The translations under genes and the position numbers were made by a program. Under the pieces are notes generated by a model, which was not told the origin of the DNA, did not search any database, and saw only the letters and a list, made by a program, of their open reading frames with translations. A stretch of DNA of 64,000 nt from Chthonomonas calidirosea (GTDB lineage: Bacteria; Armatimonadota; Fimbriimonadia; Fimbriimonadales; Fimbriimonadaceae). Of this stretch, positions 1 through 64,000 are shown piece after piece; positions within the stretch are counted from its first letter, which is position 1, and every line of letters begins with the position of its first letter. The stretch spans positions 1 through 64,000 of the forward strand of contig CAMAPH010000010.1 of the NCBI GenBank assembly GCA_945859975.1. The letters run 5' to 3'.

Positions 1-90
1 ACCATCCACAAGGCGTGGATGATCACCCGCGGTTACGAGAACGTGGCCGAGAAGCTCGCCGGACTCGGCGCGACCGTTAAGGCTGACTAA
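1..90 (+). CDS. murA: C-terminal fragment of UDP-N-acetylglucosamine 1-carboxyvinyltransferase (partial, runs off window)
   Basis: Frame 1 reads TIHKAWMITRGYENVAEKLAGLGATVKAD*, matching the RGYE...KL..LGA C-terminus of MurA. Confidence 0.6.
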   Translation, partial: TIHKAWMITRGYENVAEKLAGLGATVKAD

Positions 91-641
91 GCCTTCGGCG
101 CCTTCATTTGCGCCGGTACCCCGACTGCGATGTAGCCGTCGGGGACATCCTTCAGAACCACGGCGTTGGCACCAATCTTTGCGCCCTTCCCAACGCGCAC
201 GTTCCCGATGATCTTTGCCCCGGCGTAAATCGCGACTCCCTCACAGATCACTGGGTAGGCGTCTTCTTCCGTGCCAGAACCTAAGTGACCCAAGGTCACA
301 TTCTGAAGGATGGTCACGTTGTCCTCAATCGTAACGCCTTGACCGATGATGATTCCGGTTGGGTGCGGAAGCAAAACGCCCCGACCAATAATGGCCCGTG
401 GCGAAACCTCGCAGCCGCACAGTCGGTATTGGCGCATTCTCAAGTACGGCAGGAAAAGCTTCATGCCCTTGACGCCAGAAAGGAACCTTCCCAGGCGGTA
501 GAGCAATAGCAACCGAAATCGGACGCTGGTCCAGATAGTCAGAAACCACAGCTTCGGTCGACGCCGGCTGTCAACCGCGATGTCCGCCTTGACATCCGCT
601 TTGAACTGACCAAATCCGTACTTTGCCATCGGAGGCATCAT
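87..641 (-). CDS. Serine O-acetyltransferase-like hexapeptide-repeat acetyltransferase (probably polysaccharide O-acetylation)
   Basis: HPTGIIIG, QNVTLG, YPVI, GAKIIG, GANAVVLKDVP..AVGVPA left-handed beta-helix motifs; lacks the long CysE N-domain. Confidence 0.8.
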   Translation of the reverse strand: MMPPMAKYGFGQFKADVKADIAVDSRRRPKLWFLTIWTSVRFRLLLLYRLGRFLSGVKGMKLFLPYLRMRQYRLCGCEVSPRAIIGRGVLLPHPTGIIIGQGVTIEDNVTILQNVTLGHLGSGTEEDAYPVICEGVAIYAGAKIIGNVRVGKGAKIGANAVVLKDVPDGYIAVGVPAQMKAPKA

Positions 642-659
642 ACCGAACGCCCGAGATTC

Positions 660-2039
660 TTAACGATCGAAGGGGGGCAAAGGCTTGTCTGATCGAAAAG
701 GAGCCGCTGGGTTTCCAGCACCGTTGAAGAGATTTCCAACGTAAGCATCTGCCCAACCATATCGAACATGGACCGGCTTCAAAACGGCATCATTCCAAAC
801 CGTCACCGCTCCGCGCTCGATGATTGCCGTGGCCGGGTGCCAAACTCCCTCACCATCCGAAACTTCGAAAGAGGTGAGTGTCGTGTCTGGGGAAATCAAA
901 CCGCCGTTATCGCTTTTAAACATCACTCGCAAGGTTCGGCCCTCGCGATTGTGCTTCAAGTACTGCGGGCTCGCCCCAACTTTGCCGCTTCGCTTATAGG
1001 TGACGCCCAAGGCAGATCGCACGATCCGGTCTGCAACCGCCTGCTTATAAATGGGATGGATGTCGTTCAGATCGTCGATGAGATCAGAAATGACAACCAT
1101 GCCGGTTCGGGCCAAGGCAAGTGAATCCGCCTGACCTTCGCGCGACAAAGGAGCACCACCCTTTCGCGCACCTGAGTAGTTGTAAGGTGGTAGCTGAACA
1201 AAGTAAGTCGGAAGTGCGGGAAGGTTCCAAGCCTGTCGCATCGTCGTCAGCCACGTTCTCCAGGTCCGGCCGAACTCGTTCGGTCTGGAGACGTTGCCTT
1301 CACCGGTCCAAATGATTAATCCGTCAACCGGAAAGTCTCTCATCGGAGCAAGCATGCCGTTGTAATAGGTCGTTGTGGGCAATACGGTGGAGCCAGATTC
1401 GGCAAAAGCGGAATTGGGCATCCACTCCTCAATTGTCGTTCCACCCTTAACTGCCGCGATCACGCCAATGGGTTTGGCAAGTTCAAGGTGTAGATCTCGG
1501 CCGAAGAAATACCCGAGCGCAGAGAAGTTCGGAACCGACTGGCTGGTGCAGGTTTCCCAGGTGCCATTCACGCCCGCTGCCGGCTCGGCTTGTCGAACCC
1601 GGGCGATGCGGAGCAGGCGTAGGTTTGGATAGTTGGCTTCGGTAATCTCCTGGTCCGCATTCAGAACCGAACGAAGGCCAGGGGTAGGAGCCAAGGTGTG
1701 CTCCATGTTGCTTTGGCCAATGCAAACCCAAACATCACCGGAGGCAACATTGCTCAATTGAATTCGGTTTGAAGCAATGACCTCAATACCAAGGCCGGCT
1801 TGGGCACTCGGAGTGATAACGGTTGTTCTCCACCGACCGGATTCATCGACGGTTGCACCGGCGACGGCCCCCCAGCTACCGAGCACGAGAACCGATTCTC
1901 CGGGCGTTCCGGTTCCCCAAATCGGCACTTGTGCCTTGTCCGGAATCACCATGTTCGACTGGAACATGGAATTCAAATGGACATCAGCAACGCAAACAGA
2001 ACTAACGGCGATCAAAGAAAAAGCAGCGAACCAGCGCAC
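660..2039 (-). CDS. Secreted sialate O-acetylesterase (SASA/SGNH) family protein
   Basis: Signal peptide, GDVWVCIGQSNM catalytic Ser motif, DIHP motif, C-terminal VRYGW..NLFN..G.PAAPFRSD. Confidence 0.85.
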   Translation of the reverse strand: MRWFAAFSLIAVSSVCVADVHLNSMFQSNMVIPDKAQVPIWGTGTPGESVLVLGSWGAVAGATVDESGRWRTTVITPSAQAGLGIEVIASNRIQLSNVASGDVWVCIGQSNMEHTLAPTPGLRSVLNADQEITEANYPNLRLLRIARVRQAEPAAGVNGTWETCTSQSVPNFSALGYFFGRDLHLELAKPIGVIAAVKGGTTIEEWMPNSAFAESGSTVLPTTTYYNGMLAPMRDFPVDGLIIWTGEGNVSRPNEFGRTWRTWLTTMRQAWNLPALPTYFVQLPPYNYSGARKGGAPLSREGQADSLALARTGMVVISDLIDDLNDIHPIYKQAVADRIVRSALGVTYKRSGKVGASPQYLKHNREGRTLRVMFKSDNGGLISPDTTLTSFEVSDGEGVWHPATAIIERGAVTVWNDAVLKPVHVRYGWADAYVGNLFNGAGNPAAPFRSDKPLPPFDR

Positions 2040-2067
2040 AACTCAGTTTATCGCTGTATTGTCCCGC

Positions 2068-3435
2068 TTAGATGGGACGAATTCGATTTTGTGCGCCGAG
2101 GATATCGGGCCGCAGGTCTCGGTGCTTCCGATACCAAATCGTTGATATTGGAGCAACCGAACGACAGTAGGTGCTCCCAGCATCATAACTGATGCCCAGC
2201 GCCCATCCCTGACTGGCATCCGATGCGCCCTGGCCGATTCGGAGATCAACCGAGGAAGAGCCCGAAACCCCCGACTGCCCAATCGTAGAACCAAAGAGCA
2301 AGAGCGAGCTGTTGCTGGTAGCGGTGACATTCGGACCAAAGTTGGACCGATAGATCCCGTTCACAACAATCCCGGTTGTGGAATCGAATGCCGCCAGACC
2401 TGAACTCTCCTTCGCGCCTTGCACGCCGTTTGCAACGGACACGTTAGCAACATCAAGGAACCGTAGGCCGCCGCGGTAATCGAAGCCATCGTCTCTGTTC
2501 CCGAGCGACCAACAGAACAGAGAATTCACCTTTCCGGGCCCAGAAACCGCTAGCCCGTCGCCCGAGGTCGCGTACTTGAACCAGCAGTCAGAGAACGTCA
2601 GTTCCGAATCCGCGGGCAGACTAGCGGTGAACGTGTTTGAACCGCCGAGGAAAACACACCTACGTAGCCATACTTGGCCGTTCTGCATTGCGCCATTCTG
2701 CGAACTCGCGAAGAGCAGTAGCTGCCCATCTGGAGCAGCACCATTGCTGCGATTCACCCAAACCCTCTTCGACTCGCTGTAAAAGCTTCCGGGTGTTGAG
2801 CGAACGGCAGCAACGCTCGTCACTTTTGTCAAACTTGAACCGACACCATAGACATCGCTGGACTGCTCATCAATGACCTGCACGGCCGAGGTCGAGATCA
2901 CAGACGTAAAAATTCCGGAGTCCGGCTGCCACGCCAGATTGTCCATTTGCGAGCTGCTGATCACGTAGCCGGACTCGTCCCAAGGCTCGATGACCACGTT
3001 TCCGACCGAGGAAACACCTCCCCAACAAGTTCGAAAATCGAAAACTCCCGGTCGGCACAATATCCACTTGTTACCGGGCTTCGAAACGGCCAACGACAGC
3101 TTGCGCAGGGCCGACTGCTTGGTCGAACCGCTGTTCTGATCGCTGCCCGCGATTGGGTCAACGTAATAAACCGTGTACGTGTGCGCATCGGGAGGGCGCA
3201 AACTCAGCGGATTCAAGTCAGTCGTAAACGAGCCGGAGCCGGTCTCGAATACGGTGAAATTCCCCCACGAACCTGGCCAGTTTGCAGGCGGAGAATAGGT
3301 GGTTCGAGTGGATACCCCCTTAGGTTCATACAAAAGATCCGCAATCGCCTTAGTTAAAACGGTGTTCGGATCGTACTGCGCATGCGCAGACGCGGCAAAC
3401 AGCGCTAGCAGAGAGAGTGAAGCTTGGAGTTTCAT
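2068..3435 (-). CDS. Secreted right-handed beta-helix (pectin lyase-like) protein, paralog A
   Basis: Start reassigned to MKLQASLSLL (ATG 3435, ATGA overlap with upstream stop); YYVDPIAGSDQNSG and NRDDGFDY motifs. Confidence 0.65.
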   Translation of the reverse strand: MKLQASLSLLALFAASAHAQYDPNTVLTKAIADLLYEPKGVSTRTTYSPPANWPGSWGNFTVFETGSGSFTTDLNPLSLRPPDAHTYTVYYVDPIAGSDQNSGSTKQSALRKLSLAVSKPGNKWILCRPGVFDFRTCWGGVSSVGNVVIEPWDESGYVISSSQMDNLAWQPDSGIFTSVISTSAVQVIDEQSSDVYGVGSSLTKVTSVAAVRSTPGSFYSESKRVWVNRSNGAAPDGQLLLFASSQNGAMQNGQVWLRRCVFLGGSNTFTASLPADSELTFSDCWFKYATSGDGLAVSGPGKVNSLFCWSLGNRDDGFDYRGGLRFLDVANVSVANGVQGAKESSGLAAFDSTTGIVVNGIYRSNFGPNVTATSNSSLLLFGSTIGQSGVSGSSSVDLRIGQGASDASQGWALGISYDAGSTYCRSVAPISTIWYRKHRDLRPDILGAQNRIRPI

Positions 3436-4841
3436 ATCGGTCTGATCGTTCCAGGTTGTTCGCTGATGTCCGTTCCGCTCGAAAGGTGTCGGCGGTACCA
3501 AATCGTGCTTTGTGAGGAAGTAGAACGAGAGATGGGAGACCCGTGCAAATACCGGATACTGAGCGCCCATATTTCCGTCCGATCTGGGCTGCCTGAGGTA
3601 CTGGCTCCCGCGCAAATATCGGCTTTTGAGGCATTGATTCCATGCGAGTCGCCAACGGTCGCACCTAGCAAAAGTCTCTTACTGTCAAAAACATCGTGGA
3701 TGTTTCGACCTTTATTCTGCGAATATAATCCGCCAATCGTGATCCCAACCGAGCCGAAGTGCGCGGTGGTGCCGTTATCGAGGTAACTAGATCCGAAACC
3801 GTTAGCACTTCCGTTGCAGTCTATCTCTATAAAATTGCGACCGTCTCGATAATCAAAGCCGTCACTATGATTGCCAGTGGCCTTGCATCGAATAGCAATC
3901 GACAGCCCAGGCCCTTCCATGGAGTAGCCGTCTTGCCCCGTAAGCGAGTAGCGGAATGTGCAGTCGATGAACGTTGCAACCTGTCCCGGAACCGACGTTA
4001 GGCACTGAAACGGAACAAAACCACCACGAAACTCGAAGTTACGCACGTAGAGCTGCCCGTTTGTATCGAATCTGCCGTTTGGTTGATTTGTGTACACCGA
4101 AATGTTCGCGTCTGGCGCGCGACCGTCCAGTGTGTGAACCAAAATGTCCTTGCCGGAAACGGCAAAGGTTCCTTCCTCCTCTTCCACGTCATCAGAATCG
4201 GATTCCCGAACGTACCGAACTCCATTCCCCCACTGATCCTTATAGATTTCATCCAACACCTCGTGCGGATACGTGGAACAACGAGCGCGGTAGACCCCGC
4301 CACCTAGCGGCGTCCAAGCAATACCCGGAATGTGACCCGAACAAATGACTGAACCCGTTTCATCCCAGGGTTCCACGATCACTTTGCCAGAAGCCGAATA
4401 TCCTTTCCAGCCAGTGATGTAATCGTAAACGGCAGGACGACACAAAATCCTCTTGTTTCCACTCATCGAAAGCGCCTTTGCAATGGAGCGAAATGCACGA
4501 TCTTGTCGACTGCCATCCTTCGAGTCAGCCCCAGAAATTGGGTCGACGTAATAAACCGGAAATGACTCGTAACCCGTTGGGATCAACGATTGCTCATTAA
4601 TGTCCGCGAAGTAATCACCTACTGGATTTTCGTATATTGAAAAATATGGTACAAATTCGGACCAATTGTGTGGCACCTCGAACCTCATCCAGTTTGAACT
4701 TAACCGTTGAGGATACAAAGCATCTGCCTGCATTTTGGTAAGCGGAACTTGCGCGGCAGATAAAGGAGCTAGAACACAAGCAGTTACGAAGAGAAGACAG
4801 AAGCGCCTGAGACGGATTCTTCGTTTAGTATGTTGCAGCAT
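3432..4841 (-). CDS. Secreted right-handed beta-helix protein, paralog B
   Basis: Signal peptide; YYVDPISGADSKDG, NHSDGFDY, DNGTTAH; colinear similarity to 2068..3435 including the C-terminal STIWYR...IRPI. Confidence 0.65.
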   Translation of the reverse strand: MLQHTKRRIRLRRFCLLFVTACVLAPLSAAQVPLTKMQADALYPQRLSSNWMRFEVPHNWSEFVPYFSIYENPVGDYFADINEQSLIPTGYESFPVYYVDPISGADSKDGSRQDRAFRSIAKALSMSGNKRILCRPAVYDYITGWKGYSASGKVIVEPWDETGSVICSGHIPGIAWTPLGGGVYRARCSTYPHEVLDEIYKDQWGNGVRYVRESDSDDVEEEEGTFAVSGKDILVHTLDGRAPDANISVYTNQPNGRFDTNGQLYVRNFEFRGGFVPFQCLTSVPGQVATFIDCTFRYSLTGQDGYSMEGPGLSIAIRCKATGNHSDGFDYRDGRNFIEIDCNGSANGFGSSYLDNGTTAHFGSVGITIGGLYSQNKGRNIHDVFDSKRLLLGATVGDSHGINASKADICAGASTSGSPDRTEIWALSIRYLHGSPISRSTSSQSTIWYRRHLSSGTDISEQPGTIRPI

Positions 4842-4884
4842 TTATGAGAGGATGAGCCCACTTAATGAAAAATTGAACGACCCT

Positions 4885-4890
4885 ATTATA
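4885..4890 (-). promoter_or_regulatory. Candidate -10 box (TATAAT) for the beta-helix/esterase operon
   Basis: Perfect TATAAT on the minus strand ~45 nt upstream of the 4841 start in an AT-rich intergenic region; no clear -35. Confidence 0.4.
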
Positions 4891-5017
4891 GTCAACTTGT
4901 CGCATATGCGCCTCAAAAAACGACCATTCAGAAGAAAATGGCTCAATAGTGTTAAGCGAAGCAACACAAGTGATATTTAAGACTCATACTGCGCACCTGA
5001 CTTGCTAGACTTTCATC

Positions 5018-7555
5018 GTGCAGTCGACTCCTCTTCGCCGCGTCAGCGTTCTAGCCCTTGCCATCGTTGGCCTTGGTACTGGGCTCGCCTTTATGTTTCA
5101 GGCAAACAACAAAGTCGGCGACCTCAACGCCGGAAAAGGCATCCTCGTCAATACCGGCCAGTGGATCAAGCCCGATGGCCAGCTCACCGTCTTCGCCGAT
5201 CGACCGGTTGACGTCGTGCTTTCAACAAATGGGAAGACGGCCTACGTTAAAGAATCGACTGGCCTCACCATCATCGACGTTGCCAGCAACAAGATTCTTC
5301 AACGCTTGAATGTCTCCGGAGCTTCTTCACACACCGGGCTTGCCCTTTCCGTTGACGGCTCTAAGCTCTACTACAGCAACGGAAGCAGCAACGTCATCGA
5401 AGTCGACGTCGCTGTCTTACCAGCCAAAGTCGCGCGGACGTTCACCATGCCCCGTCCCGCCGTTGGCGGCGCGGCCTATCCTTGCGATCTGCTTCTCCAC
5501 GACGGCAAGCTCTTTGCCGCCCTCAGCCGGAGTAACCAAGTCGCCGAAATCAACCTCGAAACGGGCAAGGTTGACCGCATGATGGATGTTGCTCCGGCGC
5601 CGTTTGGACTCGCGATCGATCTGGAATCAAATTCCCTCTGGGTATCCAGTTGGGGCCGCACACCCCAACCGGGACAGCCTAGGTCAAACGCATCCGGCAC
5701 ACCCGTTGCAGTTGATCGGCGCGGGATTGCGACCGGCGGAACGGTTTCACAAATCTCTATCGCCAGCGGAACAGCAACAAAAAGCGTGCTCGTCGGCGGG
5801 CAGCCTTGCGAACTTGAGGTTCGCGATGGCCAAGTCTACGTCGCCGTAGCGAACGACGATGAATTGATCGCCATAAACGCGAGCTCAGGAAAATGGGTTC
5901 CGCTTTGGAAATCGAGCGTCGGCGCTGCCCCTTCCTCGCTCACCCTGCTCGCATCGGGTCAAGTCGCCGTTGCATGCGGTGGTAGCAACGAAGTCGTCGT
6001 TCTTTCGGCCGGTGAGTTTGCGCCAGTCGAAACCTACCGATCTGGCTGGTACCCCACCGCCGTCCGAGCGTTTGAAAACAATCTTGTCGTCGCCAGTGCA
6101 AAGGGCCTCGGTGGTCGTCGAAATGACCTTCGCAACGGCAAATTCGATACTATCGCAACGACCGAAAAGCTCGGAAGCCCGTTGTCTACCACCGATGCGA
6201 AATCAAGAGGCGTCTATCAATTCACCGGAACTCTCAGCGTCATTCCCCGCACCGCAAACACGCAAAAGCCAGAAACTCTGGCTGCCATCCAACCCCCTCG
6301 TAAGAACATCGCCGCTAAACCGATTCCCGAGCGAGCCGGAGAGCCGAGCACCTTCAAACACGTCATCTACGTACTCAAAGAAAACCGAACCTACGACCAG
6401 GTTTTTGGAGATATTCCGGGTGCCGATGGCGATCCAAGCCTTTGCATCTACGGCGAGGACATCACGCCGAACCACCACGCGCTCGCCAAAGAGTTCGTCC
6501 TTCTTGACAACTACTATTGCAACGGCGTCCTGAGCGCAGATGGCCACAGCTGGAGCACCGAAGGAAATGCGACAACCTACCTTGAGCGATCCTTCGGCGG
6601 TTGGACACGGAGCTACCCGTTCGGTGACGACCCTCTCGCCATCTCATCCACCGGACACATTTGGGATGCCGTCCTGGATAAGGGCCTAACCTTCCGCAAC
6701 TACGGTGAATACGACTACACCGCCCCGAGCAAAGGCGAAAAGCACACCGCTATCCTGAAAGACTTCCAATCAGGGTCACCGAAGGTCAAATTCAATCACA
6801 AGATCGAAATTGAGCGGCTCAAGAAGTACAGCCATCCCGAGTGCCCAGGTTGGAACATGGAGATCCCCGACGTCCTGCGGGCGAGCTACTTCCTAAAAGA
6901 CCTCAAAACTGCCGAGAAAACGGGCAAGCTGCCAAACTTCAACTTCGTCTACTTGCCCCAAGACCACACATCTGGAACCGGTGCGGGAGCCCCTGCGCCG
7001 ACCGCGCACATGGCCGATAACGACCTCGCCCTCGGCCAAATCGTGGACGCGGTCAGTAAGTCGAAGTTCTGGAAGAACACCGTGATCTTCGTCATCGAGG
7101 ACGACCCGCAGGCCGGGTTTGACCATGTCGATGGACACCGCTCCATCTGCCTCGTGGTTAGCCCATACACCCGTCGAGGAGCGGTGGTGTCGAAGTTTTA
7201 CAACCAAGGTTCGGTCTTGAAGACCGTGCGGCACGTGCTTGGTCTGAAGCCAGCAACCCGATTCGAGATTCAGGCAAACCTGATGACCGACTGCTTCCAG
7301 GCAAAACCGAACCTGAAGGCGTACAACGTTCGGCCAAATCGAGTCGCCCTTGACCTGATGAACCCAACTCGAACCACGTCTCGAACGTTGGACCTCAAGC
7401 GACCAGACACGGTCGACGAAAACGAGTTCAACCGCCAACTCTGGACGGCGGCAAAGGGCAATGTTCCATACCCCGCGACCCTGGCAGGAGCGCACGGTAA
7501 AGGGCTAGCGGCAAAGGGGCTCAAGATCGACCAGAACGTGACCGAACAAGACTAG
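5018..7555 (+). CDS. Bifunctional YVTN/YncE beta-propeller + phosphoesterase (alkaline phosphatase superfamily) protein
   Basis: Propeller repeats followed by HVIYVLKENRTYDQVFGD, SADGH, EDDPQAGFDHVDGHRS. Confidence 0.8.
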   Translation: MQSTPLRRVSVLALAIVGLGTGLAFMFQANNKVGDLNAGKGILVNTGQWIKPDGQLTVFADRPVDVVLSTNGKTAYVKESTGLTIIDVASNKILQRLNVSGASSHTGLALSVDGSKLYYSNGSSNVIEVDVAVLPAKVARTFTMPRPAVGGAAYPCDLLLHDGKLFAALSRSNQVAEINLETGKVDRMMDVAPAPFGLAIDLESNSLWVSSWGRTPQPGQPRSNASGTPVAVDRRGIATGGTVSQISIASGTATKSVLVGGQPCELEVRDGQVYVAVANDDELIAINASSGKWVPLWKSSVGAAPSSLTLLASGQVAVACGGSNEVVVLSAGEFAPVETYRSGWYPTAVRAFENNLVVASAKGLGGRRNDLRNGKFDTIATTEKLGSPLSTTDAKSRGVYQFTGTLSVIPRTANTQKPETLAAIQPPRKNIAAKPIPERAGEPSTFKHVIYVLKENRTYDQVFGDIPGADGDPSLCIYGEDITPNHHALAKEFVLLDNYYCNGVLSADGHSWSTEGNATTYLERSFGGWTRSYPFGDDPLAISSTGHIWDAVLDKGLTFRNYGEYDYTAPSKGEKHTAILKDFQSGSPKVKFNHKIEIERLKKYSHPECPGWNMEIPDVLRASYFLKDLKTAEKTGKLPNFNFVYLPQDHTSGTGAGAPAPTAHMADNDLALGQIVDAVSKSKFWKNTVIFVIEDDPQAGFDHVDGHRSICLVVSPYTRRGAVVSKFYNQGSVLKTVRHVLGLKPATRFEIQANLMTDCFQAKPNLKAYNVRPNRVALDLMNPTRTTSRTLDLKRPDTVDENEFNRQLWTAAKGNVPYPATLAGAHGKGLAAKGLKIDQNVTEQD

Positions 7556-7579
7556 GCCGCTCGCCCGTACAATAGGGGA

Positions 7580-8605
7580 ATGGCAGAAATTGACGGTCGA
7601 AAGAAAACAATTCTGCACGCGATCATCGTGGAGTACGTGCTCACAGCGGAACCCGTGGGCAGCGAATCCTTGGTCGCGAAATACCCCCTTGGCGTCAAGT
7701 CTGCGACCGTCCGTAACGAAATGGCGGAGTTGCTCGATCTAGGTTTGATCGAGCAACCTCACACCAGCGCCGGCCGAATCCCCAGCGACCTCGGCTATCG
7801 CTACTACGTCGACAAACTCGTCATCTCCAAGGAGATCGAGCTCAGCATCCAAGACCGCCTCAAATCTGCGACGGGAGAAGGCGAAGCTCTGCAAACCGTG
7901 TTGCGCGATGCGACCCGAATGCTTAGCCGCCTGACTCACCTGCTCGGGGTCGCCGCTACCATTCGAGAGCCGAATCTAACCATCAAAACTGCGATCCTCT
8001 CGGCCCTCGGACCGAACCAAGTCTTGTTAGTCATCGCGCTCAGCAACGGGCAGATCGAAAACCGGATGATCGAAGTTCCCGCCGACTTGACCTTAGAGCA
8101 AGTCGGGGCCGCAAACGAGTTCCTGACCGCAAACCTCCTCGGCGTCGGCCTACGAACCGCCGCGCAAATGAAGCCTCCGGTGGCGGTCAACCCTGCCGTT
8201 GACCGTCTTGTGAATGTAAGTTGGACCCAGCTCAAGGCAATCGCGAAACTGTACTCCCGCGGTTCGCTCATCACGGAAGGAGAGGAGTACTTGGTCACTC
8301 AGCCGGAGTTCCGGCGGGACCTCGATACCTATACGCACCTGATCCAAGAGCTCAATGACTCAGAGGCCCTTTATCAAAGCGTGGCCAAGGGTGAGGCTAA
8401 CCAAGTCGTCACGATCGGGCGAGAGAACCGCCGAGACGAACTCAAGCAGTTCTCGATCGTCCGGCAGAGCTTTTACGTTGGAGAAACCGAAACGGGCGTC
8501 ATTGCCGTGGTCGGCCCAACTCGAATGAGATACGACGACAGCATTCCCTTGGTGAACTTCACCGCTCAAACCCTGAGCGAGTCGCTCACCAAGTACTTCG
8601 GCTAA
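7580..8605 (+). CDS. hrcA: Heat-inducible transcription repressor HrcA
   Basis: EPVGS, SATVRNEMA.L, QPHTSAGRIPSDLGYRYYVD, GPTRMRY. Confidence 0.95.
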   Translation: MAEIDGRKKTILHAIIVEYVLTAEPVGSESLVAKYPLGVKSATVRNEMAELLDLGLIEQPHTSAGRIPSDLGYRYYVDKLVISKEIELSIQDRLKSATGEGEALQTVLRDATRMLSRLTHLLGVAATIREPNLTIKTAILSALGPNQVLLVIALSNGQIENRMIEVPADLTLEQVGAANEFLTANLLGVGLRTAAQMKPPVAVNPAVDRLVNVSWTQLKAIAKLYSRGSLITEGEEYLVTQPEFRRDLDTYTHLIQELNDSEALYQSVAKGEANQVVTIGRENRRDELKQFSIVRQSFYVGETETGVIAVVGPTRMRYDDSIPLVNFTAQTLSESLTKYFG

Positions 8606-8608
8606 CTC

Positions 8609-9319
8609 TTACTTCATCAAGAAGAGGTTGTCGCCGAGCCCGGTGTTCACTTTCACGCTTTCGTATCGCGTGATGCCAGCGACCACGTTGTTCACATTCT
8701 TCACCGAAACCTGGGTCGGAATCCAAACCCCGCCGAACGACTTTGGGCTCTCGTAGATGAACGTCGCCAACTGTCGGCCTGGCTGGTTGTACCACTCACG
8801 CTTGGTGGTAATGCCCTTCTCAACGTCCACCCAAATTCGGTGACGACTCGTGTCGTCGGTGTTTTGGTAAGTCAGGTCGAAAACGGCATCGCCCGTGGCC
8901 CTATCCATCCGCACGAACTTTGCCTGGAAAAGGTCCTTGAAGAGAGCCGGAGTGAGCACCCCAAAGTCAAGCGGCGTCTGACGTCGCCCCGGCGATTTCG
9001 CAAGATCCTGCTTGGTGTTCACCCGCAAGCGCGGCACTTTGATCATCTGCTGCGGCCCGTCGATGATGTACACCGCAGATGTTTCGTCAACCTGAGCCTC
9101 CAGTCGAAGCTTCAAGGGTTCTTTGTATTGAAACTGAATGCGATCGAATCGGTAAGTGGTACCAAAATCGTCATTAATCTCACGTAACTCTTTCTGAGAT
9201 GCTTTAACCTTCTTCGCAACGAACGTCGCGTCTCGAAGGCCTTTTTGGGTGTAGTCTTGAATCTCCGGAGCAACTGGGCTAGACCCAAGGACTACCGCCA
9301 ACATTAATTCGGTCATCAT
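8609..9319 (-). CDS. Outer-membrane lipoprotein-sorting (LolA-like) periplasmic protein
   Basis: Signal-like N-terminus (start reassigned to ATG 9319), RIWVD, GGVWIPT, VKVNTGLGDNLF C-terminus. Confidence 0.6.
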   Translation of the reverse strand: MMTELMLAVVLGSSPVAPEIQDYTQKGLRDATFVAKKVKASQKELREINDDFGTTYRFDRIQFQYKEPLKLRLEAQVDETSAVYIIDGPQQMIKVPRLRVNTKQDLAKSPGRRQTPLDFGVLTPALFKDLFQAKFVRMDRATGDAVFDLTYQNTDDTSRHRIWVDVEKGITTKREWYNQPGRQLATFIYESPKSFGGVWIPTQVSVKNVNNVVAGITRYESVKVNTGLGDNLFLMK

Positions 9320-9357
9320 TTTATGAGGATATCTCCCAGAAGGGAAAACCATTAGGC

Positions 9358-10398
9358 ATGACGTCTGATCCCATCGAGCGTTATCTTCGGCGGTCCGCTC
9401 GCCTCGATCGGCGACAGCGCATCCGCGTCATGTCCTCATCGGAAGTCACCGATACCGGGCTCGCGGCGCTGCAGGCAATCGGCAGACGAATCATTCCGGC
9501 CAGCACCCTCGGATTGCTGTTCTGTTCATTTGGCCTCACCTTCCTCGGTCGCTACGTCATCCCCGCGCTAAGCGAAACGACCAATCCCGATCGAATCGAG
9601 GTCCAGATTGTCGAGTTCTTGGGCACTCTGTCCTTAGGGCTCTTTGTTGCGGTGCCGCTGATGATGTTCGGCATTGCCCTCATCGTTCCCCGAGCAACCA
9701 AGCTCACCGCGCAATGGATGCTCGGGGAACCCTTGGACGATTCGGACCAAGCTGTCGGCGGACCCGCATTTCGAGATGCAGCCAAGGTTATCTTCACCAT
9801 CGTCGCCCGAAGTTCGAGGTTCCTGCTCGCCTCTTTTGCTCTGCTCGTAACGAGCGGCCTTTTGAGTCAGGTGCAGTCAAACTTAAAGCTCTTCGTAGCC
9901 CTGATTGCGGTCATCGCCCTGAATGCAGTAGGAATTAGCCTTGTTGCTTTTGTTGGTATTGCCGCGAAATACTCCCTCGCCCTGCCCGCAATGCTCGTGG
10001 AAAAGCTCGATGTCAAAGCCGCGCTTGACCGCTCCCGGCAGCTCATGGCCTCAGAGCGGAAAATCCAGAGCGGCTACATCTCCGTCTGGTTCCAGTTCGG
10101 ATTCTTCATCATCTTGTTCGGGCTACTCACCTTTGGATTCAGCGCCGCTGTCGGATACATTGCTTCGCTACTCCAACTTGAGTCATTTGCACAAACTCGC
10201 GTATACGGCCCGATGTTGGTCGAAATCGTATCGCAGATTGGCCCGTATATCTCGCTGCTTCTTGTGGTCCCCGCTTTCGCGACCGTGACTACCGTGATCT
10301 ACTTTGAACGTCGCACTCGGTTGGAGGGATATGACATTGCGCAGTTGGCACAAGAAACTCGTGTTACTCGTCGTAGTCGTTTCGACGTTACTGAGTAG
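9358..10398 (+). CDS. Multi-pass membrane protein (GDPD membrane-domain-like)
   Basis: Several TM segments, ALDRSRQL, VIYFERRTRLEGYDI; typical first gene of DUF4129-DUF4350 operons. Confidence 0.6.
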   Translation: MTSDPIERYLRRSARLDRRQRIRVMSSSEVTDTGLAALQAIGRRIIPASTLGLLFCSFGLTFLGRYVIPALSETTNPDRIEVQIVEFLGTLSLGLFVAVPLMMFGIALIVPRATKLTAQWMLGEPLDDSDQAVGGPAFRDAAKVIFTIVARSSRFLLASFALLVTSGLLSQVQSNLKLFVALIAVIALNAVGISLVAFVGIAAKYSLALPAMLVEKLDVKAALDRSRQLMASERKIQSGYISVWFQFGFFIILFGLLTFGFSAAVGYIASLLQLESFAQTRVYGPMLVEIVSQIGPYISLLLVVPAFATVTTVIYFERRTRLEGYDIAQLAQETRVTRRSRFDVTE

Positions 10399-11245
10399 CG
10401 CGTTCGCCGAAACTTACGGCGAACTTCAATCCCGAATCGCAACCGCGAAGCCTGCGGAGGTGGTCGCGGCAGTCCGAGAGTCAACGCTACTCACGACCGA
10501 CAAGCAGCTTCGAAGCCTCCTCGAATCAAAGGAGCCCGTCGCAAAGCGAGCCACTAGCCTGCGGGACTGGGTCGGAACGCGCGCCTGGGCGGCAACCGTC
10601 GCGCCGAAACAAGATGGCAAAGCGCTTGCAGAAAAGGCGAAGCGGTCACGCTTATACATCGACCAGGCGGAAAAAGCAAAGAGCAACTGGCTAGAGAATG
10701 CCTTCAAGGGCCTCCAGTTCAACTTTCCGCAGCCCAAGCTGAATCCGAATTCAAATCCATTTGGAGGTCTTTTTAGCGGCCCATTGCTCGTTCAGATCAT
10801 GTGGGGACTGCTTGCCTTGGCGGGCATCGCGCTAGCTTGGTTTGCCGTCCAGCACATCCGCAAAATCCAGAGTCGCAAACGGGTCGCGACGGCGATCCTG
10901 GAAGAAGACGAGCCCGAGCGAACGGTGGACGAATGGCTCGCCCAGGCAGATGCCCTCGCGGCCGAAGGTCGGCACCGGGAAAGCGTCCGCTGTCTCTACC
11001 TGGCGACCCTCCTCCGAATCGACGAAGCCGGTGTCGCACGCTTTGAGCGGAGTGAAACCAACTGGGAACACCTCTCTCGAATCGAAGCGAGCAACAAACT
11101 GCCCGCCGAAATCGAGTTCCGGACTCCGACCAAAGCCTTCGACCGGATCTGGTACGGCTTTATGGTCCGTGGCCAAGCTGATGTCGATGAGTTTCGCGCG
11201 ATCTATCAGAACGTTCGGCAGGCCCTGAGAGGGGTGAAGAGTTGA
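10331..11245 (+). CDS. DUF4129 domain-containing protein
   Basis: A.ALAAEG.HRESVRCLYLA.L, TNWEHL, FDRIWYG; GGAGG just upstream of ATG 10331. Confidence 0.8.
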   Translation: MTLRSWHKKLVLLVVVVSTLLSSAFAETYGELQSRIATAKPAEVVAAVRESTLLTTDKQLRSLLESKEPVAKRATSLRDWVGTRAWAATVAPKQDGKALAEKAKRSRLYIDQAEKAKSNWLENAFKGLQFNFPQPKLNPNSNPFGGLFSGPLLVQIMWGLLALAGIALAWFAVQHIRKIQSRKRVATAILEEDEPERTVDEWLAQADALAAEGRHRESVRCLYLATLLRIDEAGVARFERSETNWEHLSRIEASNKLPAEIEFRTPTKAFDRIWYGFMVRGQADVDEFRAIYQNVRQALRGVKS

Positions 11246-12360
11246 AAACAAAGTGGATCGCCGCCACCGCGTGGCTCTTGGTTGGAATCCTTCTCGTAAG
11301 TGGCGCGAGCCTTTGGATCGGAAAGCGAAGTTACCAAACCTTCCCGTCCGCAAACTCAGTCGATCCTTCTGGCTTACAAGCATTCCAAGACACCTTGCGC
11401 ACTACCGGAGCAACCATCGTGGTGGACCGACGCGGAAAGCCGCAGGTTCATCCATCCGACTTCGTCATTGTCTCAGGAATTGAAAAGACCGGCCTCAACG
11501 TGCTTACGGAGGCCGGGCCGAAACCAGACCCGGCATCCTCCTTCAATGTTCGTCAGCACGTCCGCGACGGCGGCACCGCGGTGTTGCTTTCCTACCCCCA
11601 GAACTTTAAGGACCGAACTGCACTCGCCAAGTCCGAGCCTGAGACCGTAACTCTCGCAAGCGGTGTTAAAAAACGAATCACCCCGGGAGATGAGGAGACT
11701 TCCCGCGAATTTGATGACGCCGTTCCGTCACCATACGTCGAGCTTGCAAAGGGGGAGAATTGGCTTGCTGTCGGGCGAGTGGTCGGCAAAGGCAAAATAC
11801 TCGCGATCAATGACGCGACTCTGATCACCAATCGGTTCATTGCGGCCCACGATAACGCAGAAGTCGTTCTGGGTCTCATCCAAGATCTCGTCAAGCCCGG
11901 TCAACGCATCGTCTTCATCGAAAGGGATTTCAACCGACGGGACCCATCTCTCCTCGACATCCTTGGGCCCGAGACCACCGCTGCGTTCTACCAGTGCCTC
12001 TTTGTTCTGTTTGTTATTGCCTGGAGCCTCGGCAAGCGTTTCGGAGAGCCCGACGCCGAGCGCGTCGCCCAGCGCGGGAATCGGGATTTGCTCCTCGCCA
12101 TTCGCGACACCTATGCCAGAGCCCAGCGCCACGACGCGGCGATTCAAACCAGCATCGATCGCGCGGAAATGCTCATCCGCAAACGAACTCGCTCAGATAT
12201 TTCCCTGCCAAATTATGCGAAGACCCATCCAGCCGTGGATGCCGAGTATCGAAGACTCCTCAATCTTCAAGTTCTTGCCGTCCCGGCAGAAGCAGAATGG
12301 CTCGAAGCCATCCAATCTTTCGAGCACGAAGTCGAAGAATCGTTCAAAACCCCGGTTTAG
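11242..12360 (+). CDS. DUF4350 domain-containing protein
   Basis: S.....PSGL.AF, GKGKI, LITNRFI..HDNA, GKRFG.P; translationally coupled to the DUF4129 gene. Confidence 0.7.
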   Translation: MKTKWIAATAWLLVGILLVSGASLWIGKRSYQTFPSANSVDPSGLQAFQDTLRTTGATIVVDRRGKPQVHPSDFVIVSGIEKTGLNVLTEAGPKPDPASSFNVRQHVRDGGTAVLLSYPQNFKDRTALAKSEPETVTLASGVKKRITPGDEETSREFDDAVPSPYVELAKGENWLAVGRVVGKGKILAINDATLITNRFIAAHDNAEVVLGLIQDLVKPGQRIVFIERDFNRRDPSLLDILGPETTAAFYQCLFVLFVIAWSLGKRFGEPDAERVAQRGNRDLLLAIRDTYARAQRHDAAIQTSIDRAEMLIRKRTRSDISLPNYAKTHPAVDAEYRRLLNLQVLAVPAEAEWLEAIQSFEHEVEESFKTPV

Positions 12361-12398
12361 TGGACTCACGGGCTCCGTCAGGTGTGGATACTTAGGGC

Positions 12399-12776
12399 AT
12401 GCGCGCAATGACAGTTTCAATCGCGGTGCTCTTGGCATCCGCCGCAATGGCTCAGACCGCTCCGCCGAAGGACGAAAAGCCTGCTCCACTTCCAGCATCG
12501 CTGGTCCCGCTCGAGAAAAAGTACAAGGCGACGAAAGCCGTCTTCGTGAAGAAGCCAAAAGATAAAGTAGCCCGAGAGTCATTTATCAAGGCAACCACGA
12601 TCTTCGGTCACGAAACCATGGTCCACCCCGAACTGCCAGCGCGAACCAAGTACCGCGACGCCCTTCGGCTCTACCGAGAGGTCCTAAAGCTCGAACCAAA
12701 CCACCCGGTCGCCAAGAAAGAGCACGACCTCATCGTTTCCATCTATGAACAGATGGGTCGACCTGTTCCGAAGTAA
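12399..12776 (+). CDS. Secreted TPR-like protein
   Basis: Signal peptide; YRDALRLYREVLKLEPNHPVA TPR-like helix pair. Confidence 0.6.
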   Translation: MRAMTVSIAVLLASAAMAQTAPPKDEKPAPLPASLVPLEKKYKATKAVFVKKPKDKVARESFIKATTIFGHETMVHPELPARTKYRDALRLYREVLKLEPNHPVAKKEHDLIVSIYEQMGRPVPK

Positions 12777-12788
12777 TTCTCCGAAAAC

Positions 12789-14642
12789 ATGACCGAGGTA
12801 TCGCCGGAAGAAAGGCGCGAGATTGAAGGGAAATTTGTCCGCAATCTCGCCATTGCTGCTGCCATTCTGGCCGGATTGCCCGCAATCATCGCGTGGCAAT
12901 CCGTCCCGATTGGCGGCGTTTACTTAGGCCACCAGTTCGCCACCGACGACCACATGGTCTATGCCGCTTGGATGCGGCAAGCCATGGACGGTCGCTTCCT
13001 TTTCGACAACCGATTCACAACGGATGCCCAGCCCGGGCTCACGATCCACCTGTACTTCTTGGTTATGGGCTGGATTGCGAAGCTGATCGGGATTCCCGTG
13101 ACCACCCTTGTCGCCCGGATGGGTTTGTCGGCGGCGTTCGTGTTCCTGCTTCACCGGCTCGTTCGGCGCATGGATTGGACCATCCATGCCACCAAGCTCT
13201 CCCTCCTTTTCTCTGTGCTTGGTGGAGGCGTGGGATTTGCCCTTTGGCATGACTTTGGCGTTGCCATCGTCAAACCAGCACCAGACTTTTTGAACCAAAT
13301 CCTCATGGGACGGTTGCCCATTGATACGTGGCAACCGGAAGGTTTCGTTCTCTCGTCCATGCTCACCAACGGGCTGTTCATGGTGAGCCTTTGCCTGATC
13401 CTCTACATTTTCGATTGCTTCCTGGAAGCAGAGGAAAGCTGGAAACCGGTTCTGCCCGGGGCAATTACATTCGGGGTGCTGATGAACATCCACAGCTACG
13501 ACGTGCTGCTCATCGGCATGGTGATGTTTGGATTCCTTTTGATGGCCTGGGCCCGAGACAAGGCGACGAAAGCATGGATCATTCGCTCGCTCGCTATTTC
13601 GGCTGGAATCATCCCTGCTGCGCTTTGGTTCATCTATGTCTTACGCGAAGACCCGGTGTTCCAAGCTCGCGCCGCGACGGAGACGTTCTCGCCGAACTTT
13701 AGACAAGTTCTGTTCGGCTACTTCTTCCTCATTTTGCTTGCGGTGCCAACTTTATTCGCATCGCGAGATGGCAAAAAGCGGCCCTACTTTGCTTCTGGAC
13801 TGTACGTGACCGTGCTGTTGGCCCTCGCCGTTATGGCGCAGAACCACACCGAAGGCTACTTCTTGCCGATGGTGATTTGGGTGTTGCTGTATGGTTTCAC
13901 CGTCTTCCTGCTCTACAGCGTTGCCAACCTAAATTCCGCCCGGAACCTCTTTGTCTCATGGGCCCTCGCTGGAACAATTGCGATCTACTTCCCGATGCTG
14001 TTCCAGCGAAAGCTCGGCATGGGTCTCGTGATTCCATGGGCCGTTCTTGCCGCTGGCGGAGCGGCGATCATTCTCGCGAAGCAGGAGCGATCCGCACGAA
14101 ATCTCGCGACCGCGCTTGCGATCATCATCATCGGTGCGAGCGGTTTCCGGTGGGTCTTCCGCGAAATCACTCTCGCCCAAACCAACGTAGCAAACACGAT
14201 CGTACATCCGGTTTATCTGTCCGCGGATGCGAACAAGGTCATCACCGCGCTCAATGCGATAACCGACAAGAAGGTCGTGGTTGCTCCTCCCGGAATCCCC
14301 GCAAGGGCAGTTGACTCCGCAGGACAAACGATCCCCGACACGTTCCTCACCCCAATCATGCCGGACCTAAATCCGATTGCGAGCGGCTTAACGGGTGCTT
14401 ACACCTACGCGGGTCACTGGAGCGAAACGCCAAAGTACAACGAGAGGCGCGGCGAGCTTGAGCGGTTCTTCTATCGCCCGGGACTGCCCGAAGACAAGAA
14501 GGCTTGGCTCTCCGAAATTGGGGCTACCCACGTGATCGTGCCGTCGCCAGAAGCATTCCCGCAGATGGAGCTACCGGACCTCAGCAGCCTCGGCGAAGTC
14601 GTCGTGCAGGGCACGCAGTTCAGCTTGATCAAAGTGAACTAG
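12789..14642 (+). CDS. Multi-pass membrane protein, probable GT-C-fold glycosyltransferase
   Basis: More than 10 TM helices, DD in first periplasmic loop (TDDHMVY), HSYD, C-terminal soluble domain with YAGHW.ETP. Confidence 0.55.
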   Translation: MTEVSPEERREIEGKFVRNLAIAAAILAGLPAIIAWQSVPIGGVYLGHQFATDDHMVYAAWMRQAMDGRFLFDNRFTTDAQPGLTIHLYFLVMGWIAKLIGIPVTTLVARMGLSAAFVFLLHRLVRRMDWTIHATKLSLLFSVLGGGVGFALWHDFGVAIVKPAPDFLNQILMGRLPIDTWQPEGFVLSSMLTNGLFMVSLCLILYIFDCFLEAEESWKPVLPGAITFGVLMNIHSYDVLLIGMVMFGFLLMAWARDKATKAWIIRSLAISAGIIPAALWFIYVLREDPVFQARAATETFSPNFRQVLFGYFFLILLAVPTLFASRDGKKRPYFASGLYVTVLLALAVMAQNHTEGYFLPMVIWVLLYGFTVFLLYSVANLNSARNLFVSWALAGTIAIYFPMLFQRKLGMGLVIPWAVLAAGGAAIILAKQERSARNLATALAIIIIGASGFRWVFREITLAQTNVANTIVHPVYLSADANKVITALNAITDKKVVVAPPGIPARAVDSAGQTIPDTFLTPIMPDLNPIASGLTGAYTYAGHWSETPKYNERRGELERFFYRPGLPEDKKAWLSEIGATHVIVPSPEAFPQMELPDLSSLGEVVVQGTQFSLIKVN

Positions 14643-15948
14643 AAGATCGTGCGCCAACGACCACGACCCGTGGGCTGCCGCCATAGTAGCTTGTGCCGAG
14701 GTTCTCGCTCTTCACAACCTGACCGTTGACCCGCACGGTGCGGAATGCCGAAACAACTCGGGCAGGCGCGCCACCCTCAACGACTCGTCTGGCCCCCGCG
14801 GCCAAATTGCGATCAACGACGGTTCGAACCCCGCGCGTCCGAGTCGAAACCCGCCCCTGACTCACTGTGACTTGTTGGCCAGGAACTTTCTGTCCGAGAA
14901 TCCGGAAGGTCAGAGCACCTGGTGTGTAAGTCGAGACCACCGCAATCGGCGCGTCCGTCGTGTTTTGCAGGACAAGGTCAATGTTGCCAAAGTCGACGGT
15001 TGCATCTCGGCCAAGCGGCACATACGGAACCGGCAACGAATGGTTCTGTCGCTGAGGGATGCCTAGGTTAGCAAAGAGAGCTGCGTTGTATAGCGTTGTG
15101 CTGACCTGGCAGATGCCACCACCGACGCCCGTGTCGTGCTTTCCGTTGATATAAACGCCCGCGACCTTAAATCCGCGCTTGATCGTTCGCCGACCTACTG
15201 TGTCGTTGTAGCTCAGCTTTTCGCCCGGCATCAGCACCTGGCCGTTGAAGAAACTCGCGGCGAGTTGGATGTTGCTGCTTCGGGGGCGATTGCCAGCCGA
15301 GAAGCGGGTGGTGTACTCGCTAACGACTTCTTTCACCTTCGCGAGTTCTTCATCTGGCACGCGCTTCTTGCCTTCGATGATCGGAACCGGCGTTGGCTCA
15401 AGCTTGGGCAACATCTCTTGAACCGCCTTCTGGAGTTTGGCCGCGTCCAGAACGAGGTTGGCTCGTTCTTTCCGAACTAAAATCGCTCCTTTGCTGTAGG
15501 TGACGCGAGCGGGTTCTGGCTCAGGGCTTGCTTGAACGACCGCTTCGTAAAGCGAAGTGTCTATCTTGCCTTCGGCCTTGAAAACTAGCTTGGCGTCAAT
15601 CCGCTCGTCTGGCAGTTGTCCGGCAAACGCCTTTCCGTCGGTTACAAGGTCGCTCATCGGAAGCGGAGCAACGGTAGCTTCGTCATCAAGAACGATGCCG
15701 AATTTGCTCGGGGTGAGTTCAGGGAGATTTGAAACGACGTCACTCGTGAGCGGCACGGGTTTCAGGCGCTCGGTTTCCCACCAAGACCGCAAGCGAAATC
15801 GTGCTTGCTCGGGCGTCAATCCGCCAACGCTGACCTGGCCAACATAGGTGTTTGGCCGGATCGTAGCTGGCTTTTGAAAGAAGGCCACGGGAAGGCCAAT
15901 CACTACGCATCCAAGCGCAGAAAAGGTGATGGTCTTCGCGTGTTTCAT
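14629..15948 (-). CDS. VanW family protein with PG-binding and G5-like regions
   Basis: R.SNIQLAA, GVGGGICQVSTTLYNAAL, HSLPVPYVPLGRDATV. Confidence 0.9.
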   Translation of the reverse strand: MKHAKTITFSALGCVVIGLPVAFFQKPATIRPNTYVGQVSVGGLTPEQARFRLRSWWETERLKPVPLTSDVVSNLPELTPSKFGIVLDDEATVAPLPMSDLVTDGKAFAGQLPDERIDAKLVFKAEGKIDTSLYEAVVQASPEPEPARVTYSKGAILVRKERANLVLDAAKLQKAVQEMLPKLEPTPVPIIEGKKRVPDEELAKVKEVVSEYTTRFSAGNRPRSSNIQLAASFFNGQVLMPGEKLSYNDTVGRRTIKRGFKVAGVYINGKHDTGVGGGICQVSTTLYNAALFANLGIPQRQNHSLPVPYVPLGRDATVDFGNIDLVLQNTTDAPIAVVSTYTPGALTFRILGQKVPGQQVTVSQGRVSTRTRGVRTVVDRNLAAGARRVVEGGAPARVVSAFRTVRVNGQVVKSENLGTSYYGGSPRVVVVGARSSSSL

Positions 15949-16072
15949 CGTTGTCTAATGACTTGAATCAAGTCCTTAAGTTCCATTATGGATGTTCGCC
16001 AAATCGCTTTACACGTTCTTAATAATTTGGGTGACACCCATTTGAGAAAAACCGACCAAGTACACTCCAGAA

Positions 16073-16945
16073 ATGCCCAAGGTCGTCTGGTTCAACGGAA
16101 CCGTCACTCCATTTGAGTCTGCAGTCGTGCCCGCGATGGATCACGCTCACCTTTACGGTGATGGAATTTTCGAAGGGATTCGCATCTACGACCGAAAGGT
16201 TTTCAAACTCGACGAGCACCTCGAGCGGTTCTATCACGGCATCAACTACATGGGCTTCGACATGCCCTACGACTACGCCACTTTGCATGCCGCAATCCTT
16301 GATACGGCCCGCGCGGCAGACATTGATAACGGCTATATCCGCTTAAACGTCACCCGCGGCACCGGCCTCGGCCTTGACCCAAAGAAACTTGAGAGCCGAG
16401 CCAACGTCATGATCGGCATCTCCACCCTGGCGCTGTACCCGCCCGAGTCGTATGAAACCGGACTTCACGTCGTCACTGCGCCAATCCGCGTGATTTCCCC
16501 CGACGCCCTAGACCCGCGTCTAAAGTGCATCGGTCGCTATGCCGGCAACATCATGGCCAAGCAGTTTGCCAACCGCGCCGGAGCCGGTGAAGCTCTCATG
16601 CTTAACGCCCAAGGCAACATCGCGGAATGCACGGGAGACAACATCTTCTTGATCCAGAACGGAATTCTGCGAACCCCGCACTCGTCGAGCGGAATCCTCA
16701 AGGGCATCACCCGAGACACGGTCCTCATGCTCGCCAAAGACGCCGGGATTCAAACCGAGGAAACCACTCTCACTCCGTTTGACCTGAGCGCCTGTTCCGA
16801 AGCGTTCCTCACTGGAACTGCCGCCGAAGTCATCCCGATGGTCACGATCGACGACCGTCTCATCGGCGACGGAAAGCCTGGCCCGGTCACGAAGCAACTG
16901 ATCAGCCTGTTCCGAGAGCACACGAAAATCGGCACCGCCTTTTGA
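16073..16945 (+). CDS. ilvE: Branched-chain amino acid aminotransferase (class IV)
   Basis: YGDGIFEGIR, AECTGDNIF, GILKGITRDTV, EAFLTGTAAEVIP. Confidence 0.9.
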   Translation: MPKVVWFNGTVTPFESAVVPAMDHAHLYGDGIFEGIRIYDRKVFKLDEHLERFYHGINYMGFDMPYDYATLHAAILDTARAADIDNGYIRLNVTRGTGLGLDPKKLESRANVMIGISTLALYPPESYETGLHVVTAPIRVISPDALDPRLKCIGRYAGNIMAKQFANRAGAGEALMLNAQGNIAECTGDNIFLIQNGILRTPHSSSGILKGITRDTVLMLAKDAGIQTEETTLTPFDLSACSEAFLTGTAAEVIPMVTIDDRLIGDGKPGPVTKQLISLFREHTKIGTAF

Positions 16946-17229
16946 ACCTGACCTGCTCCGTTTGCGGATCGTCTGCCGTCCTTTCCATTAAGGAAAACGG
17001 CGAGACCGATGCTGTGTGTGACTCTTGCGTACGCAAGAGAGCGCCGTATTCGGGCTTTCCCGAGTTCATCGGTGCATTCAAGCGAGCGGCCCGACCTACC
17101 AAGGTCTGTCCGTATTGCGAGATCACGGAGGAGAAGGTCGTCGCTACCGGTTTGGTCGGATGCCCATTGTGTTACGTCGCACTAGAATCTGCAGTGGAGT
17201 CAGTGCTCAAGTCCGTCGCCGCGGAATGA
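16942..17229 (+). CDS. Small McsA-like protein with four CxxC motifs
   Basis: CSVC, CDSC, CPYC, TGLVGCPLCY; overlaps the ilvE stop. Confidence 0.6.
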   Translation: MNLTCSVCGSSAVLSIKENGETDAVCDSCVRKRAPYSGFPEFIGAFKRAARPTKVCPYCEITEEKVVATGLVGCPLCYVALESAVESVLKSVAAE

Positions 17230-17254
17230 GCGCCAAATCCCGCTCCGAGAACTC

Positions 17255-17977
17255 ATGAAATTCAGAACCCTCAACGCAATCGTGCTGATTCTGGCCACCG
17301 TATTTATGCTGGTCGGCTGCGGCGGGGGCGGCGGTGGGACCACGGCAAAATCGAACGTCAAGGTCATCAACGCGATCCCGGACCTTGGCGCCACGCTCGA
17401 AACCCAGATTAACGGACTCATTGCCGGTACATCGTCTGCCTACCTTGCCGACACTGCGTTCTTCTCCATTGAGCCGGCCGACGTAGACCTCGCCATCAAG
17501 GAAACGGGCACCGTCGAGGACTTCGACATCCTCGCCAACGTTTTCAACTCCAACGCCTCGTACATCGTGGCGGGCATGGGCATCAAAAACTTCGGCACCG
17601 AGTTCGAAAAGCGTCCGCGAATCGGGTTATTTGAAGTCAATCGCGCCGAGCCCAACGGCAGCAAAGCCCGCGTCTTCGTGCTCAACGCCCTCGTTGGTCC
17701 CGCAGAGTTTCCGAGCCCGGACATCGACTTCCAAGACGGCGATCTGCCCCGCTTCCCCTTTAACGACATCGAGTTCTCGAAGGCGAAGGTGCTGACCCTT
17801 GACACCGGGACCTACACCTACGAAGCAAGAGCAAACGATTCCGAACTCGTCTACGCTTCGTCAGCGCTGACCTTCCAGAGCGGCAAGGTTTACTTCGTCG
17901 TCGTCGGTGGAGTTGTGAACGGATCTGGTACTTCGGCACCGACGGTCCGCGTTTTCGAACTGCCCGTAGTTGACTGA
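17255..17977 (+). CDS. DUF4397-like lipoprotein
   Basis: Lipobox LVGC followed by a Gly run; VKVINAIPD and ARVFVLNA duplicated domains. Confidence 0.7.
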   Translation: MKFRTLNAIVLILATVFMLVGCGGGGGGTTAKSNVKVINAIPDLGATLETQINGLIAGTSSAYLADTAFFSIEPADVDLAIKETGTVEDFDILANVFNSNASYIVAGMGIKNFGTEFEKRPRIGLFEVNRAEPNGSKARVFVLNALVGPAEFPSPDIDFQDGDLPRFPFNDIEFSKAKVLTLDTGTYTYEARANDSELVYASSALTFQSGKVYFVVVGGVVNGSGTSAPTVRVFELPVVD

Positions 17978-18004
17978 TCTGCCAGCTTGCGGTAACGTTC
18001 CGCG

Positions 18005-21000
18005 ATGGGCGTTCATCGTCATTTCACGCGAATTCCGGTTCTTGGAATCGTCTCCCTCGTTGCCCTCAGCGCCTCGGCGCGAGCGCAGACCGTCTCTCCA
18101 GATGCATTTGGCGGTCTGAAGTGGCGAGAAATCGGCCCGTTCCGGGGCGGACGCTCTTTGGCCGTGGCGGGCAGCACCCAGCGCCCAGATGAGTACTTCT
18201 TTGGCGCCACCGGTGGCGGAGTTTGGAAGACCACCGACGCCGGAAAATCCTGGAAGCCCGTCTCCGATGGCTTCTTTAAGACAGCCTCCGTCGGCGCCCT
18301 TGCCGTTGCCCCCTCGAATCCCGACATCATTGTCGCGGGCACCGGTGAACGAGACATCCGCGGCAACATCTCCCATGGCGATGGCGTGTACAAGTCCACC
18401 GACGCCGGTAAGACCTGGCAGAAAATCGGCCTCGAAGCCGCCCAATCCATTGCCCGCGTCGTGATCCACCCAACAAATCCCGACGTCATCTACGTCGCCG
18501 CCCTCGGCCACATTTATGCCCACCCGAAGGTGAAGCCCAGCTACGACCGAGGCGTGTACAAGTCGATCGACGGCGGAAAATCCTGGGCGCACATCCTCCC
18601 CGGGGACGCCCGAACTGGATCGGTGAACATCGTCCTTGATCCGAAGAATCCTGAGACCATCCTCGCCGCGATGTGGGAAGCCTGGCGCAGCCCTTACACC
18701 ATGAACAGCGGCGGCCCTGGATCGAAGCTGATGAAATCCACCGACGGCGGCAAATCCTGGACCGACCTCAGCCGAAAGAAAGGAATGCCCGAAGGCGTCC
18801 ACGGCAAAATCGGCATGGCCATTTCTCCCGTCGACCCGAAGCGCTACTACGCCATCATCGAAGCCCTCGAAGGCGGAATCTTGAAGTCTGACGACGCCGG
18901 CGAAACCTGGGAGAAGGTCAACGACGACCGCAACTGGCGACAGCGCGCCTGGTACTACACCCACGTTTACGCCGATCCAAAGGAAAAAGAGGGACTGTAT
19001 GTCCTCAACGTCGGCGCCGGTAAAAGCACCGACGGCGGCAAGAAATTCTCTGGCCTAAGAACGCCGCACTCCGACAATCACGACCTATGGATTGCGCCTG
19101 ACAATCCACTCCGCATGATCAACGCCAACGATGGCGGAGCAAACGTCAGCACCGATGGCGGGAAAACCTGGACGGAGCAAACCTTCCCCACCGCCCAGTT
19201 CTATCACGTCAGCACCGACAACGCCTTCCCCTATCGCATCCTCGGCGCGCAGCAAGATAACAGCACCATCCGAATCCCAAGCCGAACGCAAGGGAACGGA
19301 ATTGGCCTCACCGATTGGACCAGTACCGCGGGCGGCGAAAGCGGCTACGTGGCCGCGAAGCCGAATGACCCCGATTTGGTCTTCGGCGGAAGCTACGGTG
19401 GCGACCTAAGCTGGATCAACCATCGGACCGACCAAAGTGGCAGCGTGGACCCTTGGCCAGATAACCCGATGGGTCACGGCGCCATCGACCTCGTTCAGCG
19501 ATTCCAGTGGACCTACCCAATCGTCTTCTCGCCGCACGATCCAAACCTCCTCTACACCTGCTCGCAATTCGTATTGAAAACCACGAACAACGGCCAGAGC
19601 TGGACCAAGATCAGCCCCGACCTGACCCGGAATGACCCCAGCACGATGGGCCCATCGGGCGGACCAATCACCAAGGACAACACGAGCGTCGAGTACTACG
19701 GCACCGTCTTCACCGTCGCCGAATCGCCCAAGAAGCGCGGCACCATCTGGGCTGGATCAGACGACGGTTTAGTCCACATCACCCAAGATGGCGGAAAATC
19801 CTGGACTAAGATCACCCCGAAAGGCGTCCCCGATTGGGCGCTCATCAGCATGGTGGACCCATCACCGCACAAAGCCGGAACCGCCTACCTCGCCGTGGAT
19901 AACCACGAAAACGACGACCTCCGCCCCTACGCCTTCCGAACCGACGACTTCGGCAAAACTTGGACGTCCATCACAAACGGCCTGCCCAACAACGCCTTCC
20001 TTCGCGTCATTCGCGAAGATCGAAAGCGTCCCGGCCTCCTGTATGCCGGAACCGAAATCGGCATCTACGTCAGCTTCGACAACGGTTCGAATTGGCAGTC
20101 GCTGGCCCTGAACATGCCCGTCGTGCCGGTTCACGACCTCGCCTGGAAAGACGATGACCTCATCGCCGCAACCCACGGCCGATCGTTCTGGGTCCTCGAC
20201 GACCTCTCGCCGCTTCAGCAACTCGCACCAAGCCAGAAGCTCGACAAACCCATCCTCTTTGCCCCGCGAGACAGCTACGCCGTCCGATGGGGCGGACGCG
20301 GAAATGCCGCCGCCGGCGCGGGAGCAAACCCTCCTAGCGGCGTCATCGTCAGCTACTACCTGCCGAAGAAAGCAGACAAGATCACCATCGAGTTCTCTGG
20401 CCCCGACGGCAAGGTTTTCCAGACCGCCGCTGGTGCATCAGGCGAGCCTGGATTCCAACGAACCACTGCGTTCTTGCAAGAATCGTCGTGGAAATCCGTC
20501 CCTGGCATGATCCTTTGGGGCGCCTTCCCAAGCTCCCTCATCATGCCCCCCGGCAAATACATGGTTCACCTGACCGTCGATGGCGTCAAGCAATCGGCCA
20601 AATTCAATTGGAAGCACGACCCGCGGATCCCCGCTACCGAAAAGGACCTGCAGGAGAAGCACGTACTCCTGAAGCAAATCGCCAAGCGGACCGATGACGC
20701 GAACAACGCTGTCCTCGAAATCCGCCGAGTGCGGGACGCTTTCGCCGCCAAAAAGACCGAAGCCTCCGCGAAGGGGCTCACGCCAATCGTCAAGGAAATC
20801 GACGACCTGTCGGGAATGCTTACTCGAATTGAGGAAGCGATCTACCAGACCAAGAACCGCAGCGGCCAAGACCCGTTGAACTACCCAATTCGATTGAACA
20901 ACCGAATCGGCGCGCTCATGAACGTGGTCCAATCTGGCGCTGGTCGCCCGACCGCCCAGTCGCGCGAGGTCTACAAAATGCTCGACGACCTCCTCGACAC

Positions 21001-21112
21001 CCAGCTACGGAATCTGTCAAAGGTCATCGCAGCCTTCATAGAGACCAACGGAAAGCTAAAGCAAAACCAAATCGCCGAGGTCCCCAACCTCGTGCCCAAC
21101 CCAGGCAAGTAA
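18005..21112 (+). CDS. Secreted BNR/Asp-box (VPS10/sortilin-like) glycosyl hydrolase
   Basis: WREIGPFRGGR; many S/TxDxGxTW Asp-boxes; ATHGRSFW. Confidence 0.9.
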   Translation: MGVHRHFTRIPVLGIVSLVALSASARAQTVSPDAFGGLKWREIGPFRGGRSLAVAGSTQRPDEYFFGATGGGVWKTTDAGKSWKPVSDGFFKTASVGALAVAPSNPDIIVAGTGERDIRGNISHGDGVYKSTDAGKTWQKIGLEAAQSIARVVIHPTNPDVIYVAALGHIYAHPKVKPSYDRGVYKSIDGGKSWAHILPGDARTGSVNIVLDPKNPETILAAMWEAWRSPYTMNSGGPGSKLMKSTDGGKSWTDLSRKKGMPEGVHGKIGMAISPVDPKRYYAIIEALEGGILKSDDAGETWEKVNDDRNWRQRAWYYTHVYADPKEKEGLYVLNVGAGKSTDGGKKFSGLRTPHSDNHDLWIAPDNPLRMINANDGGANVSTDGGKTWTEQTFPTAQFYHVSTDNAFPYRILGAQQDNSTIRIPSRTQGNGIGLTDWTSTAGGESGYVAAKPNDPDLVFGGSYGGDLSWINHRTDQSGSVDPWPDNPMGHGAIDLVQRFQWTYPIVFSPHDPNLLYTCSQFVLKTTNNGQSWTKISPDLTRNDPSTMGPSGGPITKDNTSVEYYGTVFTVAESPKKRGTIWAGSDDGLVHITQDGGKSWTKITPKGVPDWALISMVDPSPHKAGTAYLAVDNHENDDLRPYAFRTDDFGKTWTSITNGLPNNAFLRVIREDRKRPGLLYAGTEIGIYVSFDNGSNWQSLALNMPVVPVHDLAWKDDDLIAATHGRSFWVLDDLSPLQQLAPSQKLDKPILFAPRDSYAVRWGGRGNAAAGAGANPPSGVIVSYYLPKKADKITIEFSGPDGKVFQTAAGASGEPGFQRTTAFLQESSWKSVPGMILWGAFPSSLIMPPGKYMVHLTVDGVKQSAKFNWKHDPRIPATEKDLQEKHVLLKQIAKRTDDANNAVLEIRRVRDAFAAKKTEASAKGLTPIVKEIDDLSGMLTRIEEAIYQTKNRSGQDPLNYPIRLNNRIGALMNVVQSGAGRPTAQSREVYKMLDDLLDTQLRNLSKVIAAFIETNGKLKQNQIAEVPNLVPNPGK

Positions 21113-21131
21113 CAGAAATTGCCGGTATTTG

Positions 21132-21165
21132 GGCCCTGCCGAAGACAACGTGCTTCGGCAGGGCC
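21132..21165. terminator. 13-bp stem hairpin after the BNR hydrolase gene
   Basis: ggccctgccgaag / cttcggcagggcc perfect inverted repeat; no clear U-tract. Confidence 0.4.
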
Positions 21166-21223
21166 GTCATCATGTTAAACTACCAACCCGCGCACCGATC
21201 ACATCGGAGCGTTCGTCCTTCCT

Positions 21224-21769
21224 ATGCCGAATGACGCACCGCGAGAATCTCTGGCCGAAAAACGATTGCTTAAGGCTCTGTCCGAAGGCGATCCGAACGC
21301 GCTTGGCCAAATATATGAGATTTATGGTGAGCGAATTTTTCGCTTCACCTACCGCTTCCTGGGCAACCGAACCGACGCAGAAGATGCAACGGCGGAAACC
21401 TTCCTGCGAGTGTTACGACGTTCGGCAGAGCTTCGAGCTGATGGCGCGTTTAAAACGTGGCTTTTTCGAATCGCTCGAAACTTATGCATCGATAAGCTGC
21501 GGCAACACAAGCTCCTGGAGCTGCCGCCCGACACGCCACTTGAGGGATCAGAAGAGCGAACAACCTTACGGGTTACCGTTCACGCCGCCCTCAACCAACT
21601 CCCGCAGGAGTATCAAGACCCGCTGGTGCTGTGCGATCTCGAAGATCTTAGTGCGCAAGAAGCCGCAAACATCTTAGAGATTAGTGTTCCGGCGCTGAAA
21701 AGCCGACTATACAGAGGGAGAAAAGCCCTCCGAGATAAGTTGGGCAGCCTCATGGAAGGTACGTCATGA
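21224..21769 (+). CDS. ECF RNA polymerase sigma factor (sigma-70 family)
   Basis: DAEDATAETFLR, FKTWLFRIARNLCID, region 4 ALKSRLYRGRKALR. Confidence 0.92.
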   Translation: MPNDAPRESLAEKRLLKALSEGDPNALGQIYEIYGERIFRFTYRFLGNRTDAEDATAETFLRVLRRSAELRADGAFKTWLFRIARNLCIDKLRQHKLLELPPDTPLEGSEERTTLRVTVHAALNQLPQEYQDPLVLCDLEDLSAQEAANILEISVPALKSRLYRGRKALRDKLGSLMEGTS

Positions 21770-22053
21770 AATCTGATTTACATAAAAAACTCGTAGACCT
21801 GTACGCCGGGGGAGAACTCCCGAAAGAATTGAACGAAGAACTAGAAATGGTCGCGTTCAATGACGCGGAACTTTCACACGAAATGTCAACCCTTCGACAA
21901 ACCGTGGATCTCCTCAAAAACGATCCCGGTCCGGAGTTCACCGAAGAAAGCTACCAACGTGTGCTCATGAAGATTTACGCCCGAGGCGGAAATATCGAAC
22001 CACGTGCGGCCACCCCAATCCATATGCAGTACCAACTGCCAATGCAAGGCTAA
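21766..22053 (+). CDS. Putative small soluble anti-sigma factor
   Basis: ATGA-coupled to the sigma gene; LVDLYAGGEL anti-sigma-domain-like start; no TM helix and no HxxxCxxC. Confidence 0.65.
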   Translation: MKSDLHKKLVDLYAGGELPKELNEELEMVAFNDAELSHEMSTLRQTVDLLKNDPGPEFTEESYQRVLMKIYARGGNIEPRAATPIHMQYQLPMQG

Positions 22054-22099
22054 GCGATCTCATGCGAACCCGGCAACAAACCAAACAAACCCGACTTCT

Positions 22100-23203
22100 A
22101 TGAAGTTTCAATGCCCTCGAAAGGAATTCTTTGAAGCAGTTAGCGCAGCAAATGCTGCGTCGAGCTCTCGCACCCCCGTCTCCATCCTTCAGCACCTGAA
22201 GATCAAAGCCGGCCCAACCGGTATCACGATCACCGGCTGTGATGGCGAAATGTGGGTCGTACGAGACGTCGCTTGTTTGGTGGAGGATCCAGGCGAACTT
22301 TGCTTGCCGGCAAAAACCCTCACCCAAATCGTCAGCCAATTGCCAGATGGCGATCTTGAGCTGTTCACCCTCCCCGACCACGGCGCCATGCTTGTGCAGT
22401 CGAAGTCGGAATACCGACTCCCGACCCTGGAAGCGGAAGACTTCCCCGACGTCCCCGTCTTTATGGGTGAAGCCGAACTGAAGCTGCCCCTCGGCGAACT
22501 CCGACAAGCCGTCGACTCCGTCGCCTATGCGGTTTCCACGGATAACCACCGACAGGTCCTTACCGGTGTTCTGTTCTCCTACAACGGAGACATCCTGACC
22601 CTCGTCGCCACCGACACCCACCGCCTCGCCGTCCGACGGATTTCGAAGCCGGGAATCGGAAGCCAAGTCACGGCCATCGTTCCCGATAAAGCTCTCCGAG
22701 CCATTAAGAACTTGCCGCTGGCCGACGACATCGAGATCACCCTCAGCTTCGACTCCGCCCGCGTTGGCGTCGAATCGACCGGTGCCACCGTCGTTTCGCA
22801 GCTCCTTGCCGGAACCTATCCGAACTGGGAGCGAGTTGTCCCGAGCGAATTCACCCGAACCTGGAGTGTCGAAAGCGACCAGCTTTACGAAAAGGTTCGC
22901 CGCGCCATGATCCTTGCCCAAGACAACGCCAACCGCGTTCGATTCAAGGGTGATGGAGACCAGATCGTCATCGCCGCCCGCAGCGAAGAGAAGGGCGAAG
23001 CGAAGGAAGAAATCCCAATGATTCCTTCCAACGGCGACCTCGAAATCGCCTTCAATGGCAAATATGTCACCGACTTCCTTGGCGCCGTAGATGGCCCGGG
23101 AGTTCGGGTTGAAATGACCGAGAGTTCACGGCCCGCCGTCTTCCGACCGGCCGAAGATGACAGCGAATACTTCTGCGTCATCATGCCAATGGCATTGGCC
23201 TAA
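22100..23203 (+). CDS. dnaN: DNA polymerase III beta sliding clamp
   Basis: Start reassigned to MKFQC (ATG 22100); VLTGV, VATDTHRLA, GTYPNWERVVP, IAFNGKY, VIMPM. Confidence 0.96.
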   Translation: MKFQCPRKEFFEAVSAANAASSSRTPVSILQHLKIKAGPTGITITGCDGEMWVVRDVACLVEDPGELCLPAKTLTQIVSQLPDGDLELFTLPDHGAMLVQSKSEYRLPTLEAEDFPDVPVFMGEAELKLPLGELRQAVDSVAYAVSTDNHRQVLTGVLFSYNGDILTLVATDTHRLAVRRISKPGIGSQVTAIVPDKALRAIKNLPLADDIEITLSFDSARVGVESTGATVVSQLLAGTYPNWERVVPSEFTRTWSVESDQLYEKVRRAMILAQDNANRVRFKGDGDQIVIAARSEEKGEAKEEIPMIPSNGDLEIAFNGKYVTDFLGAVDGPGVRVEMTESSRPAVFRPAEDDSEYFCVIMPMALA

Positions 23204-23210
23204 AGATCAA

Positions 23211-23636
23211 TCAGTGTTGGTGGGAACAGTGCTTCCCACCGCACTGGTGTTGCATCCGCTGATTCACCAAGTGAAACGCCACTAGCGCCAGCCCCGCAGT
23301 TACGCTTACGACCGTTTTGGCGAGCTCTCCGCCGGAAGCGACTTCTGTGCCATCGTGCGAATGCGGAAACGCAAACTGCCGCACAATCAGCAAACCGATC
23401 CCCAGCACAAAAATCCATGCTGGAATCATGCTGTGATGCCGCCGGTGACCATGAATCAGGGCCGCTAGGCCAACCGTCACCGCCACCCCGAGAAAGACGT
23501 ACTCGGCCGGCTCTGAAGCGACAAACCCAAGCCCCGCGACGCTGAGCAAACCCAACGCCAAACCGGTGAGCAGGCAATGAACCGCGCAGACGGTACTCGC
23601 CACCGCCCCCAGTTGGTCTAAGTTCATTCGCTTCAT
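23211..23636 (-). CDS. MerC domain-containing membrane protein
   Basis: LDQLGAVASTVCAVHC, HGHRRH, His/Cys-rich tail. Confidence 0.85.
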   Translation of the reverse strand: MKRMNLDQLGAVASTVCAVHCLLTGLALGLLSVAGLGFVASEPAEYVFLGVAVTVGLAALIHGHRRHHSMIPAWIFVLGIGLLIVRQFAFPHSHDGTEVASGGELAKTVVSVTAGLALVAFHLVNQRMQHQCGGKHCSHQH

Positions 23637-23704
23637 AGTCAGAATATACCCTAGCAGGGTATCAGCCTCCGTGCATTTCGGCCCAATCCGTTATAGTGAA
23701 CACG

Positions 23705-25141
23705 ATGAAGAAATGGCTCGTGCCCATCCTCATGGCCGGAGCGGCATATTGGGCACTCGCCGGGTTTGGCAGCGAAAAGGCGTCCATCGGCGCCCTCTTC
23801 GCGCTGACCGTTTCCCTTTGGATCACCGCGCCGATTCCCATCGCCGCGACCGCACTACTGAGCACATCCCTCCTCGTCCTCACGGGGCGAGCGGGCGAAA
23901 AGATCGCCTTCGCCGCCTACGGCGATCCGATCGTTCCACTTTTCATCGGCAGCTTCATCTTGGCGAAAGCCATGGAACTCACCGGCCTCAGTGACCGGTT
24001 TGCCTATTTCATCCTCGTCCAAAAGTGGGCTAACCGGTCTCCGAAGGCCCTGCTCTGGGCGCTTGCGCTGATCCCCTGTGTGCTCTCGCTGATGGTCAGC
24101 AACACCGCGACCACCGCGATGATGCTGCCGATCGGCCTCTCGTTACTTTCCGCCATCCAAGCCCGCGGGCTCGATAAGCCCTACGCCATCGCCGTCATGC
24201 TGATGCTCACCTGGGCCTCCAGCGTCGCTGTCGGCCTCCCCGTCGGAACCCCGCCCAACCTGATCGGCATCGGCCTCATCGAAAAAGCCACCGGAACCCG
24301 CATCGGCTTCATCCAGTGGATGGCCTTCGGCATGCCCATCACCATTGTCACCCTGGCCGCATGCTGGGGCATTCTTTGGGTGCTCTACGGCAAAAACGCG
24401 CCAAATACTTCCGGCGCGGCCAAGGTCGCCGAAGAAGGCCAGGAATCCATGGGCAAGTTGCAGCCGAGCGAAAAAGCCGTCCTCGCCGCGTTCTCGGTTG
24501 CGCTTTTGGGCTGGATGCTCCCCGACCTTTTCGAACTCGCCCTCGGCAAAAAGCATGAGCTCACTTCCCTGCTCCAAACCCGCGTCCCGCCGTCCGTGCC
24601 CGCTCTCCTAGCCGTCGCGCTCCTCTTCGCAATTCCGTGTAAAGACCGCGATTTCGGCCGCGCCATCACCTGGAAGGAAGCCGCCACCATCGACTGGGGC
24701 ACCATTTTGCTCTTCGCCGCCGGAATCGCGATGGGTCAATCCCTCTTCGAAACCGGCCTCGCCAAAGATCTCGGCCAGCTTGCCGCCACCGCTGCCGGCG
24801 CCAAATCCGTCTGGGCCATCACGGCGCTTTGCACCGCTGCCGCTATCGTCTTGAGCGAGCTCGCCTCGAACACCGCCGCTGCTACGACCCTGGTTCCGGT
24901 CGCTATCGGTCTTGCGGAAAGTGCCGGCGTGAGCGTCATTCCCCCTGCCCTCGGCGTCGCCATCGGCGCGTCCTTCGGCTTCATGCTGCCAGTGAGCACC
25001 GCGCCGAACGCGATTGTTTACAGCTCTGGCCTCGTGCCCTCGAAGGAAATGGTGAAGGCAGGCCTGATTCTCGACGTCGTTGCCTTCGTCGTCATCGTGG
25101 CCTGCCTCTATCTCATCCTGCCGTCGCTCGGACTGGCCTAA
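23705..25141 (+). CDS. SLC13/DASS family sodium:anion symporter
   Basis: SNTATTAMMLPI, GTPPN, IDWGTILLF, ASNTA, FMLPVSTAPNAIVY; start taken at ATG 23705. Confidence 0.9.
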   Translation: MKKWLVPILMAGAAYWALAGFGSEKASIGALFALTVSLWITAPIPIAATALLSTSLLVLTGRAGEKIAFAAYGDPIVPLFIGSFILAKAMELTGLSDRFAYFILVQKWANRSPKALLWALALIPCVLSLMVSNTATTAMMLPIGLSLLSAIQARGLDKPYAIAVMLMLTWASSVAVGLPVGTPPNLIGIGLIEKATGTRIGFIQWMAFGMPITIVTLAACWGILWVLYGKNAPNTSGAAKVAEEGQESMGKLQPSEKAVLAAFSVALLGWMLPDLFELALGKKHELTSLLQTRVPPSVPALLAVALLFAIPCKDRDFGRAITWKEAATIDWGTILLFAAGIAMGQSLFETGLAKDLGQLAATAAGAKSVWAITALCTAAAIVLSELASNTAAATTLVPVAIGLAESAGVSVIPPALGVAIGASFGFMLPVSTAPNAIVYSSGLVPSKEMVKAGLILDVVAFVVIVACLYLILPSLGLA

Positions 25142-25142
25142 T

Positions 25143-26078
25143 TTACGACTTCTTCCAGCCCCATTCGATGTACTGGGTCTCGAAGGAGCCGTCGTCGAAC
25201 AGGTCGAGCACGCGGTAGCCGGGGTTGAATCCGCCGTTGGCGCCGTTCCACCATGCGCCGCAAACCGCGCCGCCGCACATGTAGCTCACGCCGCTGAAGT
25301 CGACTCGGTCGACCATGTGGATGTGGCCGCTGAGGGCGATCTTGACGTGCTTGTGCTGGCCGAACAGGGTTCGCAGGTCGTCGCTGTTCTTGGTCATCAG
25401 GTTTCCGCCGACTGTCCAATCGCCCTTCGTCTTATCGTAGGCCCCGGCGACTGGCGTGATGCTCAGAATTGGAATGTGGCTAGTGATGACCGTCGGCTTG
25501 TTGGTGCTTTGCAGGTCTTGCTTCAGCCATTCCATCTGCTCCGGTTCGACCAGTCCGTTGTAGCCGTCCGGCGTCAACAGAATGTTGTCGAGCACCACAA
25601 AGTGCCAGCCCGCTTGGTCGAACGAATAGTAAGGCTTCGGAAGCTCGAAGAGGTCCGTGAACCAGCGCTTGCCCCACTGCCGCTCCGACCCGGTGGTGTT
25701 GCTGTCCTTCTTGTTCCAACCCCAAACGTCGTGGTTACCCAGGCAGGGCTTGATCGGCACGTTCGTTTCCGCCTTCGTGACCTTCGTGAACAGGTCCCAC
25801 TGCGTCTTCGTCCGCGCTTCGGTCTGCGCATAGGCGTCCATGATGAGGTCGCCGCCCGCAAGGATCAGGTCGACCTTCGGCTTCTGCCCCATCGCGTGCT
25901 TCAGAGCCTTGGCGGACCCTTCAGTTGCCGAGAGTTCCGGCTGAATGTGGAAGTCCGTCATGTGCGCCACGCGGAGAGCCCGCCGCTTCGGAGCCAGCGC
26001 CATCGCCGGCTGCACGAGCAGTCCAGTCGCCGCGGCCCCGGCGGCGAGGAGAAGCTGTCTTCGAGAAGTGTCTGCCAT
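25143..26078 (-). CDS. Tat-exported metallophosphoesterase
   Basis: SRRQLL Tat motif; DFH, GGD, GNHD, SHIP, SGHIH. Confidence 0.9.
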   Translation of the reverse strand: MADTSRRQLLLAAGAAATGLLVQPAMALAPKRRALRVAHMTDFHIQPELSATEGSAKALKHAMGQKPKVDLILAGGDLIMDAYAQTEARTKTQWDLFTKVTKAETNVPIKPCLGNHDVWGWNKKDSNTTGSERQWGKRWFTDLFELPKPYYSFDQAGWHFVVLDNILLTPDGYNGLVEPEQMEWLKQDLQSTNKPTVITSHIPILSITPVAGAYDKTKGDWTVGGNLMTKNSDDLRTLFGQHKHVKIALSGHIHMVDRVDFSGVSYMCGGAVCGAWWNGANGGFNPGYRVLDLFDDGSFETQYIEWGWKKS

Positions 26079-26289
26079 GAGCGCAGTTTAGTTCAGGCGG
26101 TGGTGCCCTAACGTTCTCTTAATCTTCGCGGGGACTATCGATGGAATGGGGCGAAATTTCATCGATTGAACCAGTTCCATTCTACTGAAGCAGATATCAT
26201 AACGCTGACCAGTTAGGACAGGCTGACGATTTCGGGCGAAAAATCCCTAGGTCCAACTCAACCGATACTGTCAACCAACCCGAAACGAA

Positions 26290-27171
26290 ATGAGAAGAGA
26301 ACGAAGAGGCGTCGCATTCGCAACCTACATGGGGCCGCTCCTAGATGCACTACGTCTGCTTGGTGATTCAGCTCATCGCTCGGAGGCCAAGGAAAAAACG
26401 GCAGAACTCATGGGAATCCCAGCCGAGAAGTTGGCTGAGCGCTACGAAAAGACTGGCGTCCTTGTTGTGCATAACCACATGGAATGGGCAGCAAGCGGAT
26501 TGCGCGCGTTCGGTTTCATCGGTGGAGCGGCTAAGGGAGTCTGGACGCTGACCGAAGCCGGACGGAACAAGCATTTGACGCTAGAGCAAGCGAACGAGCT
26601 GGCTCGAGAATGGAATGCGAAGAGACGTCAAGAAAGCAACGCTGGGCGGGCGGCACAACCAGAAGAATCGGAAGAACAGGACGCCGATTCGGGACCGGAA
26701 GAGGAGGTACAGGCTGACACGAGTCAGACGCTTATCCAGGTTTTGCAGAGCCTTAGTCCTGGTGGGTTTGAGCGACTTTCACAACTTCTACTGCGAAAGG
26801 CAGGCTTCACAAAAGTGGTGGTAACGGGAAGATCTGGTGACGGCGGCATCGACGGCCACGGCATATTGGAATTAAATGAGCTGCTCTCGTTCAGAGTCTT
26901 GTTCCAGTGCAAAAAGTACGCCGGAACGGTAGGTTCCGGAGCGGTGCGGGATTTTCGAGGGGCAATGACCGGAAGATCAGATAAGGGCATTATCATCACG
27001 ACCGGCACCTTTAGCACAGAGGCGGAGCGCGAGGCAATTCGTGACGGTGCGCCTCCCGTTGAACTTGTTGACGGAGAACGCCTGTTCGAGATGATGCAGC
27101 GATTGGAACTTGGGGTTGAGCCCAAAACCGTCTACGTGGTCAACCAAGCCTTCTTCGAGCAGTACAAGTAG
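26290..27171 (+). CDS. mrr: Mrr-family type IV restriction endonuclease
   Basis: Mrr_N (GVWTLTEAG) plus catalytic FERL, SGDGGIDG, QCKKY, VRDFRGA, LVDGERL. Confidence 0.9.
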   Translation: MRRERRGVAFATYMGPLLDALRLLGDSAHRSEAKEKTAELMGIPAEKLAERYEKTGVLVVHNHMEWAASGLRAFGFIGGAAKGVWTLTEAGRNKHLTLEQANELAREWNAKRRQESNAGRAAQPEESEEQDADSGPEEEVQADTSQTLIQVLQSLSPGGFERLSQLLLRKAGFTKVVVTGRSGDGGIDGHGILELNELLSFRVLFQCKKYAGTVGSGAVRDFRGAMTGRSDKGIIITTGTFSTEAEREAIRDGAPPVELVDGERLFEMMQRLELGVEPKTVYVVNQAFFEQYK

Positions 27172-27332
27172 TTTTATGCAGCGCTAGTTAGGTCAACAGT
27201 TCGGACTCGCCCTGCAATCGTCCGATGATGTTTTGACGATTCGGTTTGACTTTAGCGTAGGGATCGTCAACCAAGTCGTAGTTTTCTCGGACCGGCAGAA
27301 CCCCCAACAAAGGCAAACTGTCCGAGAGACCA

Positions 27333-27599
27333 ATGAAGGCGAATTTTGTTGTGAAAACGGTCCTTTGGGTGATCGCCGTTGGGCTCTGGCTCGTCACCGG
27401 CATCGCAGGGTTGGTGTTCTTCATCCGACTCACGCTCGCAATTCCAACCGCGTTCAGCGCCGACACCTCCAGACCGACCGATACCGTGATGGAAAATGCC
27501 TTCAATGTCGGTAGCACGGCGTCCCCGTACGCCATCATGGCCACCATCTGCGCCGTCGCCTGGACTGTGTTCTGCAAATCTCAAGCAACCAAGAGCTAG
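27333..27599 (+). CDS. Small two-TM hypothetical protein
   Basis: 88 aa with two hydrophobic segments; fills the gap between mrr and the PIN gene. Confidence 0.5.
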   Translation: MKANFVVKTVLWVIAVGLWLVTGIAGLVFFIRLTLAIPTAFSADTSRPTDTVMENAFNVGSTASPYAIMATICAVAWTVFCKSQATKS

Positions 27600-27610
27600 C
27601 GTTAGCGCAC

Positions 27611-28219
27611 CTACGTCTCGGAAGGACCAACCACCGGGTAGCTCACCTTTCCATCCGTGATCTGCAAGACCTTCTTCGCCACTAGCGCCGCCCGAACCGC
27701 CGCGACCTCTTCGTCCGTGATCAACGGCTGAAACAGTGCCCGAATCGCATTCGATAGCGTCTTCTCCGTCCGAGGTTTGGTCCCGTTTGGACTGTTCACC
27801 TTCGCGGCAAACGCCTCCACTCTTTCCTTTGTCGTCTTCGGCGCACCAGGCTTTAACCAAGGCAAGTCCGAGACTGAGCAGTACCGCGCGGCCAGAATCT
27901 TCTTGCCTTTCATGTATGTGAGCAAAGGGTCGAACCCGGCGTCCTTCGAAATAATGTGAAAGAACACCGGATGCTCCCGGCCACTCCTCTCGCCCATCGT
28001 GAACGCGATATGGAAATCCAACGCGTTAGGCCCAGCGGCGCTCACCGGAACGTACTCTCCTCGACTCCCAAGCGCTTGCATCTGCAGAACCAGCGCTGCG
28101 GGCAGCTTAACCTGGTTCGGCCCCAAAAATACGATCACTCGTACGTCCTCCCGATCAAGGTTGCTAAGGTCGAGAGAACTCACGTTCTCATAGTCAACTA
28201 ACACAAAGTTGATGCGCAT
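27611..28219 (-). CDS. PIN (NYN/LabA-like, PIN7-type) domain protein with C-terminal winged helix
   Basis: VLVDYENV, GPNALDFHIAF, IISKDAGFDPL, KPRTEKTL.N.I. Confidence 0.85.
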   Translation of the reverse strand: MRINFVLVDYENVSSLDLSNLDREDVRVIVFLGPNQVKLPAALVLQMQALGSRGEYVPVSAAGPNALDFHIAFTMGERSGREHPVFFHIISKDAGFDPLLTYMKGKKILAARYCSVSDLPWLKPGAPKTTKERVEAFAAKVNSPNGTKPRTEKTLSNAIRALFQPLITDEEVAAVRAALVAKKVLQITDGKVSYPVVGPSET

Positions 28220-28347
28220 TTTGCTGACCCCATTCTAGCGATTCAGGCGCGCAACCGGAAGAAGCCCGCAGCTGCCGGTCCTCCCGCCCCGGGGAGCTTC
28301 TGGCCGGAATCTCGTAGACTTCAAGGAAGTAGCAAAGAGCACCGATC

Positions 28348-28773
28348 ATGGAAAAACTGAAGCGATACTCGGCCTGGTTCTATGCGGCGGCGATTTATAA
28401 CGCGGTCTGGGGCGCGTTTGTCGTCCTCTGGCCCGAAGGCTATTTCAAGATTCTGAACCTGCCGACGCCCAACTACCTGCCGATTTGGCAAGGCATGGGA
28501 ATGGTGGTCGGAGTGTATGCGCTCGGCTACTGGCTCATCGCCCGCGACCCCGTCCGCTACGGCCCATTCGTCTGGGTCGGCCTCGCCGGAAAACTCTTCG
28601 GCCCCATCGGCCTCGTCTTCGCCGCCCTCAAAGGCGACCTCCCCTGGTCCTTCGGCTGGATCAACCTCACCAACGACATCATCTGGCTCCCCGCATTCAT
28701 CGCGTTCAGCTTGGACCTGGTGCGGTTCGAGCGGGAAAGAGTCGTTTTGCCTCAGCAGTCCTCGATCAGCTGA
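28348..28773 (+). CDS. Conserved four-TM membrane protein
   Basis: YNAVWG, WQGMGMVVG, VGLAGKLFGP, NDIIW; codon style like the core genes. Confidence 0.7.
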   Translation: MEKLKRYSAWFYAAAIYNAVWGAFVVLWPEGYFKILNLPTPNYLPIWQGMGMVVGVYALGYWLIARDPVRYGPFVWVGLAGKLFGPIGLVFAALKGDLPWSFGWINLTNDIIWLPAFIAFSLDLVRFERERVVLPQQSSIS

Positions 28774-28820
28774 AGGGTCACCTCGCCGCTCCGCTCAAAA
28801 AACCCCGGAACCATCGTGCG

Positions 28821-29279
28821 TCAGAGCCCTCTGACTTCAATACGCGCATTCTTCCAGCCTCTAAACTCTAGTCCGTCCCGATTCAACTTGGGCATAGGTT
28901 TCCAATCCGGTATCGGTTCAAAACCTGGCGCCGCTACCTGTAGTTCTTCATCGAACAAGGGCCGGATCAAATTTGGACCTAGTTCCTTGTACTGATGACT
29001 CAAATGAAAAAACTCAAATCTGTTCGGATGCAACTATAAGAGGTAGAAAAAGTGTGCGCTAACTATTAAGTCGCCAAAAGTCGATCTGACAACCTTCCCG
29101 TCCGCTCTAATGCTGCCATTCACCAGAATCCCTGTTTTGGGCTCAAGCACCGCTACCTCTGCGGTACCTAGATGGAAGATTACCGCATCGAAAATCAGCA
29201 TCCCGAGACCAATCAAAGCTAACTTGATCAAATTCATCCTAGAAAGAGCCTGGTTCCCACGTTTTGTATCAAGAGTCAT
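28821..29279 (-). pseudogene. Hypothetical N-terminal-TM gene interrupted by a single in-frame TAG
   Basis: ORFs 29034..29279 and 28821..29033 share a frame and abut, separated only by TAG at 29034-29036. Confidence 0.5.
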
Positions 29280-29524
29280 GAGTTATGGTCGCCTAGGAAT
29301 TCTTCCAAACCAACCCTTTCTGGCTCTCCAGTATCCTCAAATCGCCTTTCCTTGCAACAACACTTGCAGCCACTACACCATAAGTGACACTTGAATCTGT
29401 CGTTTGACTATTCAATCTAGTTCGCTCTGACTCTAATGAATACCTACTGCATAATCACATGCATTGCCTACAGCAAATCTTAAAATAGATGCTGATTCAA
29501 TGCTCGTTATCGGGAACGATTCAT

Positions 29525-29947
29525 TCAAACTACCTCTATCTCTTCCTGCCAATAGAGTTCAGCCCAGCGGCTAAGGCTTGTCATCTTAATTCCATGAATT
29601 CGGAACTCCCGCCCGTTCCAGTAGACATCTTGCTTTGGCTCAAAAGCGCATGACAATCCGTCGTATTCATAAGTAAATACGGGAAAGATCTCCAGCAGGT
29701 TATTTTCGCAGTAAATTGCAATGCCATAGTCAATATACTTTTCTTCCGCCGGATGAGAATGGTACACATCTCGGGCACAGCGCATCGCTTCCTTTATCCA
29801 TGAGGCGAGTGAAGCATATACATACTCTTGGCGGCCCCGTTGACTGAATTTTTCGAAACCATCGTATTGCGTGGGATGATTAGTTAAATCAGTCAATATC
29901 TGATTCAGCAATAAGAGGCGCTCCTCTGACAGGTTCGGCTCGTCCAT
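29525..29947 (-). CDS. Putative Rhs immunity protein
   Basis: AT-rich, acidic/aromatic ~140-aa ORF just downstream of the Rhs toxin; start MDEPNL at 29947 (ORF can extend to 30004). Confidence 0.65.
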   Translation of the reverse strand: MDEPNLSEERLLLLNQILTDLTNHPTQYDGFEKFSQRGRQEYVYASLASWIKEAMRCARDVYHSHPAEEKYIDYGIAIYCENNLLEIFPVFTYEYDGLSCAFEPKQDVYWNGREFRIHGIKMTSLSRWAELYWQEEIEVV

Positions 29948-30000
29948 ATACCAAAGATACTGCCACGGGAACCCCGAAGAGCGCAGAGGCAATCTCGTCA

Positions 30001-33000
30001 TCAATGACCGCCAAACAAGTCGATCACATCCTGAGCATCAGCCAACGGATTTATCAAATTGATCGCTTGACGAAGCAGATTCCCTCCCGTTCCTCCGCCG
30101 ACTCGCTTTTGCGCTTGATAGCCAAGGTCCGCAAATGGCACGACAAAGGAAGGGTTGTAGAATGTGTGTCCCTTTTTGTTCTCGGTCTGAAAATGACCGT
30201 CCTTGTCATAGTCACGATTGGATTTATGGCCCGGTCCATGTTCTAGTGTCTTTCCATCCACCGAGTCTTCAATTTCCTTAGCGATCTTACGCGCTTTCTT
30301 CGGATCCTTTGAAAATACTTTGACGTTCTTGCCAAACTTTCTTGCCTGTTTTGCCTGCTTTATTGTTAGCTTTCCAGCTTCGTGCCGCATCCAATTCCCA
30401 ATAAACTTGACCGCTTTAATGAAGTATCCAACTTTTCCAAGGCCCTCTGGATCAACAAAAGCTCCAGGGTTACCGTCCACGTAAGCATACCAATTGCGCC
30501 CATCCCGAATCGGGTCGCGCGTAAGAAACCGACCCGTTGCCGGGTCATAGTAGCGATGTCCTAGTAGCTGGTACTCGCTCTCGGCATCCGTCTGGTAGCC
30601 CAGTCCGCCGGCAAACCCAGCCTGCGTGTTCGTCGTGCCCGTCCTGCTAACCGCCGCACCGAAGGCGTCGTACTCCATCGAGTCCGTCATTGAACCCGCC
30701 GCAGTCAGCTTCTTCACCGATCCCAAGTAGTCTGCAAGTTGGTGCCGAGTCGTCCCGCCACTCCGCTCCGAAATCCCCGGAACCATAGTGCTCACGCTGT
30801 CCGAAAGCACACTCGCCGTCACATGAGCGCCATCGCGCTTGTAGATGCGGCTTCCGTTCGAATTGGATTTCGAAACGCGCATCCCAAAGCCGTTGTAAAC
30901 ATAAGAAGTCGTCGGTTGCCCAGTCCGGGCTAGAGACACCAAACGGTCGTCCTCGTTCCAGTTGAAGGTCCGAACCGTTCCACCCGAAGAAATCGAAGTC
31001 GTCCGCCCCGCCGCGTCGTAGGTGTAGTTCGTATACACTCCCCCAACCTGCCGGTACAACAGCTTGTCTGCATCATCGTACGTATAGGTCTCGGTGATAC
31101 CGTTGAGCTGCTTCGTCTTCCGGTTTCCGTTCTCGTCGTAGGTGTAGATGCACGTATATCCCGGACGAGATTCACCCAGAAGTTGGTCTGCCAAGTCGTA
31201 AGCGTAGGTCGTTGTTACCCCGCCCACAGTTTTCGTCTGCAAGTTACCTGCAGGCGAGTACACATAGGACTCCTGCTGCAGAATCGAGGCGTCGTTAGAC
31301 TTTCGGTGGACAATGGAGTTGAGCCGGTCAAGAGCGTCGTATCCAAACTCGCTCGTTGTTGCCCCGTCCGATTTTGCGTTGACTCTGCCGTAGCTGTCGT
31401 AGCCGAGCGACGTATCCACCCCGTCAACCGACTTCACAATGCGAGTTAAGCGGTCGGTCGTATAGGTGTAGTTAGTTACTGCCGTGCCCTCGGTCATGCT
31501 CGTGCGCCGACCCCACTGGTCGTACAGGTACGTCATGACTCCTTGAGGCGTGGACAGCTGAGTCAGCCGGTCATCGGCGTCGTAGTTCCATGTGGTTGTT
31601 CCCGTGGAATCGTACATTGCCATTTGTCGCCCGGCAATATCGTATGTGAACATGGTTGTCGGCAACGTGGAGTACTCGACTTCGATCAGGTTGTCCGATG
31701 CATCGTGATCGTAGAAGGTTGCTTGACCAAGCCCGTTGATCTTTCGGGACATGTTTCCGTTTCCGTCAAACTTATAAGCTTCGTACTGAGCATCCGGGAA
31801 CTGAACTTTCGTCACTTCACTGCGTGGTGAGTGAGTGTACGTCGTCGTCTTGCCTCTTCCATTGGTCACCAACACCAGGCGGTCACGCTCATCGTAGGCA
31901 AAGGACTGTTGATCTCCACGCGGATTGGTTTCCGTGAGAACCCTTCCAATTGCGTCACGGGTGACTGCTGTCAGGCGCCCCTCCACATCAATCGTGCTCA
32001 TCACCCACCCGAACACATTCATGTTCGTAGTCGATGACGCGCCATCGCTCCTGGTGGTCCCAATAAGCCGGCCCCAGTCATCGTAATCAAACGTCGTGAT
32101 GCGATTGCGGTTGTCGGTGAGTTGAACGGGCTTCCCGACGGTATGACCGACTCCGTACTGCACGGTGACTGAACCATCAGGCGTGGCAACGTGCGTTAGC
32201 TCTCCTAGCGCGTTGTAAGTTAGGCTGGTCGTGACACCCTCAGACGAAGCGGTCGCAAGGCTACCATCTGTATTGTAGGTATAGGTCCCCTGCACTTGGT
32301 TGAGCGCGTTCTTGACTTGAGTCACCGATCCCACAATGCCATCGCGAACGTAAGTCGTCGTTGCATTGATCGCGTTCTTCTCGGTCAGAGGGTCGTTGTA
32401 GGTGTTATACGTAACGCTCGCAAAGTTCCCCGAAGCGACCATTCTTGGGTCTTGAATCTTCTTGACGTTCCCAAATTGATCGTACTCAAACTTGGACAAT
32501 TGATTCCGGCCGTCTTTCGATGTACTAACGTTATAGAAGTTGTCGTAGGTTAAAGAATTGTAGAATCCAGCCTCGTCCTTTGTGCTGACAAGGAGCCCAG
32601 CGTTGTAATACTCGGTGATCTTTTCGCCACGATGGAACACATACTCCGTCGAATCTGCCAGATAATTGACCTTATACGTCTGCGGAGCAGGCACGACTGT
32701 ACTTCCAGAAATGCCAACGTGGTTCACCTTGAGCGGAGTCTGGAACTTAATCAGCTTATCATCCGCATCATAGTCAAACTTCCACTCCTTCCCTAATGCG
32801 TCCGTCTCTTTGATGATCCGATCTTCAAAGTCATAATCGAAACTGATCGTCGGTCGCGAACCATTGAGGCTGGGATAAGTGATCTGCGTTAAGACCTTGG
32901 TTCCGGCCGCCGCCCCTGCGATCGTTGACTGGTAGGTGAAGTCCCACACGCGGTTTCCGGGAACCGTGACGCTTTGTAATCGCTGCACCGCAATCGCGCT

Positions 33001-34281
33001 CGTTCCGGAGTACGTCATCGTGATCTTGCGCGCCGAAGAATCGCTGAGGACTACTTGTCTCGGGTTACCCGCCGTGCGCGAAACTGTGATCGCGTTGTTG
33101 AATCGGTCTCGATAGCTCGTCAAATAGCCGTTTCGATCGAATTCATAGGTCATCTGCGATTTCGTCCGCAGGACGTAGCCATTTTGGTATCGGAAGATAA
33201 TGTCGTAGAAGCCGGTCGGAGGGAAGAACCGATTGTCAAGGTCTGGATTTGCCCCGTAGTTGCGAGAGAAAACGAGTCGGCGACCGTCAGGATAGAACGC
33301 GGTGATTTTTTGCTTTGAAACCTCCGTGACGTTGCCAACAAAAATGAGCCGGAAGTCAACGTTGGTGCGCCACTTCTCCCCAACTCCAACTTCGCCTTGA
33401 TCCTGGACGCTGTTGTACAAGGTAAGCCCAATCGGCACCCCGCCTTTGCCTTTCCACCCGACAATCGGAATCGTCGTCATGCGGTTTCCTGTCTGCATGT
33501 TCACGGATCCCGGCGCTAGATCCGATCCACCCGCAGGCCGAGAGCCCTCCCAGGGGAAAGCAGCGCCTGGGCCGCTTGGGCGCTCGATGATTTGAACGCC
33601 TTCGCCGGTGCCACCGGTTGTGCTTGTGGTTCCAGTTGTAGAGGTGGTTCCGGTCGTGGAAGTCGTTCCGGTTGTAGAGGTGGTTCCGGTTGTAGAGGTG
33701 GTTCCGGTCGTGGATGTCGTTCCGGTTGTAGAGGTGGTTCCGGTCGTACTTGTGGTTCCAGTTGTGCTCGAGGTTCCAGTAGTACTTGTAGTTCCGGTTG
33801 TGCTGGTGGTCCCAGTTGTGCTCGTGGTTCCCGTACTCCCACTCCCGCCGGTCGTATACACAGGAGGACCAATCGGTGCCGTTGCTTCTATGCCCGTTAG
33901 CGGGGCATCCTTGGGTCGGGGCTCTGGACGCCCGATCAGTGCTAGGTTGTCGCTTGTGTCCTCCGGCGCATTTGGGTTGTATTCTGGTTCGGGATAGGCC
34001 GGTGTTGTACCGGCGATGATCGAAACGGCCGTACTAATATCTTGGACATCTGCCGAGTTATAAACATCACCTCGCGCGACGGGCTGAACGACCGGGTTCA
34101 GCCGAGTCGGTAGCGAGTTCACCGGATCGGTGTAATCCGAACCTGACTGAAGAGTCAGCGTAGTAAGCGAGGTCAACAGACTGTTGATCCCGGCCGCAGC
34201 CGACGAATACCCCACGACCATCGCAAGCACGAAGTGCAACCCACGACTCAATGCAACCCAAACCGATGTCCCCCAGAACAT
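30001..34281 (-). CDS. Rhs/YD-repeat polymorphic toxin with N-terminal hydrophobic segment and Thr-rich linker
   Basis: Numerous YD repeats; core end RYYDPATGRFLTRDP...YVDGNP...DPEGL; 145-aa C-terminal extension. Confidence 0.93.
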   Translation of the reverse strand: MFWGTSVWVALSRGLHFVLAMVVGYSSAAAGINSLLTSLTTLTLQSGSDYTDPVNSLPTRLNPVVQPVARGDVYNSADVQDISTAVSIIAGTTPAYPEPEYNPNAPEDTSDNLALIGRPEPRPKDAPLTGIEATAPIGPPVYTTGGSGSTGTTSTTGTTSTTGTTSTTGTSSTTGTTSTTGTTSTTGTTSTTGTTSTTGTTSTTGTTSTTGTTSTTGTTSTTGGTGEGVQIIERPSGPGAAFPWEGSRPAGGSDLAPGSVNMQTGNRMTTIPIVGWKGKGGVPIGLTLYNSVQDQGEVGVGEKWRTNVDFRLIFVGNVTEVSKQKITAFYPDGRRLVFSRNYGANPDLDNRFFPPTGFYDIIFRYQNGYVLRTKSQMTYEFDRNGYLTSYRDRFNNAITVSRTAGNPRQVVLSDSSARKITMTYSGTSAIAVQRLQSVTVPGNRVWDFTYQSTIAGAAAGTKVLTQITYPSLNGSRPTISFDYDFEDRIIKETDALGKEWKFDYDADDKLIKFQTPLKVNHVGISGSTVVPAPQTYKVNYLADSTEYVFHRGEKITEYYNAGLLVSTKDEAGFYNSLTYDNFYNVSTSKDGRNQLSKFEYDQFGNVKKIQDPRMVASGNFASVTYNTYNDPLTEKNAINATTTYVRDGIVGSVTQVKNALNQVQGTYTYNTDGSLATASSEGVTTSLTYNALGELTHVATPDGSVTVQYGVGHTVGKPVQLTDNRNRITTFDYDDWGRLIGTTRSDGASSTTNMNVFGWVMSTIDVEGRLTAVTRDAIGRVLTETNPRGDQQSFAYDERDRLVLVTNGRGKTTTYTHSPRSEVTKVQFPDAQYEAYKFDGNGNMSRKINGLGQATFYDHDASDNLIEVEYSTLPTTMFTYDIAGRQMAMYDSTGTTTWNYDADDRLTQLSTPQGVMTYLYDQWGRRTSMTEGTAVTNYTYTTDRLTRIVKSVDGVDTSLGYDSYGRVNAKSDGATTSEFGYDALDRLNSIVHRKSNDASILQQESYVYSPAGNLQTKTVGGVTTTYAYDLADQLLGESRPGYTCIYTYDENGNRKTKQLNGITETYTYDDADKLLYRQVGGVYTNYTYDAAGRTTSISSGGTVRTFNWNEDDRLVSLARTGQPTTSYVYNGFGMRVSKSNSNGSRIYKRDGAHVTASVLSDSVSTMVPGISERSGGTTRHQLADYLGSVKKLTAAGSMTDSMEYDAFGAAVSRTGTTNTQAGFAGGLGYQTDAESEYQLLGHRYYDPATGRFLTRDPIRDGRNWYAYVDGNPGAFVDPEGLGKVGYFIKAVKFIGNWMRHEAGKLTIKQAKQARKFGKNVKVFSKDPKKARKIAKEIEDSVDGKTLEHGPGHKSNRDYDKDGHFQTENKKGHTFYNPSFVVPFADLGYQAQKRVGGGTGGNLLRQAINLINPLADAQDVIDLFGGH
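33617..33832 (-). repeat. 12 x 18-bp coding tandem repeat encoding (TTGTTS)n
   Basis: 18-bp period with mostly synonymous variation inside the Rhs ORF. Confidence 0.9.
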
Positions 34282-34287
34282 GCGCGC

Positions 34288-34316
34288 ATTGTATCGGGAT
34301 TGCGCTTAAATGCCAA
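34288..34316 (-). promoter_or_regulatory. sigma70 promoter of the rhs gene (leaderless)
   Basis: TTGGCA-N17-TACAAT-N6-ATG(34281). Confidence 0.65.
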
Positions 34317-34623
34317 GTAGTTTTTGCAATGGTTTCAGAATTCTTAAAGATTTCTTAATGAACCAGCAATTTTGATCGATCCCGCGGTCAATACCAAGTT
34401 AGAAATGGGCTTTCGCGCGCAGATCGCACAATTGAACGACGTCCCCAAACTATTCTAGAGGAAGTTTCGTGAACTTCGGTAGCTTTTTTGTTCTTTTTGA
34501 TTTTGTTGGTTCCGTTGAGTATTCAAGCCGCTGAGGACTGAGTATGAACACGGAACGGTAGCACCACGATCCCGCCAATTTACTCGTCAATCAATTGAAA
34601 GCACGAAGCAAACGAGGAAGCCT

Positions 34624-34950
34624 ATGAAATCCCATACAAAGAGAGCGCCACTCGCCCAGCGACTTAAGCAGGGCCTTGTCGAAGGCATCGAGTACGCCCG
34701 AGGCGAGGCTAAACTCGCCACAACCCTCGTACCGCTCGGTCGGTCCTTCACCGGCGAAGAGGTTGCGGCCATTCGTACCCGCCGCCGCATGAGCCAGGCG
34801 CAGTTTGCAAACCTCCTTGCCGTCAACGTCAAGACCCTGCAAAGTTGGGAGCAAGGCGTCCGAAAGCCCAGCAAGCCCACCATGAGGCTCCTTCAAATCT
34901 TCGATTCGCCAGAAGATTTTCGCGCCGTTCTGGCCCCGACAGATTCTTGA
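34624..34950 (+). CDS. Xre/HigA-like HTH antitoxin
   Basis: IRTRRRMSQAQFANLLAVNVKTLQSWEQGVRKPS. Confidence 0.85.
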   Translation: MKSHTKRAPLAQRLKQGLVEGIEYARGEAKLATTLVPLGRSFTGEEVAAIRTRRRMSQAQFANLLAVNVKTLQSWEQGVRKPSKPTMRLLQIFDSPEDFRAVLAPTDS

Positions 34951-35130
34951 GCCGAGAGTCTCGGCAACCGAAAACTTGAATAAGTAGGTTGACTTTCGTC
35001 CGCACCGCGCCCTATAACATGGGTACTCGCGCACGGCATTGAGAAATTTAATCTACACTCGGCCCTAAGGCGGGAGCATTTATAAGTAAATTTCTGAGCC
35101 GCGAAAGAGGGCGGAAGAAAACTCAGAAAA

Positions 35131-35206
35131 TGGCGCGCTCGAGAGGACTCGAACCTCCGACCCCCAGCTCCGCAAGCTGATGCTCTATCCACTGAGCTAC
35201 GAGCGC
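35131..35206 (-). tRNA. tRNA-Arg, anticodon GCG
   Basis: Cloverleaf GCGCTCG TA GCTC AGTGGATA GAGC A TCAGC TTGCGGA GCTGG GGGTC GGAGG TTCGAGT CCTCT CGAGCGC G CCA; A20 and G73 Arg identity elements; encoded CCA. Confidence 0.93.
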
Positions 35207-35219
35207 GTGATGGAAAAGA

Positions 35220-36137
35220 TTACCCGACCGCGGGCGACCAAGGGAGTCGCAACAGCTTCGAACCTGCCGATCCGACCAGCAGCTGAGCCCCGTCGGGCGT
35301 AAATTTCATCGTCAGCGGCCGCTCGCCAAAAAGGTCAAACCGGGCGATCTCTTCGCCCGAAAACCGGTGCGCCACAACCTGGTCCCGGTCGGCAATCACA
35401 AAGGCCGCTTCCGTTGGGTGGCACTGAACCAAAGGCAACCCGGTGCCAACTTCCACCTTCGCCTCCGCCTTGCCGGTCTCAAGGTTCCAAACGTGGGCGT
35501 AGTGCAAAGACCGCGTCACCGCATAAGGATGCGACTCCGAAGCATCGAAGCCATAAATCCGCTCCGGCATCCGAATCCGCGCCCGCCGAACCTTCGCGTG
35601 CATCGACCATCGGGTCAGGCTAAAACTGTCCGTCCCGACAATCTCGTCTCGCGCAATCTTCAACTGCCGCGGCGCATCGTTCGCATGCCAAATCACCGCG
35701 ATCCGGCCATCACTGGTCCACTGCACCACGCTGCCGTTATCAAAGCTAGCTGCAATCCGACCTTCACCGGCCGAAACCGAAAGGGGAGAAACGACCAAAA
35801 AGCCAAACGACCGCGGCGGCGTATAAGACCAAACCGCCTTCGCCGAGGCAATCGAGAACGCGACCACGGAGTCATTGATCGCTGCAATCAGCAGCTCGTC
35901 GTCGTCAGAAAAAGCGAGCCCCCGAATCCGGTCAATCGGCCGCAACAAGCAACTTTCCGACCGCAGTCCGGAGCTCCAAAGCCGATTCCCGTCAAACTCA
36001 AGGTGAATCGCCAGCGACGTATCAGCCGTGGCAATAAAACGTCCACTCTTAGAAACCGCAATCTGCCCAACGCCCGGCACGGATACCAAAGAATGCGATA
36101 TCTGGGCCGGAAGCGAGGATGGAACCATGGACATCAC
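35220..36137 (-). CDS. WD40-like beta-propeller protein
   Basis: IRGLAFSDD, HVWNLETGK, MKFTPDGAQLLVGS; start uncertain (GTG 36137 or ATG 36134). Confidence 0.65.
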   Translation of the reverse strand: MMSMVPSSLPAQISHSLVSVPGVGQIAVSKSGRFIATADTSLAIHLEFDGNRLWSSGLRSESCLLRPIDRIRGLAFSDDDELLIAAINDSVVAFSIASAKAVWSYTPPRSFGFLVVSPLSVSAGEGRIAASFDNGSVVQWTSDGRIAVIWHANDAPRQLKIARDEIVGTDSFSLTRWSMHAKVRRARIRMPERIYGFDASESHPYAVTRSLHYAHVWNLETGKAEAKVEVGTGLPLVQCHPTEAAFVIADRDQVVAHRFSGEEIARFDLFGERPLTMKFTPDGAQLLVGSAGSKLLRLPWSPAVG

Positions 36138-36215
36138 TACGTTACGGTAAATCCTAGCCGGAATCAACCTTCCTAGGCCCTACGGCCCCCAAAAAAGCAA
36201 CCGTAAAATACGCCG

Positions 36216-37055
36216 GTGAGCGAGAATCTGATCTCCTTCCTCGTCAATCAACGCGAGGCCTACTGCTTCCCGCCCAGCTTTCGGGCGGATGTGGAAGATT
36301 TCGGGCGAAAAACGCTGGCTTTGCTTTTTCCACACTTCGCCGAAGAAGCCAATTGTGAAGTCTCGCAAATCGAGGCCCTCGTCTCACAGTTGAGCGGAGA
36401 CTTTGCCGAACTCCTAAACCGGGTCGAAAGCGCGCTCGAGATCACCCTCGACCACGCCGAGCTCGAAACCGCCTTCTTCGGCAGCCTCACCGACCTCATC
36501 GAGCAACTTGAGTTCGACGCCAAAGCCATGGCCGAAGGCGACCCCGCCGCCCAAAGCGTCGACGAAATAAAGCTCGCCTACCCCGGCTTCCGCGCCATCG
36601 CCATCTATCGCGTCGCCCACTTGCTCCACGGCCTAGATATCCCGCTCCTACCGCGCCTGCTGACCGAGCTAGCGCACCGAGAAACCGGCATCGACATCCA
36701 CCCCGGCGCGATCATCGGCCGATCCTTCTGCATCGATCACGGAACCGGCGTCGTCATTGGCGAAACCGCCGTCATCGGCAATGGCGTCAAGATTTACCAA
36801 GGCGTCACCCTCGGCGCGCTCACGGTTCAAAAGGCCCTCGCCGACATGAAGCGTCACCCGACCATCGGCGACAACACGGTGCTCTATGCAAATGCCACCG
36901 TGCTCGGAGGCGAGACCGTGATTGGCCACGACTGCGTCATCGGCGCCAATGCCTGGGTGACAAAGTCGGTCCCGCCTTTCAACATCGTAGGCCGAGATGC
37001 CGAATTTCGCCCCAGGCGGTCAATCGAAGACGGGGATTTGGAGTATTTCATTTGA
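36216..37055 (+). CDS. cysE: Serine O-acetyltransferase
   Basis: [46 protein letters not shown]; adjacent to cysK. Confidence 0.92.
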
Positions 37056-37095
37056 GAATCCTCACTTTCGCCGATTGCGGCGCAACCATACAGCA

Positions 37096-38007
37096 ATGAA
37101 AGCAAACTCAGTTTTAGAAACCATCGGCGGCACGCCCCACGTTCGGATCAATCGACTCTTCGATCCCCGCGTCAACGTCTACATCAAGCTTGAGCGAGCC
37201 AACCCAGGCGGTAGCATCAAAGATCGAATCGCCCTCAGCATGATTGAAGCCGCCGAGAAATCGGGCGATCTCAAGCCGGGCGGAACCATCATCGAACCGA
37301 CTTCCGGAAACACCGGCATCGGCCTGGCCATGGTCGCCGCCGTCAAGGGCTACCCCCTCGTGCTCGTTATGCCGGAGTCCATGAGCATCGAGCGCCGCCG
37401 CCTGATGGCTGCCTACGGCGCCACCTTCGAGCTCACCCCGCGCGAAAAGGGAATGAAAGGTGCCATCGAAAAGGCCCGCGAATTGGTCGAGGCCACCGAG
37501 AACAGCTGGATGCCGATGCAGTTCGATAACCCGGCGAACATCTCTATCCACCGCGAAACCACCGCGCAGGAAATCCTCGCCGACTTCCCCGAGGGCGTCG
37601 ATTACGTCATCACCGGTGTCGGCACCGGCGGCCACATCACCGGCGTCGCCGAGGTTCTGAAGGAGAAGTTCCCGAACACCAAGGTCTTCGCGGTCGAACC
37701 CGAAAAGTCCCCGGTCATCTCCGGCGGCGCGCCATCTCCACACAAGCTCCAAGGTATCGGCGCGGGCTTCATCCCGTCCAACCTGCACGTTGACTTGCTG
37801 GACGGTGTCATTCAGGTCTCAGAAGAAGATGCCTTCACCTACGCCCAGCGTGCGGCGAAGGAAGAGGGCCTCTTCATCGGCACATCCTCGGGTGCATCAC
37901 TCGCTGCCGTCGCCAACAAACTCGCAGAAATCTCAGACGGCGCGACCGTCCTCACCTTCTGCTACGACACCGGCGAGCGGTACCTTAGCATCGAAGGCCT
38001 CTTCTAA
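37096..38007 (+). CDS. cysK: Cysteine synthase A
   Basis: [49 protein letters not shown]. Confidence 0.96.
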
Positions 38008-39530
38008 CGCGATTCAACAATCCGCGCTTCTGGCTTCAGGTCCAGCGGATTGTTCGCTTTTAGAAACGCAATCAGCGCGTCGATATCCAGGTTTCCGGTA
38101 TCGACGCGCTTCCCTTTTGCGTTCTTCAAAACCTCGTGCCCGTCGCCGCCGCTGGCGATAAACGAGTTCAGCGCCACGGTGTAGCTCTTTTCGACATTAA
38201 GCATCTCGCCGCCTACTTTGACTTCAACCACTTTGCCGCCGACAACCTTGTAGGAAGTCTCGCGACTCGGGAGCAATCGTCCGCCCTTTCCGACGCCGAA
38301 CTGGATGCTATCCAGAATCTCTTGCCCGGTGAGTTCGAGTAAGACGATGGTGTTACTGAACGGCACCACCCCAATGGCCTCGCCATAGGTAATCGTTCCA
38401 GCATCGATGCTCGACCGAACTCCGCCGGCATTCGTAAATGCGGCCACCGCACCCTGCTTTTTCGCTGCTTCCAGCATCGAGTCTGCAATGAGGTTGCCCA
38501 TCAGGCTTTCGCCCGTCGCATTTGGCTCCTTAGAAATTTCGTCCTTGGATTCACCTACCGGCTGGTTGCCCAGATCAGCAATCGGCCGCTTCAGCGCATC
38601 CACCACCGACTTCATCGCGAGGTCTTCTTCAATGGTTTCATCGACCACAATCGGTTTGGCGTCATAGACCCGAACGACCTCGCCCTTGTCGTCGAAATCA
38701 GCCTTAAAGCGGCCCAGCAACTTGCCCCACTCCCAGGCTTGGAAAACGTAAACCGTCCGTCCGGTGGAGTCCTTCACGGCAGTCGGATAGTCCCCTCGCG
38801 ATGCCGGGAATCCTGGCGCAGTTGCGTCGCCCACCAGCGAGTGAGAGTGCCCGCCGACCACCAGGTCCACGTGGCGCAGCTTCTTCACCAGCGCGATGTC
38901 TTCCGCATAGCCGATATGCGTGAGCAACACAATCTTGTTCACCCCGCGCTGGACAAGCGCATCGATCTCCGCCTGCACGCTCGCCACAATCGGCTTCAGC
39001 GTTACCGTGTCTCCAGGAGAACTGATAGCTTTCAGATCTTCCGTCACCGCACCGACGATGCCGACTTCTTCTCCGCCTACTTTCAGCACGGTAGAAGGCT
39101 TAACGACGTCCTTCAGACTCGGCTCTTTGGAGAAATCGAGGTTTGCCGAAAGGACCGGAAACGCCGCGTTCTTCGAGAATCGGGCAATCGGCGGAATCCC
39201 ACGGTCGAACTCGTGGTTACCCAGCGCCACCGCATCCGGCCGAATCACGTTCAGTGCGGCCAGGTCAGCCAGTCCTTCATAAACGTTAAAGAACAACGTG
39301 CCCTGGAAAATGTCCCCCGCGTTCAGAAAGATCGGGTTCGGGTCCTCTGCGCGGTACTTCTTGACGAGAGTGGCCATTCTCGCGTAGCCACCATATGGCT
39401 TCCGGCTAATGTTCACCGGCTCTAGGTGACTGTGCAGATCGTTGTTGTGAAGAACGGTAATCGTGATCGGCCGATCAGCCAGAGCGAGCGTTGCGGTTGC
39501 ACAACAAATAAGAGCCGCGAGAAGGCGCAT
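38004..39530 (-). CDS. Secreted bifunctional metallophosphatase/5'-nucleotidase
   Basis: [32 protein letters not shown]. Confidence 0.92.
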
Positions 39531-39549
39531 GGCTCATTTTGTCCGACGA

Positions 39550-40242
39550 TTAGGCCGAAAGTCTGGTTGGCGCGCTAATTTGCACATCCACCCCCGGCGA
39601 CCAAACCGCATGCATTGGTGCCTGATCAGGTGCGATCTGAAATCCCGCCGCCGAAAGTAACCCGTCCTCTACCAAAGCCGACTCGACGTCCGAGAACGTA
39701 TACGGTTCATGCCGAACCAGCCCCGTCATCACGACGCCATTCCGTACGGCGAACAAGCGATATCGCTCTAACAAGAACGCTTCCAACGAGTCAGGAGACG
39801 CGGTTCGCAATTCCGACGCCGTGCTCACCACAACCTTCGAGGAGATCGATCCGCGCTGGCAGTGATACTCAAACTCGTTCCCCCGCCGAACCAGGCTCAT
39901 CTTCGCCGGAAAGTACGGCAACCCAAAAGTCGCCCGCGCGATTCGGCAAGCGGTTGGACTCTCCGCATCGAGGCTATAAAACCAAACCCCGGTCTGGCCA
40001 TTCGGCGCAATCACGTACGTCCGTACGTTCGTTTCCAAAAAGTGGCTGAGCTTTGGCACGGCCGGTAATCCGATTGGCCGCAAGTTCATCATGCGAAACG
40101 GCACCAGGCCCACAAACGCCCGATTTTGAAACGTGTGAACCCGGAAACCATCCGGCAACGTGGCCTGCACCTGGGCCGGATCGAACTCGTAATGAAGAAA
40201 CGCCAGATGCCTCCATTGCTGGCGCATCACGGTGAGGCTCAT
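39550..40242 (-). CDS. YqjF/DUF2071 family protein
   Basis: [46 protein letters not shown]. Confidence 0.9.
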
Positions 40243-41924
40243 GCCAGCGCCGGGCTCACGGCGTCGTCCTCTTGCTCAAAGGTGCCGTAATAGTAAGGGG
40301 TCCGAGACTCAAACTCACCCGCGCAAGTGTCCACCATCTTAAAGACCGGCATTACCTGCTGACGCTTGACCTCTTGTCGCACTTGCTCAAGGAACGGCTC
40401 ATCTGATACGTTCTGCGTGAGCAGGGCCCGAATCGTTGGCGACGGGAATCCGATGATAAACGCCTCGTGGATCAAGCTCGCAATGGGCTCCGTTTGCCCG
40501 AGGGTCTCGCCGGCCCGAACGAGGCGCTGCTCGATCGCCAACAATCGCTCAATCTTGCGCAAGAACCACTTATCCACCCGGCAAGTTCGGTTCACTTCAT
40601 CCACCGACCATCCGCGTCGCAGCCCTTCGGCAATCGCCCAGAGCCGCTCGTCCGTCGGCTGCTTGATCGCGTAGCGAAGGTCCTCGTCCGACATCGCGTC
40701 CGTCCCTTGGAACTTGGGATGCCGAAGATCTTTGCTCTTCACTTCCAGCCCGCGAATCGCCTTCATGAATGCCGCTTCAAAGGAGCGATCAATCGCCATG
40801 ACTTCTCCCGTGGCCTTCATCTGGGTGAACAAGGTTCGATCGCCACCAGCAAACTTATCAAACGGCCAGCGTGGAATCTTGACGACGCAGTAATCCAGTG
40901 CAGGCTCGAAAGCCGCGACCGTGGTTCCGGTCACTTGGTTCTGAATCTGGTCCAAGGTCAAGCCAACGGCAATCTTGGCGGCAACCCGGGCAATTGGGTA
41001 ACCGGTCGCCTTCGAGGCAAGCGCGGAAGACCGCGAAACGCGGGGGTTGACTTCGATGATGTAATAGTCGAAGCTCTCGGGGTTCAGGGCCATCTGAACG
41101 TTACAACCGCCTTCAATTCCTAGCGCGTTGATGATCTTGAGCGATGCCGTGCGCATCATGTGATATTCAAGATCGCTTAGGGTCTGGCTTGGCGCAACAA
41201 CGATGGAGTCTCCGGTATGGACGCCCATCGGGTCGAAGTTCTCCATGTTGCAAACGGTGATGCAGGTTCCGTTCTTGTCTCGCATCACCTCGTATTCAAT
41301 CTCCTTCCATCCGAGGAGCGAGCGCTCCACCATGATCTGAGACCTCATGGAGAGCTTGAGTCCCTTCCGGCCGATCTCCATCAGCTCTTCGGGCGTGTTG
41401 GCAATTCCACCGCCGGTTCCGCCGAGCGTGTATGCCGGGCGAATGATGCAAGGGTAAGGAACGACATCGAGCACCGCGCGCAGATCGTCTTCCGTGCCGA
41501 TGATCCAGCTTTCGGGAACTGGCTCTTTGATCTCACGCATCAGGTTGCGGAAGCTCTCGCGATCCTCCGCCTTCTTGATCGCGCTGAGAGGAGTTCCGAG
41601 AACCTTAACGTTGTATTTTTCTAGGATCCCGGCGTCTTCAAGTTGCGTCGCCAGGTTCAATCCGGTCTGCCCGCCGAGGGTCGGTAGCAGCGCATCAGGC
41701 TTTTCTCGGGCGATCACCCGCTCGCAGAAGTCGACATTCAGCGGCTCAATGTAAAGCGCATCCGCGACCCCAGGGTCGGTCATGATCGTGGCCGGGTTGC
41801 TGTTGATGAGGACCACCTCGTGGCCTTCCTCTTTCAGACTCTTGCAGGCTTGGGTTCCCGCGTAATCGAACTCCGCCGCTTGGCCAATGACGATTGGCCC
41901 AGAGCCGATGACAAGGACTTTCAT
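40239..41924 (-). CDS. carB: Carbamoyl-phosphate synthase large subunit, N-terminal half only (CarB1)
   Basis: [56 protein letters not shown]; stops at 561 aa. Confidence 0.92.
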
Positions 41925-42036
41925 CGGGCTACAGTATACGTGGGTAGCGAAATAGAAAAATCCTGGCTTGGATTCCTGACTTCAATGATATATAATTGCG
42001 GCATTCCGGCTCCGCTGGCCGCGCCGATAGTTTCTG

Positions 42037-42720
42037 GTGTCTATGCCTATCCTCAAACCTGAACTCGCGGACGGAAAGAGCAGTGTTCGCCTGGCTCCGC
42101 GAGCCTTTTCTTTGGTCGAGTGCCTAGCGGTGATCGCCATCATTTTGATCATTGCCGCGATCCTTTTCCCCACTCTAGGCTCCGGAAAACGAAGCGCAGT
42201 TGTCACCGAAGATAAAGCTAAGCTGCATCAAATAGCGTTAGCGAGCCAACTCTATGTTGAGAACAATGGGAGATACCCAGACTCCCTTGAGACCCTAATT
42301 TCCTCCAAGCATGTATTGGCAGAGCAGTGTGTCTCTAAACTGGACCACTTTCCGGACGGCATGTCTAATGCGTATCAGCGCTTAATGGACCCCGGAACCC
42401 GGGGCACAAAGGATCGAATAAGCTTTTTCTCGATCGCTACATTTCGAATGACCTTAAAGTACTTTGAAGAAGAGCAGCAGCGATCTACAAATGTTGGCCA
42501 TTACATCTGGCCACTGGACTTTCCGCATTCGACGAATTCAGAAAGCATTGATCTTGTTGGCCCCTATCTTCGGGTGACCGACGAAGGAGCCGTGATCAGG
42601 CGAACTTTCGTACCGATTGAATTTAAGGACGAGCGAGGCAACATCGCAACTTGGACGAATTTTCACTTCTTTTTCGGGGATCCGGATGCTGAAACTAAAA
42701 AGCGGTGGGAAGCCCACTGA
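42037..42720 (+). CDS. Prepilin-type N-terminal cleavage/methylation domain protein
   Basis: RAFSLVECLAVIAIILIIAAILFP, LHQIALASQLY. Confidence 0.8.
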   Translation: MSMPILKPELADGKSSVRLAPRAFSLVECLAVIAIILIIAAILFPTLGSGKRSAVVTEDKAKLHQIALASQLYVENNGRYPDSLETLISSKHVLAEQCVSKLDHFPDGMSNAYQRLMDPGTRGTKDRISFFSIATFRMTLKYFEEEQQRSTNVGHYIWPLDFPHSTNSESIDLVGPYLRVTDEGAVIRRTFVPIEFKDERGNIATWTNFHFFFGDPDAETKKRWEAH

Positions 42721-43145
42721 ATCGCGTGCTCGCCATTGGCGTCGCCGTGGTTAGCATTGATTTACTAACCGCACTTTGCACGTTCATTCTGGAGCCGCTG
42801 ATCTCAGGACGTACAATCGCTTGGTCTGGCCTCACTTCGCCTAGAATGCTGACGATGGCCGTCGCTGCGCTTTGTGGCCTGTTGATTACTCGATACGAGC
42901 CGACGGACGGCTCACAGAAGAAGCTGGTCATCGTCTCCGTCACGATTGCATTCCTATCTATATTCACCAGCATAGCGACGCGGTTTGCTCTCGGCTCTCG
43001 TGCGCAAGATATCTTCAGCGTTTCGCTCTACACGAAGCACTTTGCCTACACGGCCTTTTGTTCCTTCGCAGCGCTCTACTTGATCAAACTTCTATGCGAT
43101 AAGGTTGAAAAAGGTCCACGAAAGGCACCTAGGGGTTACTGGTGA
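42705..43145 (+). CDS. Hypothetical four-TM membrane protein
   Basis: Four hydrophobic segments; overlaps the pilin-like gene. Confidence 0.55.
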   Translation: MGSPLNRVLAIGVAVVSIDLLTALCTFILEPLISGRTIAWSGLTSPRMLTMAVAALCGLLITRYEPTDGSQKKLVIVSVTIAFLSIFTSIATRFALGSRAQDIFSVSLYTKHFAYTAFCSFAALYLIKLLCDKVEKGPRKAPRGYW

Positions 43146-43987
43146 TACCACTCAATGAAGTCCTCTAACGCAAATTTCTCGGCGTCAAGGTCCGGTTTGA
43201 TGCCGTGGCCCATGCCAGGAACAAGTGACAGTTTCGTCCGAACCCCAAGTTTTTGCAACTTCTTCGCCGCCACCTGAGAGTGCTCGGTCGGCACCCAAGG
43301 ATCCTTCAAGCCGTGGATAAAGAAGGTCGGACACATCTTCTTGGTCACAAAGTTAAGGGGGCTGAATGCCTTGATCCCCGCCGGATACTTCGGCCCAAGC
43401 GCTTTCTGCACGATCTTATAGCTCTCTCCTTCCGGCGTCATCTTTATGCTGAGGTCGTGCAAGCCAGAAATCGAAAGGACCATCTGAACGTCGCCTTTCA
43501 CGCCGAGCCACATGCTCAAATGTCCGCCGGCACTCTCGCCGCCAGCGATGATCCTGCGCGTCGAGAAGCCGTACTTCGATGCGTTCGCCTTCAGAAACTT
43601 CACCGCGGCCTGAGCGTCCTCTAGCGGAGCTGGCCAGTAGGCCGCGGGAGAAAGGCGATAGCTAATCGTTGCCACCGCGAAATGCCGCGCTGCAAAGAAC
43701 TCTGCAAGCTGAGCCAGATCAGTCCGCTTCCCCGTGGACCATCCGCCGCCGTGAATCAGAACAATGAGCTCCGGTGCGGCGACCTTGAAGGCGTCGTTGG
43801 GTGCCTCCGGCAAGTAAAGATCCAGCCCGAGATCCCCCTTGTACTTGATCGTCTCCATTGCAAACTTCTTCTCCATGGGTTTGGGTTTGACCGTCTCTTG
43901 CGGCGAAGATTCGGCGTCAAGCACGTCGAGCGTTCCGCAACCGGTCAACAGTGCGGCTCCCACAACCAATGCCCCCATGCGATTCAT
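43136..43987 (-). CDS. Lipoprotein alpha/beta hydrolase (HSL/BD-FAE-like esterase)
   Basis: Lipobox LTGC, HGGGW, GESAGGHL, HG..D..VP, HG; start ATG 43987. Confidence 0.88.
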   Translation of the reverse strand: MNRMGALVVGAALLTGCGTLDVLDAESSPQETVKPKPMEKKFAMETIKYKGDLGLDLYLPEAPNDAFKVAAPELIVLIHGGGWSTGKRTDLAQLAEFFAARHFAVATISYRLSPAAYWPAPLEDAQAAVKFLKANASKYGFSTRRIIAGGESAGGHLSMWLGVKGDVQMVLSISGLHDLSIKMTPEGESYKIVQKALGPKYPAGIKAFSPLNFVTKKMCPTFFIHGLKDPWVPTEHSQVAAKKLQKLGVRTKLSLVPGMGHGIKPDLDAEKFALEDFIEWYHQ

Positions 43988-44004
43988 GCGGACATTGTAA
44001 AGGA

Positions 44005-45111
44005 TCAGGCCCGAACTAGGCGCATTGTCTCGACGAACTCGCGGAAATAAGGTCGCGAATCCCACGGCCCCGGCGCCGCCTCGGGGTGGTACTGAATGCT
44101 CCGAGCGTTCGCGTCGGGAATCTCGATCCCCTCCACCGTCTCGTCGTTCAAGTTAATCTGGCTGACGTTCGCAACCGTTCCGTGCAGCGACTGCGGGTCG
44201 ACCGCGTAGCCATGGTTCTGCGAGGTGATCGTTACCCGACCCGACCGCAAGTCTTTCACCGGGTGATTGCTCCCTCGATGTCCAAACTTCAACTTGTAGG
44301 TTCGTCCGCCTACCGCGTGGCAAAGGAGCTGGTTGCCCAAGCAGATGCCAAACATTGGCTTCTTGCCTAGAAGTTCGCGAACCGTTTCAATCACTGGCTC
44401 AAGTCGCTGAGGGTCACCAGGTCCGGGACTCAGCAAGATTCCATCTGGATTCCAAGACAGAATCTCCTCGGCCGAAGTCGAGTGCGGGAACACAACCGGC
44501 GCGCAGCCTTCTCGATAGAAGCGGCGAAGGATGTTGAACTTCAGGCCGCAGTCCAAAACCGCCAACCGAACGCGATCCGACTCTTCCGTCTCGTCAATCG
44601 AAACTTTGCCTGATCGTCCCCATCGGTAAGGCGACGGCGTGGACACAACCGGAACAAAGTCCAGGTCGTCGTACCGCGACGACTGACGAAGCGCTTCCTG
44701 CGCGGCTTCGAGCGTATCGGCAATCGCTCCCGTTGTAACTCCCGCCGTCCGAATCTGCTTTGTGAGAGCACGCGTATCGATGCCCTGGATGGCAACCGAA
44801 TTCCGCTCTTTCAAAAACTGGTCAAGGCTCCGATTCGAGCGCCAGTTGCTCGGGGCGGATTCTGCTTCTTTAACAATCAAGCCAGTCGGCTGCAGTCGGT
44901 CCGACTCAAGGTCGTCGTCGTTGATGCCGTAGTTTCCGATCAGGGGATAGGTGAGAATCACCATCTGCCCGGCGTAGCTGGGGTCCGTGAGGATTTCTTG
45001 GTAACCGGTCATCCCGGTGTTAAAAACCACCTCTCCGGCGGTAGACCCGCTCGCCCCTAAGGCGCGACCTTCGAAAATGGAACCGTCGCTGAGTACGAGG
45101 AAGCGTGTCAA
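44005..45111 (-). CDS. carA: Carbamoyl-phosphate synthase small subunit
   Basis: GEVVFNTGMTGYQE, GIDTRALT, SPGPGDP, FGICLG, SQNHGY, QYHPEA. Confidence 0.95.
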   Translation of the reverse strand: MTRFLVLSDGSIFEGRALGASGSTAGEVVFNTGMTGYQEILTDPSYAGQMVILTYPLIGNYGINDDDLESDRLQPTGLIVKEAESAPSNWRSNRSLDQFLKERNSVAIQGIDTRALTKQIRTAGVTTGAIADTLEAAQEALRQSSRYDDLDFVPVVSTPSPYRWGRSGKVSIDETEESDRVRLAVLDCGLKFNILRRFYREGCAPVVFPHSTSAEEILSWNPDGILLSPGPGDPQRLEPVIETVRELLGKKPMFGICLGNQLLCHAVGGRTYKLKFGHRGSNHPVKDLRSGRVTITSQNHGYAVDPQSLHGTVANVSQINLNDETVEGIEIPDANARSIQYHPEAAPGPWDSRPYFREFVETMRLVRA

Positions 45112-45143
45112 TTCAAAAGAAGAGGATACCTGCGTCGCTGGCG

Positions 45144-46229
45144 CTATTCGCGAAGGAAGTTACGAACGAGGTCGCCAACATCAATTGGCTTAGCTTCCTC
45201 GGCGGTTTCCAAGCTGAAAGGAACCGAACTTTCTGCGGGGCGATAGGTTCGGTACCGAACCGCCAGACCTTTCTCTGCCCCGCTTATAACCAAAAGCAAA
45301 TCCATCGGACGCTCCTTCCGCTCCTCACGCAACGGACTCAGCAGCCGGTTATCCAGCTCACGCAACCACCAGCCAACCTCCTCCCACATGGCATCTACGG
45401 CAAACTTGCCGGGCGTCTCGAGAACGAAGTATGTGGTCGTTCCATCGCAATGGGAAAGCGCTTTTTCAAACTTAAATGGCAAACCAGATCCCAAGTCCTG
45501 GCGAACCGGACGCAGCCGAACCAGCCGCGCAAGACCATCCATCCGCAATGAGTCTGTAAGTACCTTGCTCGGCTCACCCCTCTCGAATGCAAGATTCGGG
45601 AGGTCAGGGCGCCGCCCATGTCCCCAGGGCCAAACCAGATTTACAATTGGCTGGCCCTCCTCGTGTCGAATCCGGTTGAATTCAAGCTCCGAAAGCATGT
45701 TCAGCCCGGCGTCAATGTAGCCCCGAAGATGCTGCTCGCCATCGCCATCAGGCAACTTCGACGCCCACGACTCTCCAACGATCTGCTCAGCAGGCGTGGT
45801 ACCTAGGTCAAGGTTCGATTCCACGACTAGCGCGTGATCGAGTTGTTCTCCCGGTAAGAACGTGAACGTTTTCGTGTTCAGCCGCGGCAAATTAGCCTTG
45901 ATGGCCGTTTCTTCCTCGCTGGTCAGCTTGAAGGGCAAGCGCTGAGCAATGCCTGCCTCGTCGGAAAGTAGGCTCAAGTGGAAGTTCCAAGCCCTCGCCG
46001 GCGGCTCGGCCTTAAGTGCCGCCACCGTAAGAACTCCCGGCTCAACGACAACTTCCGTCGGTAAGCCCAGGTAACTCAACTCCGGTGTAGCCCCTTCCCA
46101 CAATGGGTTCAGGGCACGCACTTCGGATTCTCCCGCCCAGTTTCGGGCGAGCGACGACTCGAACAGGACGTCGTGCAACGGCAAGTTCGGGAGGTGAAGC
46201 ACCAATCGCCGTTGCATAGCTCTATTCAA
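45144..46229 (-). CDS. ApgM (cofactor-independent phosphoglycerate mutase)-like protein lacking catalytic motifs
   Basis: Central ApgM pattern (F.PG...H.LV, LP.GDG, N..R..EG...N.VWPWG.GR.P.LP) but no DG..D, PGSD or DH motifs. Confidence 0.6.
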   Translation of the reverse strand: MNRAMQRRLVLHLPNLPLHDVLFESSLARNWAGESEVRALNPLWEGATPELSYLGLPTEVVVEPGVLTVAALKAEPPARAWNFHLSLLSDEAGIAQRLPFKLTSEEETAIKANLPRLNTKTFTFLPGEQLDHALVVESNLDLGTTPAEQIVGESWASKLPDGDGEQHLRGYIDAGLNMLSELEFNRIRHEEGQPIVNLVWPWGHGRRPDLPNLAFERGEPSKVLTDSLRMDGLARLVRLRPVRQDLGSGLPFKFEKALSHCDGTTTYFVLETPGKFAVDAMWEEVGWWLRELDNRLLSPLREERKERPMDLLLVISGAEKGLAVRYRTYRPAESSVPFSLETAEEAKPIDVGDLVRNFLRE

Positions 46230-47703
46230 TCAGCGCAGGCTGAACTTTGCTGACCGCCGCCATTTCGCCAACTTCGGGCGGATCCTCAAAAGCCAACTTG
46301 GTCATGTCCTCGGGCACCGGAATGGGATAGTTTCCGTTGAAGCAAGCCAAGCAGTATCCGGGCTTATTTTCGCCCACTGCGTCCACCGCGCCTTCAATGC
46401 TCAGATAACCAAGTGACGTCGCCTCGAGGTCAGCCGTCAACTGCTCCAGATTCATTCGTGCCGCCGCCAATTCGCCTTTGCTTGCCATGTCGATGCCATA
46501 GAAGCACGGGAACTTGATAGGAGGAGCGGTGATGCGAACGTGAACCTCAACCGCCCCCGACTCAAACATCATCTTCACGAGCTGCTTCGTCGTCGTTCCG
46601 CGCACGATGGAGTCATCCACCAACACGATCTTCTTTCCGCGAATGTGCTCGATGAGCGGAGTGAGCTTCATTCGCACGCCGAGCTCTCGGAGTGCTTGGT
46701 CGGGCTGAATAAAGGTGCGGTGAATGTAGCGGGATTTCATCATCCCTTCTTGGAAAGGGATGCCGCTCTGCTTGGAAAAGCCAAATGCGGCAGGGATTCC
46801 GCTGTCCGGCACGGGAACAATAATGTCCGCATCTACTGGGTGCTCGATGGCGAGGTTTCGCCCCATCCGCTCTCGGACGTCGTACAGCAGTTCACCGTAC
46901 ATGTTGGAGTCTGGACGTGCGAAATAGATGAACTCGAACAGGCACATGTTTGCCTTGGCTTTCGCCGCGCCCCGGGCAAATCGCATCCCCTCAGCATCAA
47001 TAATCACCATTTCACCGGGCTCGAGTTCCCGGGTTGGCGTTCCGCCAACTGGACCAAAGGCGCAAGTCTCACTCGCGACCATGAAGCCAGTGCCCCGCGT
47101 TCCGGCCGAAAGCGGCCGAATACCGTCGGGATCGCGGAATCCGAAAAGCATTTTTGGGGTGAGTACGGTCACGCTGTAAGCACCTTTACAGCGCCGCATG
47201 ACTTCCGCGACCGCCTTCTCCGGCCCCTCGGCAAGCGCTCCAACGAGGATGCGAGCGATCAGCTCACTATCACTGCTGGTATCAAAGTGCTCCCCGGCCG
47301 CTTCCATCTCGTCGCGAAGTTCGCGGGTGTTGATCAGGTTTCCGTTGTGCGCAACCGCGATCTCGCCGACCATCGACTGGCAATAGATCGGCTGGGCGTT
47401 TCGAAGCAAACTCGAACCCGTGGTGCTGTAACGGGTGTGACCGACGGACATGTGTCCGGGCAAAGTCTCGAGGATCGCAGGAGTAAAAATCTGGCTGACC
47501 AGCCCCATGTCTCGGTGCATTCGAACGCGGTTACCGTCGCTTACGGCAATGCCAGCGCTTTCCTGCCCACGGTGCTGCAGGGCAAAGAGCCCGAAGAAAG
47601 TCGTGAGCGCTGCCTCTTGGCCCGGCGTGTACAACCCAATGACGCCGCACTCTTCTTTAGGCGAATCGTCGTCGTCCCATTGCTTGAGTTCGGCCAAATC
47701 CAT
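46222..47703 (-). CDS. purF: Amidophosphoribosyltransferase
   Basis: EECGV propeptide, LQHRGQESAG, GHTRYST, HNGNL, VDDSIVRGTT, CFYGID. Confidence 0.96.
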   Translation of the reverse strand: MDLAELKQWDDDDSPKEECGVIGLYTPGQEAALTTFFGLFALQHRGQESAGIAVSDGNRVRMHRDMGLVSQIFTPAILETLPGHMSVGHTRYSTTGSSLLRNAQPIYCQSMVGEIAVAHNGNLINTRELRDEMEAAGEHFDTSSDSELIARILVGALAEGPEKAVAEVMRRCKGAYSVTVLTPKMLFGFRDPDGIRPLSAGTRGTGFMVASETCAFGPVGGTPTRELEPGEMVIIDAEGMRFARGAAKAKANMCLFEFIYFARPDSNMYGELLYDVRERMGRNLAIEHPVDADIIVPVPDSGIPAAFGFSKQSGIPFQEGMMKSRYIHRTFIQPDQALRELGVRMKLTPLIEHIRGKKIVLVDDSIVRGTTTKQLVKMMFESGAVEVHVRITAPPIKFPCFYGIDMASKGELAAARMNLEQLTADLEATSLGYLSIEGAVDAVGENKPGYCLACFNGNYPIPVPEDMTKLAFEDPPEVGEMAAVSKVQPALIE

Positions 47704-47783
47704 CGATAAAGGGTACCAGTAACCCATTCCGCTTTCGATCTGGGGCAGCTCGACAGCTCCCGAATCGGCGGGATATCTAAATG

Positions 47784-47816
47784 AAAAGAGGCAAGCCTAG
47801 AAAAGGCTTGCCTCTT
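47784..47816 (-). terminator. Intrinsic terminator downstream of rpmB
   Basis: aagaggcaagcct / aggcttgcctctt stem with T-run on the minus strand. Confidence 0.75.
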
Positions 47817-47839
47817 AAAACTGCGTCACGCAGCAGACA

Positions 47840-48112
47840 TCAAACGTTATAGGAAGCTTTCTTCAGCCATTCCTGTGGAATGGGCTTGAGGCCGCAAGCG
47901 ACCGCGTTGAAGATCGGCGACTTGATGACCGATGCTGCAACCGTGAGGCGGTAGGTGCCGGTTGGCGTCTTGAGCCGAACGTTCTGCAGGTTTGCTTCCT
48001 GAGTTCGGTTCTTGTGCGGGGCCTTGTACTTCCAGCCCTGGGAGTGGCGGTTCCGAATGAACTTAGCCGTGGTGTTTCCCTTCTTACCTGTTACCTGACA
48101 AATCTTCGCCAT
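47840..48112 (-). CDS. rpmB: 50S ribosomal protein bL28, divergent
   Basis: MAKICQVTGKK, R...ANLQ.V, RL.V....IKS; GAGGTG Shine-Dalgarno; own terminator. Confidence 0.75.
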   Translation of the reverse strand: MAKICQVTGKKGNTTAKFIRNRHSQGWKYKAPHKNRTQEANLQNVRLKTPTGTYRLTVAASVIKSPIFNAVACGLKPIPQEWLKKASYNV

Positions 48113-48208
48113 CTCAATCACCTCGTGTCTCCCGACAGAGGAATGAGAAGATACCTGAAGCTAACTTAAGATGTCTACCGCCATGCCTATTTTCGGTATG
48201 GTGAACGA

Positions 48209-50986
48209 ATGGCGCGTGCTTGGTTTTTTTGCGCAGCAATTCTCGTCACCTCTGCGGCAAATGCCCAGAAGAAGATCCTTGATCATTCAGTTTACGACTC
48301 TTGGCGGGCGCTCGCGAACGTCTCCATCAGTAATGATGGCAAATGGGTCGCCTACGTCTATCGCCCCCAAGAAGGCGATGCTCTCGGCGAAATCCGAAAC
48401 GTCGCTACCGGCAAAATCATTTCGATCCCCCGCGTCTCCACTTGGCGCTTCACCGAGGACTCGAAGCACCTGGTTGCAACCCAGATTCCGGCGCTAGAGG
48501 ACACAAAGAAGGCTCGTGCCGCCAAAGCAAAGCCAGAAGACCTGCCAAAGAACAACCTCATCTGGGTGAACCTCACGGCAGAGAGCCTCAAGACCATCGA
48601 GAAAGTGACCTCCTGGTCCATGGCACCCGAAGGCTCACAGTTTCTTCTCTATCGGCCCGAACCAGCAAAAGCCGCGCCAAAGTCGGCAGATGCCCCGAAA
48701 CCCGATGCGCCAAAGGACGACAAACCCAAGAAGAAAGCTGACCACAAGGTTGGCGATTTGCACGTCCTCCTGAACCTCTCGGACGGAAAGGAGACTCAAG
48801 TAGAACGAGCGACAAGTTTTGCCTGGGACCGAGCCGGCGCGCACCTTGCCTTGGCATTCAGTGAAGCCGATGGCGCGAACGACCGGGTTGAACTCCGAGA
48901 CCTCACGTCTGGCAAAGTGACGAAAGTCACCGCGGGCCTAGGCCGATACAGCCGATTGACCCTCTCGAATACCGGCGCCCGATTGGCCTACTTCACCGAC
49001 CGCGACGACTATGCCGCCAAGAAGCCAGCGCCGTCGCTCTACGCATTCGATGCCAAATCTTCGGATTTGCGCCGCGTTCAAGCGCCAACCAACGATGCTG
49101 GATTCCAACTCTCCGAAAACGGAACCCTCAACTGGAGCGAAAGTGGCAACCGTCTCTTCTTCCCCATCGGGCCAAAACCCGTTGAAGAAAAGGAAATCCC
49201 CGAAGATGAAAAGGTCAGCCTTGATGTCTGGAACTGGAAGGACCCGCTGCTTCAGCCGATGCAACTCCTGCAGGCCACCGCGGAGAAGACGCGCACCTAC
49301 GAATGCATGCTGGACTTCACCTCGGGCAACATCCGACAGCTCGAAAACCAAAAGCTGCGGAACGTGACCGTCACCAACAAGCGCGATGGTCGCTTCGCTT
49401 ACGCCAGTGACCCGCTTCCCTACCAGTCAGAAATTTCCTGGGACGGCAGTTACGAGGACCTTTACATCATCGATCTTCAATCGGGCAAAACCAGCCAGGT
49501 AGCAACGAAGGTTCGATCCTCGGTCGCGGCAAGTCCAACCGGCAACAACTTCGCGATGTTCGACGAAGTTTCCCAGCGACTCCTGCACCTGAACCCGGCA
49601 ACGCTAAACCTTACGGACCTCACGCCGAAGGTACCAACCAAGCTGTTTGACCTCGACGACGATCATCCAGATCTCAAACCTCCGTTTGGCGGAATCCTCT
49701 GGAGCAAGAACGAGAGCGAGGTCATCGTCCGAGACAAGTTCGACTATTGGCAGGTGAGCACTTCCGGTACCACCACGGCCAAGAACGTCACAAACGGCGC
49801 CCCGATTCAGAGCCGGTACACCCGAACCATCAGCAACCCCGACTTTCCTACCGTCTTCAAACTTGAAGACGAGGTCTTCGCCGGGTTTGACGACCGAACC
49901 AAGGCCTCCGGCTTCTACCGCCTGAAGGATGGCCGCATCCAAAGCATCATCGCCGGACCGAAGTCCTTCGCTGGACTCCAAAAGGCCAAGGACGCCGACA
50001 CCGTTACCTACACTCAGGGAGACGCGCAGGAGTACCCCGACCTCTGGCTAACAAACATTGCCTTTGCGGATGCTAAGAAAATCACCGCGACGAATCCTCA
50101 GCAGAAGGACTACAACTGGTACACGTCCGAGCTCGTTTCCTGGCGCAGCGGCGATGGTGAGCAACTCAGCGGCCTGTTGATCAAGCCGGAAAACTTCGAC
50201 TACACGAAGAAGTATCCGATGATCGCCTACTTCTATGAGCGTGACAGCGATGGACTGTACTTGCACCGAACCCCGGCGCCAAGCGCTTCCACCGTCAACG
50301 TCCCCCTCTTTGCCAGCCAAGGCTACGTCATCTTCATTCCAGACATCCCCTACAAGATCGGATACCCGGGCGAAAGCGCCGTCTCCGCGATTGTAAGCGG
50401 TTGCAATAGCATCATCGAACGGGGCTACATCGATCCGAAACGGGTTGGCATTCAGGGCCAAAGCTGGGGCGGCTACCAGGTGGCCTATCTGGTTACGGAA
50501 ACCAATATGTTCGCATGCGCCGAAGCTGGTGCCCCAGTCTCGAACATGTTCTCCGCCTACGGAGGAATCCGCTACGGCTCCGGAATGGTCCGCCAGTTCC
50601 AATATGAGCGCGGCCAAAGCCGAATCGGCGGAACGCCGTGGAACGCGACTCTACGTTACATCGAGAACTCACCCTTGTTCCACCTCGACAAGGTCCAAAC
50701 CCCGCTCATGATCATGCACAACGATCGTGACGGAGCGGTGCCGTACACCCAAGGCATTGAGCTCTTCGTCGGGTTGCGACGACTACAGAAGCCAACCTGG
50801 ATGGTGGTCTACAACGGCGAGGATCACAACCTGGTGCAGCGAAAGAACCGAAAGGATCTGTCGATCCGCTTGAGTCAGTTCTTTGACCACTTCCTGAAGG
50901 GAGCTCCAATGCCGGAATGGATGGCCAACGGACTGCCTGCGAAAGACAAGGGCCAAAAGATGGGCACCGAGCTCGTCAAGAACTAG
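48209..50986 (+). CDS. Secreted S9 (prolyl oligopeptidase/DPP-like) peptidase
   Basis: GIQGQSWGGYQ, HNDRDGAVP, GEDH triad; N-terminal propeller. Confidence 0.92.
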   Translation: MARAWFFCAAILVTSAANAQKKILDHSVYDSWRALANVSISNDGKWVAYVYRPQEGDALGEIRNVATGKIISIPRVSTWRFTEDSKHLVATQIPALEDTKKARAAKAKPEDLPKNNLIWVNLTAESLKTIEKVTSWSMAPEGSQFLLYRPEPAKAAPKSADAPKPDAPKDDKPKKKADHKVGDLHVLLNLSDGKETQVERATSFAWDRAGAHLALAFSEADGANDRVELRDLTSGKVTKVTAGLGRYSRLTLSNTGARLAYFTDRDDYAAKKPAPSLYAFDAKSSDLRRVQAPTNDAGFQLSENGTLNWSESGNRLFFPIGPKPVEEKEIPEDEKVSLDVWNWKDPLLQPMQLLQATAEKTRTYECMLDFTSGNIRQLENQKLRNVTVTNKRDGRFAYASDPLPYQSEISWDGSYEDLYIIDLQSGKTSQVATKVRSSVAASPTGNNFAMFDEVSQRLLHLNPATLNLTDLTPKVPTKLFDLDDDHPDLKPPFGGILWSKNESEVIVRDKFDYWQVSTSGTTTAKNVTNGAPIQSRYTRTISNPDFPTVFKLEDEVFAGFDDRTKASGFYRLKDGRIQSIIAGPKSFAGLQKAKDADTVTYTQGDAQEYPDLWLTNIAFADAKKITATNPQQKDYNWYTSELVSWRSGDGEQLSGLLIKPENFDYTKKYPMIAYFYERDSDGLYLHRTPAPSASTVNVPLFASQGYVIFIPDIPYKIGYPGESAVSAIVSGCNSIIERGYIDPKRVGIQGQSWGGYQVAYLVTETNMFACAEAGAPVSNMFSAYGGIRYGSGMVRQFQYERGQSRIGGTPWNATLRYIENSPLFHLDKVQTPLMIMHNDRDGAVPYTQGIELFVGLRRLQKPTWMVVYNGEDHNLVQRKNRKDLSIRLSQFFDHFLKGAPMPEWMANGLPAKDKGQKMGTELVKN

Positions 50987-50998
50987 CCAGGTAAACGA

Positions 50999-51036
50999 AA
51001 GAAAGGCGGGGCAAGAATTCTTGCCCCGCCTTTCTT
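50999..51036. terminator. Bidirectional terminator (38-bp perfect palindrome)
   Basis: aagaaaggcggggcaagaattcttgccccgcctttctt between convergent genes. Confidence 0.8.
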
Positions 51037-51046
51037 GTGTCCAAAT

Positions 51047-51373
51047 TTATGCGCCGGCCAGGACGCGCTCGATAGATGCAGCGTACTTTCGCCAGAGGGC
51101 AATCTTCCGCTCAAGCTCGCCCAAACCGAGATCGAGAATGTCGTAAACGCGCTTCTGGCGCTCTCCGGGAGCACCTTCCCAGTGGCTCTTAATATAGCCA
51201 CGGTTCTCAAGCTCGTGAAGCAATGGGTAAAGCGTCCCATCGTTGAAGGTGAGATGGTTTTCGCTACGGCGCTCCACCTCGCGGGCAATTTCATAGCCGT
51301 GACGGGATCCATCCCGAAGAACAGCGAGAATCAAAGTGAGCGCATCCGAGCGACCAAGAGACTTTTCAGGCAT
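51047..51373 (-). CDS. PadR family transcriptional regulator
   Basis: HGYEI, GTLYPLLHELE..GYI...W, RQKRVY. Confidence 0.92.
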   Translation of the reverse strand: MPEKSLGRSDALTLILAVLRDGSRHGYEIAREVERRSENHLTFNDGTLYPLLHELENRGYIKSHWEGAPGERQKRVYDILDLGLGELERKIALWRKYAASIERVLAGA

Positions 51374-51459
51374 TGAGTGCTATTTATAGCCCGATTCGAA
51401 AAAATATGCGAACGTTTTGGGGGCGAAAACCCGTCATTTCGCCCCTTTTTGTTGAGAAT

Positions 51460-52455
51460 TTAACTGATCTTGCGTACTGCAGCTACAACATCGTGCTCAT
51501 CCGGGATGCATTGAAGCTCCAGGACACGTGCATAAGGCATCGGAACGTTCAATCCACCGACGCGCACAACTGGCGCGTCGAGGTGGTCAAAGCAGTCCTC
51601 GGAGATTCGAGCCGCGATTTCCGCGCCGAATCCGCCACTTCGCCAGTCTTCGTAAACCATGACTGCACGGTGGGTTTTTCGCACCGATGCATAGATGGTT
51701 TCCGTGTCGAGAGGTAGCAGCGAGCGAACGTCAACGACTTCGGCGCTGATGCCATCTTTCTCGAGCAGCTCTGCTGCCGCAAGGTTGATGTGCGTCATTC
51801 GCGAATAGCCAACGAGCGAGATGTCTGTACCTTCTCGCAGAATCTGCGCCTTACCGATCGGAACCGTGAAGTCCGGATCCTCCGGAAGCTCGCCCTTCAT
51901 GGCGTAAAGACCTGGGTTCTCGTAAACGATGACCGGGTTGTCATCTCGAACCGCGGTTCGAAGAATGCCGTACACGTCGGCGACGGTCGAAGGTGCAACC
52001 ACCTTCAAGCCTGGACAGTGGGCGTACCACCCTTCCATGCTGTGGCTGTGCTGAGCCGAAAGCTGCTTCGCTGCGCCACCGGGGCCGCGGAAAACGATCG
52101 GGCACTTCACTTCACCGTTGGTCATGTAGTGGACCTTCGCGGTGTGGTTGATGATCTGGTCCATTGCAAGAATGGAGAAGCTCATCGTCATGAATTCAAC
52201 GATCGGTCGAAGACCGGCCATTGCCGCACCGGTTGCGATTCCTGCAAAGCCGGCTTCGGTGATCGGGGTGTCAAGGATTCGGAGGTTGTATCGGTTCTGA
52301 CGGTCGCCGAACTTCTCAACCATTCCACGGGTGACCTTAAAGGTGCCCTGGTATCGGCCGATGTCTTCGCCCATGATCAGGACATTCTCGTCCCGCTCCA
52401 TTTCGTCAACGATCGCCTTCTGGAGGGCGTCGCGGTAGGTCATTTCCAATCCCAT
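51460..52455 (-). CDS. pdhB: Pyruvate dehydrogenase E1 beta subunit
   Basis: GEDIG, DTPITEAGFAG, GLRPIVEFM, SAQHSHS, PMPYA. Confidence 0.9.
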   Translation of the reverse strand: MGLEMTYRDALQKAIVDEMERDENVLIMGEDIGRYQGTFKVTRGMVEKFGDRQNRYNLRILDTPITEAGFAGIATGAAMAGLRPIVEFMTMSFSILAMDQIINHTAKVHYMTNGEVKCPIVFRGPGGAAKQLSAQHSHSMEGWYAHCPGLKVVAPSTVADVYGILRTAVRDDNPVIVYENPGLYAMKGELPEDPDFTVPIGKAQILREGTDISLVGYSRMTHINLAAAELLEKDGISAEVVDVRSLLPLDTETIYASVRKTHRAVMVYEDWRSGGFGAEIAARISEDCFDHLDAPVVRVGGLNVPMPYARVLELQCIPDEHDVVAAVRKIS

Positions 52456-53471
52456 TAGTGTCCTTGCTCCGGTGTCATGTCGGTGTAAATGTTGTCGTAG
52501 ACTTCGCTTGGGTCTGGGAATGGGCTTTCTTCGGCTTTGGCCATGACCTGTGCCGCTTCTTCTTCAACTTCCAGTTCCATCGCTTCCAGAGCTTCCTCGC
52601 TCATGATGTTTTGCTCGATCAGCTGAGCTCGGAGGCGTGCGATCGGGTCTCGCTGCATAGCCTGAGCTTCCTCTTCCTTGGTTCGATAAAGCTGTCGATC
52701 TTGGTCTGCCGCGCCGTGACCGGAATAGCGATAGGTCATGACTTCAACAAAGTACGGTCGCTGGTTCTCGCGAACCCAATCCACGATTCGCTGAGCATCT
52801 TTCCGCATTTGCACGACATCCATGCCGTCAATGCGCTCGCTTTGAATGTTGAATGGAAGTCCGCGCTTCCAGAGTTCCTTGTCGGCCGCGTGGTACTCAA
52901 GTCGAGTGCCCATCGCGAACTCGTTGTTCTCGATAATGAAGATGCAAGGCAGGTCCCACAGAGAAGCCATGTTCAGCGTCTCAAACACGACGCCTTGGTT
53001 CGAAGCGCCATCACCCATGAAGTTGAGGGTAACGCGATCTTCGTTTCGGTAGCGAGAAGCAAAAGCCAATCCTGCTCCGAGCGGGATGTGACCGCCTACG
53101 ATTCCCCAGCCGCCAAAGAAGCCGTTCTTGGGGTCGTAAATGTGCATCGAGCCGCCTTTACCGCCAGCAGTACCGCCCTTTCGGCCAATGATCTCTGCCA
53201 TAACGGCGACTGGATCCGTGCCTAGCACAATAGCGTGTGCGTGGTCTCGGTACGCGGTGATGACGTAGTCGTAACCCTTGCGAATGGAGTTCAACCAGCC
53301 CGTGGCCAGCGCTTCCATGCCGATGTATGTGTGCATATAGCCACCCGCAAGACCCTTGCGGTAAGCCGTGTTGCAATGCTCTTCAAATCTTCGAACGAAG
53401 AGCATTTCCCGATAATAAGCCTTGAGATCGGCAGGTGAGAGCGTCAGTGATTCTTCGGCAATGTTCGCCAC
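52455..53471 (-). CDS. pdhA: Pyruvate dehydrogenase E1 alpha subunit
   Basis: TAYRDH, GKGGSMH, GDGA...ENN ThDP motif, TYRYSGH; AAGGAG Shine-Dalgarno. Confidence 0.92.
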   Translation of the reverse strand: MANIAEESLTLSPADLKAYYREMLFVRRFEEHCNTAYRKGLAGGYMHTYIGMEALATGWLNSIRKGYDYVITAYRDHAHAIVLGTDPVAVMAEIIGRKGGTAGGKGGSMHIYDPKNGFFGGWGIVGGHIPLGAGLAFASRYRNEDRVTLNFMGDGASNQGVVFETLNMASLWDLPCIFIIENNEFAMGTRLEYHAADKELWKRGLPFNIQSERIDGMDVVQMRKDAQRIVDWVRENQRPYFVEVMTYRYSGHGAADQDRQLYRTKEEEAQAMQRDPIARLRAQLIEQNIMSEEALEAMELEVEEEAAQVMAKAEESPFPDPSEVYDNIYTDMTPEQGH

Positions 53472-53634
53472 GCGTGAACTCCTTCAGTGGGACGCACGCA
53501 CTCCAAACGGAGACGCCGCCAACGTCTATGTATACCGGATGGAGGAGCTAGGAGACGGCATTCAGGTTCAAAATCCTCCTCGCGTTCTAGGCATTGCTAC
53601 CCTCAGAAATGTCATTCCATGGAAAACTGTTGTG

Positions 53635-54525
53635 ATGAGTAACAACTGGGGACTCGACCTCGGCGGGACGAAAATCGCTGGAACCGTTTTGCGAGACGGA
53701 GATGTAGGCAGCGCAATCAAGCGACGCGTACCCACGTTGCGTGACCAAGGCTACGACCAGATTGTTGCCCAGGTCGGGTCGCTCCTCTCAGAACTAGAAC
53801 AAGCAAGCGGCGAAACTCGTCCAGCGCGCATCGGAATCGGTACCCCCGGCACGACAGACCCAGCTACCGGGCTTCTGAAGAATTCGAACACTACTGTTCT
53901 CAATGGTCGACCGTTCATCGCCGATCTCTCCGCGGCTCACGGTGTCGAGTTCGTTGCCGCGAACGATGCCAACTGCTTCGCCCTCGCCGAGGCCGCTCTC
54001 GGTGCCGCTAGAGGGTACGAGACGGTCTTTGGGATCATCCTTGGCACGGGCGTTGGAGGAGGGTTGGTCGTTAACGGTCGCGTCCTCAACGGGGCACATG
54101 GGATCGCGGGTGAGTGGGGGCACAATCCGCTAGAGTCAGGCGGGTATCACGGTTACTCCGGCCATCGAGGGGTCGTGGAATCGGTCCTCAGCGGCCCGGC
54201 TCTGGAGCGGTTCTACTATGATTGTCGCGGCGAAAAGGCTAGCCTTGCTGAGATTGCCCAACGTGCGAAGGAGAGTGATCTCGCCGCAATTCAAACTCTA
54301 CGACGACTAGTTGAATTCTTTGGAATCGCGGTTGCGAACATCGTCAACGTATTCGATCCGCACGCTATCGTCATTGGAGGCGGCGTCGGAAACTTAGATG
54401 TTTTGTATTCAAATGGCCCCAAAGAGGTTGCCAAGCACGTCTTCAACCCAGGTTTTTCAACCCCAATTCTTCGGCCCGCCCTTGGCGACGACGCGGGAGT
54501 CTTCGGCGCTGCAATGTTGGTTTGA
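53635..54525 (+). CDS. ROK family sugar kinase (fructokinase/Mak-like)
   Basis: GLDLGGTKI, NDANCFALAEA, GTGVGGG, AGEWGH, GDDAGVFGAA; start ATG 53635. Confidence 0.9.
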   Translation: MSNNWGLDLGGTKIAGTVLRDGDVGSAIKRRVPTLRDQGYDQIVAQVGSLLSELEQASGETRPARIGIGTPGTTDPATGLLKNSNTTVLNGRPFIADLSAAHGVEFVAANDANCFALAEAALGAARGYETVFGIILGTGVGGGLVVNGRVLNGAHGIAGEWGHNPLESGGYHGYSGHRGVVESVLSGPALERFYYDCRGEKASLAEIAQRAKESDLAAIQTLRRLVEFFGIAVANIVNVFDPHAIVIGGGVGNLDVLYSNGPKEVAKHVFNPGFSTPILRPALGDDAGVFGAAMLV

Positions 54526-54540
54526 CATTCAGAGGAGCTG

Positions 54541-54576
54541 ACTACCGACCCCGAGCCATGGCTCGAGATCGGTAGT
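54541..54576. terminator. Hairpin between convergent ROK and choice-of-anchor genes
   Basis: actaccga...cgagcc/ggctcg...tcggtagt imperfect stem. Confidence 0.55.
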
Positions 54577-54584
54577 TTAAACGC

Positions 54585-55190
54585 TTACGGATTGGTGTAA
54601 ACGTAAGTGATAACGAACGAAGTAAGTCCGCTACCGTTCGCTTCAAGGTCTGGCCAGGTTCGCGACGGCGTTCGGTACCAACGGAATTCCACCTGGGCGC
54701 CAGCATTTGCAATCAGGGTCACGTTCCCTGGGCCGGTGAGGGCGGTAAGGAGCGGTGCATCCGCCAAAGTAGCTGCCCCAGCTTGGGTTGCAGAAAATGC
54801 AATCGTTCCGCCGGAAGTGCCCGCCCAGTCGAAAGTGCCGTCGTATGCGGAGAGCGAGACTTCGCGTCCCTTCGTCGTGGCTCCGATAAACAGGAGGTAG
54901 TAAGAGTTACCGCCGCCTAGATCTAGAGCCAAGTTTGCGCCTGGTCGGAAACTAGCTCGTCCAATTCCTGGCTCGGTCGTGCGATTCTCGTATCGGAGAT
55001 TAGCCGCGACCCGATAATAGCCTCGAACTCGAACCTCGCGAAGAACGGTACCCGGTCGGTTGAATCGCGGAACTTGCGCTGTTTGAACCGTTCCGTCGAT
55101 GTTCAAGTTCACGTTAACGTAGTAAGAATCCTGTTGCGCAGACGCAGCGGAAACCAAAACAAATGTACCAAGAGCGAGTAAAGCACGCAT
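54585..55190 (-). CDS. Secreted choice-of-anchor E-like domain protein, paralog A
   Basis: Signal peptide; FNRPGTVL.EV, ENR, YDGTFDWAGTSG, ITYVY. Confidence 0.65.
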   Translation of the reverse strand: MRALLALGTFVLVSAASAQQDSYYVNVNLNIDGTVQTAQVPRFNRPGTVLREVRVRGYYRVAANLRYENRTTEPGIGRASFRPGANLALDLGGGNSYYLLFIGATTKGREVSLSAYDGTFDWAGTSGGTIAFSATQAGAATLADAPLLTALTGPGNVTLIANAGAQVEFRWYRTPSRTWPDLEANGSGLTSFVITYVYTNP

Positions 55191-55322
55191 CCTCCCAGCC
55201 TACGACATTAAGCGATTTTTTGCAATACCAATCAAGTTTGCTAAATTTGACGCCGCAAGATAAATCGCCTTTGGGCATAAGAAACGTCCCGCCCAAATCA
55301 ACTTGTCTTTACCTTGAATTGC

Positions 55323-55928
55323 TCAAGGCTCGAGATAGACATAGGTTACGTGAAGCACAAAGCTCCCAGAACCCGAGCTTGCGAGACTCAAGCTACTCGG
55401 CGACGTGCCCGTGAGCCGATGGTTAAGCCGCCCGAAAAGTAGCACGAAGTCCGAATTCAGAACGGCATCCAAAAACACTGGATCAGTGATTGTGCCTGAA
55501 CCGCCGTTGGACATGGAGTAGGTGGAGATGTTTGCCGAGGGACCTTTATAGTCAAGTCCTCCATCGAAGCTGCCAAGAACGAGTTCACGCCCCTTGCTCT
55601 GCCCTTCCGCAACGGCTACGATCTGATTAAAACCCGCAAAACTTCCAAACACTTCAGCACGCGTCGCAATTGGCGTTCGAGTGTATAGCGGCGTAGAACC
55701 AAAGTTCTCCGCCGACACTTCGATGGAACTGTAGAAGAACAGCCGAACGCGCACCTCAGTCAGTGTTGTGCCCGGACGATTGAATCCAGGAAAGCTGAGG
55801 CCCTGCGCACTAACACTATGGTTCCACGGAATGGTGACCCGATGGCTCACGGTCTTCTCTTGACCAAAAGCCATCGGAGTGCTGAGAGCGGTAAGGAACA
55901 GACCGATAGTCGCGCAATTCAGTTTCAT
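55323..55928 (-). CDS. Secreted choice-of-anchor E-like domain protein, paralog B
   Basis: Signal peptide; FNRPGTTL.EV, ENF, FDGGLDYKGPS, VTYVY. Confidence 0.65.
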   Translation of the reverse strand: MKLNCATIGLFLTALSTPMAFGQEKTVSHRVTIPWNHSVSAQGLSFPGFNRPGTTLTEVRVRLFFYSSIEVSAENFGSTPLYTRTPIATRAEVFGSFAGFNQIVAVAEGQSKGRELVLGSFDGGLDYKGPSANISTYSMSNGGSGTITDPVFLDAVLNSDFVLLFGRLNHRLTGTSPSSLSLASSGSGSFVLHVTYVYLEP

Positions 55929-55970
55929 TTTGCTTCCTGGCGGACGCCTAATCGGTTTTATACCCAGCCG

Positions 55971-56828
55971 TCAGCAGGAGCTGTTATGTCGATCTTCGCC
56001 GAAGATTGCAAACCTCTCTTCGGTCGAAATTCGGGGGGTTCCCTTCTTAACGTAGTGAAACTGAAGCGCCCAGCGGCGTCTATCCGAACGGTTGCTCGGC
56101 GTACCGTGTGGCGTCAGTCCATCAAATATCAGCGCACCCCCGGCTGGCAAAGGTGCCGCGACCGCTGCGTCTCGTTCCAGAACTTCGGAGTCACAAATCT
56201 GCCAATCTCGCCGATTGAAGTGGGCGATCGGTCCGGCCTTATGTCCGCCAAGCAGAAAGTGCATGCAGCCATTTTCAGGAACCGCCTCATCCAAAGCTAT
56301 CCAAAGACCTACTACTGGCGTGCCTTCGGGGAGGTTGAAGTAAGCGTGATCCTGGTGCCAAGGCTTCTCTCGGCCGATTCCGGCTGGCTTCAATAGCGCC
56401 ATGTCCTGAAACATCTCTGGCTCACCGCCAAGCATCTCGCTGATGATCGCGATCAGATCGGGCCGGTTCATGATCGCCTGAATCCGCTCATCGCAATGGG
56501 CGAAGATCATGAACTTACGAAGGTAGTTCAGCCGCTCTTCGGCCGGCATGTCATCGACGAGCCCTTTCGCTGCGTTCTCAAACTGTAATTGAACATCACT
56601 CGGCAAATCGGTTCGCACGACCAGCGACCGGAACGCGTCGCAGATCGATTCGATTTCGGCCGGCGAAAGTACGTTCGCAAAGCTAATCACGCCGAGCTCA
56701 TCATATTGCTCCCGAAGCGCCGGGCCGTACTCGCTCAGCGAACTCACAGGTTCAAGCGAAGTTTGAACGTTGTACAGATCTTCCGAGTACGGCTGATCTT
56801 CGAGCTGATCAAAAGGAATAGTCGCCAT
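55971..56828 (-). CDS. Phytanoyl-CoA dioxygenase (PhyH) family 2OG-Fe(II) oxygenase
   Basis: KPWHQD, WIALD, ENGCM, PHG..N.SDRRR. Confidence 0.9.
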   Translation of the reverse strand: MATIPFDQLEDQPYSEDLYNVQTSLEPVSSLSEYGPALREQYDELGVISFANVLSPAEIESICDAFRSLVVRTDLPSDVQLQFENAAKGLVDDMPAEERLNYLRKFMIFAHCDERIQAIMNRPDLIAIISEMLGGEPEMFQDMALLKPAGIGREKPWHQDHAYFNLPEGTPVVGLWIALDEAVPENGCMHFLLGGHKAGPIAHFNRRDWQICDSEVLERDAAVAAPLPAGGALIFDGLTPHGTPSNRSDRRRWALQFHYVKKGTPRISTEERFAIFGEDRHNSSC

Positions 56829-56920
56829 TGGTTCTCCTGATTCTTAATATACCGATAAATCACGATGCTGCATCAAGGGTGTCCCGACGGGGGCCAGTTA
56901 AACTTCTATAATCTCAACGC

Positions 56921-56959
56921 AAAAGAAAGCCCCCTGTCTAGCGAGACAAGAGGCTTTCT
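56921..56959 (-). terminator. Intrinsic terminator after the NHL lipoprotein gene
   Basis: Minus strand agaaagcctcttgtct-cgct-agacagggggctttct followed by a T-run. Confidence 0.65.
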
Positions 56960-56981
56960 GATCTGCTCGAATCGAGCTTGT

Positions 56982-59687
56982 TTACGGTTTGGCAGTGGAG
57001 ATGATCCGTTGAATCAGCCGGATTCGGCTGAAATCTCCGACCAGGATGTCACCGTTAGGGAGAACCAAGAGGCTGCCAATGTTCAGGAACTGCGCGGTCT
57101 TGCCGGTGCCGTCCGCCGTTCCGCTAATGCCGGTGCCGGCGACGCTTAAAACGCCGTTACCGAACTTTCGGACGGTACTGTTCCCAGACTCACCAACATA
57201 AAGCACGTTGGAAGAGTCCACACCGAGGGCGGTCGGGTTAGAGAATTTTGCGGAGAGTGGGCTTCCTGCATCGCCATATCCGGTGGTGCTACCGGCAACG
57301 GTAGTTACTTCCCCCGCGGTACTTACGCGGCGTATCCGGTGGTTAAACGAATCTGCAACATACAGGAAACCATCTGGCGCTAGAACAATGGACCTCGGGA
57401 ACGAGAAGCGCGCGTTCGCGCCGGTCCCATCGAAGTTTCCGGGTGTCGGATTTGCAACAGTATTGTTTCCTGCGACGGTGATTACCCGCCAACTGCCCGA
57501 TTGGCGCGGAGTAGCACCGACCAGGGAAAGGCTTCTGACGCGTTGGCCCGAGCCTTCCACAAAAAAGAGTTGAGCGTTACCGACACGGACTAGATTGCCT
57601 GGTTCTGAAAGGCGAGCATCTGTACCGTTTGATCCATCTGTAAATCCGAAATTTCCGGCAAGACCGGCGATGGTCGAAACCGTGTAAGAGGCTCGTTGAG
57701 TAGGATCGCCTGGGTCCAATCCCGTGCCTGGATTCTCGTCAAAATCCTTACGAAGTTCGACTCTACGCACAGTGTGGTTGGACTGCGATACGTAGATGGT
57801 TTCACCGTCTGGTTCGCAAGCGATTCCGGTAGGGAAGAACATTAGAGCTACGTCCCCGGAGCCATCCGTTGCGCCGGCTGTTCCTGGGCGTCCGGCGATG
57901 GTCGAGACCGTGCCGTTTGTTGCGATTCTACGAATCACATGGTTTCCGCCATCCGCAACAAAGATGGTTCCGTCTGTAGCACGAGCCATCTGGCCGATGC
58001 TGTTGAAGGCGGCTGAAACGAGCGGACCATCGGCGAAACCTTGTCCGCTACCGGCGAAGCCACGTACTCGCACATTGGAACTACCACCTGGATTGGTGGG
58101 ACCTGCGTTCGAGACGGCATCCGGGGGGGCAAGTAAGCTGGTTGTTGCTTCAACCTCTACCACGAACGAAAAGGCAGTGATGCCGGCCGGAACGATGAAG
58201 TCCCAGTTTCCGAGGTTAGTCGATGCGCCGGGAGCGAGCGATGACGGCGACGCAACTTCGATAACGGGAGTGCGTTCCACACCATCTGGGATGTAGCTTG
58301 TCGGATTTGCAAGACGGGGCCGCTCAGAGGTGCTCGTAGCGCCGTTAGGAATATCTACCGGGAAATTTGGGCCGGTGGAAATAATACGCCGGATGCGATG
58401 ATTAGCTTGATCGGCCACAAGTAACAAGTTATTGTCGGTAAAGAAAAGACCGGCCGGGGAGTTCAGCCTGACCGAACTGCCATCGCCATCAACAAAGCCA
58501 GCAACTCCGCTACCGGCAACGGTCGCAAACTGCCAGTTGCCAGCCGAAGTTGGGAGAGCTCCTGGGCGAAGTTGACCCTGACGGATACGGTGGTTATCCT
58601 GATCAGCAACGTAGAGCACGCCGTTTTTCAATGCGACATCAGATGGCGAAGCGAACCTGACTCCGGTACCGACACCGTCCACAAAGCCGCTTGTGCCACC
58701 AAGGTTGCCGGAGACACCGCCGGAGATAATTCTGATGGAATTGGCGTTCCGGTTTGCCACTGCGATGACCGAGCCTTCCTTCGCGATTCCGCGAGGGCCA
58801 AGCAGGTCGAACGCGACGGTTGAAACCCCGCCTGGAGAACTGACGCGCCGAAGCGTCGTGGATCCGCTGTCCGTGACCAGCAAACTTAACGAGGTGGGGG
58901 ACTCCGAGTCCACCGCGATTCCATGTGGCTGATTGAACTGCGCAGATAGAAGACTGGCGCTGTCCGTAGTCCCGCTCGCACCGGAACCTGCAAACACGCT
59001 AACCGTAAAGTTGTTCAGCGAGACTCGATGAATGCGCATGGCGCTGGAATCGGTAACGAACAGTGCTTCCGTGCCTTGGAACGTTTTGGTAAAAGCAATT
59101 CCCCGCAATGTGCCCAAACCGGAGGCAATGGTTGAGATAATTCCATTTTGTAGCCTGCGAACGGTGCCGTCTGTCGATGCGATGTAGATGTTGCCATTAC
59201 CGTCCGATGTCACGGCGGTTGGATTTGACAAGTTCGCAGAACCTGCGGGACCATCGGTGGTGCCGACAGTACCGCTCCCAGCAATCGTGGAAATGTTGTG
59301 AAGGGCCCTTAAGTCGGTGGCAGGAGCGGTTACGTTTGTAAAGTTTCGAAAATGAACGGCAAATGGCGCGATCATCGCTTCTTGCCCATTGTTCTTCAGC
59401 GAGACGCTGAGACGTCTCCGCCCAAGGGTGCCTTCATTGACCAGGGTGCTCGAAGCAAAAGAAATCGCTCCACCAGAAAACACAGTGCTACGGGAATGAG
59501 ACAGGGAATCAACCGTAACTTCTCCAGTCAAAACGTTCACGTTGAACTTGGCCGATCCAGAATCAACCGGCGTGCCGGGAGCAATCGGAAGAGCGGACGC
59601 TCCTCCTCCGCCAGAACCGCCGCAACCATTCATGAGTACTGCACTCAATAGAGCGCACGCGGAAGTAGACCGCAAGAACTTTCTCAT
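56982..59687 (-). CDS. NHL-repeat lipoprotein (two propellers)
   Basis: Lipobox MNGC followed by a Gly run; repeated T.AGSG..G..DG....A.F..P.G, VAD..NHRIR. Confidence 0.88.
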   Translation of the reverse strand: MRKFLRSTSACALLSAVLMNGCGGSGGGGASALPIAPGTPVDSGSAKFNVNVLTGEVTVDSLSHSRSTVFSGGAISFASSTLVNEGTLGRRRLSVSLKNNGQEAMIAPFAVHFRNFTNVTAPATDLRALHNISTIAGSGTVGTTDGPAGSANLSNPTAVTSDGNGNIYIASTDGTVRRLQNGIISTIASGLGTLRGIAFTKTFQGTEALFVTDSSAMRIHRVSLNNFTVSVFAGSGASGTTDSASLLSAQFNQPHGIAVDSESPTSLSLLVTDSGSTTLRRVSSPGGVSTVAFDLLGPRGIAKEGSVIAVANRNANSIRIISGGVSGNLGGTSGFVDGVGTGVRFASPSDVALKNGVLYVADQDNHRIRQGQLRPGALPTSAGNWQFATVAGSGVAGFVDGDGSSVRLNSPAGLFFTDNNLLLVADQANHRIRRIISTGPNFPVDIPNGATSTSERPRLANPTSYIPDGVERTPVIEVASPSSLAPGASTNLGNWDFIVPAGITAFSFVVEVEATTSLLAPPDAVSNAGPTNPGGSSNVRVRGFAGSGQGFADGPLVSAAFNSIGQMARATDGTIFVADGGNHVIRRIATNGTVSTIAGRPGTAGATDGSGDVALMFFPTGIACEPDGETIYVSQSNHTVRRVELRKDFDENPGTGLDPGDPTQRASYTVSTIAGLAGNFGFTDGSNGTDARLSEPGNLVRVGNAQLFFVEGSGQRVRSLSLVGATPRQSGSWRVITVAGNNTVANPTPGNFDGTGANARFSFPRSIVLAPDGFLYVADSFNHRIRRVSTAGEVTTVAGSTTGYGDAGSPLSAKFSNPTALGVDSSNVLYVGESGNSTVRKFGNGVLSVAGTGISGTADGTGKTAQFLNIGSLLVLPNGDILVGDFSRIRLIQRIISTAKP

Positions 59688-59974
59688 GACCGAATTATAG
59701 CAATCGGATCAGATATTGGGGCCAATTTCAGAGCATTGGCGCAACCTTTCCAATACATATTTCCACGGTACAAGAAAAGTTGTGCTGAGAAGAAATGGAT
59801 CGCGAAAGCGCTTTGGAGAGCCATTTAAACTTATGAGATCTCGGAAAGCACAAGGCTTACAAACATCCAGCTTTCGCGAAATTGCGGTGGCCCGAGATGC
59901 GAAACGCTGGCAACGGCCAGGTCTTTGTCGACAAAAAACCGGAAAACCCCAACCGGAACCACTTGAAGAATTGA

Positions 59975-60114
59975 ACCGAGCTAAGCGCCAATCTCGCAAG
60001 AGAACACTATCTAACTCCTTACGCCCCAAACCAACGTCGCTGAGAGGCTTAACTGCTGCCAAAAATCCGACCCTGTGGGATGGGAACAGGTGTTTCCCGC
60101 TCGCGGATCGAGCC
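59975..60114 (-). pseudogene. Degenerate 5S rRNA copy C
   Basis: Retains cgctgagaggcttaactgctg and gggatgggaacaggtgtttcc; many substitutions and two insertions. Confidence 0.7.
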
Positions 60115-60187
60115 TAATCAAACCCGAATCACCAAGACGCGGACACAAAAATAACCCAACCGAAGTTGGGGCCTTTTGATAATTTAA

Positions 60188-60310
60188 CTGGGCGACGCGC
60201 TTATCTGGCAAGAGACTACTCTCTAACTACTTCCGCCGCTGAGAAGCTTAACTGCTGCCAAAAATTCGACCCTGTGGGATGGGAACAGGTGATTCCTGAA
60301 CGCGGATCGA
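60188..60310 (-). pseudogene. Degenerate 5S rRNA copy B
   Basis: 60190-60257 identical to 5S 60392-60459; insertion in loop C; 5' helix I strand lost. Confidence 0.8.
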
Positions 60311-60347
60311 ACCGCCGAGCCGAGCCAGAATACAACGACCCAGGCAC

Positions 60348-60374
60348 AAAAAAAACCCCAACCGAAGTTGGGGT
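60348..60374 (-). terminator. rRNA operon intrinsic terminator (second copy at 60147-60173)
   Basis: ACCCCAAC-TTCG-GTTGGGGT followed by a T-run on the minus strand. Confidence 0.85.
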
Positions 60375-60389
60375 CTTTAATAATTTTAA

Positions 60390-60506
60390 CCGGGCGACGC
60401 GCTTATCTGGCAAGAGACTACTCTCTAACTACTTCCGCCGCTGAGAAGCTTAACTGCTGTGTTCGGGATGGGAACAGGTGTTTCCTTCTCGCTATGATCA
60501 CCCGGA
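60390..60506 (-). rRNA. rrf: 5S ribosomal RNA
   Basis: CCGGGTGA...CACCTGTTCCCATCCCGAACACAGCAGTTAAGC...TCGCCCGG with complementary ends. Confidence 0.95.
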
Positions 60507-60584
60507 AACCGTCTAGCGCTAAAAGCGCTTAGACAGTTGCACATGATCTTTCCGTTGCGTCATTTGATCACTCGTAAGGCTTGG

Positions 60585-63513
<2,929 letters not shown>

Positions 63514-63525
63514 AGACTACAAATT

Positions 63526-63582
63526 CTCACGAGTGCTCAAATGATGCTTTCGGAAAGATCGCTATGCAACTGTCAAAGGGCT
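63526..63582 (-). promoter_or_regulatory. boxA-like element and 5' arm of the 23S processing stalk
   Basis: Minus strand GCCCTTTGACAG; 63526-63574 is an imperfect inverted repeat of spacer 60532-60578. Confidence 0.7.
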
Positions 63583-63630
63583 CTTTTCGCCTCAACCGCT
63601 TTGTCTTTCGACTCGTCGCTTGAGTTGGTT

Positions 63631-63659
63631 ATGATACCGAAACCAGTTCCTGATGTCAA
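63631..63659 (-). promoter_or_regulatory. sigma70 promoter for a stand-alone 23S-5S unit
   Basis: TTGACA-N17-TATCAT about 120 nt upstream of the 23S 5' end. Confidence 0.85.
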
Positions 63660-64000
63660 GCGTTCGTTAAAAATTTCTCGAAAAAGTCCAAAACAGCCCC
63701 AAAACAGGGCTAAAACCCCCAAAAACACCCCCTGTAGAGCCTCTTCAGCCTATTTCGAGCCTCCAAAAAGAATTCCAACTCTCTTTGGGAATTTCTCAAA
63801 AAGGCTCGCCAACCTCCGCCATCACCCAGCTCAGCCCTCCGTTCCACCGAAGAATGTGTGCAGAACCTCTTTCCCCCTGACAAAGGAGGATCGTAATCAG
63901 GAGAAAACGACATGGCCGGCGGTCACCGCGGCGCAAAGAATAGATGCGCGCCACGGGCAAACCGGCCCAAACACTCTCAATGCATCGCGCGATCGCCGAG

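Follow-up and report, generated by a model that had tools for sequence, protein, structure and literature searches.

Throughout the order Fimbriimonadales (Armatimonadota), a probable operon of three genes encodes an ECF sigma factor, a small anti-sigma-like protein and the sliding clamp DnaN, and the small protein ends in a peptide that resembles the motifs by which partner proteins bind the clamp. This strictly conserved clamp-type tail, together with the locus order, suggests that replication and transcription are directly connected in a way not described before. In the reading that we favour, the anti-sigma-like body of the small protein would hold the sigma factor, its tail would dock on the clamp, and the clamp would be the ligand of the switch; we put the probability of this whole reading only slightly above one half (about 0.55). 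ECF sigma factors are known to sense cues from the envelope, the redox state and the like, and the sliding clamp is a hub on which proteins of replication and repair converge. To our knowledge, a link between clamp and transcription has been shown only in phages, namely for gp55 and gp33 of T4 and, in 2026, for MuC of Mu.

A sequence-only reading of the window (the whole stretch of 64,000 nucleotides analysed here) had described an ECF sigma gene, a translationally coupled 95-aa ORF overlapping it by ATGA, a 46-nt gap with no obvious terminator and dnaN. All these elements were recovered at the positions that it gave (Table 1). A longer form of dnaN, starting at GTG 22004, was rejected as an artefact of the ORF caller, since the alignment with relatives begins only at the Met at 22100.

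Table 1. Features of the sigma factor/small protein/dnaN locus (positions are those of the window)
Feature	Position	Strand	Size	Remarks
Extended -10-like element TGTTAAACT	21173-21181	+		hexamer TAAACT (21176-21181) located 48 nt ahead of the ATG of the sigma gene; putative function
Hairpin GCGCACCGAT-CAC-ATCGGAGCGT	21190-21212	+		conserved; lies where the operon transcript is predicted to begin
Invariant CGTC box	21214-21217	+		7 nt before the sigma start codon
ECF sigma gene	21224-21769	+	181 aa	Pfam and NCBIfam
Small-protein ORF	21766-22053	+	95 aa	start inside the sigma stop, GTCATGAAAT (ATGA overlap)
Four-helix body of the small protein	21769-21981 (residues 2-72)	+		AF2 model
Variable linker of the small protein	residues 73-85	+
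C-terminal tail HMQYQLPMQG	22021-22050	+		clamp-binding-like core QYQLPM at 22027-22044 (residues 88-93)
Spacer between the small-protein gene and dnaN	22054-22099	+	46 nt	no terminator-like or promoter-like site in the scan
dnaN	22100-23203	+	367 aa	TIGR00663 and three Pfam clamp domains

The synteny proposed for the three genes was borne out. Indeed, sigma gene, small-protein gene and dnaN are adjacent, in this order and on one strand, with dnaN directly downstream of the small-protein gene, in all 80 loci compared, each from the genome of a different species of Fimbriimonadales. These 80 loci, out of 103 confirmed genome loci, all belong to this single order and therefore the synteny partly reflects shared ancestry. 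The surroundings are far more variable: of the 80 loci, only 5 share the upstream neighbour that the trio has in the window, 31 share the MerC-like gene downstream and 3 share genes located farther away. The spacing is operon-like. The sigma and small-protein genes overlap by the 4 nt ATGA in 64 of the 80 loci, and the median gap between the small-protein gene and dnaN is 17.5 nt, with 47 loci not exceeding 20 nt and 65 not exceeding 50 nt. In 15 loci, this gap reaches 72–148 nt and is highly structured; one of them carries a terminator-like hairpin with a T7 run before dnaN.

Both outer genes of the trio match NCBIfam models above their cut-offs. The sigma factor displays regions 2 and 4 only (Pfam Sigma70_r2, 3.2e-18, residues 31–96; Sigma70_r4_2, 6.9e-15, residues 119–169; Sigma70_ECF, 3.2e-5) and its 181 residues fit the ~180 expected for an ECF (group 4) factor. 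It scores 92.8 bits against the NCBIfam superfamily model TIGR02937 (sigma70-ECF, cut-off 42.9), the only one of the 25 NCBIfam models listed to be passed; none of the named equivalogs among them (SigW, SigM, SigE, etc.) exceeds its cut-off, the best being SigW PRK09641 with 131.8 bits for a cut-off of 209. The sigma factor is 69–84% identical to its counterparts in 78 other species loci, a higher conservation than that of DnaN, and its start codon is ATG in 78 of 78 loci. DnaN matches TIGR00663 with an E-value of 2.7e-75 and 253.6 bits (cut-off 137.65), and all three Pfam clamp domains are present.

The motif at the end of the small protein lies where the sequence-only reading had placed it, and its conservation is striking. 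In all 80 loci, the protein terminates, after a variable linker, by Q-[YLF]-x-L-P-[MIL]-x-x, with a tail consensus H-[LMF]-Q-[YLF]-x-L-P-[MIL]-x-G. The Q, L and P are invariant and occupy positions -8, -5 and -4, so that the motif always stops two residues from the C-terminus. Position 2 is occupied by Y, L or F in 67, 9 and 4 loci, respectively, and position 6 by M, I or L in 35, 35 and 10. The mean column entropy is 0.86 bits in the tail versus 1.87 bits in the linker, and the last two blocks of ten residues have AF2 pLDDT values of 64 and 58. The tail thus behaves as a short linear motif, i.e. a conserved, terminal and flexible peptide within variable surroundings.

This conservation extends to distant relatives. 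Among 274 distinct family members (85–115 aa), 266 carry a loose form of the motif, Q[LYFMIW]xLx[LIMF], in their last 20 residues, and 258 the strict form. By comparison, a scan of the neighbouring ORFs (249,334 residues) gave 35 occurrences of the loose form. Of the 867 ORFs scanned, two had it within their last 12 residues, but both were the small protein again, translated from an in-frame start farther upstream; none of the 865 others has it there. In 14 divergent members, which share 23–37% identity with the first sequence of the alignment, the only invariant residues are M1, L19 and the Q of the motif. Their tails include QLSLF, QLDLPL, QLGLPL, QLTLPI and QMELPL, and one divergent subclade carries two motifs in tandem. 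The bacterial consensus for clamp binding at C-termini is QL(S/D)LF, as given in excerpts of PMC9690074. The tails of all 80 loci correspond to the related QLxLx[LF] type in the form Q-[YLF]-x-L-P-[MIL], and canonical forms are found in the distant members; judging from these sequences, the motif appears to drift among them within the sequence space of clamp-binding peptides. A reading of LPMQG as a sortase LPXTG signal was discarded: the protein ends at the G, a Q replaces the T, and there is neither signal peptide nor TM segment.

For binding of the tail in the pocket of DnaN, also part of the sequence-only proposal, a complex prediction gave weak support. The predicted fold of DnaN with residues 64–95 of the small protein scored 0.54, whereas the best control scored 0.01; with DnaN swapped for an unrelated protein, the score was 0.01. 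The mark used for such scores is passed by 116 of 157 solved complexes and by 2 of 215 mismatched pairs. The score of 0.54 is weak, the range from the mark up to 0.60 holding only 18 of the 157 solved complexes together with both mismatched pairs that pass. The runs agreed on at least 61% of contacts, with a pLDDT of at least 46 for the partner, i.e. a poorly folded one. Furthermore, clamp-peptide complexes have already been solved and therefore the pass may show likeness to them only. Taken with the motif itself, these data suggest a tail that may bind the clamp.

The tail might instead serve the sigma switch in another way. According to this alternative, the small protein is an anti-sigma factor whose tail contacts the sigma factor or RNA polymerase, or is a C-terminal degron for a cytoplasmic protease; the likeness to clamp-binding peptides would be coincidental and dnaN merely co-transcribed. 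A soluble anti-sigma factor must receive a signal of some sort, and degrons at a protein terminus are known to provide one; moreover, the weakness of the predicted complex and the Tyr found at motif position 2 in 67 of the 80 loci, where the canonical residue is Leu, both agree with it. However, the divergent tails drift towards QLSLF, QLDLPL and QLGLPL and towards no other pattern, the link with dnaN persists in every locus while the flanks vary, and the control with the unrelated protein fell to 0.01. We consider this alternative improbable.

The nature of the body of the small protein bears on whether a sigma factor is involved at all. As claimed from the letters alone, the protein has no TM helix (the highest Kyte-Doolittle mean over 19 residues is -0.04), no ZAS cysteines (it contains 0 Cys and thus no HxxxCxxC zinc motif) and no sensor domain. 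Its AF2 model (pLDDT 78.8) shows helices at residues 2–14, 20–32, 34–51 and 60–72. Sequence comparisons gave little. The small protein matches no Pfam or NCBIfam family (best match NCBIfam 'antisigma' NF052375, E=0.13), and a Pfam search with the 32 members of the alignment, taken up to E=10, retrieved no anti-sigma family such as zf-HC2 or RskA. A sequence-profile search of the PDB gave at best E=0.17, to an unrelated protein. Foldseek of the model against the PDB gave no significant match (best E=1.1); the top-ranked folds include ChrR, RslA, RskA, MucA, RsiW (TMt 0.60, rmsd 3.3) and RseA, all with E of at least 1.1 and thus not significant. One locus (L080) carries a genuine zf-HC2 anti-sigma factor (Pfam, 1.7e-8), and hhalign places 18 N-terminal columns of the family in register with it at a non-significant E=0.069. 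In the ESM Atlas, the protein falls in Armatimonadota clusters of its own; the cluster at rank 8, with 12% zf-HC2, is a lead only. Relatives are named 'anti-sigma factor RsiW' or 'anti-sigma factor family protein' in two sources.

The anti-sigma-like identity first proposed from the N-terminus therefore keeps the support of the ATGA coupling and of the four-helix fold, but no significant match in sequence or fold. On the basis of this coupling and of the modelled fold, the small protein is a putative anti-sigma factor. Class I anti-sigma domains hold their sigma factor, and by analogy the four-helix body would hold the sigma factor encoded just upstream. Indeed, like RsiW, RslA, RskA, ChrR, RseA and MucA, it is encoded behind an ECF sigma gene with translational coupling and would form a four-helix bundle of ~70 residues, for which these domains are the best-ranked fold matches (E of at least 1.1). 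It differs from class I and ZAS anti-sigma factors by the lack of zinc motif, TM segment and sensor domain and by the clamp-binding-like peptide located at its output end.

The lack of significant homology to anti-sigma factors also suits another explanation, in which the small protein is a replication factor, a regulator or adaptor of the clamp comparable to Hda, YabA or SocB, that does not inhibit the sigma factor and is only co-expressed with it. SocB and Hda are indeed clamp binders that regulate replication (excerpts of PMC9690074), and one of 32 members matches the YabA family, very weakly (E=0.26). However, the small protein has no Cys for the zinc-binding C-terminal domain of YabA, and no AAA+ ATPase domain was found by Pfam in its 95 aa. 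In addition, its gene is coupled to the sigma gene by ATGA in 64 of the 80 loci, its helical body resembles anti-sigma domains above all else in the PDB, and its N-terminal LxDLYAGxEL is in register with the zf-HC2 anti-sigma factor. These data make a pure replication factor quite unlikely. As for a chance likeness of six residues in an ordinary ECF pair, with no shared function, which the sequence-only reading had itself raised, the prior for one loose match at any given protein C-terminus is ~1e-3 (from 35 matches in 249,334 residues), but the invariance of Q, L and P at a fixed place in 80 of 80 loci, the presence of the motif in 266 of 274 members and the persistence of the Q, with only two other residues, at 23–37% identity make this hardly credible.

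We thus return to the favoured reading, in which the small protein would comprise two modules: an N-terminal four-helix body acting on the sigma factor, and a flexible linker that exposes the clamp-binding-like peptide. The ligand of the sigma/anti-sigma switch would then be the clamp and not an envelope signal. Free clamp bound to the tail would keep the anti-sigma factor competent, either stabilised or locked on the sigma factor. Under replication stress, when clamps are scarce or occupied on DNA, the tail would be left empty, the anti-sigma factor would be lost or inactive, and the sigma factor would be released. As all three proteins would be made from one transcript, the ratios between sigma factor, anti-sigma factor and clamp would be fixed and the supply of clamp would feed back on the switch. 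The direction of the clamp effect on the sigma factor is speculative, as is the idea that the sigma factor also drives the operon. The more elaborate version, in which an ECF switch of the cell senses the beta clamp as its ligand, tail occupancy sets sigma activity, and the operon is both a homeostat for the only dnaN and a replication-status input to a regulon, is conceivable, its odds being somewhat short of even.

If the tail binds the clamp, the cell would read its replication state or its supply of clamp directly into transcription. The clamp would join the short list of intracellular ligands of anti-sigma factors, and the more elaborate version would give the clamp-dependent transcription of phages T4 and Mu a counterpart in cells for the first time. 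Binding of the tail would also explain why dnaN departed from the neighbourhood of dnaA in this lineage. In the excerpts available of the genome description of F. ginsengisoli (PMC4072686), a single beta-subunit gene is listed, 210 kb from dnaA. In the window, no match to dnaA, recF or gyrB was found among the 53 ORFs scanned; the GC skew does not switch within it and therefore gives no information on the origin. F. ginsengisoli is cultured and therefore the prediction can be tested by ordinary biochemistry.

The sequence-only reading knew of no described system of this kind, and none was found in the literature on anti-sigma factors, ECF sigma factors, the sliding clamp/DnaN and Fimbriimonas, as represented mostly by titles and the first lines of abstracts. 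The nearest parallels each share part of the arrangement. Hda, whose clamp motif is QLSLPL, carries a terminal hexapeptide of the QLxLPL type that is the best match to the present tails. It is nevertheless an AAA+ protein with an N-terminal motif and acts on DnaA, unlike the present protein of 95 aa, which lacks an AAA+ domain. In the regulatory inactivation of DnaA by Hda, the clamp loaded on DNA signals that replication is under way (excerpts of PMC9690074).

In late transcription of T4, the gp45 sliding clamp couples transcription to replication, and the initiation proteins, i.e. the sigma-like gp55 and the co-activator gp33, carry a short hydrophobic clamp motif at their C-terminus (excerpts of PMC9690074 and PMC12867686). 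However, T4 is a phage with its own clamp, this clamp directly activates RNA polymerase, and the motif is carried by a sigma-like protein and a co-activator, not by an anti-sigma factor. MuC of phage Mu (Mor/MuC family) is a transcription factor with near-consensus clamp motifs that needs the DnaN of its host E. coli, and its excess titrates clamps away from Hda (excerpts of PMC12867686). Unlike the small protein, MuC is a DNA-binding phage activator that works with sigma-70, without any sigma/anti-sigma pair, and its gene does not lie beside dnaN. Finally, Caulobacter has a toxin, SocB, and eukaryotes have PIP-degron proteins, among them Cdt1, that are likewise small regulators and whose fate or action hinges on docking to the sliding clamp by the usual motif (excerpts of PMC9690074). 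SocB, however, blocks the elongation step of replication, and the destruction of Cdt1 takes place on PCNA; no sigma factor is controlled by either, in contrast to what is proposed here.

The region upstream of the operon bears on the expression of dnaN. Of 78 loci, 74 carry a TAnA[AC]T hexamer in the 80 nt that precede the sigma start; in 46 of the 78 it follows a TGn, and there it starts at -46 to -51. This conserved element looks like a housekeeping promoter of the extended -10 type and not like an ECF promoter. A scan of the window with a two-hexamer consensus did not list the TAAACT element at 21176-21181. With an operon promoter of apparent housekeeping type, the expression of dnaN need not depend on the ECF sigma factor, and the idea that this factor drives dnaN stays unsupported.

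Between this element and the sigma gene lies a hairpin. At least 5 bp long and ending 0–4 nt before CGTC, it is found in 69 of 77 loci (mean z -2.1 versus shuffles), and it is kept with a different sequence in divergent loci. Hairpins were counted per sequence because their register shifts between loci: counted in fixed columns, 63.7% are paired versus 57.4% after shuffling, and RNAalifold found no consensus pair among 71 leaders. No Rfam family matches positions 20900–23500. The CGTC itself, present in 77 of 78 loci with its first base at -8 to -12, could be the ECF-type -10 of a leaderless transcript or part of a leader RNA. A candidate ECF promoter GCGCAY-N18-CGTC was downgraded, being largely explained by the hairpin and elsewhere at chance level: the window holds 2 matches for 1.9 expected, and across the loci there are 64 matches at sigma genes and 26 elsewhere (818 kb, both strands). 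The GCGCAY half, i.e. the putative -35, covaries as an arm of the hairpin.

The ECF sigma gene, the gene of a 95-aa small protein and dnaN, which encodes the beta sliding clamp, follow one another on the same strand. The layout proposed by the sequence-only reading (sigma gene, ATGA-coupled 95-aa ORF, 46-nt gap, dnaN) proved right in every detail, as did the position of the QYQLPM core within the C-terminal tail HMQYQLPMQG. A consensus scan of the 46-nt spacer detected no terminator-like or promoter-like site, in agreement with the terminator-less gap described in that reading. The first gene product passes the NCBIfam cut-off of TIGR02937 and reaches that of none of the named equivalog models of NCBIfam; on its domain content, it can be assigned to the ECF sigma family. 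The small protein, said to be soluble, indeed lacks cysteine and any hydrophobic segment (its 19-residue Kyte-Doolittle mean peaks at -0.04); Pfam and NCBIfam gave no family for it.

Coordinates of the trio, its control region and other features of the window
Feature	Position	Strand	Remarks
Inverted repeat	21132-21165		perfect, 13 bp (GGCCCTGCCGAAG ... CTTCGGCAGGGCC); 20 nt past stop of upstream BNR/sortilin-like gene
Extended -10-like element	21173-21181		TGnTAAACT, TGTTAAACT; upstream of sigma gene
Leader hairpin	21190-21212		between -10-like element and CGTC
CGTC box	21214-21217		7 nt 5' of sigma ATG
ECF sigma factor	21224-21769	+	181 aa; Pfam Sigma70_r2 3.2e-18, Sigma70_r4_2 6.9e-15
Small protein	21766-22053	+	95 aa; ATG inside sigma stop (ATGA)
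QYQLPM core of tail	22027-22044	+	residues 88-93
Spacer, small-protein gene to dnaN	22054-22099	+	46 nt
dnaN	22100-23203	+	367 aa; TIGR00663 2.7e-75; all three clamp domains
MerC-family membrane protein	23211-23636	-	converges on dnaN end
Mrr-type restriction nuclease	26290-27168		
PIN-domain protein	27614-28219	-	
Small ORF	29528-30004	-	directly downstream of RHS-repeat gene
RHS-repeat protein	30004-34281	-	1426 aa

Searching one genome per species with the alignment of the family yielded 103 confirmed loci; the best 80 of these were analysed. In all of these 80, tblastn located the sigma gene directly upstream and dnaN directly downstream of the small-protein gene, on the same strand, so that the synteny to be checked according to the sequence-only reading holds throughout. 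A 4-nt overlap joins the sigma and small-protein genes in 64/80 of these best loci. The small-protein gene and dnaN are separated by 1-148 nt (median 17.5), with gaps of <=20 nt in 47 loci and of <=50 nt in 65. By contrast with the trio, its flanks vary: among the same 80 of 103 loci, the upstream gene of the window was found again in 5 and genes further out in 3. The MerC-like gene is the only partly conserved neighbour, with a homologue a few kb or less from dnaN in 31 of these 80 loci, mostly downstream and on the opposite strand. Shared ancestry contributes to this synteny, since all loci come from one order; the variation of the flanks around an unchanged trio argues for selection on its linkage. 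In the related loci L003-L080, identity to the window reaches 69-84% for sigma, 50-69% for DnaN and 46-67% for the small protein. Sigma is thus the best conserved of the three. For a stress sigma to exceed the essential DnaN in conservation is uncommon, and hints at a core role.

For the small protein, a word-indexed search retrieved 275 relatives at E <=0.01, the best 120 of which span 60-99% identity and are exactly 95 aa long in 108 cases. Across an alignment of 32 of these 120, residues H86, Q88, L91 and P92 never change, whereas residues 75-85 do, and mean column entropy over 44 distinct 95-aa orthologues from the genome loci is 1.87 bits in the linker preceding the tail versus 0.86 bits in the tail. 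Counted from the C-terminus, the Q, L and P residues occupy positions -8, -5 and -4 in 80/80 of the best 80 of 103 loci, so that the tail conservation to be checked according to the earlier reading holds; in these loci, position -7 is Y (67), L (9) or F (4) and position -3 is M (35), I (35) or L (10). The family is narrow: among 1.84 billion representatives searched exhaustively with a profile, only 63 clusters were detected at E <=0.001. Its most divergent members, which share 23-37% identity with the sequence heading their alignment, have as invariant residues only M1, L19 and the Q of the motif, and carry tails reading QLSLF, QLDLPL, QLGLPL, QLTLPI, QMELPL or QWPLPL. One divergent subclade (proteins P0176, P0179, P0200, P0203, P0204, P0210 and P0211) carries tandem motifs such as QLDLPL-SG-QFQLPI; in another (P0193-P0199), QMELPL is followed by a 12-residue extension. 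The form of the clamp-binding motif found in Hda is QLSLPL. The bacterial consensus at C-termini is given as QL(S/D)LF in the accessible part of PMC9690074, and the divergent tails read as canonical forms of this motif.

Among 274 distinct members of 85-115 aa, 266 carry the loose motif and 258 the strict motif within the last 20 residues; several of the 8 members missing the loose motif look truncated or frameshifted. For comparison, neighbouring ORFs contain 35 instances of the loose motif in 249,334 residues. Among 867 ORFs covered by the control script, both matches proved to be the small protein translated from a start further upstream, and none of the 865 other neighbouring ORFs has the loose motif in its last 12 residues. 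By these sequence criteria, the small protein carries a motif of clamp-binding type. Modelling of the DnaN-tail complex, proposed by the sequence-only reading, used the alignments of DnaN and of residues 64-95 of the small protein. It gave a score of 0.54 (runs 0.54, 0.60 and 0.43) versus 0.01 for the best control, with at least 61% of contacts agreeing between runs and a partner pLDDT of at least 46. The mark reached here is also reached by 116/157 solved complexes and 2/215 mismatched pairs, and at scores <=0.60 by only 18 of the 157 solved complexes and by both passing mismatches. The predicted complex thus weakly favours a fit of the tail to the clamp; as clamp-peptide complexes are among solved structures, the pass may mirror likeness to these rather than binding.

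There is good reason to regard the small protein as a putative anti-sigma factor. Its AlphaFold2 model (pLDDT 78.8) comprises four helices (2-14, 20-32, 34-51 and 60-72), after which linker and tail are modelled with low confidence. A Foldseek search of the PDB gave no significant match (best E-value 1.1); its non-significant top ranks are mostly ECF anti-sigma domains complexed with their sigmas: ChrR, RslA, RskA, MucA, RsiW (TMt 0.60, rmsd 3.3 A) and RseA. With the genuine zf-HC2 anti-sigma of locus L080, hhalign places the LxxLYxxxEL segment in register at a non-significant E=0.069, and two sources label relatives of the small protein as anti-sigma. The helical body may resemble class I anti-sigma domains; the zinc motif is absent. 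The anti-sigma-like character initially proposed is suggested by the four-helix model and the fold ranks, with no significant family or fold match found.

Upstream of the trio, the inverted repeat, behind which no T run was found, probably marks the end of the upstream transcript and the start of the control region of the sigma operon. Of 78 loci with enough upstream sequence, 74 have a -10-like hexamer TAnA[AC]T 5' of the sigma gene. TGn stands before the hexamer in 46 of the 78, in which case the hexamer starts 46-51 nt 5' of the ATG. This element has the look of an extended -10 promoter of housekeeping type, so that dnaN need not rely on the ECF sigma. In 77/78 loci, the hairpin is followed by the CGTC box, which lies 0-4 nt past the end of a hairpin of >=5 bp in 69/77 (mean z -2.1); divergent loci keep the hairpin with unrelated sequence. 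RNAalifold found no consensus structure for the leader because hairpin registers shift, and a fixed-column pairing count is modestly positive (63.7% paired versus 57.4% shuffled and 32-50% slid). No Rfam family was matched by the conserved leader (21173-21217), which might act as a regulatory RNA or as a 5' stabiliser, or might overlap an ECF -10 of a leaderless transcript; the CGTC box could be such a -10. Of 31 gene starts examined in the window (23636 (-), 41924 (-), 59687 (-), 7580 (+) and others), most have no Shine-Dalgarno sequence and several show a TAnnnT hexamer about 7 nt 5' of ATG, as would be the case if leaderless mRNAs were frequent in this lineage. The start codon is ATG in 78/78 loci for sigma versus 54/80 for dnaN. 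The composite candidate ECF motif showed no excess elsewhere.

In 15 of the best 80 of 103 loci, the spacer before dnaN is 72-148 nt long, and 14 of these 15 contain a stable hairpin (-17.8 to -58.8 kcal/mol); loci named for long or hairpin spacers are L005, L006, L008, L010, L017, L019, L026, L031, L038, L041, L046, L048, L051 and L057. Several, e.g. L005, L006 and L010, are large palindromes of short direct repeats that look like inserted repeat elements, and that of L026 has a terminator-like hairpin followed by a T7 run. Co-transcription may therefore be modulated in some species.

In the mechanism proposed, the helical body of the small protein would hold sigma and its tail would be offered to the clamp cleft, so that the clamp would be the input of the sigma switch. 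As one transcript would yield all three proteins, clamp supply or occupancy could feed back on sigma activity. In the favoured loop, the anti-sigma would stay competent as long as the clamp binds it, and sigma would be released when clamps are scarce or sequestered on DNA. The direction of this effect is speculative: the opposite sign, with DNA-loaded clamps pulling the anti-sigma off sigma, is equally compatible with the data. If both bindings are true, the trio would comprise an ECF sigma/anti-sigma pair whose input is new, intracellular and linked to replication. By analogy, its nearest functional precedents are phage systems. According to the accessible text of the sources, T4 gp55 and gp33 bind the gp45 clamp via C-terminal motifs (PMC9690074, PMC12867686), and MuC late transcription in Mu requires the MuC clamp-binding motifs and host DnaN (PMC12867686). 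The accessible part of PMC9690074 also describes Hda and SocB as small cellular replication regulators with terminal clamp motifs, and the PIP-degron as conferring clamp-dependent proteolysis. The trio belongs to none of these families. Full-text searches, covering few subscription-journal papers, found no description of an anti-sigma with a clamp-binding motif or of an ECF-dnaN operon.

None of the 53 ORFs scanned in the window matches dnaA, recF or gyrB. For Fimbriimonas ginsengisoli, the accessible part of PMC4072686 reports that the usual dnaA-dnaN-recF-gyrB cluster is scattered, with dnaA and dnaN 210 kb apart, and lists a single beta-subunit gene along with 30 sigma genes of rpoE type. 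A protein 99% identical to the small protein is named from a Fimbriimonadaceae bacterium, and a 3.29-Mb Fimbriimonadaceae chromosome (L001) encodes sigma and DnaN identical to those of the window and a 99% identical small protein. A complete bacterial trio (L077, 79% sigma identity) lies on a MAG contig labelled Methanoregulaceae archaeon (JADZEW010000008.1), probably a binning or labelling error. The metagenomic protein P0132 (199 aa) joins in one frame the N-terminal two-thirds of sigma and the C-terminal two-thirds of the small protein; it is probably an artefact of deletion or assembly and not a natural fusion. Further along the window, the cluster at 26290-34281 looks like a defence or polymorphic-toxin island.
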